The notes: generated by a model not told the origin, from the sequence alone. Shown: positions 1-64,000, counted from the stretch's first letter. The stretch is DNA of 64,000 nucleotides from Obrimoposthia wandeli (GCA_977020255.1 CDROCS010000506.1:2728001-2792000), one strand, 5' to 3'. Numbers and translations: made by a program.

Positions 1-1
1 T

Positions 2-790
2 ATCGCAGGACTAGCTGCTACAACAACGGCTAACGCACACCCACGTTGGGTATTACCATCGCATTTTACTGTATCAAAAGAAGGTGGTGATTGGTTAACG
101 TTTGACGTAACTGCATCACACGGTACGTTCGTATTTGATAAGCCTGCTGGCAGTGAATTTGCACAAGTGGTTATGCCTGATGGCCGTAAAGAACGTCCTA
201 ACTTTGTGATCCGCGGTAAACGTCGTTCTATCTTTGACTTCTACTTTGAAGAAGAAGGTACGCATAAAGTCGCGATTAACAATGTACCGTCTTATTACAC
301 GGCTTATAAAGCAGGCCGTCGCGACACGGTTAAACGCCTTCAAGCCAACAAAGCAGAACGTGCAAACTTACTGCCAGAAAAAGCACGCGATGTGAGCACG
401 CAATTGAGCTACACACGTGCAGAAAGCTATGTAACGGTTGGTATGCCAACAGAAAAAGCATTAGAAATCGAAGGTAAATACCTTGAAATGCGTCCACTGA
501 CTCACCCATCAGACATTGTTGAAGGTGAAGAGGTTAGCTTCCAATTCTTCTTTAATGGCGAACCACAATCAGGTGTTACTGCGGATATTACCCGTGAAGG
601 TACGTTATACCGTAATCACCAAGAGCAGATTGACGTAGTGAGTGACAAAGACGGTAAAGTAACTTTCACACCGAATGTTGCAGGTCGTTACTTGATGAAA
701 GCCAATTATAAAGGTGAGTTGAAAAATGATCCTATGGCTGACAAAGCAAGTGTGAACGTACACTTTACCTTTGAAGCGTTACTACAGTAA
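2..790 (+). CDS. DUF4198-family periplasmic metal-uptake-associated protein (5' truncated by window edge)
   Basis: Frame is open from base 2 and reads ...IAGLAATTTANA|HPRWVLPSHF, i.e. the end of a signal peptide followed by the N-terminal His-x-x-Trp typical of DUF4198. C-terminal GEPQSGV...SDKDGKVTF..AGRYL pattern also fits. The ORF-track start at 167 is internal. Confidence 0.8.
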   Translation: MAGLAATTTANAHPRWVLPSHFTVSKEGGDWLTFDVTASHGTFVFDKPAGSEFAQVVMPDGRKERPNFVIRGKRRSIFDFYFEEEGTHKVAINNVPSYYTAYKAGRRDTVKRLQANKAERANLLPEKARDVSTQLSYTRAESYVTVGMPTEKALEIEGKYLEMRPLTHPSDIVEGEEVSFQFFFNGEPQSGVTADITREGTLYRNHQEQIDVVSDKDGKVTFTPNVAGRYLMKANYKGELKNDPMADKASVNVHFTFEALLQ

Positions 791-818
791 TTTTCACTAC
801 TGTGAGTTAGTTACCTTT

Positions 819-855
819 AGCCTGTAATTAGATGAGATCTGATTACAGGCTTTTT
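819..855 (+). terminator. Intrinsic terminator-like hairpin inside the metal-uptake cluster
   Basis: agcctgtaattagat-gag-atctgattacaggct forms a 15-bp stem (one G-U) followed by a T run. Confidence 0.65.
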
Positions 856-915
856 CGCTCTATTTATTTATCGACTTATCTATTTTGTATGAGTCTATTT
901 CGTATTGAGGTTTTC

Positions 916-1245
916 ATGACAAAAATGGCAATCAAACCGACGCTGCTAGCGCTTTCATTAATGACGGGTTTATTTTCAGGTACCGCAAGTGCGCATTTCC
1001 CATTAATGAATTGCTGGTTCGAATCTGACAAAGTCGCTTGCGAAGCGGGCTACAGTGATGCCAGTACGGCAGTGGATTACGCTGTAAATATGTATGACTA
1101 CGATGACAACTTAATTGCCAAAGGCATGACGGATAAGCGCTCAATTGCTGAGTTTAGCAAGCCTGATACTGACTTCTATTTAGTATTCGATGCTGGTCAT
1201 GAAAACCCTGTTGAAGTTGACGTTGTTGAGATTAGCGAAAAATGA
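916..1245 (+). CDS. Small periplasmic protein, FpvJ-like
   Basis: GAGG RBS before ATG 916. Signal peptide ending ASA|H. Mature HFPLMNC...CEAGYSD...YDYDD..I...FYLVFDAGH pattern recalls Pseudomonas FpvJ (HNP.CEC..CTGGFSDG..FYVLFDAG). Gene position also matches. Confidence 0.7.
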   Translation: MTKMAIKPTLLALSLMTGLFSGTASAHFPLMNCWFESDKVACEAGYSDASTAVDYAVNMYDYDDNLIAKGMTDKRSIAEFSKPDTDFYLVFDAGHENPVEVDVVEISEK

Positions 1246-1880
1246 TCAGTCAATCAGTTCATCCAGATGATGGCGGTCGTGAAGGTAAATGGGTGGCGTT
1301 AATCATCATTGCCATTCTTGCAACGGCTGCACTGTTGTTACCTTATCACCAAAATGCATCAAGCGAAAAACAGCTCGCGCGTCATCAAATATCGATTAAA
1401 GATCTACCCACTGTAGAACTGGCGATGATCGGCGAATTACGCTTAGCGCATGAAGAAATCCGTAATATTCATCAAGACAATCTTGAGTTAGACAGCCCTG
1501 AGCTAGAAAGTGCTGAACTTAAAAGTAGAGATACTTGGCCGGATATGGCTGAACTAGATGAGCTGTGGTTAGCGCCCTTTATCATCGATAAAAGCTGGGA
1601 ACGTAAAGGTAAGCATGCGTGGCGTAAAGTTGCTCCGGCGTTATATCAAGGTATTCCAGCACTCACAACGGGTAGCGTTGCGGTGATATTGAATAGCCAA
1701 GCTGCAAGACCAGATGTGTGGTTAGCATTAGATATGCCAAATCCTGCGCCAATGATGGGCAGCACGCTTAATACCGCCGAGCTTATCAGTGCAGGTTGGA
1801 AGCAAGTTGTATTTACGGGTGATGAGACTGCTAATGTAGATCATGCCGATACAGCGCATACCGATAAAGACAGTCACTAA
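1242..1880 (+). CDS. Membrane-anchored protein, DUF6162/FpvK-like
   Basis: ATGA overlap with previous gene. One N-terminal TM helix, then ELRLAHEEIR, LAPF..D.SW..KG.H.W and PDVWL motifs. Confidence 0.7.
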   Translation: MISQSVHPDDGGREGKWVALIIIAILATAALLLPYHQNASSEKQLARHQISIKDLPTVELAMIGELRLAHEEIRNIHQDNLELDSPELESAELKSRDTWPDMAELDELWLAPFIIDKSWERKGKHAWRKVAPALYQGIPALTTGSVAVILNSQAARPDVWLALDMPNPAPMMGSTLNTAELISAGWKQVVFTGDETANVDHADTAHTDKDSH

Positions 1881-1912
1881 AGCGTAACGTCAGTTAATAA
1901 TGGAACGTAGCT

Positions 1913-1984
1913 ATGTTAATTACAAAAATGTTAATTACAAAAATGCCAATTACAAGAATGAAAAATAAAACCATGAAAAATCTA
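1913..1984 (+). repeat. 15-bp tandem repeat (ATGTTAATTACAAAA x2 plus degenerate copies)
   Basis: Units start at 1913, 1928, 1943, 1958 and 1973, each beginning with ATG. Confidence 0.85.
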
Positions 1985-2923
1985 ATCGTCGCAATCACTA
2001 CAAGTGCAGTATTACTGATGAGCGGCGCAGCACAAGCTGCAGAAAAACTCACTATCGGTATAACCCTACAACCTTATTACAGCTATGTGAAAGCAGTCGT
2101 GGGTGATAAAGCCAATGTATTGCCATTGGTTGATGAGGGTTTTAACCCGCATAACTACCAGCCACAACCAAACGATTTACGCCGTCTTAAACAGATGGAT
2201 GTGATTGTGGTGAATGCGATTGGCCATGATGACTTTGCCTTAAAAGTAATTAAAGCCGCAGACCGTGATGATCTTATTGTCATTAAAGCCAATAAAGACG
2301 TGCCGTTATTACCTGCAATTGGTCAATCTGTCGGTGAAGGTGCAGTAAATCCGCATACCTTTGTTGGCCTATCTACGACGATTCAAAAGGTTTATACCAT
2401 CGCTACAGAGTTATCGAAGATTGATCCTGATAACGCCCGTACTTACCGTAAAAATGCGCGTAAATATGCGACTGAATTTCGTAAAATGAAACGCCAAGCC
2501 ATGTTAACGCTAGGCGATCTAGATACCTCGGGCATGCTGGTGGCGACAACGCACAATGCTTACGGTTATATTCTGCAAGAATTTGGTGTCGATGTTGCGG
2601 CGGTCATTGAACCTGCACACGGTGTTGAGCCAAGTGCGAGCCAGTTACAAGAAACGATTGAAAAGATCCGCGCATCGAAGATTGATGTGTTGTTCTACGA
2701 ATTAAATATGCCAAGCCGTTATGTGGAAACGATTGAAGCAGCGACGGGCGTGCAACTTTACCGTTTCTCGCACATGACGCATGGTGCGTATGAAGAGAAC
2801 AAAGTGGCCGTTGAAATGAAAAGTAATCTTGATACGTTAGTCGAAGCAATGAAGTTTGCAGCGAAACGTTCATTGGCTGATACAGCAACTAATACGACAA
2901 CTAACATCAAGCAGGGGAGTTAA
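1913..2923 (+). CDS. Metal ABC transporter substrate-binding protein (cluster A-I), FpvC-like
   Basis: IGITLQPYYSYV, GFNPHNYQP, GHDDF, NPHTF, THNAY, PAHGVEPS and SHMTH motifs. The start is ambiguous because of five in-frame ATGs. Confidence 0.85.
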   Translation: MLITKMLITKMPITRMKNKTMKNLIVAITTSAVLLMSGAAQAAEKLTIGITLQPYYSYVKAVVGDKANVLPLVDEGFNPHNYQPQPNDLRRLKQMDVIVVNAIGHDDFALKVIKAADRDDLIVIKANKDVPLLPAIGQSVGEGAVNPHTFVGLSTTIQKVYTIATELSKIDPDNARTYRKNARKYATEFRKMKRQAMLTLGDLDTSGMLVATTHNAYGYILQEFGVDVAAVIEPAHGVEPSASQLQETIEKIRASKIDVLFYELNMPSRYVETIEAATGVQLYRFSHMTHGAYEENKVAVEMKSNLDTLVEAMKFAAKRSLADTATNTTTNIKQGS

Positions 2924-2925
2924 TC

Positions 2926-3666
2926 GTGGGTCCTGCAATTCGTTTACAAAATGTTGGTTTGAAATACGGTGATAATGTCATTTTAGAAGACATCTCACAC
3001 TTTTTATCTGCGGGTCAATGCCATGTGATCATGGGCCCTAATGGTGGTGGTAAAACATCATTATTACGTTCGATTTTAGGTTTAACCCCTTTCACGGGTA
3101 ATATTGATATTCAATGGCCTGAACATAAAGGCAATATCGGTTATGTGCCACAAAAGGCGACGTTTGAATCGAGCTTACCGTTTACGGTGATGGATTTTAT
3201 TCTGTTAAATCAGAGTCGTAATCCGCTGTTTTGGCGCAAGCGTAAAAAAGAACAAGATCATGCGTTAGCGCAATTAGATCGCGTTGGCATGGCGAACCGT
3301 ACTGACCGCCGTATGGGACAGTTATCCGGTGGTGAACAGCAACGTGTGTTATTCGCCCAGTCGTTATTAGATAACCCGGATCTGTTAGTGCTCGATGAAC
3401 CAACAACGGGCATGGATGAACAAGGTGTGCGTTACCTTGAGTCGCTAATTCATGAATTAGTACGTGAGAATAAAACCATTTTAGCCGTGCATCACGATGT
3501 CAGTGCTGTGCGCCGTTTAGATGGTCAAGTGCATGTGGTTAATCGTCAGTTAGTTGATTCAGGCCCTGTGTCTGAGGTATTACGCGCAGACAAGATCGAA
3601 CGCTTATTCAATCATTATACTGGTGGCAATGTATCGACTCTCAGCCCTGAACAAGGAGTTAAATAA
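2926..3666 (+). CDS. Metal ABC transporter ATP-binding protein, FpvD-like
   Basis: Walker A GPNGGGKT, LSGGEQQ signature, Walker B LLVLDEP. GGGGAG RBS before a GTG start. Confidence 0.93.
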   Translation: MGPAIRLQNVGLKYGDNVILEDISHFLSAGQCHVIMGPNGGGKTSLLRSILGLTPFTGNIDIQWPEHKGNIGYVPQKATFESSLPFTVMDFILLNQSRNPLFWRKRKKEQDHALAQLDRVGMANRTDRRMGQLSGGEQQRVLFAQSLLDNPDLLVLDEPTTGMDEQGVRYLESLIHELVRENKTILAVHHDVSAVRRLDGQVHVVNRQLVDSGPVSEVLRADKIERLFNHYTGGNVSTLSPEQGVK

Positions 3667-4541
3667 TGGATACTATCCGTCATTGGGCACAATTGGGCGT
3701 GGATGCTGGTTGGTTGAGTGAGAGTTTCTCTTATTCGTTTATGGTGAATGCCGTTGTCGCTGCCATCTTGCTTGGCCCGCTATTGGGTGGTCTTGGTACT
3801 TTGGTTATTGCTAAACGTTTAGCGTTCTTTTCTGAAGCGGTTGGTCACGCGGCATTAACGGGTATTGCCTTAGGTGTATTACTGGGTGAACCAGCTGAAA
3901 ATCCAATTATTGGTTTATTCAGTTTTTGCATGATCTTCGCATTGTTACTGCATTTTGTGCGTAACCGTACCAATGTACCTTACGATACTTTGGTGGGCGT
4001 ATTCCTTGCCTTTGCTTTAGCTGTCGGTGCGGCGCTACTGATGTACGTAGCGCGTAAGATTAACATTCACATGTTAGAGAATGTCTTGTTTGGTTCGATC
4101 TTAACGATCACTGATTATGACTTGTTGATCTTGGCGGTGACTTGCGGGGTCATTTTATTGGTATTGATACCCACCTTTAACCGTATTTTGTTAACTTGCA
4201 TCAGCCCTGATATTGCGAAAGTACGTGGTTACGCGACGAATTTTTATGACTACTTATTTGTCATGATGATCACGCTAGTAACTATTGCGTCGGTGAAAAT
4301 TGTCGGTGCGGTGTTAGTGGGCGCTTTGTTACTGATCCCTGGTGCAACGGCACGCCTGTTAACCAAGAACATGGGTAGCTTTGTACTTATGTCAGCGTTA
4401 TTAGCGACGATAAGTTGTTTGATTGGTACTATTTTACCAATGGAATTAAAACTGCCAATCCCTTCTGGCGCGGCGATCATTATTGTATCGACGAGCTTCT
4501 TCTTAACGGCAACCTGCTACCGCATTGTGCGTAAAGGATAA
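3666..4541 (+). CDS. Metal ABC transporter permease (ABC-3/ZnuB family), FpvE-like
   Basis: Multi-TM protein with EAVGHAALTGIA, ENVLFGSIL and GALLLIPGATAR motifs. Confidence 0.92.
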   Translation: MDTIRHWAQLGVDAGWLSESFSYSFMVNAVVAAILLGPLLGGLGTLVIAKRLAFFSEAVGHAALTGIALGVLLGEPAENPIIGLFSFCMIFALLLHFVRNRTNVPYDTLVGVFLAFALAVGAALLMYVARKINIHMLENVLFGSILTITDYDLLILAVTCGVILLVLIPTFNRILLTCISPDIAKVRGYATNFYDYLFVMMITLVTIASVKIVGAVLVGALLLIPGATARLLTKNMGSFVLMSALLATISCLIGTILPMELKLPIPSGAAIIIVSTSFFLTATCYRIVRKG

Positions 4542-4547
4542 TTGATT

Positions 4548-5432
4548 ATGACTTCTTCATTATTAAGCGTTAGCGCGGCTGTATTGCTACTAACATCAAC
4601 ATTGGGCTTTAGCCAAAAGGTAAGTGCTGCAGACATTCTTACCGCGACGCCGGTGACTTATATGTTAGCGACGGAATTAACTAAAGGCACGGATATTACC
4701 ACGCAGTATTTACCGCCAAAACGTTACGGCATATCGCGTTTGCCGAACTGGTTTAGTTCGAAAGGCGCAACGTTAACAGAGAAAGCGGCGATTGATGCGC
4801 AAGTAGCGATTACCTTAGGTGCTGTTTGGCCACAAGATCCGTTATTTGTGCATGCGCGTAAAGGTAACATTCGTATGATTGAAGTGGATGCATCGCAAGC
4901 CATTTCACCACGAGCACAAGGCGTTGCTGCGCTGCGTTTAGACGACGGGACTATCTCGCCATACACTTGGTTAAACCCAACTAACTTAACGCGTATGACG
5001 GCTATTGTGAGTCAGGATTTACAACAAGTATGGCCACAGCAAGCAGCGACAATTGCCAGCAATCAACAAGCTTTGATGATGTCAGTACGTCATTTGATTA
5101 ATCAACAACAAGCGATGTTGCTAGACAATGAGATTGACTCTGTGGTGTTGTTATCAACAGAGCTAGAAGACTTTGCTTCGGGTAATCAGTTGTTTGTGGT
5201 TGAGCGTTTAACCAAACCTGAATTGGAATGGACGGCGGAAGATAAGCAGGAATTGGTTGAGCTATTAACTGAAGACGATAGCTTATGGGTGCTGACCTCG
5301 AAAAGAGCCAGTAAAGCGCTTAAAGCATTAGTGCCAAATCCGACACGTATCTTAACGATTGATAGTATCGATCGCTGGGGTCGTGGCATTAAAGCGGATA
5401 AACCATTACAACGCTGGCAGTTAGCGCTTTAA
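4548..5432 (+). CDS. Second, atypical ABC substrate-binding protein, FpvF-like
   Basis: Signal peptide. ATPVTY.LA.EL.KGTD, W..DPLF..AR.GNIR.IE.DA and PY.WL.P.NL.RM motifs. Contains only two His. Confidence 0.75.
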   Translation: MTSSLLSVSAAVLLLTSTLGFSQKVSAADILTATPVTYMLATELTKGTDITTQYLPPKRYGISRLPNWFSSKGATLTEKAAIDAQVAITLGAVWPQDPLFVHARKGNIRMIEVDASQAISPRAQGVAALRLDDGTISPYTWLNPTNLTRMTAIVSQDLQQVWPQQAATIASNQQALMMSVRHLINQQQAMLLDNEIDSVVLLSTELEDFASGNQLFVVERLTKPELEWTAEDKQELVELLTEDDSLWVLTSKRASKALKALVPNPTRILTIDSIDRWGRGIKADKPLQRWQLAL

Positions 5433-5437
5433 TTTAT

Positions 5438-5476
5438 AAAAATGCCCCGCGTAATCTTCATTACACGGGGCATTTT
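5438..5476. terminator. Bidirectional intrinsic terminator
   Basis: aaaatgccccg..gtaat / attac..cggggcatttt between convergent genes. Confidence 0.8.
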
Positions 5477-5520
5477 ACTATTTATTACTGATCATGGTTA
5501 CTGCTGGTTAAGCACCGTAA

Positions 5521-7413
5521 TTACAAACGAAACTGACCAACAATACCGTCAAGTCGATTCGCCATACCACCGAGCTCTCTGGCTAATACGGTCGTTTGCT
5601 CTGAATCACTGTATGACTGTTTAGCTGAATCATTAAGCTCAACGACACTGCGATTAATATCAGCGGCAACATGATTCTGCTCTTCTGCTGCGGTGGCGAT
5701 TTGATTATTCATATCTTGAATAACTGAAACTGAGTTTAAGATCGCGCTTAATGCGGTTTGTGCTTCCGATGTTTTGCTTGATGTTACTTTGGCATCATTG
5801 GAATTGTTAATCATTAAGTCGACAGACTTCTTCGCTTCTGATTGCAGTTTGGCAATCATCACTTGGATCTCTTCGGTACTTTTCTGCGTACGACTTGCTA
5901 GACTACGCACTTCATCGGCAACAACAGCAAAGCCACGACCTTGCTCACCGGCACGTGCAGCTTCAATCGCGGCATTCAGTGCAAGTAGATTGGTTTGGTC
6001 TGCAATGCCTCTGATCACATCCAAAATACTGCCGATGCTTTCAGTTTCTTTTTCCAGATTTAGAATAACATCACTGACGTTACCTATGTTCAAGACCAGT
6101 GTTTGGATGTTGTCGTTCATGTCTTCGATAACAGCAATACCGGTTGCCGAACTTTCGTTCGCATCGTTGGCTGCATCAGATGCTTGTAGTGCATTACGAG
6201 CCACTTCATCAACTGTAACAGTCATTTCGTTCATCGCCGTTGCAGTTTGCTCTAACTGCTCTGTTTGCAGCTTAGAGCCATCACTGATATTCGTCGCAGA
6301 TGATGATAGCGTTTGTGATGATTGATTCAATTCGCTGGTGGTTTGATTGATTTCTTCAATCATGCCTCTCAGGTTGTTGATCATGACGAGTACATTGTAA
6401 TAGATACCCGTCTCGTTACCTGTACTTGTCGTACGCATTGTTAAATCGCCATCAGATACACGTTGTACCAATTTAGATATCTCTTCTGGTTCTCCACCAA
6501 TAGGGCCATAAACTAACTTGGTTACAATTGCATAGGTACATAATAGGAATATGGCAATTGAAATCAGTGAAATGATGATGGTTGAAATGAGCGCATCTTG
6601 GCTATCTTGTTCAACCACGTCAACATCTTCGTAATTAACCACTGTCCATGGGAATGCGTGCATCTTTTTGCTGACAGCAAAGTAAGTGATACCTGTTGGC
6701 GCCGTGTAGTGGATATCAGCACTGTCAATGGACCTAAAAGCATTGTAATCAGGACGGATTTCAAAGATATTCTTAGTCAGGTTGTTCACGTCACTTGCTG
6801 CGAGGATAAAGCCATTATTGCGGAATACAAACAGATTGTTATGGTCTGATAAAGTGTCGATAAAATCAGTGATGGCTGATAATTTTAACTCGATTGCGAT
6901 GGTTGCTATGATATTGCCATTTTTTATAATGGGTACGGCCAGCGCAATAACAGCATGATTATCGGTATTCTTATAATCTGCCGTAATGACACGTTCTAAC
7001 TTTTGGTTGAAAACCTGATTATACCAATCACGATTTTTAGCTTTCGCATTAAAACCAGCGATATAACCACTATCGACGAAGGCTTCACCGGATTCTAAAC
7101 CAATAAATACGCGGTCAACGCCAAGTCTACGTTGTAAATTAGCTAGGGCTAATTGCACGTGTTCCGGATCATCTAAATAGCCGTCTTCATCAAAGCGTAA
7201 GGAAAAGTTACCTACAGAATCTAATACGTCAAAATAGCGCATTATTTTTTCATCTAGGGCATTACCTACAAGGGTTGAGTTCTCATATAATTTTGATTCA
7301 AAATTTTGCACGCTCGATTGCCTAAAATTCATATAGGCAGAGGTTGAAATCGCCACCACGACAATAATTAATAAAATTGAATTAATGAATGCGAATTTAT
7401 TTTTTAACGTCAA
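5521..7413 (-). CDS. Methyl-accepting chemotaxis protein (dCache-type sensor, HAMP, signalling domain)
   Basis: Two TM helices flanking a periplasmic domain with RDWY. Signalling core [40 protein letters not shown] start with a GGAG RBS. Confidence 0.95.
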
Positions 7414-7495
7414 GGTAGTAACTCCGTAAATACGACTTTATAAGATTTAGATTATTTCATTATTTGGTTAACTGACTATTCAGCCATAGGCTTAA

Positions 7496-7523
7496 ATATC
7501 GGCATCAAAGAATATTGCTGAAG
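7496..7523 (-). promoter_or_regulatory. Putative sigma-28 (FliA) promoter of the MCP gene
   Basis: Minus strand CTTCAG-N14-GCCGATAT versus consensus CTAAAG-N14-GCCGATAA. Confidence 0.55.
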
Positions 7524-7749
7524 TAATTTATACGAAAATAAAATAATTAAAAGCTAATTTATTCAAATAGATAAGCCAATATTATTGTGTTGATAACAGT
7601 ATGTTTCTTTGTTGTTCTTAGTGGTTTTGTATGTTGTGAGCATGATTCGAACCACTCGTGTTTGTTGGATATTAAAATGGTCGCTGAGTGTTATTTTATT
7701 TGTGCCTAGTAATAGGTATAATGTCCATAGTTTAAATAAGGATAATAAT

Positions 7750-8016
7750 ATGAAATATCACCGCTTAAATGAAATCATCGAATTATTACAACCGGAATGG
7801 CAAAAAGAACCTGATACTAATTTACTGCAGTTGCTTAGCACTTTGGCTAATGAGATGAAATTTGAAGGCGAGTTAGTTGATTTGAGTGATGATGCGCTTA
7901 TCTATCATTTAAAAATGCGTAACAGTGCGAAAGACGAAATGATCCCAGGTTTAGCCAAAGATCACGAGGATGACTTTAAAACTGCCTTGCTTAAAGCCCG
8001 TGGTTTTGTATCGTAA
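7750..8016 (+). CDS. yihD: YihD / DUF1040 family protein
   Basis: [22 protein letters not shown]...[10 protein letters not shown]...[17 protein letters not shown]. Real start is ATG 7750, after AAGGA. Confidence 0.9.
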
Positions 8017-8117
8017 TACCCGCTGATTATTCCTTTTTAAGGAGTGAATAAGTTAATTTATAAATGGTTATTTTTTTTAGTTTGAATTGAGATTGTAGCC
8101 ATTATTCTCACCTTTGT

Positions 8118-8131
8118 TTGATGTACATCAA
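8118..8131. promoter_or_regulatory. FNR (ANR/EtrA) box
   Basis: TTGATGTACATCAA is a perfect TTGAT-N4-ATCAA, located upstream of the sor operon. Confidence 0.7.
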
Positions 8132-8175
8132 TTCCTGTCATTTCCCCTCAAGATTGTCATCGGTTAATTTATACC

Positions 8176-8213
8176 AATTAAGTTAATAAAAATTAATTAA
8201 GTTAATAAAAACT
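8176..8213 (+). repeat. 19-bp tandem duplication
   Basis: aattaagttaataaaaatt / aattaagttaataaaaact. Confidence 0.8.
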
Positions 8214-8327
8214 ACTTATTAAAAATCAAATGATTATCGCGTTTGTTCTATTCATGGATTTATCGATATTGCGGCTTTAAGTGCCATTGTTATACTCAAT
8301 TCATATGAAATCTAATAGCGGCTTGAG

Positions 8328-8630
8328 ATGATAAATAAGCGAGTTCCTCGATATATTCTAGCAGGACTATATCTGTCTATTATGTCATTTTCAGCAGCCT
8401 CTGCAGATTACGACAAATTAAAAAACATGTGCATGGCATGCCATGGTGATAACGGTGTTAATCCGTATCAATCCATTCCAGATCTGCAAGGTCAGAGTTT
8501 AATCTATCTCAGAAATCAGATGGCAGCGTTTCAAAGTGGTGAGCGACAAGACATCACCATGAGCAAGGTTGTACAACTACTTTCTGATGATGACATCATC
8601 AAACTCACCAAATACTTCAGCGAACAGTAA
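8328..8630 (+). CDS. Periplasmic monoheme class I cytochrome c (c553/c4-domain type)
   Basis: Signal peptide, CMACH heme motif, P.L.GQ...YL..Q...F..G.R and axial Met. Confidence 0.9.
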   Translation: MINKRVPRYILAGLYLSIMSFSAASADYDKLKNMCMACHGDNGVNPYQSIPDLQGQSLIYLRNQMAAFQSGERQDITMSKVVQLLSDDDIIKLTKYFSEQ

Positions 8631-8643
8631 GGTTTAATTAAGC

Positions 8644-9867
8644 ATGAAACGTAGAGATTTTATTAAAGGTACATTTGCTGTTGGCGCAACGGCTATGTTA
8701 CCGATTAATTGGGTATTTGCAGGCAACTTACCGAAAGGTCTTTCGCCATTAGAAGTTGAGTCGATAAAATGGACTTCGGTGACTGATTTACCTGATTACT
8801 ACAAGGTACTCAACAGTACACCGCTAAATGCTTATGTTGCAGATCATATGTTAGACCCGACGGTGACACCTGCTAATGTTCCGTTTGTTCGTTGGAATGG
8901 TTTACTGCCTGACTTTAAAGCGATGGATCCTAAAATTTGGGAATTCACTGTCGATGGAGAGTCATGCGAAACACCAAAAACATACACGATTGCAGATCTA
9001 AAAAGTAAATTTAAACACCATACCTACGCGTTGACGTTAGAGTGTGGTGGTAATAGCCGTAAGAATTTCTATCCGTCAACCAAAGGTAACCAGTGGAGTG
9101 ATGCCGCTGTTTATTGCTCTGAGTGGACTGGCGTATTAGTCAGTGACGTATTAAAAGATTGCGGGGTTAAAGATGACGCTGTTTATACAGGACATCATAG
9201 TGTCGATCGCCATTTAAGTGGTAAAGGTGATGCCGTATCTCGTGGCGTACCGATTAAATACGCATTGGAAGATAACGCCTTGATCGCATGGTCAATGAAT
9301 GGTGAAGAGATCCCGTACTTACATGGTTACCCATTACGTATCGTGTTTGGTGGTCGTCCTGCATCTGTATCATCAAAAGCGGCAACGGGTATCAGTATTC
9401 GTAATGTTGAGCATGACGGTACTAAAATGGGCTCACCAGCTTACCGTGTACCTAAATACCCCGTTGCACCAGGCGAGAAAGTGGCATTAGATGATTTCGA
9501 TATCATTGAGCACATGATTGTTAAATCGCTGATTACCCATCCGCAAACAGGCAGTGAATTGAAGCTGGGTCAAAAAACCGAAGTGCGTGGACATGCTTGG
9601 GCTGGCCCGCTGGAAGTTGTGAAGATGGAAGTCAGCTATGACTATGGCGCGACTTGGCATCTTGCTAATTTGAAGAAACAGCCGAACCAAATGGCATGGC
9701 AAGATTGGTCTGTCGAACTGGATTTACCACAGCACGGCTATTATGAAATATGGTCAAAAGCGACAGACAGTGAAGGAACATCACAACCTGTAGTGCAACC
9801 ACAATGGAATCCAAAGGGTTACATGTTCAATGGTTGTCATCGTATTGCGGTACGGGTAAAAGTATGA
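8644..9867 (+). CDS. sorA: Sulfite:cytochrome c oxidoreductase molybdopterin subunit (sulfite oxidase family)
   Basis: Tat motif KRRDFIK. Moco-ligating LECGGN, NGE.IP..HGYPLR, V.GHAWAG and WNPKGY..N motifs. Confidence 0.85.
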   Translation: MKRRDFIKGTFAVGATAMLPINWVFAGNLPKGLSPLEVESIKWTSVTDLPDYYKVLNSTPLNAYVADHMLDPTVTPANVPFVRWNGLLPDFKAMDPKIWEFTVDGESCETPKTYTIADLKSKFKHHTYALTLECGGNSRKNFYPSTKGNQWSDAAVYCSEWTGVLVSDVLKDCGVKDDAVYTGHHSVDRHLSGKGDAVSRGVPIKYALEDNALIAWSMNGEEIPYLHGYPLRIVFGGRPASVSSKAATGISIRNVEHDGTKMGSPAYRVPKYPVAPGEKVALDDFDIIEHMIVKSLITHPQTGSELKLGQKTEVRGHAWAGPLEVVKMEVSYDYGATWHLANLKKQPNQMAWQDWSVELDLPQHGYYEIWSKATDSEGTSQPVVQPQWNPKGYMFNGCHRIAVRVKV

Positions 9868-10232
9868 ACAAACTCCGCTATTTGATGGTGTTGTGCTTAC
9901 TTAGTTTAAGTACGACAGCAGCTGCAAAGGTTGAAAGTTATTTAGTCGATCAAAAGTCTGGCCTGATCATGGCGCCAGGTTGGGAGTTGGTTAACAAGCA
10001 ATGTAACGCTTGTCACACGACGTTAATTATTCCTCAGAATCGTGGTAATAAAGAAGATTGGCGTGCAACGTTAGAGTGGATGGTGGATAGCCAAGGCTTG
10101 TGGGATCTGAGTGATACTTGGGAGCCTATTCTGGATTATTTATCAACGAACTATAACCAGCAAAAAATTGATTTAAGCACATTTAGGCGTTTACCTATAG
10201 CGGTTGACGATATGCCACCAGAGGCAAAATAG
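9864..10232 (+). CDS. sorB: Monoheme cytochrome c subunit of sulfite dehydrogenase (SorB, Campylobacter Cj0004c type)
   Basis: ATGA overlap with sorA, signal peptide, CNACH, W...L.WM.DSQGLW..ILDYL..NY pattern. Confidence 0.75.
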   Translation: MNKLRYLMVLCLLSLSTTAAAKVESYLVDQKSGLIMAPGWELVNKQCNACHTTLIIPQNRGNKEDWRATLEWMVDSQGLWDLSDTWEPILDYLSTNYNQQKIDLSTFRRLPIAVDDMPPEAK

Positions 10233-10248
10233 AGTGAGTATTTCTAGC

Positions 10249-10584
10249 ATGATAAAAAAAATAGTATTCACGACAGCCCTAATGTTAGCGTCAGCAACTG
10301 CAATGGCAACCGATACGGATATTGTGAAGCCGAATTTAGCCAATGGTAAACAGCTTTCTGAACGCTGTTTAGCTTGCCATAATGAAAGTCGCTTAGAAGA
10401 GTTTAATTACTTCCCGTATCTGGAAGGGCAGAAATACAAATACATCGTTCGCCAATTAAATAATTTCAAATTGGGCTTGCGTAAAAGTCCGTTTATGGAA
10501 GGTGAAGTGGCGTATTTGACAGGGCAAGATATGATCGATGTGGCGTATTACTTTAGCCTGCAAGATAAGAAAAACCATAAATAA
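10249..10584 (+). CDS. Periplasmic monoheme class I cytochrome c
   Basis: Signal peptide MIKKIVFTTALMLASATAMA, CLACH, PYLEGQKYKYIVRQL..FK.G.R...M. Confidence 0.88.
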   Translation: MIKKIVFTTALMLASATAMATDTDIVKPNLANGKQLSERCLACHNESRLEEFNYFPYLEGQKYKYIVRQLNNFKLGLRKSPFMEGEVAYLTGQDMIDVAYYFSLQDKKNHK

Positions 10585-10739
10585 TAAGCTCAATTAAAAA
10601 CTCACATGCAGCGAGTCTATATGTCATGTATAGGCTCGTTTCATCTCGCTATACCTCTCCCGATTCTTATACCTTCATACCTTCTTTTACTTTTAAATCA
10701 GACGATTAACCGCGTTGTTTTACCGATAGCTAACCATGC

Positions 10740-11516
10740 TTATTTACCCAAGTAACGTTTCAGCATGTCTGGTGCATTATCATCGGTTAAAATAGCAGTT
10801 GGTGCATGTAGGGCAATTTTACCATCTTCTACAAAAGCAATATTGTCGGCTATCTGTAGAGCATCATCTGGGTTATGAGTGACCATTAACACCGTAATGC
10901 CATGCTCTTTATTCAGCTTGGCAATTAAACGTAGCATCTCTTGGCGTAAGGCTGGGTCGAGGGCGCTAAATGGTTCATCGAGTAATAACAAAGGTTGTTT
11001 ACGGGCTAAGCAGCGGGCAATACCAACGCGCTGACGCTGACCGCCACTCAAGTCACCGGGTAGGCGGTTGAGTAATTCTGTTATTTCGACTTGTTGCGCC
11101 GCTTTCTCAAGTGCTGCTTGTTGGTTTGCGTCCAGTTTCATACTTGGCGCTAAACCAATGGCGATATTCTGCTTTACCGTTAAATGGTTAAACAGATTAT
11201 GTTCTTGAAATAAGGTAGTGATTGGTCGCTGCGCTGGGGCTTTCGCTAATATGGATATATCCTGAAAGCTGATATCGCCCGATAACGGTTGGTTAAAACC
11301 GGCAATAAGATTGAGTAAGGTTGATTTACCCGAACCACTCGCGCCGAGGATCGCTAAGGTTTCACCACGATTAACCACTAAATCAAATTGCATCTGCATC
11401 TGTTCATACGCAAAGGTAATATTATCGAGCTGTAATAATACGCTGATATCGGTACTCGGGTTCACATTGGTATTAGTCAGAGGGTTCGCTTTTTTTAGCA
11501 GTGTCGCATTAGGCAT
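10740..11516 (-). CDS. thiQ: Thiamine ABC transporter ATP-binding protein
   Basis: GASGSGKS, LSGGQRQ, LLLLDEPF. Start ATG 11516 overlaps the thiP stop and follows a GGAGG RBS. Confidence 0.93.
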   Translation of the reverse strand: MPNATLLKKANPLTNTNVNPSTDISVLLQLDNITFAYEQMQMQFDLVVNRGETLAILGASGSGKSTLLNLIAGFNQPLSGDISFQDISILAKAPAQRPITTLFQEHNLFNHLTVKQNIAIGLAPSMKLDANQQAALEKAAQQVEITELLNRLPGDLSGGQRQRVGIARCLARKQPLLLLDEPFSALDPALRQEMLRLIAKLNKEHGITVLMVTHNPDDALQIADNIAFVEDGKIALHAPTAILTDDNAPDMLKRYLGK

Positions 11517-13113
11517 TTTTGCCTCCAATAATTCGTTCAAACAGATAGAAGATCACACCGCATAGCGTTAATAAGAAGATAGCCGTTACAGCTGCCGCAT
11601 CAAGCTGATAACTGCCTAACTGACGATAGAGTACCAAAGGCAGGGTTTGCATATCTTGGCTGCCAAACAAGGCGATGACACTTAAATCACCCAGAGATAA
11701 CACACACGCTAGCCCTAATCCCATCGCAATCGGTTTACGCAATAATGGCCACTCTATAATTCGCAGACGTTGTAAACGTGATAAGCCTAAGCTGATGGCG
11801 AGTTTGTCATAAGACGCAAAACTGTCTTGGATAGGTTGGTTCAATACCCGCAGTAAGTAAGGCAGCGCCATTAATGCATTGACCAGAATAACCAGCCAAG
11901 CAGCGATACTAAACACATCGACATAGGGACGTAATAATAAGAACAAACCTGTGCCCAGAACCAGCGCAGGCACCACTAGAATAATCGCGCCAATATTTTC
12001 GATACCATAGGCTAACGTCATTAATTTAAAGCGCACTTTCAATATACGGGTCGAGAATAAGATAGCGCAGGCGAGCAATAAACTTAACAAACCCGAGCTC
12101 AGGGCTATTTGTAATGATATGCCTGTTGCTTGCCATAACATGGGTTGGCTAAGCACGTTAAGGGTATTGCTGTTAATGCCGCTACTTAAAATCGCCAACA
12201 TTGGCGGCGCTAATAAACAACTCGCGAGCATAAAGCTAAAACCATCAGCGATTTTACTACTGAGGCTATGGCAATCGGGGCGACGGAAGTAATTACCTGA
12301 TGGTGCTGACATAGGTTGTGACTTTAGAAATATCGCGCTAAACAGCATCAAGGCCACGGTGATAGCCACTTGGATCATCGCTAACGCCACTGCTTGCTCG
12401 ATATCAAATTCAAACTTGAGTGCTTGGTAGATCGCCACTTCAAGCGTTGCATAATCTGGTCCGCCACCGAGTGACATGACAATCGCGAAACTGGTAAAGC
12501 ACAGCATGAAAATAAGGCTGATTAACGAGGGTAACTGCTGCTTTATTTTCGGCCACTCTAAGGTGATGAAGATGTGTCGTGATTGCATGTTTAGCTGACT
12601 CGCCAAGCGCCAAGATTCACTCGGAATCGAGTCGAGAGTTTGCAGTAAAATACGCGTGGCTAACGGCACATTGAAAAATAAATGCGCCAGTAAAATACCG
12701 GTTAAGCCATAAATATAATGGCCTGTTTCGATATTAAAGAAACCTAAAATTTGGTTCACCCAACCATTTTTACCGTGCACGGCGACAATACCAAAGATGG
12801 CAATGATGATGGGCAGTACTAGTGACAAGTTAAATAGTTTGATGATTAATTGTTTACCAACAAATTCTCGGCGTGAAAAAGCCCGCGCCAGAGGGATCGC
12901 TAAACCGATACTTAAGCCCGTGGATAAAGCGGCTTGGTAAAAACTAAAGCTAATGACATGTCGGGTGTAAGAGTCAGCAAGCACACTGCTAAAGTCTAAC
13001 TCGGCTTGTGAAAAATTAAGCAGGGCAGTAAAACTACCGCCTACTAGAAGTAAAATGATGCTGATGGCGAGCAAAGCGCTACACCACCAGTATTTATGCG
13101 AATTCGCGATCAT
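11509..13113 (-). CDS. thiP: Thiamine ABC transporter permease
   Basis: Duplicated ABC permease. ILLAHLFFNVPLA, GGGP..ATLEVAIYQAL and LSLGD...ALFG motifs. Confidence 0.93.
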   Translation of the reverse strand: MIANSHKYWWCSALLAISIILLLVGGSFTALLNFSQAELDFSSVLADSYTRHVISFSFYQAALSTGLSIGLAIPLARAFSRREFVGKQLIIKLFNLSLVLPIIIAIFGIVAVHGKNGWVNQILGFFNIETGHYIYGLTGILLAHLFFNVPLATRILLQTLDSIPSESWRLASQLNMQSRHIFITLEWPKIKQQLPSLISLIFMLCFTSFAIVMSLGGGPDYATLEVAIYQALKFEFDIEQAVALAMIQVAITVALMLFSAIFLKSQPMSAPSGNYFRRPDCHSLSSKIADGFSFMLASCLLAPPMLAILSSGINSNTLNVLSQPMLWQATGISLQIALSSGLLSLLLACAILFSTRILKVRFKLMTLAYGIENIGAIILVVPALVLGTGLFLLLRPYVDVFSIAAWLVILVNALMALPYLLRVLNQPIQDSFASYDKLAISLGLSRLQRLRIIEWPLLRKPIAMGLGLACVLSLGDLSVIALFGSQDMQTLPLVLYRQLGSYQLDAAAVTAIFLLTLCGVIFYLFERIIGGKNA

Positions 13114-13126
13114 ATCAATCTGCTAA

Positions 13127-14134
13127 TTACTGAGTAACAGCGTTACGCCATTCTTTAACCCAAGATTTACGTGATTCAGCGACTTCTTCAGGTGTGAACT
13201 CGATAGTTTTAGCTGGTGTAATCAGTTTTCCAAACTCGCTTGGTAATGCGGCAGCTTGTTTTGCTGGTAGCATCCAGTTGCCAGTTGCTATAACGTCTTG
13301 AAAAGCAGGGCTAAGCACAAATGCCATGAATTGATCGGCTAACTCCGGGTTTGCTGCATCTTTCAAACGCGCAACCACTTCAGTTTGCTGATAATGACCT
13401 TCAGTGAATTCAACCGCTTTATATTTAAATTCGTTTTCTGCAATCATGTGGTAAGCCGGTGATGTGGTATAGCTTAATACCATGTCCGCTTCGCCTTTTA
13501 AGAACATACCGTAAGCTTGGCTCCAGCCTTTAGTAATGGTCACGGTTTTGTCTGCAATCTGTTGCCATGCTTGTGGTGCTTGATCGCCATAAACTGCTTT
13601 AATCCATAGCATAAAGCCTAGGCCAGGTGTGCTAGTACGTGGATCTTGATAGATGATGCTTAGATCTTTACGTTCGATCAATTCCGCTAGGCTCTTTGGT
13701 GGATTAGCGAGTTTTTCACTGTCGTAGATAAAGGCAAAATGGCCGTAATCAAATGGAATGAAGTATTCGTTAGTCCACGCGTTTGGCAGTGATAAGTTGC
13801 TGGTATCTTGCTTGTGTGGTGCTAGCAGGTTGGTTTTTACCGCTTCAGCCATCAAGTTATTGTCTAAACCGAGTAGAACGTCAGCCTTGGTGTATTTACC
13901 TTCGAGTTTGACACGGTTAAGAATGCTCACGCCGTCTTCTAAAGCAACTAAGTTCAAGGTGCAATTACAATCCGCTTCAAATGCTGTTTTTACTTTTGGA
14001 CCGGGGCCCCAGTCAGATGCAAATGAATCGTAGGTATAGACATTTAATACTGGCTTGTCTGCTGCGTTAGCTACTGAAAGCGAAGGTAATAGTAGGGCAG
14101 TGCAAAGTGCTAGTTTTTTGATCGTGTGCTTCAC
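13127..14134 (-). CDS. thiB: Thiamine ABC transporter substrate-binding protein
   Basis: VYTYDSFASDWGPGP, PFDYGHFAFIYD, QDPRTSTPGLG, YTTSPAYH. GTG start after AGGAG. Confidence 0.95.
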   Translation of the reverse strand: MKHTIKKLALCTALLLPSLSVANAADKPVLNVYTYDSFASDWGPGPKVKTAFEADCNCTLNLVALEDGVSILNRVKLEGKYTKADVLLGLDNNLMAEAVKTNLLAPHKQDTSNLSLPNAWTNEYFIPFDYGHFAFIYDSEKLANPPKSLAELIERKDLSIIYQDPRTSTPGLGFMLWIKAVYGDQAPQAWQQIADKTVTITKGWSQAYGMFLKGEADMVLSYTTSPAYHMIAENEFKYKAVEFTEGHYQQTEVVARLKDAANPELADQFMAFVLSPAFQDVIATGNWMLPAKQAAALPSEFGKLITPAKTIEFTPEEVAESRKSWVKEWRNAVTQ

Positions 14135-14230
14135 GTGTTCTCCTAGAATGTGAAGCATAGAACTTATGACTCGGTAATGCGTACTTATCTGCGTATTAAT
14201 TCTTAACGCTGATATGAACCAGTCTGTCGA

Positions 14231-14330
14231 ATCTCATTCCTATGCCAGCATTATCTGGTTCAAGTTAATACGGGTGTTATCTCAGCCACTGTGACCCTTT
14301 TATTCAAAGTCTGGTAGCACCCCGATGAGT
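14231..14330 (-). ncRNA. TPP riboswitch
   Basis: Minus strand actcatcGGGGTGC...GCTGAGAtaACCCGT..ACTTGAaccagATAATGCtgGCATAGGaatgag, upstream of thiBPQ. Confidence 0.93.
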
Positions 14331-14475
14331 GAACGCACATTGTATTTTTATTTGAGCCAAGAGTACACATTTGTTTGTGTACGACTTTATTTTATAATTT
14401 GAGATTCAGATTTAAGATTTTCCAGTGCTTTTTCAGAGCCGGGCGACTTTAACAAAATAGTCGTTTAGATCGCAT

Positions 14476-14630
14476 TATTGAGTATCGACCATCCTTGCTG
14501 AATAAATGATAACTATACTCAAATATAGAAAATAATCATTTAGATATGTGAATGATTTACTCGGTATGGTGAAACATTCACTCAGTATCATTACAGGTTT
14601 GCTCGGTATGAATAAAGACTTGCTGAGCAT
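14476..14630. repeat. Phased array of a 9-10 bp motif (TRCTSRGTAT) at 20-21 bp spacing
   Basis: Copies at 14476, 14496, 14516, (14537 degenerate), 14558, 14579, 14600 and 14621. Confidence 0.75.
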
Positions 14631-14661
14631 GTAAGAACGAAGGCAATAAGAGGGATATGAT

Positions 14662-14952
14662 GTGCTAAAAGCTAATTTGGAACGACGTAGTTATCACCGA
14701 ATGTTGATCGACTCACCGGTGCAGGTAACGGATGAAGAGCGTAATATTACGGCTATTTGTCGAGATTTAAGTGCCAGCGGCATGTCGCTAGATGTACCTG
14801 AAAGTTACTTTTCATTAAACGATAATGTCAGTATCTTTCTACCAACAGGTGATACTCGTGTGCCGCCACTGCAAGCCGAAGCCAAAGTAACTCGGGTTGA
14901 TAATAATGGCGATAATTACCAAATAGGTGTCGAGTTTACTAGCTTGACTTAA
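14662..14952 (+). CDS. Stand-alone PilZ domain protein (c-di-GMP receptor)
   Basis: RxxxR (RRSYHR) and DxSxxG (DLSASG) motifs are intact. Confidence 0.9.
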   Translation: MLKANLERRSYHRMLIDSPVQVTDEERNITAICRDLSASGMSLDVPESYFSLNDNVSIFLPTGDTRVPPLQAEAKVTRVDNNGDNYQIGVEFTSLT

Positions 14953-15003
14953 ATTAATTTGGTGACTTAAGTTATCTCGGAAATCAGTCGATAATAAACA
15001 GAC

Positions 15004-15042
15004 AAAAAAAGGCCGAAAGTGAGATCCACTTTCGGCCTTTTT
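15004..15042. terminator. Bidirectional intrinsic terminator (pilZ / leuB)
   Basis: A7-ggccgaaagtg-agatc-cactttcggcc-T5. Confidence 0.88.
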
Positions 15043-15101
15043 ACTTATACGACTTAAATAAGTTTAGCCGTATAGCTTATTTTGGATCTTAGATTCAAAT
15101 A

Positions 15102-16214
<1,113 letters not shown>

Positions 16215-16233
16215 CTATATTATTAAATTTGTA

Positions 16234-17799
16234 TTATTGAGTTTGTTTTTTAAGTTTTTGTTGTTCTACCGCATTTGCGCGATGGATATTATTCATTACG
16301 TGGATATAAGCCAGCGCAGAAGATTCAATGATATCTGTTGCTAGGCCGATGCCGTGAAATTTACGGCCTTCGTATGTTGCAACAATATCGACTTGACCCA
16401 ATGCGTCTTTACCTTCACCTTTGGCGGTGATGTGGTAATCGGCAATATCGATATCAAAGCCAGAAATACGGCTTAAACATTTGTATACTGCATCGACAGG
16501 ACCATTACCAATTGCGGCTTCAGTCGTTGATTCAGTTTCATCGTTAGTTACTGTTTTTGATGTTAGGCAAATTGTAGCGGTTGCTGTTACACCAGAACCA
16601 GACTGAACACTGAGGTAATCTAATTTAAAGTGTTCTTCATCTTCATGCAAATTGTTAAAGAAGACTAAAGCTTCTAAGTCGTAATCAAACACTTGGCCTT
16701 TCTTATCTGCCAGTTGCAAGAAGCTTTCATATAACTCATCAAGGCTATAATCAGTGTCGCTATAACCCAATTCTGCCATGCGATGTTTAATTACGTGACG
16801 ACCAGAGCGTGATGTTAGGTTTAATTTATTTTGCGTTAGACCTATGCTTTCAGGTGTCATGATCTCGTAGGTATTTTTCGCTTTTAACATACCATCTTGG
16901 TGAATACCTGATGAATGTGAAAACGCATTACCACCGACAATGGCTTTATTACTCTGTACTGGCATGTTGCATAGCTGGCTAACCAGTTGGCTAGTACGGT
17001 AAATTTCTTGTGGATTGATATTAGTGGTTTTACCTAATAAATCGTAGCGAGTATGCAAGATCATGGCAATTTCTTCTAACGAACAGTTACCAGCACGTTC
17101 GCCAATACCATTGATAGTACATTCGATTTGACGTGCGCCTTGCTGTACAGCTGCAATTGAGTTTGCAACGGATAAGCCAAGGTCATCATGACAATGTACC
17201 GAAATAACTGCTTGATCGATATTTGGTACTCGATTGAATAGGTCGGTAATGATGCCGCCGAATTGCGATGGTACGGTATAACCCACGGTATCCGGAATAT
17301 TGATTGTCGTTGCACCGGCTTTAATCGCTTCTTCAACCATACGACAAAGATTATCAATAGGCGTTCGGCCTGCATCTTCACAAGAGAACTCAACATCGTC
17401 AGTATACTTACGTGCATGTTTAATTGCGTGACGACCCATTTGAAGCACATCTTCAAAGCTACGTTTTAATTTACTTTGAACGTGAATGTCTGATGTTGAA
17501 ATAAAGGTGTGAATACGAAAGTCTTTAGCAACGGAAAGGGCTTCACCTGCTGCGTCAATGTCTTTTTCTAGTGCACGAGAAAGCGCGCAAACACGACTGT
17601 TTTTAATATTGCGTGCGATTGTTTGCACTGACTCGAAATCACCAGGTGATGAAATTGGGAAACCAACTTCCATTACATCAACGCCTAAACGCTCAAGCGC
17701 AAAGGCAATTTGTAATTTTTCTTTTACGGTTAGGCTCGCAGATAATGCTTGCTCTCCATCCCTCAAGGTCGTATCAAAAATAATAACCTGGTCTGACAT
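16234..17799 (-). CDS. leuA: 2-isopropylmalate synthase
   Basis: [37 protein letters not shown] and a regulatory C-terminal domain. Confidence 0.97.
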
Positions 17800-18074
17800 T
17801 ATGAATCCTTCAATTTGCCGTTTATAGACTCGCTTTAGCCATCTATATGTATAAATTAATTTTATGCCTTAATCATTACAGGCTTGGCTGTTTTTTGTCA
17901 ATTAATTTATACCTACGCTGTGGTGATTATTGATGCCGAGAGTTTAAATGGCGAAAGGGGTTATTAGCTTACTTGTGGCTGAGATAATTTTTCACAACCT
18001 TTATTGCACAGTAAATTAGACCTTTTGTTGATCTATGCCACACTTAAAATAGACTTTTTATAGAGAGGTGAAGT

Positions 18075-18224
18075 ATGTTATTTAAAAATGAAAGTGGTGA
18101 GATGGTAGAGCTTGCTGACAATTTAACATTAAAAGAATTAACCGAAATGGGGATTGATATATCCTTAGCTGAAAAGACCAGTGATGAACCCCTAGATAGT
18201 TGGTCACACTTAGCGAGTCATTAG
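18075..18224 (+). CDS. Unannotated small acidic protein (49 aa)
   Basis: AGAGAGG RBS. MLFKNESGEMVELADNLTLKELTEMGIDISLAEKTSDEPLDSWSHLASH*. Followed by two 8-bp hairpins. Below the ORF-track length cutoff. Confidence 0.65.
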   Translation: MLFKNESGEMVELADNLTLKELTEMGIDISLAEKTSDEPLDSWSHLASH

Positions 18225-18429
18225 CTACATTGTAGCGCGTGATTTGACTATGGATATAACGCGCTATTCGTTATGTATGTCACTAGCATAACGACTAAAT
18301 ATGTTATTAATTGTAGCGATAAGCTGCAGTTATCAATGTAAATGACACTATTATTGGCTTTTTGAGTGTGAAATAGGTTATAAAATCTTCATTTATTTTA
18401 CAAATGAAATTTTACAGGATACCCTCCTT

Positions 18430-18447
18430 GGCTTACATCTGTAAGCC
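18430..18447. promoter_or_regulatory. FabR-type operator
   Basis: Perfect palindrome GGCTTACA-TC-TGTAAGCC matching GCnTACA-N2-TGTAnGC, 38 bp before the acyl-CoA ligase start. Confidence 0.7.
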
Positions 18448-18485
18448 GAATTGAGTTTGCGCCCGAATTAACATGAGAAATAAAC

Positions 18486-20294
18486 ATGAGCCAGCATTTC
18501 GTAAATCAGATCCTTGATAGGATCGAAAAGTATCAAGACAAAACGGCCCTAAAAAGTAAAACTAAAACTGGCTGGGATTGCATCAGCTGGACACAGATGG
18601 GCGAGCGTATTGAAGGTCTCGCTAATAACTTACTTAACCGCGGACTAAAAGTTCAAGAGACTGTGGGTATTTGGGCAAATAATTTACCGGAATGGACGAT
18701 TGCCGATCTTGCCCTACAGCAATGTCGCGCCGTGTCTGTACCGCTTTATCCAAGCAGCACATCTTCGCAAGCAGAATACATCATTAATGATGCCAAGATG
18801 ACCTGCATGTTTATTGGCGATAAAGCAGAATTGAACCTCGCCTTACCTTTACTGGATAAGTGTGAAACGCTGCAATCATTAATCGTATTATCATCGACAG
18901 TGAAACTGCCTGATGATCCGCGTGTTGTTGCTTATGCTGATTTATTAGATTTCATCCCTGGCGGTTCATCATCACTGGCACTAGCACATCGTATCGAACA
19001 CGCGAAAGTCGATGATCTAGTTACCTTGATTTATACTTCAGGCACGACGGGTGAGCCTAAAGGTGTGATGTTAGATTACGCGAATATCCAAGCGGCTTTA
19101 GCATTAAATGAACCTGAGACTCGTTTAGAAGAAACTGATGTATCGTTAGCTTTCTTACCATTAAGCCATGTGTTCGAGCGTATTTGGACATTTAATGCTT
19201 TGTTTTGGGGTGCTGAAAATACCTACCTTAAAGATCCCGCTCGTATTCAAAAAGCGTTAACAGATACTCAACCTACTGTGATGTGTGCAGTGCCGCGTTT
19301 GTATGAAAAAATCCATACAACCATGATGAACAAAGTTGAAAATGCTCCAGAGTCGCGCAGAAAACTATTTCATTGGTCTATCGCTGTTGGTAAAAAACGC
19401 TTTGCAGCACAGCAAGCGGGTACGTCTGTTTCACCGTTATTAAAGCTGCAGCATATGATTGCCGATAAATTGGTATTCACTAAATTACGCGCGGTGTTTG
19501 GTGGCAAGGTACGTTTCTTCCCGTGTTCTGGCGCGAAACTGGATGATGAAGTTAATTTATTCTTCCAAGCAATCGGTATCCATCTAAAATATGGTTACGG
19601 CATGACAGAAACCGTGGCGACAGTGAGCTGTTATTCAAAAGACTTTAAACTTGGCTCTATTGGTTCGGTATTACCGGGTATTGAAGTGAAACTGGGTGCT
19701 GAAAACGAGATCTTAATTAAAAGCCCGACAGTGATGCGTGGTTACTTTAACAAACCAGAAGAAACGGCCAAAACATTCGATGGAGAATGGCTGAAAACCG
19801 GTGATGCTGGTGCGATTGATGAAAATGGCTACCTGTATATTACCGATCGTCTGAAAGACTTAATGAAAACCGAGTGTGGTAAATATATTGCGCCGCAGCT
19901 AATCGAAGGCACGTTAGGTCGCGACCGTTTCATTGAACAGGTAGCGGTATTTGCGGATGCTCGAAAATATGCATCAGCCTTAATTGTACCTGCGCAAGAA
20001 GCGATTGAAGAACATGCCAAAAGCCTTAATTTAAAGTATGAATCATACGTTGAATTACTTAAACACACTAAGATTGTCGAGCTACTGGACGAACGTGTTA
20101 AAGAGATGCAAAAAGAGTTAGCTAAATTTGAGCAAGTGAAGAAATTTAAGCTCATGGCATCACCGTTTACCAATGAAAAAGGTGAACTGACACCAACACT
20201 TAAATTAAAGCGTAAAGTGATTCAACAGCGCTACAGCAGCTTAATTGAAAGTATGTATAGCACTGTTAAAAAAGGAAAAAATATAAAATCTTAA
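18486..20294 (+). CDS. Long-chain fatty-acid--CoA ligase (AMP-binding, LcfH/FadD15-like)
   Basis: IYTSGTTGEPKGVML, GYGMTE, WLKTGD and TPTLKLKR motifs. Confidence 0.92.
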   Translation: MSQHFVNQILDRIEKYQDKTALKSKTKTGWDCISWTQMGERIEGLANNLLNRGLKVQETVGIWANNLPEWTIADLALQQCRAVSVPLYPSSTSSQAEYIINDAKMTCMFIGDKAELNLALPLLDKCETLQSLIVLSSTVKLPDDPRVVAYADLLDFIPGGSSSLALAHRIEHAKVDDLVTLIYTSGTTGEPKGVMLDYANIQAALALNEPETRLEETDVSLAFLPLSHVFERIWTFNALFWGAENTYLKDPARIQKALTDTQPTVMCAVPRLYEKIHTTMMNKVENAPESRRKLFHWSIAVGKKRFAAQQAGTSVSPLLKLQHMIADKLVFTKLRAVFGGKVRFFPCSGAKLDDEVNLFFQAIGIHLKYGYGMTETVATVSCYSKDFKLGSIGSVLPGIEVKLGAENEILIKSPTVMRGYFNKPEETAKTFDGEWLKTGDAGAIDENGYLYITDRLKDLMKTECGKYIAPQLIEGTLGRDRFIEQVAVFADARKYASALIVPAQEAIEEHAKSLNLKYESYVELLKHTKIVELLDERVKEMQKELAKFEQVKKFKLMASPFTNEKGELTPTLKLKRKVIQQRYSSLIESMYSTVKKGKNIKS

Positions 20295-20508
20295 GTTTTT
20301 CCTTCTAGCATACTTTATCCCGTTGTGCATTTTAAAAGTGACTGGCAACGGGATTATCATTTCTGGATCACACTTATTACTGAGTGATCTTTTATTGCCC
20401 TAGCACTTTCTGCTATTTATTCCTAAGCCTCGTAAATATTCACGCCATTGTGATCTATCTGAACTAACCTTAATTTAATATGGATAAACAGATTGGTAAC
20501 AATGGATA

Positions 20509-22164
20509 GTGCTAATTATGGACAAGTTCAATACCGGAAAATATTCAGGTCAAAGGCGTAAAATAATACTTACCTTAATGGCTGTTGCTGGCTCATTCAT
20601 GCTGTTTTTTGCTGTTTACTTCTTAGCCTATTCAAGTGATTCAATCTGGTTGTTATTATTGGACCTACGCCATACGATAATCTTAACGCCTAGTTCTGTC
20701 ATTATGGCTATAGTTGTCAGCACTATTAGTGTTATCTGTATCTATAAAGCAAGTAACTACAGGCAGTCTCTGCGAAAAGCTAATTTGGAATTATCTCGTT
20801 TACAAGGGCGACTCGTCGAGTTAGATTTATCGGTATATTTAGATAACTGCACTGGATTAGCTAATCGATTCAAGTTTTTAGAAGTACTTGATGCCCGAAT
20901 GGCGCAAGGGAAAGGAAATACTGCTTTATGTATTTTGGATCTCGACGACCTTAAAAATATTAATGATACCTTGGGCCATAATGTTGGTGATCAAGTCATC
21001 GCTATTATAGCGCAACGTATCAAACTGTCGTTAGAATATTCTTTGCAACCTAAGGTCTATAAAACAGATGTTTTTCGTATTGGTGGCGATGAATTTGCCA
21101 TCTTAATGATGGGCATATCTGATGCGGAAGATGTCGCACCAATCTTAGACCAGCTGCTTAAAAATATCCGTCGTAAAATTGAATTGTCTGGTGAGCGTAT
21201 CTCTGTCGGTGTCAGTATTGGCGTTAGTATTAGTCCTGAACATGGCATGTGTAGCGACTCATTATTGAAAAAAGCCGATATGGCGATGTATAAAGTGAAA
21301 GAGTCTGGTAAGCATGGCGTGGCGTTCTTTAAGCCTGAATACATGCGTGAATTGGAATACCGAGTACACCTTGAACAAGAAATTCGTCAAGCGATTATCA
21401 ATGGTGAATTTGAAATTTATTATCAACCTGTGATTGATACATCAACAGGAAAAGAATTAGGCTTTGAAGCGCTCATTCGTTGGAATCACCCAGTGCGAGG
21501 TTTAGTGCCGCCCGATGATTTTATTCCAATCGCAGAGCAAACGGGTCTTATCGTGTCTATGGGTCAATGGATCATTAAACAGGTATGCAGTGATTTATCA
21601 TTATTACAGATCAACAATCCTGAGTATTTCATTGCCATCAATATTGCACCACAACAACTTGCTGATCATGCCTTTGTACAAAATGTCAGAAGTATTTTAG
21701 CGTGTTACTCACTATCGCCTAGCCAGATCCATTTTGAGATAACTGAAACCACATTAATGAATGCAGATGGTGATAATTTACGGGTACTACGTGAATTAAA
21801 TAACTTAGGCATCAAATTATGGATTGATGATTTTGGCACGGGTTATTCCTCTTTCAGTTATCTGCATAAATTTCAATTTTATGGGATCAAGCTTGATCGT
21901 AGTTTTATTGAAGGTGTCGTTGATTCTGAACGCAGCCAGAATATTGTTAAAGGTATTTGTGCGATGGGAGAGGCTTTAAAATTAGAGTTATTAGGTGAAG
22001 GTATTGAGGACCCTCGGCAAGCCGAATTCCTACTAAAACAAGGCTGCTCTAAAGTGCAAGGTTACTGGTATGCAAAACCGATGTCTTTACCCACGTTAAA
22101 TATGTGGTTAGCAAGTCGAAAGGAAAATACGCTAGTGGAAACCAAAGAACGCCCCTCTGCATAG
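20509..22164 (+). CDS. Membrane-anchored GGDEF-EAL protein
   Basis: Two N-terminal TM helices. GGDEF intact. EAL, N, E, DDFGTGYSS, K, EG.E and QG residues present. Confidence 0.92.
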   Translation: MLIMDKFNTGKYSGQRRKIILTLMAVAGSFMLFFAVYFLAYSSDSIWLLLLDLRHTIILTPSSVIMAIVVSTISVICIYKASNYRQSLRKANLELSRLQGRLVELDLSVYLDNCTGLANRFKFLEVLDARMAQGKGNTALCILDLDDLKNINDTLGHNVGDQVIAIIAQRIKLSLEYSLQPKVYKTDVFRIGGDEFAILMMGISDAEDVAPILDQLLKNIRRKIELSGERISVGVSIGVSISPEHGMCSDSLLKKADMAMYKVKESGKHGVAFFKPEYMRELEYRVHLEQEIRQAIINGEFEIYYQPVIDTSTGKELGFEALIRWNHPVRGLVPPDDFIPIAEQTGLIVSMGQWIIKQVCSDLSLLQINNPEYFIAINIAPQQLADHAFVQNVRSILACYSLSPSQIHFEITETTLMNADGDNLRVLRELNNLGIKLWIDDFGTGYSSFSYLHKFQFYGIKLDRSFIEGVVDSERSQNIVKGICAMGEALKLELLGEGIEDPRQAEFLLKQGCSKVQGYWYAKPMSLPTLNMWLASRKENTLVETKERPSA

Positions 22165-22463
22165 CCAAATATTTTTGGTAATTTAGTAATTCGTCAAATT
22201 AAATATTTTGAAATAAGAGTACGTCATTATACGGATTACATTCTACCATTTAATCTTTTTCATTTTAAATCAACCTGTTGCCAGTATAACCTTCTTCGTT
22301 ACTCTCATGTTTTAGACCGAAATATATCGTTGTAAGTGATTATGATGAATTTTTTTGATATTTAATTTCTTATATTGCTTTTAAAGATGATTTTATTTTG
22401 TTAATTTCAGTAAATAAACCAATAAAAATAAAGTTAAATCTAATTCAATGAGAAGTTTAAACT

Positions 22464-22481
22464 TGTAACGGACTTGTTACA
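22464..22481. promoter_or_regulatory. TyrR-box-like palindrome overlapping the putative ilvI -10
   Basis: TGTAAC-N6-GTTACA versus TGTAAA-N6-TTTACA. TACAAT at 22478-22483. Confidence 0.45.
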
Positions 22482-22533
22482 ATGTGGACAGTTGTCAAAC
22501 TAGAATTAGGAAATGGGCCGGGAGGGCCTGCTT

Positions 22534-24261
22534 ATGGAAATGTTGTCTGGTGCCGAAATGGTAATCCGCTCACTGGAAGATGAGGGTATTGAGCATATCT
22601 TCGGTTATCCTGGTGGCTCTGTTCTTGATATTTATGATGCGTTATTCGAATCAAGTCAAATTGAACATTTTTTAGTGCGTCATGAGCAAGCTGCAGTACA
22701 TGCTGCAGATGGTTATGCACGTTCGACAGGGAAAGTTGGTACCGTCCTAGTTACATCAGGACCTGGTGCGACAAACTGTATTACTGGTATTGCAACTGCG
22801 TATATGGATTCTATCCCGCTGGTTGTGTTATCTGGTCAGGTTCCTACCTCAATGATCGGTAACGATGCATTCCAGGAAACGGACATGATGGGTGTATCTC
22901 GCCCAATCGTAAAACACAGTTTTTTATGTAAAACTGCTGCTGACATCCCTGATGCCATTAAAAAAGCGTTTTATATCGCGTCAACGGGTCGTCCTGGACC
23001 TGTGGTAATTGATTTACCAAAAGATACGCAAAATCCATTAGCTAAATTTCCGTACAAATACCCTGAGAACGTGTCAATGCGTTCATATAACCCAGTTAAA
23101 TCGGGTCATAAAGGTCAAGTACGTAAAGCTGTTAAAGCGATTGCAACAGCCAAGAAACCAGTACTTTATGTGGGTGGTGGCGCAGTTATCGCTAACGCTG
23201 AAGCACAAGTATTGAAGTTTGCTGAGCAATTAAATCTACCGGTAACGAATACGTTGATGGGGCTGGGTATTTTCCCTGGTACACATCCACAAAATGTCGG
23301 TATGTTAGGTATGCACGGTACGTTTGAAGCGAATAAAACCATGCATAATTCAGATCTTATTATTTGCCTAGGCGCACGTTTCGATGATCGTGTAACTAAT
23401 GCGGTAGATAAGTTCTGTCCTGACGCTAAAATCATTCACGTTGATATTGACCCTACGTCAATTTCTAAAACCGTGCATGCTGATATTCCCATTGTTGGTT
23501 CTATCGAAGTGGTTGTTGAGCAGATGCTTGAGATTGTTCAAGAGTTAGATGTGACTGCGAATGAAGAAGAGCGTGCAGCTTGGTGGAAAGAAATTGATAG
23601 CTGGCGTACCAAGCAGTGCCTAAGTTATGAAACTGGTACATCGATTAAGCCACAAGGCGCAATTGAAGCTCTGTACAAGCACACTGACGGTAAAGCGATT
23701 ATTGCCTCGGATGTAGGCCAGCATCAAATGTTTGGTGCCTTGTATTATCCGTATGATAAACCGCGTCAGTGGATTAACTCCGGTGGTCTAGGAACAATGG
23801 GCTTTGGTTTCCCTGCTGCAATGGGCGCTAAAATCGCCAATCCAGAAAAAGTAGTATGTTGTATTTCTGGTGATGGTTCTATTCAAATGAATATTCAAGA
23901 ACTCTCTACTTGCCTACAATATGGTATCGCAGTGAAGATTATTACCCTGAATAATGGTGCGTTAGGCATGGTTAAGCAGTGGCAGAAAATGTTTTATGAT
24001 GGTCGTCACTCTCATTCTTATATGGAGTCTATGCCTGATTTTGTTAAATTGGCTGAAGCTTATCATCACGTTGGTATTCAGGTGAGTAAACCTGAAGACC
24101 TTGATAAAGCCTTTGCTGAGTGTTTCTCGGAAGAAAATAAAAATCGTGTGGTATTCATGGACATCATTATTGATCCTGAAGAGCATGTATATCCGATGCA
24201 CATCAAATATGGCGCAATGGATGATATGTACCTAAGTAAGACGGAGAAAACCACATCATGA
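22534..24261 (+). CDS. ilvI: Acetolactate synthase III large subunit
   Basis: [50 protein letters not shown] before ATG 22534. Confidence 0.96.
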
Positions 24262-24752
24262 GACGTATAATTTCAGTATTAACAGAAAATGAATCGGGTG
24301 CATTGTCACGTATCGTTGGTTTGTTCTCACAACGTGGTTATAACATTGAATCGTTGACAGTATCGACGACTGATGATGAAACGCTTTCGCGTTTAACCTT
24401 GGTTACTAATGGTGACCGTGCGGTAGTCGAACAAATCATGAAGCAATTAAACAAGCTGATTGATGTGCTGAAGGTGAGCGATCTTACTGAAGGTCCGCAT
24501 ATTGAACGTGAGCTATTATTGATTAAAGTAAAAGCATCTGGTTTTGTACGTGCAGAAGTGAAACGTACATCGGATATCTTCCGTGGCCAAATTGTTGATA
24601 TCACCGATTCTCTATATACAGTACAACTTGCGGGTGATAGCGATAAGCTTGATGCCTTTATTCAAACATTAGCATCGAGCACTGAGATTGTAGAAGTTGT
24701 TCGAAGTGGTGTTTGTGGTATCGCTCGTGGAGAACGCTGTTTAAAAGCATAA
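24258..24752 (+). CDS. ilvH: Acetolactate synthase III small subunit
   Basis: [27 protein letters not shown] domain, EVVRSG. Confidence 0.96.
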
Positions 24753-24770
24753 CCTCGCTTTTATCCGCAT

Positions 24771-24810
24771 AAAAAAGCCAGCTCATGTCATGTGAGCTGG
24801 CTTTTTATTT
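24771..24810. terminator. Bidirectional intrinsic terminator
   Basis: A6-gccagctca..tgagctggc-T5. Confidence 0.85.
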
Positions 24811-24838
24811 TGCTTAATTAATTATCTTAATCAAACGC

Positions 24839-25189
24839 TTATACTAATTTAGATAATTCACTATCAAATAAATTCTTCATTAAACCAACAAATTCTTCGA
24901 TAAATGCCATCTGTTCATTACTTGGTGATATATCCCAAGCACTTGATAATACTTCTTCTAAATCACCGACAATGGCGTCGATCTCTCTGATCACGATAAA
25001 ACGGTGTTTTTCAGTAAGCTGCTGATGTTGATTACACACCATCATTGTATTGTTAGCGATATGTTCAGAAAAAATATCGCCGATGGTGTCTGTTGTAGAT
25101 GCAGTTTGCTGACTATGGTTTTCAAAAATAGCTAAGTTATCCGCTAAAAAATGGATTAGCTGAATGTAACCATCACTGTTTGTTATCAT
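24839..25189 (-). CDS. DUF3802-family hypothetical protein
   Basis: M...DGY..LI..L..NL..F...and DL.EVL...W......Q..FI.EF..L.KNLFD pattern recalled from Vibrio/Shewanella proteins. Confidence 0.7.
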   Translation of the reverse strand: MITNSDGYIQLIHFLADNLAIFENHSQQTASTTDTIGDIFSEHIANNTMMVCNQHQQLTEKHRFIVIREIDAIVGDLEEVLSSAWDISPSNEQMAFIEEFVGLMKNLFDSELSKLV

Positions 25190-25436
25190 TATTATTTACC
25201 GCTTCAAATATAAACATCACATGCTATTGCGTCGTTCCTCGCTAATAGGGGGTTACGCCGCTATTCGGATATCAGCATGTATAAGGCTTAATTATGCGCT
25301 GACCGCTTTGATAGGTAAAGTAGAACAGAAAACAAAGCGTTATTTTCTGTGCTACTTTGCGTCATATCAATAATTTTGTCAGATAGTTTGCAGTAAACTC
25401 ATATTTAATAGCTACAAGTGGGTATATGGAATAGGA

Positions 25437-26210
25437 TTAATTAAATCGTGAAAAGTCTGGCTTACGTTTTTGCATAAAAGCCGATACCGCTTCTTTAGAT
25501 TCTTCGCTTTCAAGCGCTGCGGAAAAGTATTCAAGCTCTACGTGGATCACTTTCTCGATTTGACTAATCAATTCAGCTTTCATTAATTTTTTGGTATTAC
25601 GCAGAGATGCAGGCGCTTTTGCAGCTAATTTCAATGCACTTTTTTCAGCCATGGCAAACAATTCATCTGCAGGCAGCACTTTATTGGCTAAGCCTATTTC
25701 TAATGCGGTTTGAGCATCAAATTTATCTGCGAGTAGCATCAGTTCGGCAGCGCGTTGATGGCCCGCCATACGCGGTAATATCAAGCTAGCTGCATATTCT
25801 GGTACAGCAGCAAGGTCGGTAAAAGGTAAACGCAGAACAGTGTTATCGGCAAGGTAGACTAAATCACAATGCATCAACATTGTGGTGCCAATACCAACCG
25901 CTGGACCCGCTGCTGCAGCGATGACAGGTTTTGAGAAGTGTAATAATGCCAACATATACTGCACTAACGGTTGGTCTTTAGAAAAATCCATCCCATTCAT
26001 GAAGTCGGCCATGTCATTACCCGCACAGAAACAAGTCTCTGACCCGCGCAATATCACGACACGTACCTCGGCGTTATCATCTGCTTGACGAAAAGCTTCC
26101 GCTAACTCGGTATAAAATGCGCCGTTAAATGCATTAAGTTTATCTAAGCGATTGAGGGTTAGTGTCAGTACGCCTTGTGCATTCAATTCAGAGAGTAAGT
26201 AAGTCGCCAT
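25437..26210 (-). CDS. Enoyl-CoA hydratase/isomerase (crotonase family)
   Basis: LNR.DKLNA, FCAGND, GPAVGIG.TMLMHCD, E..SAFMQKRKPDF. Likely start ATG 26210. Confidence 0.9.
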   Translation of the reverse strand: MATYLLSELNAQGVLTLTLNRLDKLNAFNGAFYTELAEAFRQADDNAEVRVVILRGSETCFCAGNDMADFMNGMDFSKDQPLVQYMLALLHFSKPVIAAAAGPAVGIGTTMLMHCDLVYLADNTVLRLPFTDLAAVPEYAASLILPRMAGHQRAAELMLLADKFDAQTALEIGLANKVLPADELFAMAEKSALKLAAKAPASLRNTKKLMKAELISQIEKVIHVELEYFSAALESEESKEAVSAFMQKRKPDFSRFN

Positions 26211-26453
26211 TTTGTCATCCTGATAATGGGGTTTTGAGAGCACTATTTTGCCATGTAAAGCACTTGAATTATACTGACAATGTTAGTATTTGGTTGTTAT
26301 TTTGTTAAAGCTGCTTGTGGTTTATTTGCTATATATCCATAAGCCAACTTATCCCTATATAACTAAATGGAATAAAAAATCATTATTTATTCTTTGTGGT
26401 TATCCTTAACAGTCGTTAATCTGGAATTAATTCAGCACAGTGGAAGCCGTAAT

Positions 26454-28250
26454 ATGCTATTAAAGGAACTATCATCATTGACGAGTCCGTTGAGTGAGCC
26501 GCAGTTATCAACATTGCAATTGGCACTTAACGATTTGTCACCAACGCAAACCGCGTGGGTAAGTGGATATTTGGCAGGGATAAGCCAAGCATCTGGAGGT
26601 CAAGTACAGGCGCAAGGCGCGGTATCTCAACCTGCTCAACGTGTGACTATTTTATTTGGTTCACAAACCGGTAATGCTAAAGGTGTTGCAACAGAACTTT
26701 TTGAACAAGCACAAGCACAAGGCATTGCAGCTAGACTTGTCAATATGGCTGATTATAAAGCCAAAGAATTGAAAACAGAATCGCACCTATTAATTGTTGC
26801 TAGTACTAATGGTGAAGGTGAAGCGCCAGATGATGCGATTACCTTCCATGAATTTTTAGCCTCTAAAAAAGCGCCTAAAGTACCCACGCTGAAATACAGT
26901 GTTTGTGCATTAGGTGATTCAAGCTATGAATTCTACTGTCAAACAGGGTTAGAGTTTGATGAACGTTTAGCTGCATTAGGCGCTGAAGCCGTTGTCGCTC
27001 GTGCTGACTGTGATGTTGATTATGATGATGCAGTGGCAACGTGGAGCGAACTTGCACTGGCAGCGGTTAAAGCCACACTTAAAGACGCCACAACGACTGA
27101 AGCGCCAAGTACGGCTGTTGCGTCGACGCATGTAGCTAATACTTATTCGAAAAAGAAGCCGTTTAAAACCGAATTACTAGTGAATCAAAAGATAACCGGG
27201 CGTTTTTCAGATAAAGACATTCGTCATGTTGAGATCGCGTTAGAAGATTCTGGTATCAGCTATCAGGCTGGTGATGCGTTAGGGATCTGGTTTAAGAATG
27301 ATCCTGTGCTTGTCGATGCGATTTTAGATCAATTAGAATTAGATGGTGCAGAAACCGTTACGGTAGCAAATGAAACGCAAAGTTTACGTGATGCGTTGAT
27401 TAATCGCTTTGAGTTAACGCAGAGTTACCCAAGCTTCATTCAAGCTTATGCTGAATTATCAGGCTCGAAGAAATTAGCTAAATTACTCGATGATAAAACC
27501 GCGTTACGTAATTATTGTTATGGTCGTCAAATTTTAGACGTTATTGATGAGAAAAAAGCGACATTGACAGCAGAGCAGCTGCTTGCTGGCTTACGTAAAT
27601 TAACACCACGTCTTTATTCAATCGCTTCAAGCCCTAATGAAGCTGAAGGTGAAGTTCATTTAACCGTTGCTGTCGTTGATTATCAGCAAAGTGGCGAACA
27701 ACGTATTGGCGGTGCTTCTGGCTTCCTCCAGCGTCTTGAAGAAGGTACTGACGTTGAAGTTTTTGTTGAGCACAACGATAACTTCCGCCTGCCAAGTAAC
27801 GATGAGACTCCGGTGATCATGGTTGGTCCTGGTACCGGTATCGCGCCATTCCGTGCATTTGTACAAGAACGTGATGTACGTGAAGCGACAGGTAATAACT
27901 GGTTGTTCTTTGGTAACCAACATTTTACTGATGACTTCTTGTATCAAACAGAATGGCAGGATTATTTAAAATCAGGTCTATTAACCAAGATGGATGTGGC
28001 GTTCTCACGCGACCAAGCTGAAAAGATTTATGTACAAGACCGCTTACGTGAAAATGCAGCAGAACTGTATGCCTGGTTAGAACAGGGCGCTCACGTTTAT
28101 GTCTGTGGTGACGGCGATAGAATGGCGAAAGATGTGAATGAAGCATTGATCGACATCGTAGCAGAACAAGGTAAATTAGCGCGTAGTGAAGCAGAAGAGT
28201 ATGTTGCTGAACTACGTCGGAATAAACGTTATCAGAGGGATGTTTACTGA
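26454..28250 (+). CDS. cysJ: Sulfite reductase (NADPH) flavoprotein alpha subunit
   Basis: GSQTGNA flavodoxin motif, [26 protein letters not shown]. Confidence 0.97.
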
Positions 28251-29938
28251 TGAGCGATATAAAATTAGCGGTTAACGAACGCATTAAAACGGAAAGTAAT
28301 CTTTTACGCGGTACTATTGCTGAAGGTCTTGCAGATCAAATCACTGGCGGACTGTCAGATGATGATATGCAGTTGACTAAATTCCATGGCTTCTATCAGC
28401 AAGACGATCGTGATATCCGCGCTGAACGTCAGAAACAAAAATTAGAACCTCGCCATAGCTTTATGTTACGTGCACGTGTTCCAGGTGGTATTTGTACACC
28501 GCAGCAATGGTTAGAGATAGATCGTATTGCTAGTGATTTAACAATTTATGGCAGTATTCGTTTAACGACGCGCCAAACGTTCCAGTATCACGGTATTTTG
28601 AAGCCGCAGGTGAAACCACTTATTCAAGCATTAGGCTCGGTTAACCTCGATTCAATTGCGGCTTGTGGTGATGTGAACCGTAATGTCATGTGTACGCCGA
28701 ATCCGGTTGAATCTGCATTACATCAAGAAGCGTATGCTTGGGCAATTCGTTTAAGTGATGACTTATTACCTAACACTAATGCCTATGCTGAATTGTGGTT
28801 AGACGGCGAGAAAGTAACAAGTAATGAAGTTGAGCCTATGTATGGTCCGACTTACTTACCGCGTAAATTTAAGATTGCCGTGGCGATCCCACCGCATAAC
28901 GACGTTGATATTCATGCTAATGATTTAAACTTTGTTGCAGTGGGTGATAACGGCAAATTAGCCGGTTTCAATGTGTTAGTTGGCGGCGGTATGGGCACGA
29001 CTCATGGCGATGTGAATACTTTCCCCCGTTTAGCGGATGACTTAGGTTTTGTTAAACCTGAAGATGCAGTTGAAGTGGCGAAAGCGGTGCTAACAGTACA
29101 ACGTGATTGGGGTTGTCGTACAGACCGTAAACGTGCGCGTTTGAAATATACACTTGAAGATAATGGTGTAGATAAATTCCGTGCAGAAGTTGAATTACGT
29201 TCAGGTATTAAATTTGCCGTACCAAAAGAAATTGTCTTTACTACCCGTGGTGATCGTTTCGGTTGGATCAAAGGTGTTGATAATAAATGGCATTTAACGC
29301 TGTTTATTGAAAATGGCCGTATTGTTGATACGGCAACCCACCCGATTAAAACTGGGTTAGTTGAGATTGCTAAGATCCACCAAGGTGATTTTAGAATGAC
29401 AGCCAACCAAAACTTAATTATTGCTGGTGTCGCAGAGCAAGATAAAGAGCAAATAGAGCGTCTTGCACGTCTATATGGCTTGTACTCTGATGAGATAAGT
29501 CAGCAACGCTTGAACTCAATGGCGTGTGTGGCTTTGCCTACATGTGCATTAGCCATGGCGGAAGCAGAACGTTATTTACCATCACTGGTAACGAAAGTTG
29601 AAGTGTTGTTAGCTAAACACGGTATTCCTGAAGAACACTTTGTGATGCGTATGACTGGCTGTCCAAACGGTTGTGGTCGTCCATTCTTAGCGGAAGTTGG
29701 CTTTGTTGGTAAAGGTCCTGGTAAATACAATATGTATTTGGGCGCGAAGAATAACGGCATGCGTTTAAACAAGATGTACCGTGAGAATATTGGTGAAGCT
29801 GAAATTTTATCTATTCTTGATACCTTGATAGCTGAATGGGCAACGAATGGCTTAGCTGACGAACGCTTTGGTGATTTTGTGGTGCGTAGTGAAGTGATTC
29901 AACCTGTAATTATTGCGTCGAGAGATTTCCATGGCTAA
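28250..29938 (+). CDS. cysI: Sulfite reductase hemoprotein beta subunit
   Basis: [40 protein letters not shown]. Confidence 0.97.
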
Positions 29939-30692
29939 ATTGAACCTAGATGAATTATTAACGTTAGATAAGGCTAGTCAGAGAGCAGCTTTAACAGTGG
30001 TTAATGCTCAGCTAGAGGAAATGACTGCACAGCAGCGTGTCGATTGGGCTGTAACAGAATTAGGAGACAAATTAGTATTGTCATCGAGTTTTGGCATCCA
30101 AGCGGCAGTTTGCTTGCATTTATTAACCCAGTTTAAAGCTGATATTCCGGTTATTTTAACCGATACCGGGCACTTATTTCCCGAAACATATCAGTTTATT
30201 GATGAATTAACTGAGCAGCTAAACCTTAATTTACAGATATATACTGCGCCCCAGTCAGCAGCTTGGCAGGAATCGCGTTATGGTAAATTATGGGAGCAGG
30301 GTGTCGAGGGCATTACTCAATACAATGTGCTTAATAAAGTTGAACCAATGAAACGTGCGCTAAAAGAATTAGGTGCACAAGTATGGTTCTCTGGTTTACG
30401 ACGCAGTCAGTCATCAAGTCGTGAAGCATTACCTGTTTTGTCTATTCAAAATGGCTGTTTTAAATTTTTGCCGATTATTGATTGGACTAACAAAGAAATT
30501 CATTACTATTTGCAAGATAACGGCTTAAGTTACCATCCGTTGTGGGAGCAAAATTATGTATCTGTTGGTGATGTGCACACATCACAGCCACTGCAAGCTG
30601 GCATGACAGAAGAAGAGACACGCTTCTTTGGTTTAAAGCGTGAATGTGGTTTACATGAAGAAAGTGAAGAAGTCGGTGGTAGCGGTATTTAA
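29931..30692 (+). CDS. cysH: PAPS reductase
   Basis: [38 protein letters not shown]. Confidence 0.96.
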
Positions 30693-30765
30693 TCGCTAAG
30701 CCATCTCCAGTTTATCTCGTTGACTTATTTCTTGGTTAATAAAGCTTAGTGCTGATTCGTTGGTA

Positions 30766-31170
30766 CTAAGCTTTTTGCCATTCAGGAATAACGTTATCAA
30801 TCGGCGCTGCTTCTGGTGTCGGTTGGTTTTGCTCTTTTTTATCTTCTGCTGTTGATTTCTTGGCTTCATCTAATTCTTTTTGCAACTCTTCTACTTTTTG
30901 CTTGGTTTTATCCCAGCCGGATTCTGCACCTTGTTTTAAGGATTCGAACCACTCGTCGCTGTTATCCGCACTATTTTCTAATAGCTCATCCGTTTTACCT
31001 TTCGCGGCTTCCATTGCTTTATTTGTTGCTTCTTTGGTTTTATCCCATGCTTCTCCCATCGCGTCTTTAGATGCATCCCACGCATCATCGGCACTCGTTG
31101 CTTGCGCCGTAAATGTCGAAAAGCAACTGGCTAGGCTGATTATTAAAATGGACATTTTTTTCATCATCAC
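30766..31170 (-). CDS. Secreted hydrophilic protein with 11-residue helical repeats
   Basis: Signal peptide ending AQA. Units AWDASKDAMGE, AWDKTKEATNK ... GWDKTKQKVEE. Confidence 0.75.
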   Translation of the reverse strand: MMMKKMSILIISLASCFSTFTAQATSADDAWDASKDAMGEAWDKTKEATNKAMEAAKGKTDELLENSADNSDEWFESLKQGAESGWDKTKQKVEELQKELDEAKKSTAEDKKEQNQPTPEAAPIDNVIPEWQKA

Positions 31171-31327
31171 TCGCTTATTGTTTAAATAGGATCACTTATA
31201 TAACTAAATTGTAGCAAATATTGCTGCGGTGCGTCATCCCTCAATAGATATACAGCTGTTATTACAGTGATTCGGCCAAATAGTAATTGTTACGTGTGGC
31301 CTATCGAATCGTATTGATGAAACGGTT

Positions 31328-31768
31328 TTACTGGTGCAGTAAGAGGGCGATGGCATCAATTTTGTATTTAGCGATTACGACGAACAAGAGTGTGATAAAG
31401 GCGAGCAGTGTGCCACATATCCCGGCTACTTTACCTTGTAACCAAGTTAGCATGCCGATGGAGATGATGAATAAAAACAGGGCTGCGCTAGCGGATGTGG
31501 TGCCAATCGCGCGTACTTGACTGATTTTATCCAATACAGGGGCCGAGAAGGTGGTTATTGTTGCCACTTCAATACTCAAACGAACATCGATATATAAGGC
31601 GACAACAAACAATAAAGAAGTCAGGGTAAACATGAGTAGGGTGATGCTGCTGTAGATGCTTTTGCGATGGCTTCGTAAGATTTGAGCGGCGATAGATAAA
31701 GAAAAACCAGCCATTAAGCCACTGATAAAAGACACTTGGTTGGTTTGGAGTTCGAGAATTTCATTCAT
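31328..31768 (-). CDS. Hypothetical 4-TM membrane protein
   Basis: 146-aa ORF with four hydrophobic segments and no recognised motif. Confidence 0.7.
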   Translation of the reverse strand: MNEILELQTNQVSFISGLMAGFSLSIAAQILRSHRKSIYSSITLLMFTLTSLLFVVALYIDVRLSIEVATITTFSAPVLDKISQVRAIGTTSASAALFLFIISIGMLTWLQGKVAGICGTLLAFITLLFVVIAKYKIDAIALLLHQ

Positions 31769-31855
31769 AGGCGCTCACCATTAATAGACGTCATAGGAGG
31801 GTGCTATTAACGTCATGTTAGTATGATATTGACGTTATATTAGTATGTTAGCCAC

Positions 31856-31883
31856 AAAAAAGCCAAGTACGAGACTTGGCTTT
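31856..31883 (-). terminator. pepD terminator
   Basis: agccaagt-acgag-acttggct with an A run on the + strand. Confidence 0.75.
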
Positions 31884-31939
31884 GTGATAGCTGTTGAAGA
31901 CTCAACGCAAGTGAGTCAATCGGTATAGCGTGTTTGCGC

Positions 31940-33397
31940 TTACTTAGCAGGGATCGCTTTTAAGATCGCTTGTAAGTATTTCCAGAACATGCCGACTGTT
32001 TCTATGTTCACTTTTTCGTCTGGAGAATGTGGGAAACAGATGGTAGGGCCAAATGACGCCATGTCCATTGTTGGGTATGAAGTCTTGAATAAACCACATT
32101 CTAGACCTGCATGGATAACCATGATTTTTGGTATAGAGCCAAATTCTTTTTCATATACATCACGCATGATCTGCATTACTGGTGAACTTGTATCTGGTTT
32201 CCAACCTGGGTAAGCACCGCTAAATGTGACTTCGGCACCCGCAAGTTCAAATACTGATGCGATCATTTCTTGTGCATCAAGACGGCAAGAATCAGCTAAA
32301 GAACGGATCAAACATTGAATGTGCACGCTTTTACCGCGAGATTGAATAACACCAAGATTAGATGATGTTTCAACAACACCTTCAATCTCATCACTCATGC
32401 GCATAACACCATTGAATACACCGTTCAGTGCAGCAATAAGGCGAGTTTGGCAATCTTGAGTCATCACGACTTCTTCATTTGGAACAGGGATGAGTGAGAT
32501 TGAAAAATCAGGTTCTGTCGCTATAAGTTCTTTTTTAACGGCTTTAGCAAAGAACTCTAAACACGCTTTAAACTCTTCACGCTGTGTCGGCGCAACGGTA
32601 ATAACCGCAAACGCTTCACGTGGAATGGCGTTACGTAGTGAGCCGCCATTTATCTCAACCAGGCGAACGCCCATATCACGACCAGCTTCTTTTAAGAAAC
32701 GAGCCAGTAATTTATTGGCATTACCACGACCAAGGTGAATATCAACACCCGAGTGACCGCCTCTTAGACCTGAGATAGAAATTTCAAATGTTTGGTGACC
32801 GGTCGGTGTGTCTTCACGTTCGATAGGGAAAGATACGGTAGTATCAATACCGCCAGCACAACCCATGTAAACTTCGCCTTCGTCTTCTGAATCTGTGTTT
32901 AGTAGGATCTCACCTTCTAACCAACCCGCTTCAAGACCAAATGCGCCTGTCATGCCTGCTTCTTCATCGATAGTCACGAGAACTTCAAGCGGACCATGTT
33001 CGATGTTGTCTGAGAAAATAACAGCAAGGCTTGCTGCTAGACCGATACCATTATCAGCACCTAATGTGGTACCGCGTGCAGTTACCCATTCGCCGTCAAC
33101 ATAAGCATCGATTGGGTCTGTCACAAAGTTATGTTCAGTGTCAGAATTTTTCTGTGGAACCATGTCCATGTGTGCTTGTAAAACAACACCTTTACGGTCT
33201 TCCATACCCGCAGTGGCCGCTTTACGTAAGAAAAGGTTACCGACTTTATCTTCTTTGCATTCGATATTATGATCTTTCGCTAATTGTTGGATCCACGCAG
33301 AGACTTTCTCTTCATGTTTTGAAGGGCGTGGGTTAGCACACATTTGCTCAAAAATATTCCAGACAACTTGCGGTTCTAAATTACTTAAATTTGCCAC
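31940..33397 (-). CDS. pepD: Aminoacyl-histidine dipeptidase (M20C)
   Basis: LQAHMDMV, TTLGADNGIG, DEEAGMTGA, IHAGLECGL, HSPDE. Confidence 0.96.
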   Translation of the reverse strand: MANLSNLEPQVVWNIFEQMCANPRPSKHEEKVSAWIQQLAKDHNIECKEDKVGNLFLRKAATAGMEDRKGVVLQAHMDMVPQKNSDTEHNFVTDPIDAYVDGEWVTARGTTLGADNGIGLAASLAVIFSDNIEHGPLEVLVTIDEEAGMTGAFGLEAGWLEGEILLNTDSEDEGEVYMGCAGGIDTTVSFPIEREDTPTGHQTFEISISGLRGGHSGVDIHLGRGNANKLLARFLKEAGRDMGVRLVEINGGSLRNAIPREAFAVITVAPTQREEFKACLEFFAKAVKKELIATEPDFSISLIPVPNEEVVMTQDCQTRLIAALNGVFNGVMRMSDEIEGVVETSSNLGVIQSRGKSVHIQCLIRSLADSCRLDAQEMIASVFELAGAEVTFSGAYPGWKPDTSSPVMQIMRDVYEKEFGSIPKIMVIHAGLECGLFKTSYPTMDMASFGPTICFPHSPDEKVNIETVGMFWKYLQAILKAIPAK

Positions 33398-33723
33398 TTT
33401 GGTAGCTCCTTAATTGGAATTAATCATTATATTTAGCATGATACAAAGGATGTTCCAGTTTATTGCGATAGTAAAGAGGAATATGCCAAATGGACTGTGT
33501 TAATCTATAGTTCTGCGATACCGTAAACAAGTTGTTGTTTTATCCTGCTCCTTAAGAGGTAATCTTCAGCTGATAACTTGTCCTCGGGGTCAAGTACTGG
33601 TATCTTTACGGGTTACAAATTGAGTGTGCAAATGGCTATTTTTTTTGTGCATAAACCCGTCGTTGATGATTTTATATTGCTACACATTAGTGCATTCGCT
33701 AAGTGTATACAGAGGTTGGTTAA

Positions 33724-34185
33724 ATGAGTGATAAATTTATAGTATCTTGGGATGATTTACAGCGTGATACGCGTAAACTTGCTCGTAAGCTTCTTCCTGC
33801 AACACAGTGGAAAGGTATTATTGCGGTAAGCCGTGGTGGTTTAGTTCCTTCAGCAATTCTTGCGCGTGAATTAGAATTACGTCATGTTGATACTGTATGT
33901 ATCTCAAGCTACGACCACGATCATCAGCGTGATATGACTGTATTAAAATCAGCTCCGGGCGACGGCGAAGGTTTTATTATTATTGATGACTTAGTTGATA
34001 GCGGTGAAACAGCGAAGAAAATTCGTAGCATGTACCCTAAAGCTAAATTTGTAACTGTTTATGCTAAGCCACTTGGTGAGCATTTAGTTGACGATTTTGT
34101 TACTCGTATTAGCCAAGACACTTGGATCGAGTTACCTTGGGATATGGCTATTGAGTTCGTAGAACCAATCTGTAAACAAGGTTAA
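33724..34185 (+). CDS. gpt: Xanthine-guanine phosphoribosyltransferase
   Basis: [29 protein letters not shown]. Confidence 0.96.
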
Positions 34186-34426
34186 TTAAATAATCGAGAA
34201 TATACGTCAGTCTGTATTCTCGTTGTTAAACAGTGTCGTAAATCGCGACGCTGCATTTTATTAGTATTATCATCTGTTAAAATCAAGTTAATTAGTCGTT
34301 TTGTTTGCCCTGCCATTATTGTTAACTATACTTACTAGTTATCCCCTGACATTTATAGTGAATTATTTATAACGCTTAGCTCATCACGTCTCGCTTATCA
34401 CGAACAACTAATGAGAGATAATCATT

Positions 34427-34837
34427 ATGGTAATACCGACTGACCCAAACCTGATTTATTTTCGTAAACGTATTCGTATTTTAAATGCGCTCGGACCTTA
34501 TTTAAGAGAGCATAATTGCCAACCGACTCATTTTTATTTTGATTGTTTTAGTATTTGTATCGATGCCAACGCAGAGCCTGAAGAACGCCAATTTTATGGT
34601 TGGTGGTTAGAAATGGATTTAGTGGATAATACCTTTGAATATCACTATCAGTTTGGTACCTACAATAAAGCTGGTGAGTGGATAGTAACGTCAATCCCTA
34701 AAGCATTTCAGCAAGACGTGACACAATCGCTTAATGCCTTTTACGAAAAACTATCTGTTTGTTTAACAGAGCAATTACACTTCAACCTTAAACCGTCCTC
34801 TATCTTAGCTAAAACCCTTATATTGTCTGCAGCATAG
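34427..34837 (+). CDS. crl: Sigma factor-binding protein Crl
   Basis: LGPYLRE..C....FYFDC.SIC.D....PE.RQFYGWW; synteny with gpt and proB. Confidence 0.88.
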   Translation: MVIPTDPNLIYFRKRIRILNALGPYLREHNCQPTHFYFDCFSICIDANAEPEERQFYGWWLEMDLVDNTFEYHYQFGTYNKAGEWIVTSIPKAFQQDVTQSLNAFYEKLSVCLTEQLHFNLKPSSILAKTLILSAA

Positions 34838-35024
34838 CATCCTCATTATGTTGTTATTTTCATCAATTCTATCCGATCCTGTGGTTTGCGAATAAATGCC
34901 ACGTGCGATCTGATAAAAGTGCAGTGTTTCGCTGTACTTTCCCCGTCTATCAAGCTTTCCGCTATTGTATAAAAGTGTTTCTCAGGTCAAAATACTGGTT
35001 AAGTTAGTAACGAGAATGAGTTAA

Positions 35025-36128
35025 ATGGCTAAGAAAACCATCGTGGTGAAGTTAGGAACCAGTGTATTGACCAGCGGCACGTCTAAAATAGACCGTGCGC
35101 ATATGGTTGAATTGGTTCGTCAGTGTGCACAGTTGTACAAACAAGGGCATGACATTATTGTTGTCACATCAGGCGCAATCGCGGCTGGACGTGAGCATTT
35201 AGGCGCCCCTGAATTAGCCCCCACCATGGCGAATAAGCAGATGTTGGCCGCTGTCGGTCAAAGTCAGCTTATTTTTACTTGGCAAAGCTTATTTAATATC
35301 TACGGCCTGAATGTCGGCCAGATGTTGTTAACACGTGCAGATCTTGACGATCGTGAACGATTTTTAAATGCGCGCGATACCATGCGTGCATTATTAGATA
35401 ATCGCATTGTGCCAATTATTAATGAAAATGATGCGGTAGCAACAGCTGAAATAAAAGTTGGCGATAACGATAATTTATCCGCGTTAGCAGCGATTTTAGC
35501 CAATGCCGATACCTTGATATTATTAACCGATCAACAAGGTCTGTTTACCGCTGACCCACGTAATAATCCCGATGCAAAATTGATTGAAGTGGTTGATGTG
35601 ATTGATGATAAATTACGTCAATTAGCAGGTGGTTCCGTGGGTGGTCTGGGTACGGGTGGCATGGCGACGAAGTTGCAAGCCGCAGAGATTGCGTGCCGCT
35701 CGGGTATTGATGTGGTGATTGCTGCTGGTATTGCTGAAGACGTGGTATTACGGGTTGCTGACGGCAAGCGTGTTGGTACTTTATTCCCTTCGCATATCAG
35801 CCCATTAGAAAGTCGTAAACAATGGATCTTAGCGGGCCCGCCACCATCCGGTATCGTCATTATTGACGACGGTGCTGTGAATGCGGTAACGCAAAAAAAC
35901 AGCAGTTTATTACCGAAAGGTATTACCGAAGTTTCAGCAACATTTAAACGTGGTGACGTGATCCAGTTGCAATCATTGCAAGGTAAGTTACTTGGACGCG
36001 GTATCTGCCGTTATACCAGTGATGAGCTTGCCACAATTGCTGGCTGTCATTCGTGTGATATCGAAAGCAAGTTAGGTTACGGCTACGGTGCTGTTGCTAT
36101 ACATCGCGATGATTTAGTTTTATTTTAA
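35025..36128 (+). CDS. proB: Glutamate 5-kinase
   Basis: [31 protein letters not shown] and a PUA domain. Confidence 0.97.
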
Positions 36129-36138
36129 GGAAGATAAC

Positions 36139-37395
36139 GTGTTACAAGAATTAGGAAAAAAAGCCAAGCTTGCGAGTTACGAATTAGCAACATTAACCAC
36201 GACGCAAAAAAATAACGCATTGGAATGTATTGCTTGTGAATTAGAACAAAACCAAGCACAGATCTTGGTCGCGAATGCGCAAGATATCAATGCTGGTAAA
36301 GCCAATGGTTTAACCGATGCGTTACTGGATCGACTATTATTAACAACAGCAAGACTTGCAGCGATTATCGCTGATGTACGCAGCGTTATCGCACTACCTG
36401 ATCCGGTTGGCGCAGAGTCAGAAGGTAAGGTATTAGAAAATGGTTTGCGTTTATCAAAACGTCGTATTCCGTTAGGCGTGATGGGCGTGATTTATGAAGC
36501 GCGTCCTAATGTAACGATTGATATTGCTGCGTTAAGTTTAAAAACAGGTAATGCCGCTATCTTACGTGGCGGTAAAGAAACGGTTCATTCAAATGTTGTG
36601 TTAGTTGATGTCATTCAAGCAGCATTAGAAAAAGCACAATTACCAAAAGATGCAATTCAAGTAATTGCAGATCCAGACCGTGCGTTGGTGACTGCATTAT
36701 TGAAAATGGATAAGTATGTCGACATGATCATCCCACGTGGTGGTCCTGGTTTACATCGTTTATGCCAAGAGCAAAGTACTATTCCGGTGATCACTGGCGG
36801 TATGGGTATTTGCCATGCATTTGTTGATGCATCAGCTAATGTTGAAGATGCACTGGCGATTATTGAAAATGCCAAGGTACAACGTCCTTCTGCTTGTAAT
36901 GCATTGGATACGGTATTAGTACATAAAGATATTGCAGCGAGCTTCTTGCCATTATTAGCGGAACGTTTAGAGCAAAATGCAGTGGAATTACGTGCTGAAC
37001 CAAAAGCACACATTGCCTTATCAAACGTTAATGCGAAAAACGTGCATGTTGCGACTGCTGATTGTTTTGATCAAGAATGGCTAGCGTTGGTATTAGGCGT
37101 TAAAGTGGTTGATGATGTTGAAGAAGCAATTGTACATATCCGTGAGCATTCCACAGAACACTCTGATGCGATCTTAACGGATAATCTAACCAATGCGACA
37201 CGTTTCTTGAATGCGGTTAACTCAGCGGCTGTTTACGTGAATGCAAGTACGCGCTTCACCGATGGTAGTCAGTTTGGTTTAGGTGCTGAAGTAGCTGTTT
37301 CAACGCAAAAATTACATGCACGTGGCCCGATGGGACTCGAAGAGTTAACGACTTATAAATGGATTGCAATTGGTGATGGTTTAATTCGCCCGTAA
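36139..37395 (+). CDS. proA: Gamma-glutamyl phosphate reductase
   Basis: [35 protein letters not shown]. Confidence 0.97.
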
Positions 37396-37443
37396 GCTTT
37401 GTAGTGCTAATTTGATTAGTCGTTAGAATTTGATTAAGTGCTA

Positions 37444-37475
37444 AGGCAGTCCGGTTATGTGTGACTGCCTTTTTT
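37444..37475 (+). terminator. proBA terminator
   Basis: aggcagtc..gactgcct-T5. Confidence 0.8.
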
Positions 37476-37506
37476 ATATTCGCTAAGGAAAAATGTGGGA
37501 GAACTT

Positions 37507-38241
37507 ATGACTCAACAAGATGGAAATAAAGTGGCGACACGATTTAATACATCGACGGTATTCGCTGCAGCCTTGATTGCAGCTAGTTTAAGTTACTTTT
37601 CCTATGCGGTGCTGAATTTAACCAAAGAAGTAAGCGAAGTGCGTAAAGCGCTTCCTGATATATTAAAGCAAGTTGATGATATTTCTGTGCAAATACCAGC
37701 TATCGTTGCACAAATTGAAATGATAAATACACAAAACATCCCCAATATACTTACTGAAGTGGCGGCTGTGCGTGATAGTGTGCCTGTCATTTTGGCTGAA
37801 ACCGAGGCCATCCGTGTAGCGATACCAGCAATTTTACAAGAGGTGGAAGCGGTTCGCCTTTCTGTACCGGCGATTTTGTCTGAGGTAGCAGCGGTTAGAG
37901 CTGAACTACCTGCGGTATTAAAACAAGTTAATGCAGTTAACAAGCAGATACCAAGCATTTTAACGCGAGTGGATGCGGTCAATAAGCGCGTAGATGATAT
38001 TAACCTATTGATCCCACCTATTTTGACTCAGGTAGAGAAAATACGTGTGGATATACCGCCGACATTAACCCGCGTTGAAGCTTTGGTAGACGCCAGTGAT
38101 CAGATTGGTGAAAATGCGTCGAAGGGTGCAACAAAAGGAGCTATTAGAGGTGTTTTAGAGTTACCGGTAGATGCGACGAAACGTTTATTTACTGCGCCAG
38201 GTTCTTATTTTGAGAAAGAAGCAACGAAGGCAACCGAATAA
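37507..38241 (+). CDS. Membrane-anchored protein with about ten 14-residue repeats
   Basis: One N-terminal TM helix followed by [IVL]PxILxEVxAVRxx units. Confidence 0.75.
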   Translation: MTQQDGNKVATRFNTSTVFAAALIAASLSYFSYAVLNLTKEVSEVRKALPDILKQVDDISVQIPAIVAQIEMINTQNIPNILTEVAAVRDSVPVILAETEAIRVAIPAILQEVEAVRLSVPAILSEVAAVRAELPAVLKQVNAVNKQIPSILTRVDAVNKRVDDINLLIPPILTQVEKIRVDIPPTLTRVEALVDASDQIGENASKGATKGAIRGVLELPVDATKRLFTAPGSYFEKEATKATE

Positions 38242-38316
38242 AAGTCATCAAAATAAATTAAAGCTAACAGAGGAACCAAGGATCCGTGTTAGCTTCAATT
38301 CAATACAGGTTAAGAA

Positions 38317-39282
38317 TTAAGAAACTGCTTTACCTTGTGCTTGTAAGTCAGCGTGGTAAGACGAACGTACGAATGGACCACAAGCTGCATGCTCAAAGCC
38401 AACTTCTTTCGCTAATTCGCCTAGAGCATCAAAGTCATCTGGATGAACGTAACGTTTCACTGGTAAGTGATGGCGGCTAGGTTGTAAATATTGACCTAGT
38501 GTCAGCATCGTTACATCGTTCGCGGCAAGATCACGAATTACTTCTGCAATCTCTTCGTTAGTTTCACCTAAGCCCATCATCAGACCTGACTTAGTTGGTA
38601 CTGTTGGGTGCATTTCTTTAAAGCGTTTTAATAAACGTAAAGACCACTGGTAATCAGAACCTGGACGCGCCATTTTGTAATGCTGTGGTGCAGTCTCTAG
38701 GTTATGGTTAAATACATCTGGTGGTGTATCTTTAAAGATTTCTAATGCTTTATCCATACGACCTTTGAAATCAGGAACCAAAATTTCGATTTTGATTTCA
38801 GGATTCAATAAGCGGATTTCACGAATACAATCAGCAAAATGCTGAGCACCACCGTCACGTAAATCATCACGATCTACAGAGGTGATAACCACATATTTAA
38901 GCTTCATTTTAGCAATCGTTTGCGCCAATTTAAGCGGCTCTTCTTGCACGAGTGGTAATGGCTTACCATGGGCAACATCGCAGAACGGGCAACGACGTGT
39001 ACAAATTGCACCCATGATCATAAAGGTGGCTGTACCGTGGTTAAAGCACTCAGATAAATTCGGACATGACGCTTCTTCACAAACTGAATGTAGGTTGTTT
39101 TCACGCATCACGTTCTTAATTTCTTGGATACGAGCAGAGCTTTTCGGTAGACGGATTTTCATCCACGATGGCTTACGCAGAATTTCATCAGTATCAGAAG
39201 CAATAATTTTTACTGGAATTTTAGCCATCTTATCTGCGTCGCGAAGTTTAACGCCAGGCTCTAATCGAACTGTTTTACTCAT
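38317..39282 (-). CDS. lipA: Lipoyl synthase
   Basis: [26 protein letters not shown]. Confidence 0.98.
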
Positions 39283-39946
39283 GCTCTGTTAATCCATCTT
39301 TGAAAGTTAATTGGGTGTATTCTAGCAGGGAACATAGGTGTTCGACTAGCTTAGGCTGAACTTCTTCTAAGCTGGTAGCACCACCTAGATCACTTGTTTG
39401 GGTCATTTCCATACCCGCATAACCGCAAGGGTTAATACGCAAAAATGGTGATAAGTCCATGTTTACATTCAAGGCTAAGCCATGAAATGATCGACCTTTT
39501 CTGATTCTTAAGCCGAGCGAAGCAACTTTTTTGTCAGCCACATAAACACCTGGTGCGTCTGGGCGAGGGTAGGCTTCAACACCAGATTCTGCCAATGTGG
39601 CAACAATACCGTTCTCAATATGAGTCACAAGTGCACGAACGCCGAGCTTGCGACGCTTAATGTCGAGTAAGAAATAAACCACTTGTTGGCCTGGACCGTG
39701 ATAGGTCACTTGACCACCGCGATCGGCTTGTACAACGGGGATATCACCTGTGGCAAGTATATGTTCAGCTTTACCAGCTTGACCTTGGGTAAATACTGGA
39801 TCATGCTCAACAAACCAAAGCTCATCTTCAGTGCTTTCGTCTCTGTTTTCAGTAAATGCTTTCATCGCGTCAAATACAGTGCTGTAAGGTTGGCGATTAA
39901 GTTGACGAATTATAATGCTATGTTCTGACAAAATATGTTCTTCCAT
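39275..39946 (-). CDS. lipB: Octanoyltransferase
   Basis: [39 protein letters not shown]. Confidence 0.97.
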
Positions 39947-39963
39947 CTGATTAACAGCAACGC

Positions 39964-39998
39964 AAAAAATCTAATTAGAAATACTAATTAGATTTTTT
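39964..39998. terminator. AT-rich hairpin between ybeD and lipB
   Basis: aaaaaatctaattag-aaata-ctaattagatttttt, a perfect 15-bp inverted repeat. Confidence 0.6.
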
Positions 39999-40014
39999 AT
40001 ATTGCTATTATTTA

Positions 40015-40284
40015 TTATAAAACGCGGACCACACCTGGGATCGCACCAAAAGCGATGTATAAGCTTTCTATTTGATCTTTATCTTGTACTTTAACTGTGA
40101 TGGTTACAGAGTTGTATGTGCCTTTACTGCTCATTCTAGAGCTAGGTGCATAGTTACTTGGTACATATCCCTGCGCCACTGCAACAATGTTATCTTTTAG
40201 TTTAGGATCGTTACTACCGATAACTTTAAAGTTCAATAGACAAGGAAAATCAAGTAATTCGTCGAATTTGGTATTTAAAGACAT
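40015..40284 (-). CDS. ybeD: YbeD / DUF493 protein
   Basis: LLDFPC...FKVIG, SSKGTY.SVTI, V..VL; synteny. Confidence 0.9.
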   Translation of the reverse strand: MSLNTKFDELLDFPCLLNFKVIGSNDPKLKDNIVAVAQGYVPSNYAPSSRMSSKGTYNSVTITVKVQDKDQIESLYIAFGAIPGVVRVL

Positions 40285-40377
40285 TAGTTTTTCTCGTACC
40301 TTAGAAATAATGGCAAAGGAGGCTGTTGCCTCCTTTGTATTGGTCATTATAATCGGGTAACGGTGTCAGGGAAAGGA

Positions 40378-41544
40378 TTAACCAAACCAACCAGCAAATA
40401 ATAATTTGAAATAATCAATTAATCGGCTAAACCAGCTACCCAGTTCAACGTCTTCAAGCGCGATTAAATCAGCTTGAGCAATCTCTTCATCATTAAGAAT
40501 ATAGAATACTTTACCAACGATATCGCCTTTCGCAATGGGTGCGCTTAGTTCTTTTTGAATTTCAAAGTTAGCGGTTAAGTTCTTAGCTTGGCCACGTGGT
40601 ACTGTTAGCGTTAATTTGTTTGCTAGACCAAGTTTAACTTGCTCTTGCTCACCCATCCAAACACGTTCTTCAACGATACTTGAGTCTGCTTCATGTAAAG
40701 TCACCGTTTCAAAAAAGCGGAAACCGAAGTTAAGGAGTTTTTTGCTTTCAGCTTTACGAGCATCGCCGCTTTTCGTACCCAGTACAACAGCAACGAGACG
40801 CATGTTATCTTTGGTTGCAGAAGATACTAAGTTAAAACCAGCGCCTGAAGTATGACCGGTTTTAATGCCGTCCACGTTCATGCTTTTATCCCATAACAAG
40901 CCATTGCGGTTGTATTGGGTGATGCCGTTGTAGGTGAATTTCTTTTGCGAGTAAATGCGGTATTCTTCAGGTACATCACGGATTAGTGCTGCCCCTAATG
41001 TCGCCATATCACGCGCTGTCGTGTATTGCTCTTTACTATCTAAGCCGTGGCTATTAGCAAAATGGGTTGAATCCATACCGAGCTGTTTGCTCCATGAATT
41101 CATTAACTGAGCAAATGCGCTTTCTGTGCCAGCGATGTGTTCAGCCATTGCTACGCAAGCATCGTTACCGGATTGCACGATAATGCCTTGGTTCAATTTT
41201 TCTACCGTGATCGTTTTACCGACTTCGATAAACATTTTTGATGAGTCAGGGAAATTTTTAGCCCAGGCATTTTTACTGATGGTTACTTGATCATCTAAGT
41301 TGATATTACCGGCTTTGATTTCTTGACCAATTACATAACTAGTCATCATTTTAGTCAGGCTGGCAGGTTTTAATGATTCGTCAGCATTTTTTTGTGCGAT
41401 CACTTTACCGGAATCAAAATCAACTAATATGAATGCTTTTGCTGCAACGACTGGTGTATCAGGGATGACGCTCGGTGCTGCACTTAATGAGAAACTCGCC
41501 ATTACTAGGCTCGTTAGGATAAGTTTTTTAAATTGATTGGCCAC
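40378..41544 (-). CDS. dacA: D-alanyl-D-alanine carboxypeptidase (PBP5/6)
   Basis: SxxK (ASLTK), SGN and KTG motifs. Confidence 0.93.
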   Translation of the reverse strand: MANQFKKLILTSLVMASFSLSAAPSVIPDTPVVAAKAFILVDFDSGKVIAQKNADESLKPASLTKMMTSYVIGQEIKAGNINLDDQVTISKNAWAKNFPDSSKMFIEVGKTITVEKLNQGIIVQSGNDACVAMAEHIAGTESAFAQLMNSWSKQLGMDSTHFANSHGLDSKEQYTTARDMATLGAALIRDVPEEYRIYSQKKFTYNGITQYNRNGLLWDKSMNVDGIKTGHTSGAGFNLVSSATKDNMRLVAVVLGTKSGDARKAESKKLLNFGFRFFETVTLHEADSSIVEERVWMGEQEQVKLGLANKLTLTVPRGQAKNLTANFEIQKELSAPIAKGDIVGKVFYILNDEEIAQADLIALEDVELGSWFSRLIDYFKLLFAGWFG

Positions 41545-41689
41545 GTTTCACTTCGCTATGATTAAAGTTGTGATTAAGTTACTGATAACTTAAATAAATA
41601 AACTTGAGTAAACGGTTTTTAATCAAGTTTATTCGATAATAACAGCTAGTCTATCAAACTAGCTGAATGGTTGTCTTACTATTTAAAGT

Positions 41690-42481
41690 TTATTTATTAG
41701 ATACAGCTTTGCTGGAAAGTTCCTTCAAAACATAAGCATTTGTATATTGTTGCTTAACTTTAGCTAATAAGCTTTGTGCTTGCGCTGACTCTGAAATCGG
41801 TCCTAGCTGTACTCGATGAAACTTACCACTGATGACTAGGCGGTTTTCGGTACTGTATTTAGTCCCTAAACTGTCGGCAATTTGTTGTGCTTTAGCTTCA
41901 TTACTTGAGGCTAACACTTGAATAAACCACTGCGGTTTTGGGGTAAACAAACTGCTGTTATCGGCCGTCGGAATAATTAATTCAACCCGCACATTCGCAG
42001 TGCCAGATTGTAACATATCTAATTTATACGCTGCCGCATACGATAAATCGATAATGCGTTCTGAATGGAACGGTCCACGATCATTAACGCGTACGATAAC
42101 GGTTTTATCATTACCTAAGTTTGTGACTTTGACAAAGCTGGGCAGTGGTAAATTCTTATGTGCCGCTGACATCGAAAACATATCATAGACTTCACCGTTA
42201 GAGGTGTCGTGGCCATGAAATTTATTGCCGTACCAAGATGCTTTACCTTCTTGGGTTAAGGTTTTAATGTCTCGCCATACTTCATAGTCGATACCACGAA
42301 CCTGATAATCGCGATTGGCAGAACGGCTATAGGTTTGCGGCGTCGGAACTGCATCTGCAATATCATCAAGCTGAGGAATGTTTTCTGGCGCGTGATCGTC
42401 ACTATATTGATAACGCGAAGAGGAACAGGCGGCCAACAGGCCGCAGATACAAAGTAAGGTTAATCGTTGTTTATTGCGCAT
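41690..42481 (-). CDS. rlpA: Septal ring lytic transglycosylase lipoprotein
   Basis: Lipobox LAAC, G.ASWYG, AAHKNLPLPS, VNDRGPF, C-terminal SPOR domain. Confidence 0.95.
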   Translation of the reverse strand: MRNKQRLTLLCICGLLAACSSSRYQYSDDHAPENIPQLDDIADAVPTPQTYSRSANRDYQVRGIDYEVWRDIKTLTQEGKASWYGNKFHGHDTSNGEVYDMFSMSAAHKNLPLPSFVKVTNLGNDKTVIVRVNDRGPFHSERIIDLSYAAAYKLDMLQSGTANVRVELIIPTADNSSLFTPKPQWFIQVLASSNEAKAQQIADSLGTKYSTENRLVISGKFHRVQLGPISESAQAQSLLAKVKQQYTNAYVLKELSSKAVSNK

Positions 42482-43466
42482 GTTTAGCTTGTTTAATTCG
42501 TTCGCTTAATTGGAATACAGCCATCGCGTACAGTGGACTATGGTTGTAGCGCGTGATCGTGTAGAAGTTATTCAGGTAAACCCAGTACTCATCGCTATCA
42601 AGTTGCTGTAGCTTAAGTAACTTGGCCGGACTTGAGTCTTCGATGGTTATTGCTGGTACACGGTCATCGGATTCTTTCAATACCACACCTGCAGCTGTTA
42701 GGTCTGCCCATGTGTGTTTGATTCGTAATGATGAACTCAGTAATGCCTGTGCTTTTTCACTGTCAGCTTTAACTGGATAAGCAACGGATGCACCGGTACT
42801 CCATTTATGCTTGTTAAAGTAGTTCGCAATACTACCAATCGCATCCACAGGATCGTTGATCATATCGACTTTACCGTCACCAGAAAAATCAACACCGTAA
42901 TGGCTATAGCTTGACGAGATAAATTGACCTAAGCCCATCGCGCCCGCATACGAGCCTTTTGTTTCTGTTAGATCCCAGCCTTGTTGCTCACTTAATTTAA
43001 TATATTCAGCAAACTCTTGGCGGAAAAACTTACCACGAGACGGATAATTAAATCCGAGAGTATACAAGGAATCTAATACTGATAGATTACCTTTATATTT
43101 ACCGTAATAGGTTTCAACACCCATGATCGCCACGATCATTTGTGCTGGTACGCCGTATTCTTTTTCAGCCTTGGCAAAAACGTCTTCGTACTGATTCCAG
43201 TATTCGACACCTTTGTTAATTCGGCTTTCGGTAATAAAAATTGGCGCGTATTTATACCAAGGTTTCTTTTCCCAAGGTGTTTTGATTTTGGTTAATACAT
43301 TTTCATCAAATTTTGCTTGGCCGATAGCATCGGTCAGTACTTTTTCTGATAAATCATATTTACTACTTAACTCTGTAACCCAAGTCTGGTGTTCAGTGCT
43401 TAATTCAGCACTATTAGCTTGAAACGCTGCTAGACCTAGCAGAAATAAACTTTTTTTACTTAGCAT
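42471..43466 (-). CDS. mltB: Lytic murein transglycosylase B
   Basis: GVETYYG, GSYAGAMG..QF, DAIGSIANY, ITRYNHS..YAM. Confidence 0.93.
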   Translation of the reverse strand: MLSKKSLFLLGLAAFQANSAELSTEHQTWVTELSSKYDLSEKVLTDAIGQAKFDENVLTKIKTPWEKKPWYKYAPIFITESRINKGVEYWNQYEDVFAKAEKEYGVPAQMIVAIMGVETYYGKYKGNLSVLDSLYTLGFNYPSRGKFFRQEFAEYIKLSEQQGWDLTETKGSYAGAMGLGQFISSSYSHYGVDFSGDGKVDMINDPVDAIGSIANYFNKHKWSTGASVAYPVKADSEKAQALLSSSLRIKHTWADLTAAGVVLKESDDRVPAITIEDSSPAKLLKLQQLDSDEYWVYLNNFYTITRYNHSPLYAMAVFQLSERIKQAKHAQ

Positions 43467-43475
43467 CTGGATTCC

Positions 43476-44576
43476 TCAACTTAAGCGACGGTGTGTTCTT
43501 ACAGACATTAGAATGCCAAATCCGGCCATCAATGTCACCATTGAAGTGCCGCCATAACTAATTAAAGGCAGTGGTACGCCCACTACCGGTAATAATCCAC
43601 TGACCATACCTATATTTACGAACAAATAAATAAAGAATGTCAGGGTAATACTGCCAGCAATGAGACGTTCGAATATACGTTGCCCTTGCAATGCGATAAA
43701 CAAACCGCGGCAGATCACAAATAGATACAGTGATAGTAATAAAATAACACCAAATAAACCGAATTCTTCACTAAATACCGCGAAAATAAAATCGGTGTGA
43801 CGTTCGGGTAAAAAATCCAACTGTGATTGTGTACCTGATAACCAACCCTTGCCCCAGAAACCACCAGAACCAATGGCAATCTTAGATTGAATAATATGAT
43901 AGCCAGAGCCAAGCGGATCTGTTTCGGGATTGAGGAAGGTTAATACCCGTTGTTTTTGATAAGGGCGCATTAAAAAGAACCATAATATCGGTGCAAACCC
44001 AGAGACGAGTCCAAATGCAATCATCACTAAGCGCCATGACATACCGGCCAAGAAGATCACAAATATGCCTGATGTAGCAACCAAGAGTGACGTACCTAAA
44101 TCAGGTTGTTTGGCAATCAATAAGGTCGGGATAAGCACCATGATGACCGCGGTAATGATGGTTCTAAAGCTGGGTGGTATTTGCTGATTACTCATGTAGC
44201 GGGCAACGGCCAATGGCATCACTACTTTCATGATTTCAGATGGTTGGAATTTGGTGAAACCAAGATCAATCCAACGTTGCGCCCCTTTACCTACATGGCC
44301 AAACAGTAATACCGCGACTAATAATAAGGTCCCAATAATAAAAATAGGGAATGCCCAGCGTCGATAGGTCGATGGGGATATTTGTGCCAAGGCAAACATC
44401 ACCGCTAAAGCGAGAACCATTCGAATGCCTTGTCTTTCCATTAGGGCCATATCAGCGCCACCTGCGCTGTAAAGCACGACAAGACTGACACCCATCAGGC
44501 TTAACAGGCCAAATAATAACGGGAAATCGATATGTAATTTATACCAAATACTCTGATTGTGACGACGATCTGGCAT
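43476..44576 (-). CDS. rodA: Peptidoglycan glycosyltransferase RodA
   Basis: GAQRWI, QPSE, QPDLGT, LPERHTDFIF, GVPLPLISYGG. Confidence 0.97.
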   Translation of the reverse strand: MPDRRHNQSIWYKLHIDFPLLFGLLSLMGVSLVVLYSAGGADMALMERQGIRMVLALAVMFALAQISPSTYRRWAFPIFIIGTLLLVAVLLFGHVGKGAQRWIDLGFTKFQPSEIMKVVMPLAVARYMSNQQIPPSFRTIITAVIMVLIPTLLIAKQPDLGTSLLVATSGIFVIFLAGMSWRLVMIAFGLVSGFAPILWFFLMRPYQKQRVLTFLNPETDPLGSGYHIIQSKIAIGSGGFWGKGWLSGTQSQLDFLPERHTDFIFAVFSEEFGLFGVILLLSLYLFVICRGLFIALQGQRIFERLIAGSITLTFFIYLFVNIGMVSGLLPVVGVPLPLISYGGTSMVTLMAGFGILMSVRTHRRLS

Positions 44577-46438
44577 TAATTTTCCTTTTTATTGTCAAAG
44601 TAAACATCAAATAAACGGCGTGCTGAAGGTGCGGCTTGCGAGCTACCACCACCGGCATTTTCTAGAATGATAGTGGCCGAAATTTCCGGTTCTTCAAACG
44701 GAGCGTAAGCGACAAACATGGCATTATCACGTAAGCGTTCGCGAATTTTATTTGCGTCGTATTTTTCTTCACCAAGTTGGTATAGCTGTGCAGTACCTGA
44801 TTTACCTGCTGCGGTATAAGATGCTTTAGCAAACGCGCGACGTGCGGTACCGTTACTGCTTGTCACTACACCGTGCATGCCATCTTTGGCGACTTGCCAG
44901 TTGGCTGGATCTTTTAATTTTAGCGGCGGTAATTCGACCACAGGTTTAAAGATATCACCATTAGTGTATTGGATATCTCTGATCAGTTGTGGAACAGGGC
45001 GTAAGCCTTTACTGGCGACAATTCCCGTTGCTTTGGCTAATTGGATCGGTGTTGCAGACCAATAACCTTGACCAATACCAACGGAAATAGTGTCACCTTG
45101 ATACCAAGGTTCGTTATAACGCGCTCGTTTCCAGTCTCGTGAAGGCAAGATAGCTTTCGTCTCTTCTTTTACATCAATACCGGTATAATCACCGAAGCCA
45201 AATTCAGTCATAAAGCCACTGATTTTATCGATACCGACGTTATAAGCGAGGTTATAAAAGAAGGTGTCAGATGATTGCTCGATGGCAGTATAGACATTGA
45301 TTTTACCGTGTCCCCAACGTTTCCAATCGCGAAAACGACGTTTGGTATTAGGGATCTGGAACCAGCCGCGATCATTAATAATTGTGCTTGGGGTGATCGC
45401 ACCGTCTTCTAGCCCTAGAATGGCCAGTTGTGGTTTTACTGTTGAAGCCGGTGGATAGCGGCCTTGTGTTGCACGGTTAATCAAGGGGCGATCTTTGGAC
45501 TGTAATAGGCGGTTGTAGTTTTTACTGCTAATGCCGTGGACGAATAAATTGGGGTCGTAACTCGGGCTCGACATCATCGCCAGTATTTCACCGGTTTTTG
45601 GTGCCAGCAAGATGATCGCGCCACGACGACCGGCTAATTCTTGTTGCGCTTTAAGCTGTAAGCGAATATCGATATTAAGATATAAGTCATTACCGGGCAC
45701 TGGCGGTGTAATTTTTAGTGTGCGAACTATCTTGCCGCGGTTGTTAACTTCGACTTCTTTAAAGCCGGGTTCGCCATGCAGTGTGTCTTCGTAATAACGT
45801 TCGATACCTTGTTTGCCGATATCATGGGTCGCGGCATAAACTGCGCGTGAACCACTTTTCTCTAAGCGTTTAAGATCATTACTGTTAATTCTGGCTACAT
45901 AACCGAGTGCGTGCGTGAGCGCGTCGCCAAACGGATAATAACGTTTTAGTCGTGCAGTGACCGAAATACCGGGGTAATTATGGCGCTGAACCGAAAATAG
46001 AGCCACTTGGGATTCAGATAAATTGGTTAATATAGGCACTTGTTTAAAGCGACGTTGGCGCTTTAAACGGAGATGGAAATCATCAATGTTATCTTCAGTA
46101 AGATTTAATAGCGTGGTTAATTTGGCAATGGTTGCATCAATATCAGTAAATTTTTCTGGTACCATATCTAAGCTGTAGACAGGTTTATTCTCAGCTAAGA
46201 GAATGCCATTACGGTCATAAATAAGTCCACGATTGGGCGCGATAGGCACTAGCTTTACACGGTTTTCGTTAGATCGGGTTTTGTAAGCTTGATATGAATC
46301 GACTTGTAAGTAATAAAGATTACTTAATAGCAAGCCAATGACGCAGAGGACAAAAATAAATGAGACCACGATACGACTGCTAAATAATGCTGTTTCCGCA
46401 GAATGGTCTCGTAAGGCTATACGCTTCCTTGCCACCAA
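44576..46438 (-). CDS. mrdA: Penicillin-binding protein 2
   Basis: STVK, SSD and KSGT catalytic motifs; N-terminal TM anchor. Confidence 0.96.
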   Translation of the reverse strand: MVARKRIALRDHSAETALFSSRIVVSFIFVLCVIGLLLSNLYYLQVDSYQAYKTRSNENRVKLVPIAPNRGLIYDRNGILLAENKPVYSLDMVPEKFTDIDATIAKLTTLLNLTEDNIDDFHLRLKRQRRFKQVPILTNLSESQVALFSVQRHNYPGISVTARLKRYYPFGDALTHALGYVARINSNDLKRLEKSGSRAVYAATHDIGKQGIERYYEDTLHGEPGFKEVEVNNRGKIVRTLKITPPVPGNDLYLNIDIRLQLKAQQELAGRRGAIILLAPKTGEILAMMSSPSYDPNLFVHGISSKNYNRLLQSKDRPLINRATQGRYPPASTVKPQLAILGLEDGAITPSTIINDRGWFQIPNTKRRFRDWKRWGHGKINVYTAIEQSSDTFFYNLAYNVGIDKISGFMTEFGFGDYTGIDVKEETKAILPSRDWKRARYNEPWYQGDTISVGIGQGYWSATPIQLAKATGIVASKGLRPVPQLIRDIQYTNGDIFKPVVELPPLKLKDPANWQVAKDGMHGVVTSSNGTARRAFAKASYTAAGKSGTAQLYQLGEEKYDANKIRERLRDNAMFVAYAPFEEPEISATIILENAGGGSSQAAPSARRLFDVYFDNKKEN

Positions 46439-46440
46439 TA

Positions 46441-46911
46441 TTACTCTCTATGATAAGGATGGTTTGTTGTTACACTCCAAGCGCGATACAACGCTTCGGC
46501 CACTACTACTCGTACCATCGGATGTGGCAAGGTTAGCGGTGACAATGACCAGCGTTGTTCTGATGCCGCGATGCATTCTGGTGCAAGTCCTTCTGGGCCG
46601 CCAATTAATAGGCTAACGTCTCGACCATCATGCTTCCACTTATCTAGTTCAACGGCTAGTTGTTCAGTAGTCCAAGGTTTGCCGGTAACTTCCAGAGTCA
46701 CGATACGATTACCTTTCGGGATCGCTTGCATCGTTTTTACACCTTCAAGTTCTAAGATCCGCTTGATGTCCGCGTTTTTACCACGCTTACCAGCATTGAT
46801 TTCAAGTAACTCAAAAGGCATATCTTTAGGGAATCGACGTGTATATTCTTTATACCCAGTTTCTACCCATGCAGGCATTTTAGTGCCAACAGCAACTAGC
46901 TGAATCTTCAT
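46441..46911 (-). CDS. rlmH: 23S rRNA pseudouridine-1915 N3-methyltransferase
   Basis: IGGPEGL, LPHPMVR, HPYHRE. Confidence 0.97.
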
Positions 46912-46915
46912 TTGA

Positions 46916-47245
46916 CTATGCCCCTACAGACTGCCAAAGTTGTTCTAGCTGGTACGTGTCACGTGTTTGTTGTTGCATGATGTGTACAACTACATCACCC
47001 ATATCAACTAAAACCCATTCACTCTCTTCCGTACCTTCAACGCCCATCACGTATACTTCGTGACTTTTAGCTTCAAGGTAAAGATGATTAGAAATCGACT
47101 TTACGTGTGTTTTTGATGTGCCTGTACATACGATCATGATATCTGTTACAGGTGAATTACCTTTAACATCAAGAATTTGGATGTCGCGGGCTTTCATGTC
47201 TTCAATTTTGTCTAGTACAAATGCTTGCAGTTCAGAAATTTGCAA
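46916..47245 (-). CDS. rsfS: Ribosome silencing factor
   Basis: [35 protein letters not shown] start with a GGAGG RBS. Confidence 0.95.
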
Positions 47246-47313
47246 GGGTCCTCCAGAGGAACTTTATCGAGTTAACCGCGAATTATAACAGTGAATAATG
47301 TCTAAATATATAC

Positions 47314-47997
47314 CTAGCTTGCTGTTGAGCTAGTATCTGCTGTCGTTTTCGCATACAAATTGTTTTTATGTATATAAGACAACACATTATCGGGTAATAG
47401 ATATTGAGGACTTTGCTGTCTTTCAATTAACTGACGGATCCGTGTCGCCGATATTTCTAACTGTGTGCTGGGCCAGAGTAAAATACGCCCTTGCTTTTGT
47501 TGCTGTAGGACTTCGACATTAGTTGTTTGTACTTGTTCAAATAATTTTTGTACTTCAGGCGCTAACGTTAATGCATAGTTAGGGCGATAACTCACAACAA
47601 GATGACAATAGCTGAGTAGTTCTTGCCAGCGGTGCCAAGTATGTAGGTTATTGAGTGAATCAAGCCCGATTAAAAAGCATACGGGACTGGTTGGATTCTC
47701 AGCGGCAAGCTCAATTAAGGTATCGATGGTATAAGAAGGTGTTGTACGGTTTAACTCACGAGTATCAACCGTTAACTCAGCACAGTTTTCTACTGCTAAT
47801 GAGGTCATCGCCAATCGATGCGCTGCATTTGAGCCTGGCGCCGCACGATGTGGGGGAATGTGATTTGGCATTAATCTGACTTCAGCTAAATTAAGCTGTT
47901 GTAACAGATCTAAGCAAGGACGTAGATGACCATAATGGATCGGATCAAATGTACCGCCTAAAATACCAATCGCACGAGTCGGGATAAAATCAGTCAT
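47314..47997 (-). CDS. nadD: Nicotinate-nucleotide adenylyltransferase
   Basis: GGTFDPIHYGH, IGLDS, ISATRIR. Confidence 0.96.
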   Translation of the reverse strand: MTDFIPTRAIGILGGTFDPIHYGHLRPCLDLLQQLNLAEVRLMPNHIPPHRAAPGSNAAHRLAMTSLAVENCAELTVDTRELNRTTPSYTIDTLIELAAENPTSPVCFLIGLDSLNNLHTWHRWQELLSYCHLVVSYRPNYALTLAPEVQKLFEQVQTTNVEVLQQQKQGRILLWPSTQLEISATRIRQLIERQQSPQYLLPDNVLSYIHKNNLYAKTTADTSSTAS

Positions 47998-49034
47998 TAG
48001 TTAATGTCGGCATGATGAAAGTTGGGTAGCAAAGTCGAGTCAGCAAAACTGATACTCAGCATTTGCAGTGACAGCCAGGGATCAATGCTGGTGCTGGTTT
48101 TTATGGCACTATCAACGCTGGAACAAAGTATTAACATTTGCTCAATTTTACTTAATGATAAACGGCTTAAACAGGCGTTAATAATCTGTTGGCGGCCAGC
48201 CCATAAGCGCTGCTTTTTCATTTCATCGATGACAGACAGGCCTTGCTGTTGCATTAAGCTGTAATGATAAAGCTGATTAATTTCTTTGTTCAACCCCCAG
48301 TTAATGACGATTGGATCGACACCTTCGGCTTGTAATTGTTGCAGGATCCGCTGCCCACGATTTACTTTACCGGCAAGCAGCGCATCAACTAGCTGAAAAC
48401 TACTGAAGTGTGAATGCTGGGTAATTGCTGCCTGCAATTGCGCGAGGGTGAGAGTTTGCCCTGGGTGAAGCAGAGATAATTTATCAATCTCTTGCTTGGC
48501 AGCCAATAAGTTACCTTCAAAGCTACGGCAAAGCAGGGTGATCACATCGGCTTGGGCGTCAAGGTTGGCGCGTTTTAGACGGTGACGCATCCAGTTAGCA
48601 AAAAAGCGGCCTTCGGGATGACCTACGGGAATGAACAGCGCATTCTTGAAGTACTGTAGAAACCATTTCGCGCTTTGCTGGGCTTTGGTTAAGTAAGGAC
48701 CACTGATGATGATAATCAGATCAGGGTTAAGCAGCTTAAACAAATCATTAAGTTGGCTAATGTCTTCTTTTGTCGGTCGTTTGTCAAAAATGAGTTCAAC
48801 AGTTTGACGGCTAGAAAACAGCGACATAGATTGGCAAGCATTAAACACCGCGGGCCAGTCCATGATTGGTTCTGCATGAAATTTATGATGCTCATCAAAG
48901 CCGACTTTTTTAGCGGCTACTTTAATCTGCTCAATAGCCTCCATTTTTAACAATGGTTCTTCACCAAAGATTAAATAGCAGGGCTTTATTTCAGTTTTTA
49001 AGTACTGATCGAGCTGCTCTGGATAAACGCGCAT
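47997..49034 (-). CDS. holA: DNA polymerase III delta subunit
   Basis: YLIFGEEPLL, SLFS, GNLLAAKQEI.KL; synteny. Confidence 0.94.
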   Translation of the reverse strand: MRVYPEQLDQYLKTEIKPCYLIFGEEPLLKMEAIEQIKVAAKKVGFDEHHKFHAEPIMDWPAVFNACQSMSLFSSRQTVELIFDKRPTKEDISQLNDLFKLLNPDLIIIISGPYLTKAQQSAKWFLQYFKNALFIPVGHPEGRFFANWMRHRLKRANLDAQADVITLLCRSFEGNLLAAKQEIDKLSLLHPGQTLTLAQLQAAITQHSHFSSFQLVDALLAGKVNRGQRILQQLQAEGVDPIVINWGLNKEINQLYHYSLMQQQGLSVIDEMKKQRLWAGRQQIINACLSRLSLSKIEQMLILCSSVDSAIKTSTSIDPWLSLQMLSISFADSTLLPNFHHADIN

Positions 49035-49702
49035 TAGTTAGCTTCAAATATGATAGCTGGTGCTTCATCGCTATCGCCAGTTGTCTGTGGATCAATCACA
49101 ACTTGGCTTAGTGTACGAACAACCTGCTGTGCAGCTGCTTCACGTAGTTCTCGCACTAATAATTCAGCTTCACGTGAACGGGCAAGCGCTTCTTGAGAGT
49201 TGTTTAATTGATCACGTTGTAGGGCGATAGTGAAATACTGAGGGTCTTGATTAGGTAAGCGAACTTCCATTTCTAAAACATAGCTAAGTTCATATTCCGC
49301 TGCCGTTGCATCTGAATACAGAGATACTGTGCGTGAACCGGTACTTTCTGACATGATTCTGAGTACAGGTGTTGTTGAGTTTAATAACGCCGGATCCATT
49401 GCGGTTATTTTAGTTTGGGTTGAATCTTCACCCATATCATCAGACGCGTTATCACTTTCAGTGGTTAGTGATTCCGTGCTGGTGACTGTTGGTACCACTA
49501 AATTGATTTGGTTGTAGCGTAATTCTTGTTTGATTAGGCGAGTGAGATCGGAATACTTACTCGATACTAAGGTTAGATTGCGTAATTCAGGGGGAATACC
49601 ACTGCCATCTTTTAAATGGAAGCCGCAGCCGCCAAGCACAGCAGTTACTAAGAAGATGCAAGTTAGTCGAATAAAACGTGGTGTCAGTGCCGATGCGATC
49701 AT
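49034..49702 (-). CDS. lptE: LPS assembly lipoprotein LptE, with a low-complexity insertion
   Basis: Lipobox LGGC followed by GFHLK, AAEYEL, ALA..RE.E.L..E; position between leuS and holA. Confidence 0.88.
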   Translation of the reverse strand: MIASALTPRFIRLTCIFLVTAVLGGCGFHLKDGSGIPPELRNLTLVSSKYSDLTRLIKQELRYNQINLVVPTVTSTESLTTESDNASDDMGEDSTQTKITAMDPALLNSTTPVLRIMSESTGSRTVSLYSDATAAEYELSYVLEMEVRLPNQDPQYFTIALQRDQLNNSQEALARSREAELLVRELREAAAQQVVRTLSQVVIDPQTTGDSDEAPAIIFEAN

Positions 49703-49758
49703 AATGCCTACAAAATAGATAAGTTAATTGCAGCTAATTTTACACGTAATCTAAAAAC

Positions 49759-49807
49759 AAAAAAGCCCTGTATTCTACTATAAAAATAAAAGCAGAATAC
49801 AGGGCTT
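49759..49807 (-). terminator. Intrinsic terminator after leuS
   Basis: 14-bp stem aagccctgtattct / agaatacagggctt with a T run on the minus strand. Confidence 0.75.
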
Positions 49808-49924
49808 ATTATTTGTGGCTAAATTGACGATTAACCGACTAAATACAGCGTTAATAGATTATCAATTAAGGTTGTATTTAGTGGCGATAAGTCGTCTTAG
49901 TCCACGACTTATTTAGTTAGCTAC

Positions 49925-52516
49925 TTAGTTTGCAACAATGTTCAGTAATTTACCTGGTACGAAAATTACTTTACGTACTGTCTTACCGTCAGTGAACTTA
50001 GTTACGTTCTCATCTGCATTGGCTAATGCTTCAACAGATTCACGTGTTGCGTCAGCTGGTACTGTTAATTTAGCACGCAGTTTACCGTTCACTTGCACGA
50101 TGATTAGTTTTTCAGATTCAACCATCGCCGCTTTATCAGCAACAGGCCAAAGTGCTTCATCGATGTTGCCTTCTTGACCTAATTTGTTCCACAGTTCAAA
50201 ACAGATGTGTGGCGTGATAGGTGCAAGTAGACGAACAACAGCCACTAATGCTTCTTGAAGTAGAGCGCGATCTTGCTCTGATTCTTGAGGTGCTTTAGCT
50301 AGCTTGTTCATTAGTTCCATAACAGATGCGATTGCTGTATTGAACGTTTGACGACGTTCGATATCATCAGATACTTTCGCAATTGTTTTATGGATCTCAC
50401 GACGTAGTTCTTTTTGCTTGCCGTTAAGTGCTGCAACATCTAACGCTACAACTTCACCTTTACTGATGTGGCTGTAAGCTAGTGCCCAGATACGACGTAG
50501 GAAACGGTGTGCGCCTTCTACTGCCGAGTCTTGCCATTCTAGTGTTTGGTCAGCAGGTGCTGCAAACATCATGAATAGACGTACTGTATCAGCACCAAAA
50601 CGTTCGATCATTGTTTGTGGGTCAATACCGTTGTTTTTAGACTTAGACATTTTTGTCATGCCCGTATAAACAAGTTCATTGCCTTCATTGTCGATGTACT
50701 TAGTTGGTTGACCTTTTTCGTCACGCTCAACAGTTACATCTAATGGAGAAACCCAAACACGGCCGCCGTTTTCGTTAGTGTAGTAGTATGCATCAGCAAG
50801 TACCATACCTTGACAAAGTAGACGTTTGAACGGTTCGTTGCTATCAACCATTTGCTCATCACGTAGCAATTTATGGAAGAAACGAGCATATAATAAATGC
50901 ATACATGCGTGTTCAATACCACCAACATACTGATCTACTGGTAACCAATGATTTGCATCTTCGCGGTTAAGCATTTCAGTTTCTGATGTTGCGCTACAGT
51001 AACGAGCATAATACCAAGACGATTCCATGAAGGTATCGAAAGTATCTGTTTCACGTAGTGCAGGTTGACCGTTATATGTTGTTTTAGCCCACTCTAAATC
51101 TGCTTTAATAGGACTTTGAATGCCGTCCATTTTCACGTCTTCAGGTAAGATTACTGGAAGTTGGTCTGCAGGTGTTGGTACAACTGAACCGTCTTCAAGT
51201 GTCAACATTGGGATTGGAGCACCCCAATAACGTTGGCGAGAAACACCCCAGTCACGTAGACGGAAGTTAACTTTCTTAGTGCCTTGACCGTTTGCTTCTA
51301 ATTTAGCTGCGATTGCATCTACTGCTGCGCCAAACTCTAAACCGTCGAATTCGCCTGAATTAAACAATACACCTTTTTCAGTGAATGCTACTTCAGATAC
51401 GTCTAGCTCGCTACCATCGCTTGGTTTGATTACAGGTACGATATCGATGCCGTATTTTGTTGCGAATTCATAGTCACGTTGATCGTGAGCAGGAACCGCC
51501 ATAACAGCGCCAGTGCCGTAACCCATTAATACGAAGTTAGCTACGTATACAGGTACTTTACGACCATTTAATGGATGAATAGCGTATAGGCCAGTAGCCA
51601 TGCCTTTCTTTTCCATTTTTTCTAGATCAGCTTCAGCCACTTTCATGTTTTTACATTCAAGGTTGAATTCTGCTAGTGCTGGGTTTGTTAATGCTGCTTG
51701 CTCTGCAAGTGGGTGACCTGCTGCGATACCAACATACGTCACACCCATTACTGTGTCTGGGCGTGTTGTGTATACAGATAGCTTGCTTAGTTCATCTGAT
51801 TGACCTTCAACTGTGAAGTCCAGTTCGATGCCTTCGCTGCGACCGATCCAGTTACGTTGCATTGTTTTAACTTGCTCAGGCCAGCCGTCAAGATCATCAA
51901 TAGATGTCAGTAGCTCGTCTGCGTATTCAGTGATCTTAATGAACCACTGTGGAATTTCTTTTTGTTCTACAGGGGTATCACAACGCCAGCAGCAACCGTC
52001 ATTTACTTGTTCGTTAGCAAGTACAGTTTCATCGTTTGGACACCAGTTAACTGATGAAGTCTTCTTGTAAACTAAACCTTTGCTGTAAAGTTTAGTGAAG
52101 AACTCTTGTTCCCAACGGTAGTACTCTGGTGTACATGTTGCGATTTCACGGTTCCAGTCATAACCAAAGCCTAAAGACGTTAGCTGACCTTTCATGTAAT
52201 CGATGTTTTCATATGTCCAAGGCGCAGGTGCAGTGTTGTTCTTGATTGCTGCATTTTCAGCTGGTAGACCAAATGCATCCCAACCGATAGGTTGTAATAC
52301 GTTTTTGCCTTGCATACGTTGGAAACGTGCGATCACATCACCAATTGTATAGTTACGTACGTGGCCCATGTGCAGTCTACCACTTGGGTATGGGAACATA
52401 GACAAGCAGTAAAATTTTTCTTTAGTTTCGTCGTTATGTACTTCGAATGTTTTATTTTCTTGCCAGTGTTGTTGAACCTGAGGTTCGATACTGCTTGGAG
52501 TATATTGTTCTTGCAT
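49925..52516 (-). CDS. leuS: Leucine--tRNA ligase
   Basis: HMGH (HIGH), KMSKS and an editing domain. Confidence 0.98.
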
Positions 52517-52846
52517 GGGTAATATCCAGTCTGTTCTTGGTAGGATTTAGAAACAAAATTTTGCCATAGAATACCTTAGCACAGAGAGGGCAACAAGTTT
52601 CATTTGCAGATAGCGATAAGATTTCCTGATGGATAATGCAGAACGGCGGCTTTTACAAGGGAACTATGTGATGCAGACCGCTTGTTGGCTGGGCATTTTG
52701 GCATATACTTAAGTTATAGTAATGGCTTTTTTATCATCGTTAAATCGTCACGGTTACAGAACAAAAAGATTTTTTCATCGTGAATTGAGATTACTTTTTT
52801 TTGATAAAACGGCAAGGTTTGTTATTAAATTAGTTTGGAGGTTTAT

Positions 52847-53353
52847 ATGGCTAAGCTCAATACTCAATATCGAAATACAGTACGGCACTTATCTGTACAT
52901 CCTCTGAGCTATAAAGGGAGGGAACAATTTATGGGTAATGATTTTACACAACGGTTTGTACTTAAAGCAGAAGCTTACTTAGGTGCCGCGGGAGACTTAA
53001 CCAAAAAAGAGTTAGCGGAAGCGTCAGCTTATATTCGCCATGATATGGGCGAGCTAAATAAAGATTATCAAACCAGCCTTGCAGACTTTAAATTATCAGC
53101 ATGGTATCAAGCATGGGATAAAGCTACTTGGGAGACGCTCGCATCGATAACGGATAAGACCCAAGTCGAGTGGACTGAGGTTGGGGAGGATTTAGAGCAC
53201 CAAGGACATTATAAATCCGGTGATGAAGTAGGCTTTGGTTTATTAATGTGTGTGCGCTGCGGTTATAAAAAAGAATTATTTCATCCTGCGGTGGTATTAC
53301 CTTGTGCAAATTGTGACGGTAAAGCATTTATGCGTGAAGGTTTTGAACCGTAA
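52847..53353 (+). CDS. ybeL: Zinc-ribbon protein YbeL / DUF1451
   Basis: W..L..ITDKTQVEW, Y.SG..VG.G, CVRC and CANC; divergent from leuS. Confidence 0.85.
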   Translation: MAKLNTQYRNTVRHLSVHPLSYKGREQFMGNDFTQRFVLKAEAYLGAAGDLTKKELAEASAYIRHDMGELNKDYQTSLADFKLSAWYQAWDKATWETLASITDKTQVEWTEVGEDLEHQGHYKSGDEVGFGLLMCVRCGYKKELFHPAVVLPCANCDGKAFMREGFEP

Positions 53354-53449
53354 TCCGTAACGATATATGTGATTATTTTAAGCGGTAATTAGATAAATGG
53401 TCAGCGTCATATCTGCTGACCATATCCTTGCTGACTGGTTATTGGAGAG

Positions 53450-53683
53450 TTAAAATGATTCGTCTATTCTGACACTCGGAAAACCGACTTGTTGTGCGGT
53501 GGCAGTGGCAATATCTAAGTTTCTATAACATTTCTCATGGCCACTAAAATCAGTAAGCGGAATAATATCGCCATTCTCAGATTTAAATTCTACTATCCAT
53601 CCATTCGCAACCAATGATGGTTCGACAATTGCTTCGACTAACTCATGTCTGTGATACATGCTTTTGATATCGGAAAGTTGCAT
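53450..53683 (-). CDS. Small conserved hypothetical protein
   Basis: 77 aa with a GAGG RBS. L.EA..EPS...GW.VEF and Y..LD.A...A..VGF..VR pattern recalled from Vibrio small proteins. Confidence 0.7.
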   Translation of the reverse strand: MQLSDIKSMYHRHELVEAIVEPSLVANGWIVEFKSENGDIIPLTDFSGHEKCYRNLDIATATAQQVGFPSVRIDESF

Positions 53684-53844
53684 GGTAATACCTCTCAGGA
53701 CAGAACGTTGGGAATTATAATCTTAGTGTAGTTGATGATGAAGTAAGTTCAAGAATATCGTTTCGTGCAATGCGGGAAAACACGTAAATAAGCCACATTA
53801 ATACGCATTCATTGAGTTACTGATTTGTGATGGCACACGATTAA

Positions 53845-55185
<1,341 letters not shown>

Positions 55186-55233
55186 GATCTTGCATATTTA
55201 GACATTTTGAGTATACTGCTGACCAGCAACAGG

Positions 55234-55272
55234 AACGGGCTCATCTAAAAGGTGCGCCCGTTTTTTATTTTT
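55234..55272 (+). terminator. Intrinsic terminator between the ligase and thiI
   Basis: aacgggc..gcccgtt stem followed by TTTTTTATTTTT. Confidence 0.75.
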
Positions 55273-55362
55273 GATTTAAGTTAATCGAATATATCAGCTA
55301 AACACCCAGCGCGATGAAATGCTGGGCCAACTGTTTGTTTGAACTATGATGTAGGCAAAACC

Positions 55363-56817
55363 ATGAAATTTATTGTAAAAATATTCCCAGAAGTAATGAT
55401 GAAAAGTAAATCCGTGCGTCAGCGTTTCAGTAAAATGCTGCAATCGAGTTTACGTAATATTTTACGTCGTGAAGACGAACATGCTCGCGTGATCCTAGAA
55501 TGGGATAAGATTGTTGTCCGTACTACCGACGACAGTGATAAAAACCGCGACTTCTATCGTGAAGTATTAAGAAATACTCCGGGTATTGCCCATTCATTAG
55601 AAGTACACGAATCTACTTTTACCGATCTGGATGATATTTTCCAACAAGCATTACCAGTTTATAAAGATTTGCTTGCAGGTAAAACATTCTGTGTACGTGC
55701 TAAGCGTAACGGTAAGCATGATTTTACTTCGATTGACGTAGAACGTTATGTTGGCGGTGGCTTAAATCAGCATACTGATGCAGCTGGTGTTAAATTAAGA
55801 AAACCACAAGAAACAATTAAAATCGAAGTTGAACACGAAAAGCTTTATTTAGTGACTGAACGCCACGAAGGCCTGGGTGGTTTCCCAATGGCTGGACAAG
55901 AAGATGTTCTATCATTAATGTCAGGCGGTTTTGACTCGGCAGTATCAAGCTACTTAACGATTAAACGTGGTAGTCGTACGCATTTCTGTTTCTTCAATCT
56001 TGGCGGTGATGCGCATGAAATTGGTGTGAAGCAAATTTCATATTACTTGTGGAACAAATACAGCTCATCACACAAAGTTAAATTTATTAGTGTGCCGTTC
56101 GATCCAGTTGTTGCAGAGATCTTAGAAAAAGTAGATAACTCGCAAATGGGTGTGGTACTGAAACGTATGATGATGCGCGCAGCGTCTAAAGTTGCAGAAC
56201 GTCTCGGTATCGAAGCGTTAGTAACGGGTGAAGCAGTAGGCCAAGTATCAAGCCAAACTATCCGTAACTTATCGTTAATCGATTCCGTTACTGATATGTT
56301 GATCTTACGCCCATTGATCGTGGCTGATAAGCAAGACATCATTGATACAGCACGTAAAATTGGTACGGCTGAATTCTCTGAAACAATTCCTGAATACTGT
56401 GGTGTTATCTCAAACAAGCCAACAGTTAAAGCAGTGAAAGAGAAGATTGAAGCGGAAGAAGCTAAATTCGACATGGCATTGATTGACCAAGTTGTTATGG
56501 ATGCTAAAGTTATCGATATTCGTCAAATCGCAACAGAAACACAAGAACAAGTAAGCGATGTTGAAGCTGTAACTGAAATCGCAGCAAACGAAGTGATCTT
56601 AGACATTCGTAGTATCGACGAAGTTGAAGATTCACCGCTTGATGTTGATGGACTTGAAGTGCAGCACATGCCTTTCTTCAAACTAGGCAATCAGTTCGCT
56701 GACTTAGATCAAGACAAGACTTACTTACTATACTGTGATCGTGGTGTGATGAGTAAGCTACAAGCGCTTTACTTGATTGAAAAAGGTTATGGTAACGTTA
56801 AAGTTTACCGTCCTTAA
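55363..56817 (+). CDS. thiI: tRNA 4-thiouridine synthase / thiamine biosynthesis sulfurtransferase
   Basis: THUMP domain, SGGFDS PP-loop, PEYCG, C-terminal rhodanese YCDRG. Confidence 0.97.
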
Positions 56818-56866
56818 TAGTCATTGAAGTAACGTAGATACTTGGCGTTATCAGTAATGATTAATG

Positions 56867-56896
56867 AAAGCCAGCAAGTGATTGCTGGCTTTTTTT
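56867..56896. terminator. thiI / panE terminator
   Basis: aaagccagcaa..ttgctggc-T8. Confidence 0.85.
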
Positions 56897-56933
56897 GATC
56901 TTGGGCTTAACTAAACTGAACTAAAATATGCGC

Positions 56934-57833
56934 TTAAGCTGAAACCATTTCTTGTTGTTTAATTTGTGCGAACAAGGCTTGGTTGGTCGGTACTGGGATA
57001 CTGTAGGCATTGGCTACCTTCAGCACATAACCTGTAATAAAATCAATTTCGGTCTGACGATTAAAGTGACGATCTTGATGCATTGAAGAATAGTTTTCAG
57101 CTGTGCGTGCGATGACGTTATCAACTTGCGCTTGTAGTTCGACATAAGACCAAGGTAAGCGCGCTTTTTCACACACCAGTGCTAACTCTTGCACAATCTT
57201 AACGACTTGCGGGTATAACGCCGTATCTGCCAATTCACCGTTTTTGCATTGATGGATCGCGGTTAATGGGTTTATCGCACAGTTAATCACGAGCTTAAGC
57301 CAGAGTTTCTGACGAATATCATCACACCAGCTTAATTCTTCCAATGCGGATAACTGGGTCGCAATGTCTTTATAGCGTTTTGCTTGATTATTAAATGGCC
57401 CTAAATAAGTAACTCCAGCGCCGGTATGACGAATATGATCATCAGAGACTTTCAATACACCATTAGATGTGGTGCCGACCATTATCGCGTTACGTGGGAA
57501 TAACTTCTCAGTTTGTTCTGCCGTACCCATACCATTATGCAATAACACGATACAGCAATGCTTATCAATTTGTGACTGCAGCAAGGTCAGTGCAGGCAGG
57601 ACGTCTTGTGCTTTGAGGGTGACCAGTAAAAAATCACACTTAGGCGTGAGTTTGCCCTGTGCCATGACGGTATTACTGCTGTTTTCAGCCGCTAAGTTTT
57701 CAAAATTAAAACTGCGAATATGAGACTCACTCTCGGGGCGTAAAACAAATGCGGCATGTTGGCCTGACTTTAATAATTTTTCTGCAAAGAAGTGCCCGAT
57801 AGCGCCTGCGCCAAGAATGTTCCAATTAGCCAT
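56934..57833 (-). CDS. panE: 2-dehydropantoate 2-reductase
   Basis: GAGAIG, NGMG, W.KL.INCAINPLTA, SSM.QD, TEIDFI.G. Confidence 0.94.
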   Translation of the reverse strand: MANWNILGAGAIGHFFAEKLLKSGQHAAFVLRPESESHIRSFNFENLAAENSSNTVMAQGKLTPKCDFLLVTLKAQDVLPALTLLQSQIDKHCCIVLLHNGMGTAEQTEKLFPRNAIMVGTTSNGVLKVSDDHIRHTGAGVTYLGPFNNQAKRYKDIATQLSALEELSWCDDIRQKLWLKLVINCAINPLTAIHQCKNGELADTALYPQVVKIVQELALVCEKARLPWSYVELQAQVDNVIARTAENYSSMHQDRHFNRQTEIDFITGYVLKVANAYSIPVPTNQALFAQIKQQEMVSA

Positions 57834-58173
57834 GTATTTTTGCTCGTAATGGTTGAAGAATTAAGTAACTGGTTATACCGACTAAATCGGCGATTATATC
57901 CCAATGACTGGTAGTGCGTCCGGGTATCATACCTTGAATAAACTCAATGAAAATACCAAATCCCAGTAATGTCATAAACAGCGTGATAGTCCTATGCGGG
58001 AAACTATAATCAAACAACAAGGCTAATGTCGCAAAGGCGATGAAGTGATTCAGCTTGTCGTAGCTTAATTTGGGAATGTCAGTCGTAGGTTTACCAAAAG
58101 CAAGTATACAGATAGCGAGTATGACGATGACTAATAGTAATCGAAACCAGAATTTATGTTTTTTTAATGCCAT
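57826..58173 (-). CDS. VanZ-family membrane protein
   Basis: DKLNHFIAF, EFIQ..IPGR.....DI.AD..G. Confidence 0.88.
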   Translation of the reverse strand: MALKKHKFWFRLLLVIVILAICILAFGKPTTDIPKLSYDKLNHFIAFATLALLFDYSFPHRTITLFMTLLGFGIFIEFIQGMIPGRTTSHWDIIADLVGITSYLILQPLRAKIHG

Positions 58174-58334
58174 GCCAATCTCAACCAAAATGGAGCTTAA
58201 TATAATTATAGTCGTTTATTTATTGTATTAATCGTAACTTAATGCGATCGAGTAGCTTACTTGTGTAGTTAATGGTTGAACTACCGCTATCATCTATTAG
58301 ATAATCAGAACATTATAAATGATAGGACATGATG

Positions 58335-58817
58335 ATGCCGCAATTTGATATTATTTCTGAAGTTGACATGGTTGAAGTGAAAAACGCAACGGACAATGCA
58401 AACCGTGAATTAAGCACACGTTTTGATTTCCGTGGTGTTGAAGCAAGTTTTGAGCTGATTAAAGAAAAAGTAAAAATGCGTACTGATGAAGATATGCAAC
58501 TTCGCCAAATGGCTGATATTTTACGTAGTGCCTTAGTTAAGCGTAATATTGATTCATCTTCGATGAGCGTAGGTAAGACTGAATTTTCAGGTAAAACTTG
58601 CAGTGCAGACGTTGAATTTTTACAAGGTATCGAAGGCGCAGTTGCTAAGAAAGTTGTAAAATCAATTAAAGACAGCAAGATTAAAGTACAAGTATCTATT
58701 CAAGGCGACAAAGTGCGCGTTGTTGGTAAAAAGCGTGATGACTTACAAGCTGTTATGCAACACATCAGAGCTGCTGAACTAGGTCAACCGTTCCAGTTTG
58801 ACAACCAAAGAGACTAG
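58335..58817 (+). CDS. yajQ: YajQ nucleotide/c-di-GMP-binding protein
   Basis: [38 protein letters not shown]. Confidence 0.96.
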
Positions 58818-58897
58818 TACTAAAACTGAAGGCTTTATTTTAAATTGCTGAGTTGTAAGAGCATTAATTTAAAGTGCTTGAGTTTTACATAGTCATC

Positions 58898-58934
58898 AAA
58901 AGCCTAACGTGTTTATACGCGTTAGGCTTTTTTT
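58898..58934. terminator. yajQ / ampG terminator
   Basis: aaaagcctaacg..cgttaggc-T7. Confidence 0.8.
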
Positions 58935-58938
58935 ATGG

Positions 58939-60327
58939 TTATGATTCAATCCATTTAAAGCGATTGTTGATTTGCATATAAATCAGTACAACAATAAATA
59001 TGATTGGAATGATACCGATTACGGCAGTACCAATAAAGAAGGTTGAATAATCCCAAGCATCGACGGCAACGCCTGAAAAGCCCGCTATAAATTTAGGTAG
59101 CAATACCATAATGGATGAAAATAGCGCATATTGCGTTGCGGTAAACTGGGTATTGGTTAGTCGCGATAAAAATACGACAAATGCACAGGTTGCTATACCG
59201 GCACTGAGGTTGTCAGCACTGATCACTAAGGTTAATAATAACTGAGCAGGATCTTGTGTTTGTAACCATGTATCCGGTGCGATGAAAGCAAGTACGGTCA
59301 TTATTTGGGTAATCGCAGCACTTCCCGCCATCCAATGAAATAGCACGTTGGTCAAAGCTGACAATACACCACCGAGTAATAAGGTCGAGAGCAGACCTAA
59401 GCTACTGACAAGCAGTCCACCTAATCCAGCCCCAACGAGTGTCATTATCACACCAAATATTTTTGAGATTGCCGCGACTTCTGCTTTTGAGTAACCCATA
59501 TCGACATAAAAAGGATTCGCCATGATCCCCATGACAATATCACTGATACGATAGGTGATCACAATCGCTAATAATATCAGACAGGTTTTACCATAGCGTT
59601 GAAATAGATCGACGAGGGGTTTGACGATACCCGTGATAATAAAATCTTTAGGATTACGAACATGTACTATCTTGTGTACGATAGCTGGCTCTTTAGAGAG
59701 TAGGGTAGCAAAGACACCAAATAGCATAAACAGCGCCATACATGCATAAGCAAACTGCCACGCCGATGCGTTATAAATTGCGCTGTTATCATAGAATGCT
59801 GCAATCGCGAGTGATCCAGCGCCTGCGACAATCATTGCTAAGCGATAGCCTGTCATATAGGTTGCTGCCATCGCACCTTGTAAGCGTGTATCGGCACTTT
59901 CAATTCGGAAGGCATCGACAACCACATCTTGGGTCGCAGAGGCAATCGCTAAACCAAGTGAAGCGATAATAAATAAGGTAACGCTGTGTTGAGGATCTTG
60001 GGTCGCCATGACCATTAACATGGCGATGATCACGACTTGTGTGAATAAGAGCCAGCTTCTACGTCGACCTAATTTATTGTGTAGCCAAGGTAATCGAAAT
60101 TGATCGATTAAAGGTGACCAAGCCCATTTAAAGCTATAGGTAAGTGCTATCCAGCTAAAGAAACCAATACTGGCGCGATCGACACCTGCTTCACGTAACC
60201 AAAATGACAGGGTGGAAAATACCAGTAGGAGTGGTAATCCTGAGGAAAACCCAAATAATCCCATAAACAGTACACGGGGATTAAGGTAAATAGATAAGGT
60301 TTGAAGAAAAGTCGGCAATGTCAGCAA
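58939..60327 (-). CDS. ampG: Muropeptide permease AmpG (MFS)
   Basis: GFSSGLPL.L, K..WSPL.D, LGRRRSW, SATQDVVVDAFRIE, ATQYALFSS. Confidence 0.94.
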   Translation of the reverse strand: MLTLPTFLQTLSIYLNPRVLFMGLFGFSSGLPLLLVFSTLSFWLREAGVDRASIGFFSWIALTYSFKWAWSPLIDQFRLPWLHNKLGRRRSWLLFTQVVIIAMLMVMATQDPQHSVTLFIIASLGLAIASATQDVVVDAFRIESADTRLQGAMAATYMTGYRLAMIVAGAGSLAIAAFYDNSAIYNASAWQFAYACMALFMLFGVFATLLSKEPAIVHKIVHVRNPKDFIITGIVKPLVDLFQRYGKTCLILLAIVITYRISDIVMGIMANPFYVDMGYSKAEVAAISKIFGVIMTLVGAGLGGLLVSSLGLLSTLLLGGVLSALTNVLFHWMAGSAAITQIMTVLAFIAPDTWLQTQDPAQLLLTLVISADNLSAGIATCAFVVFLSRLTNTQFTATQYALFSSIMVLLPKFIAGFSGVAVDAWDYSTFFIGTAVIGIIPIIFIVVLIYMQINNRFKWIES

Positions 60328-60440
60328 TCCATCTAACGTAAGTGTTTGCTGATACTACCGTATTTTTATGAATTAAATAAGCCCGACGACATACTGGGCT
60401 TGGCTTAATCGATTTATTTATTTAAAACGCGCAGGCGAAA

Positions 60441-60782
60441 TTAGTCCAAGTATTCCGTTATAGGTCTAATACCAATACAGTTGTATGGTTTAACTCCTTG
60501 ACCTTGTAAGAATAAAGCACCAGTGTGTAATTTTTGGCGCAATATACGGTTGGCAAAAATCTGTTGGCTTGACCAACTTTTTAGCTCAAATAGCAAGAAC
60601 CAAAATACTTGTTCTTTACAACTATCTGTCGACTCATCAAAAATATCCAAGTCATCCCACTCTCTTAATGTTTCCCAAAGAAAATGGTTTAACTGGCTAT
60701 AACTGAGTTTTCTCATTAGAAAAAAGTCGAGATATTTAGCTAAAACATCAGATTTCTCGTCAATGAACTTTTTCGCTTCCAT
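60441..60782 (-). CDS. Hypothetical protein
   Basis: 113-aa ORF with a GAGGAG RBS; ends in C.GIRP; no recognised domain. Confidence 0.7.
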   Translation of the reverse strand: MEAKKFIDEKSDVLAKYLDFFLMRKLSYSQLNHFLWETLREWDDLDIFDESTDSCKEQVFWFLLFELKSWSSQQIFANRILRQKLHTGALFLQGQGVKPYNCIGIRPITEYLD

Positions 60783-60878
60783 GCAAATCTCCTCATTTGT
60801 TAGTCCTATTTCAATCCTAGACTAAAATATTCAACTGTCATTAATAAGCGCATTGTTAATGCATATTAATAAGAAAAG

Positions 60879-60894
60879 TGTGAATGATCTCAAA
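60879..60894. promoter_or_regulatory. Putative CRP site
   Basis: TGTGA-ATGATC-TCAAA, one mismatch to TGTGA-N6-TCACA, in the divergent intergenic region. Confidence 0.45.
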
Positions 60895-61090
60895 AATTGA
60901 ATACTCCTAAACTTAGCGTTAAATATGATTAATGTTTTGGCTATTAAATATAAACATTTAGCCGTTAAGTATAAGGACTGCAGTTACATGTTTGCAGGTT
61001 ATACTTTTGAAGTGGTTTGAGTATCTGCAACAAACATCTGATATAGTAGCTAAAATACGCTTATGTTTATAACTGAATGGAACTTATATT

Positions 61091-61669
61091 ATGCGAATGA
61101 ATCATTTCTTTACCAAATCACTGTTAGTTTTGAGCTCAATATTCATGCTTAATACAGCTTTTGCTGCAGAGACAAAAGCCCTAATAAAAACCAATTTAGG
61201 TGATATTACTGTTGAGTTATACGCAGATAAAGCGCCTGTATCTGTAGCCAATTTTATTAACTATGTTGAAAGTGATTTTTATAGCGGTATTATTTTCCAC
61301 CGTGTGATCCCTGGCTTTATGGCGCAAACAGGTGGCTTTAAAGCGAATATGGACAAGCAGACTTCAGGCAAGCCTGTTATTAATGAAGCGAGCAATGGAT
61401 TAAGTAATGAACGTGGCACATTAGCGCTAGCACGTACGAATAATCCTAACTCAGCAACGTCACAGTTTTTTATTAACTTGAAAGACAATAACTTCTTAAA
61501 CCGTTCTGGTTCACAACCTTCACAAGCGGGTTATGCAGTATTTGGCCGAGTAATACAAGGCATGGACGTGGTTGATAAAATGGCGAAGCAGCCAACTGGT
61601 AAGAAGCAGTATTACAGTGATGTACCACTGACTGATATCGTCATTGAAAGTGTGACGATGTTGAAATAG
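61091..61669 (+). CDS. ppiA: Periplasmic cyclophilin-type peptidyl-prolyl isomerase
   Basis: Signal peptide, FHRVIPGFMAQTGG, N.RGTLALART, SATSQFFIN, YAVFG.V. Confidence 0.92.
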   Translation: MRMNHFFTKSLLVLSSIFMLNTAFAAETKALIKTNLGDITVELYADKAPVSVANFINYVESDFYSGIIFHRVIPGFMAQTGGFKANMDKQTSGKPVINEASNGLSNERGTLALARTNNPNSATSQFFINLKDNNFLNRSGSQPSQAGYAVFGRVIQGMDVVDKMAKQPTGKKQYYSDVPLTDIVIESVTMLK

Positions 61670-61752
61670 TAAGGCTCTGAAATAAATAGGGCTCTGAAAT
61701 AATAAGGTATTGCTGAATAGTAGCGAGTCTAGGGTATTAGCATTACAAAAAT

Positions 61753-61801
61753 AAAAAAGCCTCGCTGGTGATCTTATATTAAGTCACCAGCGAGGCTTTT
61801 T
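61753..61801. terminator. Bidirectional terminator (ppiA / yajG)
   Basis: A6-gcctcgctggtga..tcaccagcgaggc-T5. Confidence 0.88.
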
Positions 61802-61837
61802 ACGTTTTCGTTACTTTTTATTATATTGAATGGTCAA

Positions 61838-62398
61838 CTAGCGTGCTAGATAGTCACGGATCTGTTGATCATTAAATACATCGTTCAGTAGTGATGACAA
61901 TTGTTGAGAAAACTTAGTTTCTAAATCGCTCATCGATGGACCAAAAGCACCCGTTAACGTTGACGCACTACGAAATTGTTTCGTCAGCGTTTGTTCTTTA
62001 TTCTTAATCGATACGATCAGCATTAGCGTTGATTCCGCTTGATGCTCGAAGCTATCTTGTTGAACATCGATTCTTGCCGTTTGCAGTTCAAGACTAATAG
62101 CGATATCAGCTTGTGGCGAAAAGACTAAACCTTGCTGTTCCCAACCCTGTTGCAGTTTCGCAGTCGTTAGGTTTATCAGTGAGCCTTTGTTATTCAATAG
62201 CTGCGCTGGTTCGCCGACTTTGTGCACGGCAATTAAGTAGTTCGCATCACGTATATCTTTGCTTGTTAGCGTCACCTGAGTGTCACTGTATTGCGTTGTT
62301 AACGGTGCTGTCTCAGCGGTAATGTTCACTTGCTGAGGCGCACTGGCGCAGGCCGTTAATAATATAAGGCTTGCACTTAATAGTAGCTTTTTCAGCAT
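61838..62398 (-). CDS. yajG: YajG-family lipoprotein
   Basis: Lipobox LTAC, D.R.....I motif; synteny with ampG and bolA. Start ATG 62398 directly after the rlmG stop. Confidence 0.85.
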   Translation of the reverse strand: MLKKLLLSASLILLTACASAPQQVNITAETAPLTTQYSDTQVTLTSKDIRDANYLIAVHKVGEPAQLLNNKGSLINLTTAKLQQGWEQQGLVFSPQADIAISLELQTARIDVQQDSFEHQAESTLMLIVSIKNKEQTLTKQFRSASTLTGAFGPSMSDLETKFSQQLSSLLNDVFNDQQIRDYLAR

Positions 62399-62399
62399 G

Positions 62400-63539
62400 T
62401 TATTTTTGTGCCTTAATAATGACAAACTTAGCGTTTGATGCAATAACTTCATGATTATCGAATAAACGATCAAGTTTCACGTGATAGTCAAGATGACGGT
62501 TACCGACAATGTAAAGCGCACCGCGCCAAGCTAATGCTCGGTGTGCATCTTTAAACATTTGCCATGCGATATGGTCAGTAATCGCTTTTTCTTGGTGGAA
62601 TGGAGGGTTACACAATACCAGATCCACACTGTGTGGTTCGTAATCGTATAAGCAGTTGTTCACCAAGAAATCAATCTCAGGTTCATGACCTTTAACATTC
62701 GCTGCAACGTTTTCTTTTGCCGATGCGATAGCCATGAATGACTCATCAACAAAAGTGATTTTAGCTTGTGGGTTTAGTTTTGCCGCCGTAATACCGATAA
62801 TACCGTTACCACAACCTAAGTCGATAATATGCTGATATTCACCTTTTGGTAAATGCTGCATAAAGAAGTTGCCGCCAATATCTAAATTGTTACGTGAGAA
62901 CACATTGGCATGATTAGAGAGTGAAATATTGGTTTTTGCTACATCCCAAGTCACAGGTGCTGGTACTTCTAGTGCTTTAGTTTCTGTGATTGTTGCAAAG
63001 ATTAAACGGGCTTTTTTCTTCGCTAATGATGTCTTCGTTTCACCAAGGTATTTTTCAAACAAGGCTAACGTTGAATTATGAATATCTTTCGCTTTTGCAC
63101 CCGCGATGATAGTCGTGTTTGGCGTAACAACATGACTTAGCATTGCAAGTTGGTGTTCTAATAAAGACAAAGTGCGTGGGATCTTGATTAATACTAAATC
63201 AATATTTTCCGGTAACGCCGCAAGACAGTCTTGGACTTTGACCTGTTCTGTGCTTAACTCATTTTCATCTAGATTTTGCGCGATAGCCGCATGCGTGATC
63301 CATGAATCACTCACGGCAGTGACATTATACTTATTGTAAGCACACGTTAATGCACCAAAACTATCATTGAAGATAAGAACTGAAGATTGTTCAGCAAGCG
63401 TTAAATCTGCAACCGTATTAATAATATACTCATCGGCTGAGTCCCATGCTTGCAGTTGCTCAACGCTACGTTTAGGGTAGCGGTACAAAGATAATTCGGT
63501 ACTTTCAAGAGATAGTTCAGTGTTCATAGTGTGTTCCAT
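62400..63539 (-). CDS. rlmG: 23S rRNA m2G1835 methyltransferase
   Basis: LQAWDSADEY, DLGCGNG, CNPPFHQ, VGNRHL.YH. Confidence 0.93.
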   Translation of the reverse strand: MEHTMNTELSLESTELSLYRYPKRSVEQLQAWDSADEYIINTVADLTLAEQSSVLIFNDSFGALTCAYNKYNVTAVSDSWITHAAIAQNLDENELSTEQVKVQDCLAALPENIDLVLIKIPRTLSLLEHQLAMLSHVVTPNTTIIAGAKAKDIHNSTLALFEKYLGETKTSLAKKKARLIFATITETKALEVPAPVTWDVAKTNISLSNHANVFSRNNLDIGGNFFMQHLPKGEYQHIIDLGCGNGIIGITAAKLNPQAKITFVDESFMAIASAKENVAANVKGHEPEIDFLVNNCLYDYEPHSVDLVLCNPPFHQEKAITDHIAWQMFKDAHRALAWRGALYIVGNRHLDYHVKLDRLFDNHEVIASNAKFVIIKAQK

Positions 63540-63601
63540 TTAAGGTTGATCGTGCATTTTACACTGTTATTTTACTAAATATATAAAGAAGAGGTTTTTA
63601 A

Positions 63602-63913
63602 ATGTCATTAGGTAACGATATTCAACAGCAATTATTGGCTAGTTTTGATATTCAACATTTAGAGGTGGTTTGTGATAGCCACAAACACAATGTGCCACCG
63701 GGTAGTGAAATTCACTTTTCAGTGGTGATCGTTGCTACCGAATTTGATGGTAAAATGTTAATTGCGCGTCATCGTATGGTGAACACTGCGCTGGTGGCTC
63801 AATTTGAAGCGGGGATTCACGCGTTATCAATTCATGCTTACACACCAGAACAGTGGGCTAAAAAAAATGCTCAAGATCAAAAAATACCAGAGTCACCTGA
63901 TTGCTTAGGTTAA
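63602..63913 (+). CDS. bolA: BolA-family protein
   Basis: SHKHNVPPGSE.HF..VIV...F.G..LIARHR.V, IHALSI...TP. Confidence 0.95.
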   Translation: MSLGNDIQQQLLASFDIQHLEVVCDSHKHNVPPGSEIHFSVVIVATEFDGKMLIARHRMVNTALVAQFEAGIHALSIHAYTPEQWAKKNAQDQKIPESPDCLG

Positions 63914-64000
63914 TTAACAGTTGAATTAGAAATATGATTAATTAAATGTTACTGGGTGTGGTCATATGTTAACTGTTTAGAATTTTATTTCAATTAATAA

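What the first reader, a model, noticed from the sequence alone, without database searches (positions are those of the whole stretch)
2..5432. FpvJK-FpvCDEF-like periplasmic iron-release/uptake module outside Pseudomonas, with a DUF4198 gene in front
Seen: seven co-oriented genes encoding DUF4198, a small Cys2/His periplasmic protein, a membrane-anchored DUF6162-like protein, an SBP, an ATPase, a permease and a second SBP. Established: in P. aeruginosa, fpvGHJK-fpvCDEF reduce and strip Fe from ferripyoverdine in the periplasm, and FpvC has a multi-His metal site. This SBP carries His in the NPH, GHD, NPH, THN, AHG and SHMTH motifs. Inference: a marine bacterium that is not a pseudomonad uses the same reductive-stripping logic for another, possibly pirated, chelator or for another metal, with DUF4198 as an extra component. 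The cognate ligand is not apparent from this window.
Basis: partly seen in the sequence, partly recalled or inferred. Interest (0 to 1): 0.7.

Follow-up and report, generated by a model that had tools for sequence, protein, structure and literature searches.

The report
Reductive iron-uptake operon in Moritella
A marine Moritella carries a nine-gene operon, shared with most Vibrio, Photobacterium and Aliivibrio, that joins the Pseudomonas pyoverdine iron-capture genes (FpvJ, K, C, D, E, F) to a different, probably flavin-based, periplasmic iron reductase; nobody has studied it, though each half is a known kind.

Summary
The seven co-oriented genes are real and homologous, one for one and in the same order, to Pseudomonas FpvJ-K-C-D-E-F. 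The DUF4198 gene in front is cut by the window edge.

The upstream flank holds two more genes, a PepSY_TM_like_2 membrane protein and DUF2271, a known covalent-flavin carrier. With DUF4198 they form the "PepSY-like" module already predicted to be a periplasmic ferric reductase. Here it sits where FpvG/FpvH sit in Pseudomonas.

The nine-gene operon is colinear in all 80 related loci fetched (Moritella, Photobacterium, Vibrio, Aliivibrio). In most Vibrionaceae it lies just downstream of a TonB-dependent receptor plus a TonB2-type cluster. By arrangement this is peuA-VPA0151-0156 of V. parahaemolyticus.

Both promoters share an operator found almost nowhere else in the fetched loci: a GTAAA-N4-GTAAA box followed by a Fur-like box. 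There is no Zur box.

Best reading (about 0.7): a Fur-controlled pathway that reduces Fe(III) chelates in the periplasm. It would then pass Fe(II) along histidine-bearing proteins to a six-histidine FpvC-type binding protein and an ABC importer.

This is a new variant of a known kind. No function was tested here, and no expression data could be obtained.

The parts
2..790 (+). DUF4198 periplasmic metal-binding protein (278 aa; the gene starts 46 nt left of the window). It is the third gene of the upstream module. Outside the window, in L004 coordinates (L004 position = window + 8000): composite operator 6549-6599 with the Fur-like box at 6572-6590; PepSY_TM_like_2 gene 6643-7383; DUF2271 gene 7393-7938.
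   Evidence: PF10670 E 1.5e-47. Full gene and upstream genes (PF16357 E 6e-55; PF10029 E 7.5e-46). The mature N-terminal His is kept in 81/81 orthologues.
819..851 (+). Intra-operon hairpin (15-bp stem, 3-nt loop, then T5) between the DUF4198 gene and the FpvJ-like gene. It is a likely attenuator or mRNA-stabilising structure that separates the reductase half from the capture/import half.
   Evidence: Terminator-like scan. A GC-rich hairpin stands at this junction in all 16 loci of four genera that were folded, although the sequences differ.
916..1245 (+). FpvJ-like small secreted protein (109 aa; mature 83 aa starting with His). It is a soluble relative of the periplasmic half of NikL.
   Evidence: 34% identity, E 2e-19 to Pseudomonas FpvJ. 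NF058648 at 37.9 bits, profile positions 4-99 only. Invariant H27, C33, C42 and H95. AF2 model is a 7-strand beta-sandwich, pLDDT 94.6.
1242..1880 (+). FpvK-like DUF6162 protein (212 aa): an N-terminal transmembrane helix, a periplasmic alpha/beta domain with invariant His125, and a flexible His-rich C-terminal tail.
   Evidence: PF19659 E 6e-13. 28.5% identity, E 6e-22 to FpvK. Invariant columns. At least 2 His in the last 12 residues in 70/81 orthologues. Model pLDDT 87 with no clear PDB fold match, best Z 6.2.
1913..2923 (+). FpvC-type cluster A-I metal-binding protein with six conserved His. The probable start is 1958 or 1973; three 15-nt tandem repeats precede it.
   Evidence: PDB FpvC 6R3Z E 8.4e-88, next family 3e-26. 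6R3Z is FpvC with a six-His site. His motifs kept in 78-79/79 orthologues.
2926..3666 (+). FpvD-like ABC ATPase.
   Evidence: PF00005 E 2e-26. 41% identity to the Pseudomonas locus ATPase.
3666..4541 (+). FpvE-like ABC-3 permease.
   Evidence: PF00950 E 1.3e-54. 53% identity to the Pseudomonas locus permease.
4542..5432 (+). FpvF-like second periplasmic binding protein. It has no conserved His or Cys and is presumed to bind the chelator or act as a partner protein.
   Evidence: 32% identity, E 2e-34 to FpvF. ZnuA 28.5 bits, just under the cut-off. Conserved residues are aromatic, Arg and acidic, with no conserved His or Cys.

Best explanation
This is the distal six-and-a-bit genes of a nine-gene, iron-regulated operon for reductive release and import of chelated iron. 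The steps below are a proposal built on homology and comparison; step 2 is the only one with experimental backing, and that is in another species.

1. Regulation. Under iron limitation, and probably on a signal from a PeuRS-type two-component system, the operon is transcribed together with an unlinked TonB-dependent receptor/TonB2 operon. The two carry the same operator.
2. Entry. The receptor brings an Fe(III) chelate into the periplasm. In V. parahaemolyticus the corresponding receptor, PeuA, takes ferric enterobactin.
3. Reduction. The PepSY_TM_like_2 membrane protein has two conserved His and presumably binds haem as FoxB does. It would carry electrons across the inner membrane to FMN bound covalently to the Thr of the DAVTSAT/DGVTSAT motif of secreted DUF2271. 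That flavin reduces Fe(III).
4. Chelator handling. The FpvF-like protein, which has no metal ligands, handles the chelator.
5. Fe(II) capture and import. The released Fe(II) is caught by histidine-bearing periplasmic proteins: DUF4198 (N-terminal His), the FpvJ-like NikL-type domain (N-terminal His plus His95), and the membrane-anchored FpvK-like protein (His125 plus a His-rich tail). It ends in the six-His site of the FpvC-like binding protein, which feeds the FpvDE-like ABC importer.

Shown here: homology, gene order, conservation of residues and operators. Inferred: every biochemical step.
For: **Homology to the Fpv system.**
- All six distal proteins are homologous and colinear with FpvJKCDEF.
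- SBP1 is far closer to FpvC than to any other solved binding protein, and it keeps the six His.

**The reductase half.**
- The upstream genes are PF16357, PF10029 and PF10670.
- This trio was described as a flavinylated PepSY-like system implicated in iron reduction (PMC8238504).
- It is induced by iron limitation in Alteromonas (PMC7190382).
- It contributes to fitness under EDTA in Caulobacter, and its relative VciB reduces Fe(III) (PMC12004947).
- The DUF2271 flavinylation position is occupied by DAVTSAT or DGVTSAT in 80/81 orthologues. Other DUF2271 proteins in the same assembly have DAITGAT at that place.
- The sister genome has four ApbE paralogues.

**Conservation and modularity.**
- The nine genes are colinear in 80/80 loci of four genera.
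- In an even sample of 401 Pseudomonadota, DUF6162 occurs in 10 genomes. It is always in J-K-C-D-E-F, preceded either by FpvG-FpvH or by the PepSY-like trio.

**Regulation.**
- A Fur-like box (13-16 of 19) sits 50-72 nt before the first gene in most of the 80 loci (roughly seven in eight; it is the best match in the 330-nt region there).
- A match of 14/19 or better occurs only 4 times in the 64-kb window.
- An invariant GTAAA-N4-GTAAA box stands directly before it.
- The same composite operator precedes the receptor/TonB2 operon: 80/81 and 18/18 promoters, with 11 other hits in 3.0 Mb.
- This holds in the window's own genome too.
- The peuA promoter of V. parahaemolyticus carries such a box plus a Fur box, and it is Fur- and PeuRS-controlled (PMC4141801).

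**Linkage.** In about 50-60 of the 80 loci the receptor/TonB2 cluster lies directly upstream on the same strand.
Against: - No experiment or expression data were available for this operon.
- The flavinylation motif is TSAT, not the published [S/T]GA[S/T], and no ApbE gene is in the cluster.
- DUF4198 proteins studied so far bind Zn (Neisseria Zcp) or Ni (Ideonella), not Fe.
- The FpvJ-like domain is related to NikL of Ni/Co transporters. The FpvC structure 6R3Z holds Ni. So the metal is not fixed by homology.
- The Fur-like box is only 13-16/19. It could be part of a longer response-regulator site.
- From general knowledge, intact ferric enterobactin has a very low reduction potential, so reduction alone may not release its iron. 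No esterase gene is in the operon.
- In Moritella the receptor cluster lies 2.37 Mb away.
- The equation with VPA0157-0165 rests on one locus-tag annotation plus gene order.
Confidence: 0.7

Rival explanations
1. It is a nickel/cobalt (or broad divalent-metal) uptake system. DUF4198 (NikK-like) and the small NikL-like protein capture Ni(II)/Co(II) in the periplasm and hand it to a six-His binding protein and ABC importer. The PepSY/DUF2271 genes serve another purpose.
For: - DUF4198 from Ideonella binds Ni at 18 nM through its N-terminal His.
- The small protein and FpvJ match the NikL model's periplasmic half.
- VPA0159 was called orthologous to nickel transporters.
- The FpvC crystal 6R3Z has Ni in the six-His site.
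Against: - No NikR-type palindrome was seen by eye in the conserved operator, and no Ni/Co ECF components are in the operon.
- The conserved operator resembles Fur and PeuR-type boxes and is shared with a receptor operon that is iron- and Fur-regulated in V. parahaemolyticus.
- The homologous Pseudomonas system works on iron.
- A transmembrane reductase module, strictly co-inherited in 80/80 loci, has no role for Ni(II) or Co(II).
Confidence: 0.12
2. It is an auxiliary zinc (or manganese) importer of the ZnuABC/SitABCD kind, as public annotation says ('zinc ABC transporter substrate-binding protein'). DUF4198 would act as a Zcp-like zinc buffer.
For: - The Pfam families are ZnuA, ABC_tran and ABC-3.
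- Database names of all close homologues are Zn/Mn family.
- Neisseria Zcp, a DUF4198 protein, binds Zn and is Zur-regulated.
Against: - No Zur-box match above background in any of 81 promoters.
- SBP1 scores far below every NCBIfam Zn/Mn equivalog cut-off.
- SBP1 is 60 orders of magnitude closer to FpvC than to ZnuA, PsaA or MntC.
- V. harveyi has a separate ZnuA-like gene at 26% identity.
- The Moritella DUF4198 aligns to Zcp-like PDB chains only weakly and only in its C-terminal part.
Confidence: 0.06
3. The two halves are functionally separate neighbours. The PepSY-like/DUF2271/DUF4198 trio reduces some other periplasmic substrate, such as Cu(II) or an organic oxidant. The J-K-C-D-E-F half is an independent Fe(II)/Mn(II) importer. 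The hairpin at 819-851 would then be a true terminator between two units.
For: - A strong terminator-like hairpin lies between the halves.
- PepSY_TM proteins can serve copper metabolism.
- The JKCDEF half occurs without any PepSY gene next to it in L088.
Against: - The junction is only 44 nt in the harveyi-clade loci, leaving no room for a second promoter.
- No Fur-like box or promoter-like site stands in front of the small gene.
- The two halves are never separated in 80/80 loci, nor in 6/6 independently sampled genomes.
- In the other lineage the same JKCDEF half follows FpvG-FpvH, a proven iron reductase pair.
Confidence: 0.08

Closest known systems
Pseudomonas aeruginosa FpvGHJK-FpvCDEF (PA2403-PA2410), the periplasmic iron release from pyoverdine
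   Same: FpvJ, K, C, D, E and F each have a homologue here in the same order. The binding protein keeps the six-His site. There is a second binding protein without metal ligands. A PepSY-type membrane protein is encoded in front.
   Different: FpvG (PF03929, about 400 aa with a PepSY domain) and FpvH are absent. A 246-aa PF16357 protein, DUF2271 and DUF4198 stand in their place. No pyoverdine context was seen. The control elements are Fur-like and PeuR-type boxes. Identities to the Pseudomonas proteins are only 28-53%.
PepSY-like flavinylated electron-transfer clusters (Meheust et al. 2021; Caulobacter CCNA_03155-03159; Alteromonas MASE_17430/17435)
   Same: The same trio of PF16357, DUF2271 and DUF4198. 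There is a link to iron limitation and to TonB-dependent receptors.
   Different: Those clusters usually carry ApbE and often a NAD-binding or flavin reductase gene. They were associated with VIT1 or left without a defined Fe(II) acceptor. Here there is no ApbE or reductase gene, and the trio is fused to a complete FpvJKCDEF-type capture/import set. The motif is TSAT rather than [S/T]GA[S/T].
Vibrio parahaemolyticus peuRS-peuA-VPA0151-0156 (ferric enterobactin receptor plus TonB2 operon)
   Same: The same gene arrangement stands directly upstream of the operon in most Vibrionaceae loci. The same box pair (GCAAA/GTAAA-N4-GTAAA plus a Fur-like box) stands at both promoters.
   Different: That work stopped at VPA0156. 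The nine genes downstream were not examined, and no paper in the library mentions them apart from VPA0159. In Moritella the two operons are 2.37 Mb apart.
NikK/NikL accessory components of ECF-type Ni/Co transporters
   Same: DUF4198 is the NikK-type family (COG5266). The small protein is homologous to the periplasmic, N-terminal-His half of NikL.
   Different: The small protein has no membrane anchor. No NikM, NikQ or NikO genes are present. The partner is a cluster A-I ABC importer. The small protein scores 38 bits against the NikL cut-off of 100.
FoxB / VciB periplasmic ferric(-siderophore) reductases
   Same: PepSY-family inner-membrane proteins with conserved His next to the transmembrane helices, encoded beside iron-uptake genes.
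   Different: FoxB has four helices with two haems in one chain. The protein here has three predicted helices and two conserved His, so it would need to pair up. It comes with a separate flavin carrier.

Membership tests
FpvGHJK-FpvCDEF system | FpvC-type cluster A-I binding protein with a six-His metal site | tested here: met
   PDB FpvC E 8.4e-88. Six His motifs are shared with FpvC and kept in 78-79/79 orthologues.
FpvGHJK-FpvCDEF system | FpvD ATPase, FpvE ABC-3 permease and a second binding protein FpvF | tested here: met
   41%, 53% and 32% identity (E 2e-34 for FpvF) to the Pseudomonas locus L089.
FpvGHJK-FpvCDEF system | FpvJ and FpvK (DUF6162), encoded directly before fpvC | tested here: met
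   E 2e-19 and 6e-22. FpvK is PF19659. The order J-K-C-D-E-F is identical.
FpvGHJK-FpvCDEF system | FpvG (PepSY_TM PF03929 reductase) with its partner FpvH | tested here: not met
   No BLAST match of the Moritella upstream proteins to the L089 ORFs, which include FpvG and FpvH, at E 1e-3. FpvH was not found with this query in the M. dasanensis or V. harveyi genomes. PF16357, DUF2271 and DUF4198 stand there instead.
FpvGHJK-FpvCDEF system | Functional tie to pyoverdine (fpvA, pvd genes, PvdS control) | not tested
   No pyoverdine genes lie in the flanks read. The whole genome was not searched for them.
PepSY-like flavinylated system (Meheust 2021) | PepSY-like membrane protein (PF03929 or PF16357) with DUF2271 and DUF4198 in one cluster | tested here: met
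   PF16357 E 6e-55, PF10029 E 7.5e-46, PF10670 E 1.8e-47.
PepSY-like flavinylated system (Meheust 2021) | [S/T]GA[S/T] flavinylation motif in DUF2271 | tested here: inconclusive
   The motif is TSAT (DAVTSAT 75, DGVTSAT 5 of 81), at the position where other DUF2271 proteins have TGAT or TGAS. Flavinylation itself was not tested.
PepSY-like flavinylated system (Meheust 2021) | ApbE flavin transferase in the gene cluster | tested here: not met
   None in the operon or its flanks. Four ApbE paralogues lie elsewhere in M. dasanensis.
ZnuABC / SitABCD / MntABC metal importers | Equivalog-level similarity to a Zn or Mn binding protein, and Zur or MntR control | tested here: not met
   The best NCBIfam hit is AztC at 127 bits against a cut-off of 350. 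No Zur-box match above background. Only the Pfam superfamily level is shared.
NikK/NikL ECF nickel-cobalt transporter | Full-length NikL with a membrane anchor, and NikM/Q/O genes | tested here: not met
   37.9 bits against a cut-off of 100, matching profile positions 4-99 only. True NikL relatives score 159-175 bits. No ECF genes are in the operon.

The most novel reading that the evidence does not exclude
The operon may be the missing periplasmic and inner-membrane leg of the PeuA/TonB2 xenosiderophore route of Vibrionaceae and Moritella. On this reading it is a chelator-tolerant pathway that strips iron by reduction. A haem/covalent-flavin reductase, built differently from FpvG/FpvH, would feed Fe(II) into a relay of histidine-bearing proteins. 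This would also give FpvJ (a soluble NikL-type N-terminal-His domain) and FpvK (membrane-anchored, His-tailed) their first concrete roles as Fe(II) hand-off proteins. Those roles would then hold in Pseudomonas too.
Probability: 0.35. Interest if true: 0.75.

Novelty: new variant of a known kind. Interest (0 to 1): 0.6.

Why it matters
Two lines of research meet in this operon.

**The Pseudomonas side.** The pyoverdine work leaves FpvH, FpvJ and FpvK without a function.

**The flavinylation side.** The survey of flavinylated systems predicted that PepSY-like/DUF2271/DUF4198 clusters reduce iron. It associated them with VIT1 ferrous transporters or left them without a defined acceptor for the Fe(II).

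**What the operon adds.** Here the predicted reductase is welded to a complete FpvJKCDEF set. The weld is conserved across four genera. In an even sample of Pseudomonadota the JKCDEF core appeared only behind one of two alternative PepSY-type modules. That is comparative support for three ideas:
- the trio is an iron reductase;
- JKCDEF is the generic Fe(II) capture and import unit;
- FpvJ and FpvK are metal hand-off parts.

**Practical consequences.**
- It points to nine unstudied genes next to the TonB2 operon of V. parahaemolyticus and its relatives as the likely inner route for receptor-borne iron.
- It corrects the public annotation of these genes as zinc transporters.
- Most dissolved iron in seawater is bound to organic ligands. 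A ligand-tolerant reductive route in abundant marine heterotrophs would therefore have ecological weight.

Tried and rejected
- **Strict box searches.** Searches for Fur and Zur boxes with up to 3 mismatches found nothing. A scored scan over 81 orthologous promoters was needed.
- **Control genomes.** I hoped the named control genomes would include P. aeruginosa. They do not: PepSY_TM rings only in Caulobacter, Deinococcus, Bacteroides and Corynebacterium. A Pseudomonas comparator was reached instead through an even sample of the class and checked against the PDB FpvC sequence.
- **Handle error.** A locus from the look-up of encoding contigs could not be used as a genome handle.
- **Fold searches.**
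  - The small protein matches only a generic beta-sandwich. The best hit is the E. coli alpha-2-macroglobulin MG1 domain, Z 13.
  - The DUF6162 model has nothing above Z 6.2.
  - So fold gives no function for either protein.
- **DUF4198 against the PDB.** The sequence search gave only a weak C-terminal match. Zcp's zinc ligands could not be mapped.
- **TonB3.** I first took the upstream TonB cluster for the orphan TonB3 system, because it starts with a receptor gene. I dropped that reading. The locus tags (VPA0150-0156 is peuA-TonB2, and VPA0159 is a COG5266 protein) and the chromosome-2 location fit TonB2.
- **False positives.** Large repetitive proteins in the profile search match only the acidic DYDDN stretch and were ignored.
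- **Expression.** No data could be obtained.
- **VciB.** The primary paper is not held.

Full report
**1. What is in the sequence**

The window is G000:C506:2728001-2792000. C506 is a 3.78-Mb bacterial contig inside a 1.35-Gb assembly of 6,912 contigs that holds many bacterial contigs.

The bacterium is a Moritella:
- The small protein is 100% identical to that of M. dasanensis ArB 0140.
- SBP1 is 92-94% identical to Moritella proteins.

| Gene | Window coordinates | Evidence |
|---|---|---|
| DUF4198 | 2-790 | cut by the window edge |
| small secreted protein | 916-1245 | no Pfam family |
| DUF6162 protein | 1242-1880 | PF19659 |
| ZnuA-family binding protein (SBP1) | 1913-2923 | PF01297 |
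| ABC ATPase | 2926-3666 | PF00005 |
| ABC-3 permease | 3666-4541 | PF00950 |
| degenerate second binding protein (SBP2) | 4542-5432 | ZnuA 28.5 bits, cut-off 29 |

A convergent chemoreceptor gene (5521-7413, minus strand) closes the unit.

**2. The operon starts outside the window**

I fetched the left flank (L004 = C506:2720001-2729000; window position = L004 position minus 8000). It shows two further co-oriented genes separated by 9 and 15 nt:
- a 246-aa PepSY_TM_like_2 membrane protein (L004 6643-7383, PF16357 E 6e-55);
- a 181-aa secreted DUF2271 protein (7393-7938, PF10029 E 7.5e-46).

The complete 278-aa DUF4198 gene follows (7954-8790). The genes further upstream are unrelated: a PhoH/PIN ATPase and a 90-aa lipoprotein found only in Moritella loci.

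The unit therefore has nine genes, C506:2726643-2733432.

**3. Test against the Pseudomonas system**

No named P. aeruginosa genome was at hand. I reached a Pseudomonas-type locus (L089, genome G380) through an even sample of 400 genomes of the class. I verified it against solved structures. Its binding protein matches PDB 6R3Z/6RU4 at E 6e-158, and 6R3Z is FpvC of P. aeruginosa with a six-His site.

The L089 locus reads as follows:
- PepSY_TM + PepSY, 400 aa (FpvG)
- a 179-aa protein (FpvH; the corresponding 176-aa gene in the P. citronellolis locus L087 is on record as PF27732)
- a 109-aa protein (FpvJ)
- DUF6162 at E 7e-46 (FpvK)
- FpvC, an ATPase, a permease
- a weak-ZnuA protein (FpvF)

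The sizes fit the published 46, 21, 15, 36 and 33 kDa.

Moritella versus L089:

| Moritella protein | Pseudomonas partner | Identity | E-value |
|---|---|---|---|
| small protein | FpvJ | 34% | 2e-19 |
| DUF6162 protein | FpvK | 28.5% | 6e-22 |
| SBP1 | FpvC | 51% | 2e-105 |
| ATPase | FpvD | 41% | 4e-62 |
| permease | FpvE | 53% | 4e-98 |
| SBP2 | FpvF | 32% | 2e-34 |

Against all solved structures, SBP1 hits FpvC at 8e-88 and the next family (PsaA-type Mn proteins) at 3e-26. Every NCBIfam Zn or Mn equivalog is far below its cut-off.

The Moritella PepSY-like, DUF2271 and DUF4198 proteins have no BLAST match in the Pseudomonas locus. FpvH finds nothing in the Moritella or V. harveyi genomes with this query.

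Conclusion: the J-K-C-D-E-F half is shared. The reductase half is a different module.

**4. Distribution and modularity**

A profile of the small protein found relatives in 117 species genomes. The best 80 loci are from Moritella, Photobacterium, Vibrio and Aliivibrio, and all show the nine genes in the same order.

The system is rare outside these groups:
- An FpvC-like protein at E below 1e-50 occurs in 2 of 400 evenly drawn genomes of the class, besides the reference.
- DUF6162 occurs in 10 of 401 evenly drawn Pseudomonadota.

Reading the context of those ten genomes gave just two architectures:
- FpvG-FpvH in front of JKCDEF (four genomes, one of them with two copies);
- the PepSY-like trio in front of JKCDEF (six genomes).

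A further locus, L090, has a 611-aa PepSY_TM protein whose C-terminal part matches FpvH. That is a G-H fusion, which fits their reported physical interaction.

L088 has JKCDEF alone. L087, from a P. citronellolis metagenome bin, has G-H-J alone.

**5. The reductase half is a known predicted system**

- Meheust et al. found 3,220 clusters with a PepSY-like protein, usually with ApbE, DUF2271 (shown by them to be flavinylated by ApbE) and DUF4198. They argued for iron reduction.
- In Alteromonas the DUF4198/DUF2271 pairs are induced by iron limitation beside iron-responsive receptors.
- In Caulobacter the cluster belongs to the iron-limitation response, and insertions lower fitness under EDTA. 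The relative VciB of V. cholerae promotes Fe(III) reduction.

Features seen here:
- DUF2271 carries DAVTSAT or DGVTSAT in 80 of 81 orthologues, at the place where other DUF2271 proteins of the same assembly carry DAITGAT or DAITGAS. This is a near-consensus site, not the published [S/T]GA[S/T].
- No ApbE gene is in the cluster, but M. dasanensis has four elsewhere.
- The PepSY-like protein keeps two His (in RRLH and LNDLHKG) next to its helices. This recalls the haem ligands of FoxB.

**6. Histidines along the periplasmic path**

- **DUF4198.** The mature protein starts with His in 81/81 orthologues. An N-terminal His site binds Ni in the Ideonella protein, and three His bind Zn in Neisseria Zcp.
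- **The small protein.**
  - It starts with His after signal cleavage in 81/81 orthologues and keeps C33, C42 and H95.
  - Pseudomonas FpvJ has the same layout.
  - A profile search of 1.8 billion representatives found 214 clusters. Most are 100-130-aa proteins with the pattern A-H...C...C..GFSDGS...DAGxGH. There are also longer proteins with a C-terminal membrane helix. Those longer proteins pass the NikL model at 159-175 bits.
  - The Moritella protein (37.9 bits) and FpvJ (31.2 bits) match only its first half.
  - So FpvJ and its Moritella counterpart are soluble versions of NikL's periplasmic domain. I found no statement of this in the papers read.
  - The AF2 model is a confident seven-strand beta-sandwich (pLDDT 94.6). 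Its matches are only generic.
- **The FpvK-like protein.** It has one helix, an alpha/beta domain without a clear fold match (best Z 6.2), an invariant His125 and a low-confidence C-terminal tail. The tail carries at least two His in 70 of 81 orthologues, and also in Pseudomonas FpvK.
- **SBP1.** It keeps the six His shared with FpvC.
- **SBP2.** It has no conserved His or Cys, only aromatic, Arg and acidic positions. This fits FpvF, which binds pyoverdine rather than metal.

**7. Regulation and the likely partner receptor**

A 50-nt block is the only conserved part of the region upstream of the first gene across four genera. It holds two elements.

- A Fur-like box, GCCAATnnnAAynATTATC.
  - It matches 13-16 of 19 positions of the Fur consensus and sits 50-72 nt before the start codon in most loci.
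  - The Moritella copy is L004 6572-6590, at 14/19.
  - Matches of 14/19 or better occur four times in the 64-kb window, and none reaches 15.
  - Zur-box scores do not exceed background.
- Directly before it, an invariant GTAAA-N4-GTAAA.

In about 50-60 of the 80 loci the operon lies just downstream, on the same strand, of this cluster:
- a TonB-dependent receptor
- DUF3450 (TtpB)
- TtpC
- ExbB
- (ExbD)
- TonB
- a TPR protein (TtpD)

In V. parahaemolyticus this arrangement is peuA (VPA0150) plus the TonB2 operon VPA0151-0156. The published facts are:
- it is Fur-repressed;
- it is activated by PeuRS in response to enterobactin at alkaline pH;
- the peuA promoter carries a Fur box and a GCAAA-N4-GTAAA "CpxR box".

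VPA0159 is a COG5266 (DUF4198-type) protein. The nine genes are therefore most likely VPA0157-0165. That is an inference. No paper in the library mentions VPA0157, 0158, 0160, 0162 or 0163, or DUF6162.

The pattern G[TC]AAA-N4-GTAAA was counted over the fetched loci:
- 80 of 81 operon promoters;
- 18 of 18 receptor promoters that lie far enough inside a locus;
- 11 other places in 3.0 Mb scanned.

At both kinds of promoter the box is followed at the same spacing by ATGCnAAT...ATTATCA.

In the window's own genome the receptor cluster lies at C506:346-356 kb, 2.37 Mb away. A response regulator gene and a sensor kinase that reads as split ORFs precede it. It carries the same operator.

The two operons thus look like one regulon. 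This gives the first real hint at the ligand: whatever the peuA-type receptor imports.

**8. Internal structure of the operon**

A 15-bp hairpin with a T-run (window 819-851) lies between the DUF4198 gene and the FpvJ-like gene. All 16 loci from four genera that were folded have a GC-rich hairpin at this junction, with unrelated sequences. The junction is only 44 nt in the harveyi clade.

No promoter-like site or Fur-like box precedes the small gene. I read this as attenuation or mRNA stabilisation within one operon, giving more of the first three products.

**9. Weighing the readings**

- **Iron by reductive release: about 0.7.** It is supported by:
  - homology to a system proven for iron;
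  - the literature on the trio;
  - the operator shared with an iron-regulated receptor operon;
  - the strict co-inheritance of a reductase module with a divalent-metal importer.
- **Ni/Co: about 0.12.** Homology alone cannot exclude it, because DUF4198, NikL and the Ni-loaded FpvC crystal all point that way. But a reductase has no role there, and no Ni/Co regulator site was seen in the operator.
- **Zn/Mn: about 0.06.** This is what public annotation says, but it fails on the Zur box and on equivalog scores.
- **Two independent neighbours: about 0.08.** This is unlikely given the 44-nt junctions and the invariable linkage.

A caveat from general knowledge: intact ferric enterobactin is very hard to reduce. 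The true substrates may be hydrolysed catecholates or other chelates.

**10. Novelty and limits**

Each half is a known kind. The junction, its spread through Vibrionaceae and Moritella, the operator shared with the peuA/TonB2 operon, and the NikL-type nature of FpvJ were not found in the searchable literature. I class it as a new variant of a known kind.

Nothing here is experimental. Expression data could not be obtained. The Pseudomonas comparator is not strain PAO1 itself. The model coordinates could not be inspected to confirm that the histidines cluster.

Noticed in passing
window 819-851: A strong hairpin plus T-run lies inside the operon, between the DUF4198 gene and the FpvJ-like gene. 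A hairpin of unrelated sequence stands at the same junction in all 16 loci of four genera that were folded.
   Followed up: partly
window 1913-1957: Three tandem 15-nt units (ATGTTAATTACAAAA twice, then ATGCCAATTACAAGA), each starting with ATG, lie in frame just before the signal peptide of SBP1. They give the ORF a repetitive N-terminal extension, so the real start is probably 1958 or 1973.
   Followed up: no
G000:C666:20191-24799 (L002, L005, L096): A second, diverged copy of the same operon (74-79% nucleotide identity) lies on another 340-kb contig. The 1.35-Gb assembly holds many multi-megabase bacterial contigs, so it behaves like a metagenome or a host with its associated bacteria.
   Followed up: partly
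L118 2403-3481 (= G000:C506:356402-357480), minus strand: The peuS-like sensor kinase upstream of the Moritella receptor/TonB2 cluster reads as at least two separate ORFs (sensor + HAMP, and HATPase). It is either a disrupted gene or indel errors of the assembly. The response regulator beside it is intact.
   Followed up: no
L090 11783-13621 (genome G264): A 611-aa PepSY_TM protein whose C-terminal part matches FpvH. It is a natural FpvG-FpvH fusion in front of a J-(K)-C-D-E-F set, and a second paralogue lies 1.3 kb further on, beside a DM13 electron-transfer domain protein.
   Followed up: partly
L087 699-2712 (Pseudomonas citronellolis metagenome bin): A PepSY_TM, UCP029505 (FpvH-type) and FpvJ-like triad occurs without FpvK or the ABC genes. 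Here FpvJ travels with the reductase pair rather than with the importer. This copy lacks the second His (GPGY instead of GPGH).
   Followed up: no
L004 6229-6501 (C506:2726229-2726501): A 90-aa Cys-rich lipoprotein gene with an acidic tail lies directly before the operon's operator. It is found only in the Moritella loci (66-77% identity) and has no family match.
   Followed up: no
window 5521-7413, minus strand: A methyl-accepting chemotaxis protein gene converges on the end of the operon. It was not examined for any link to iron or siderophore sensing.
   Followed up: no
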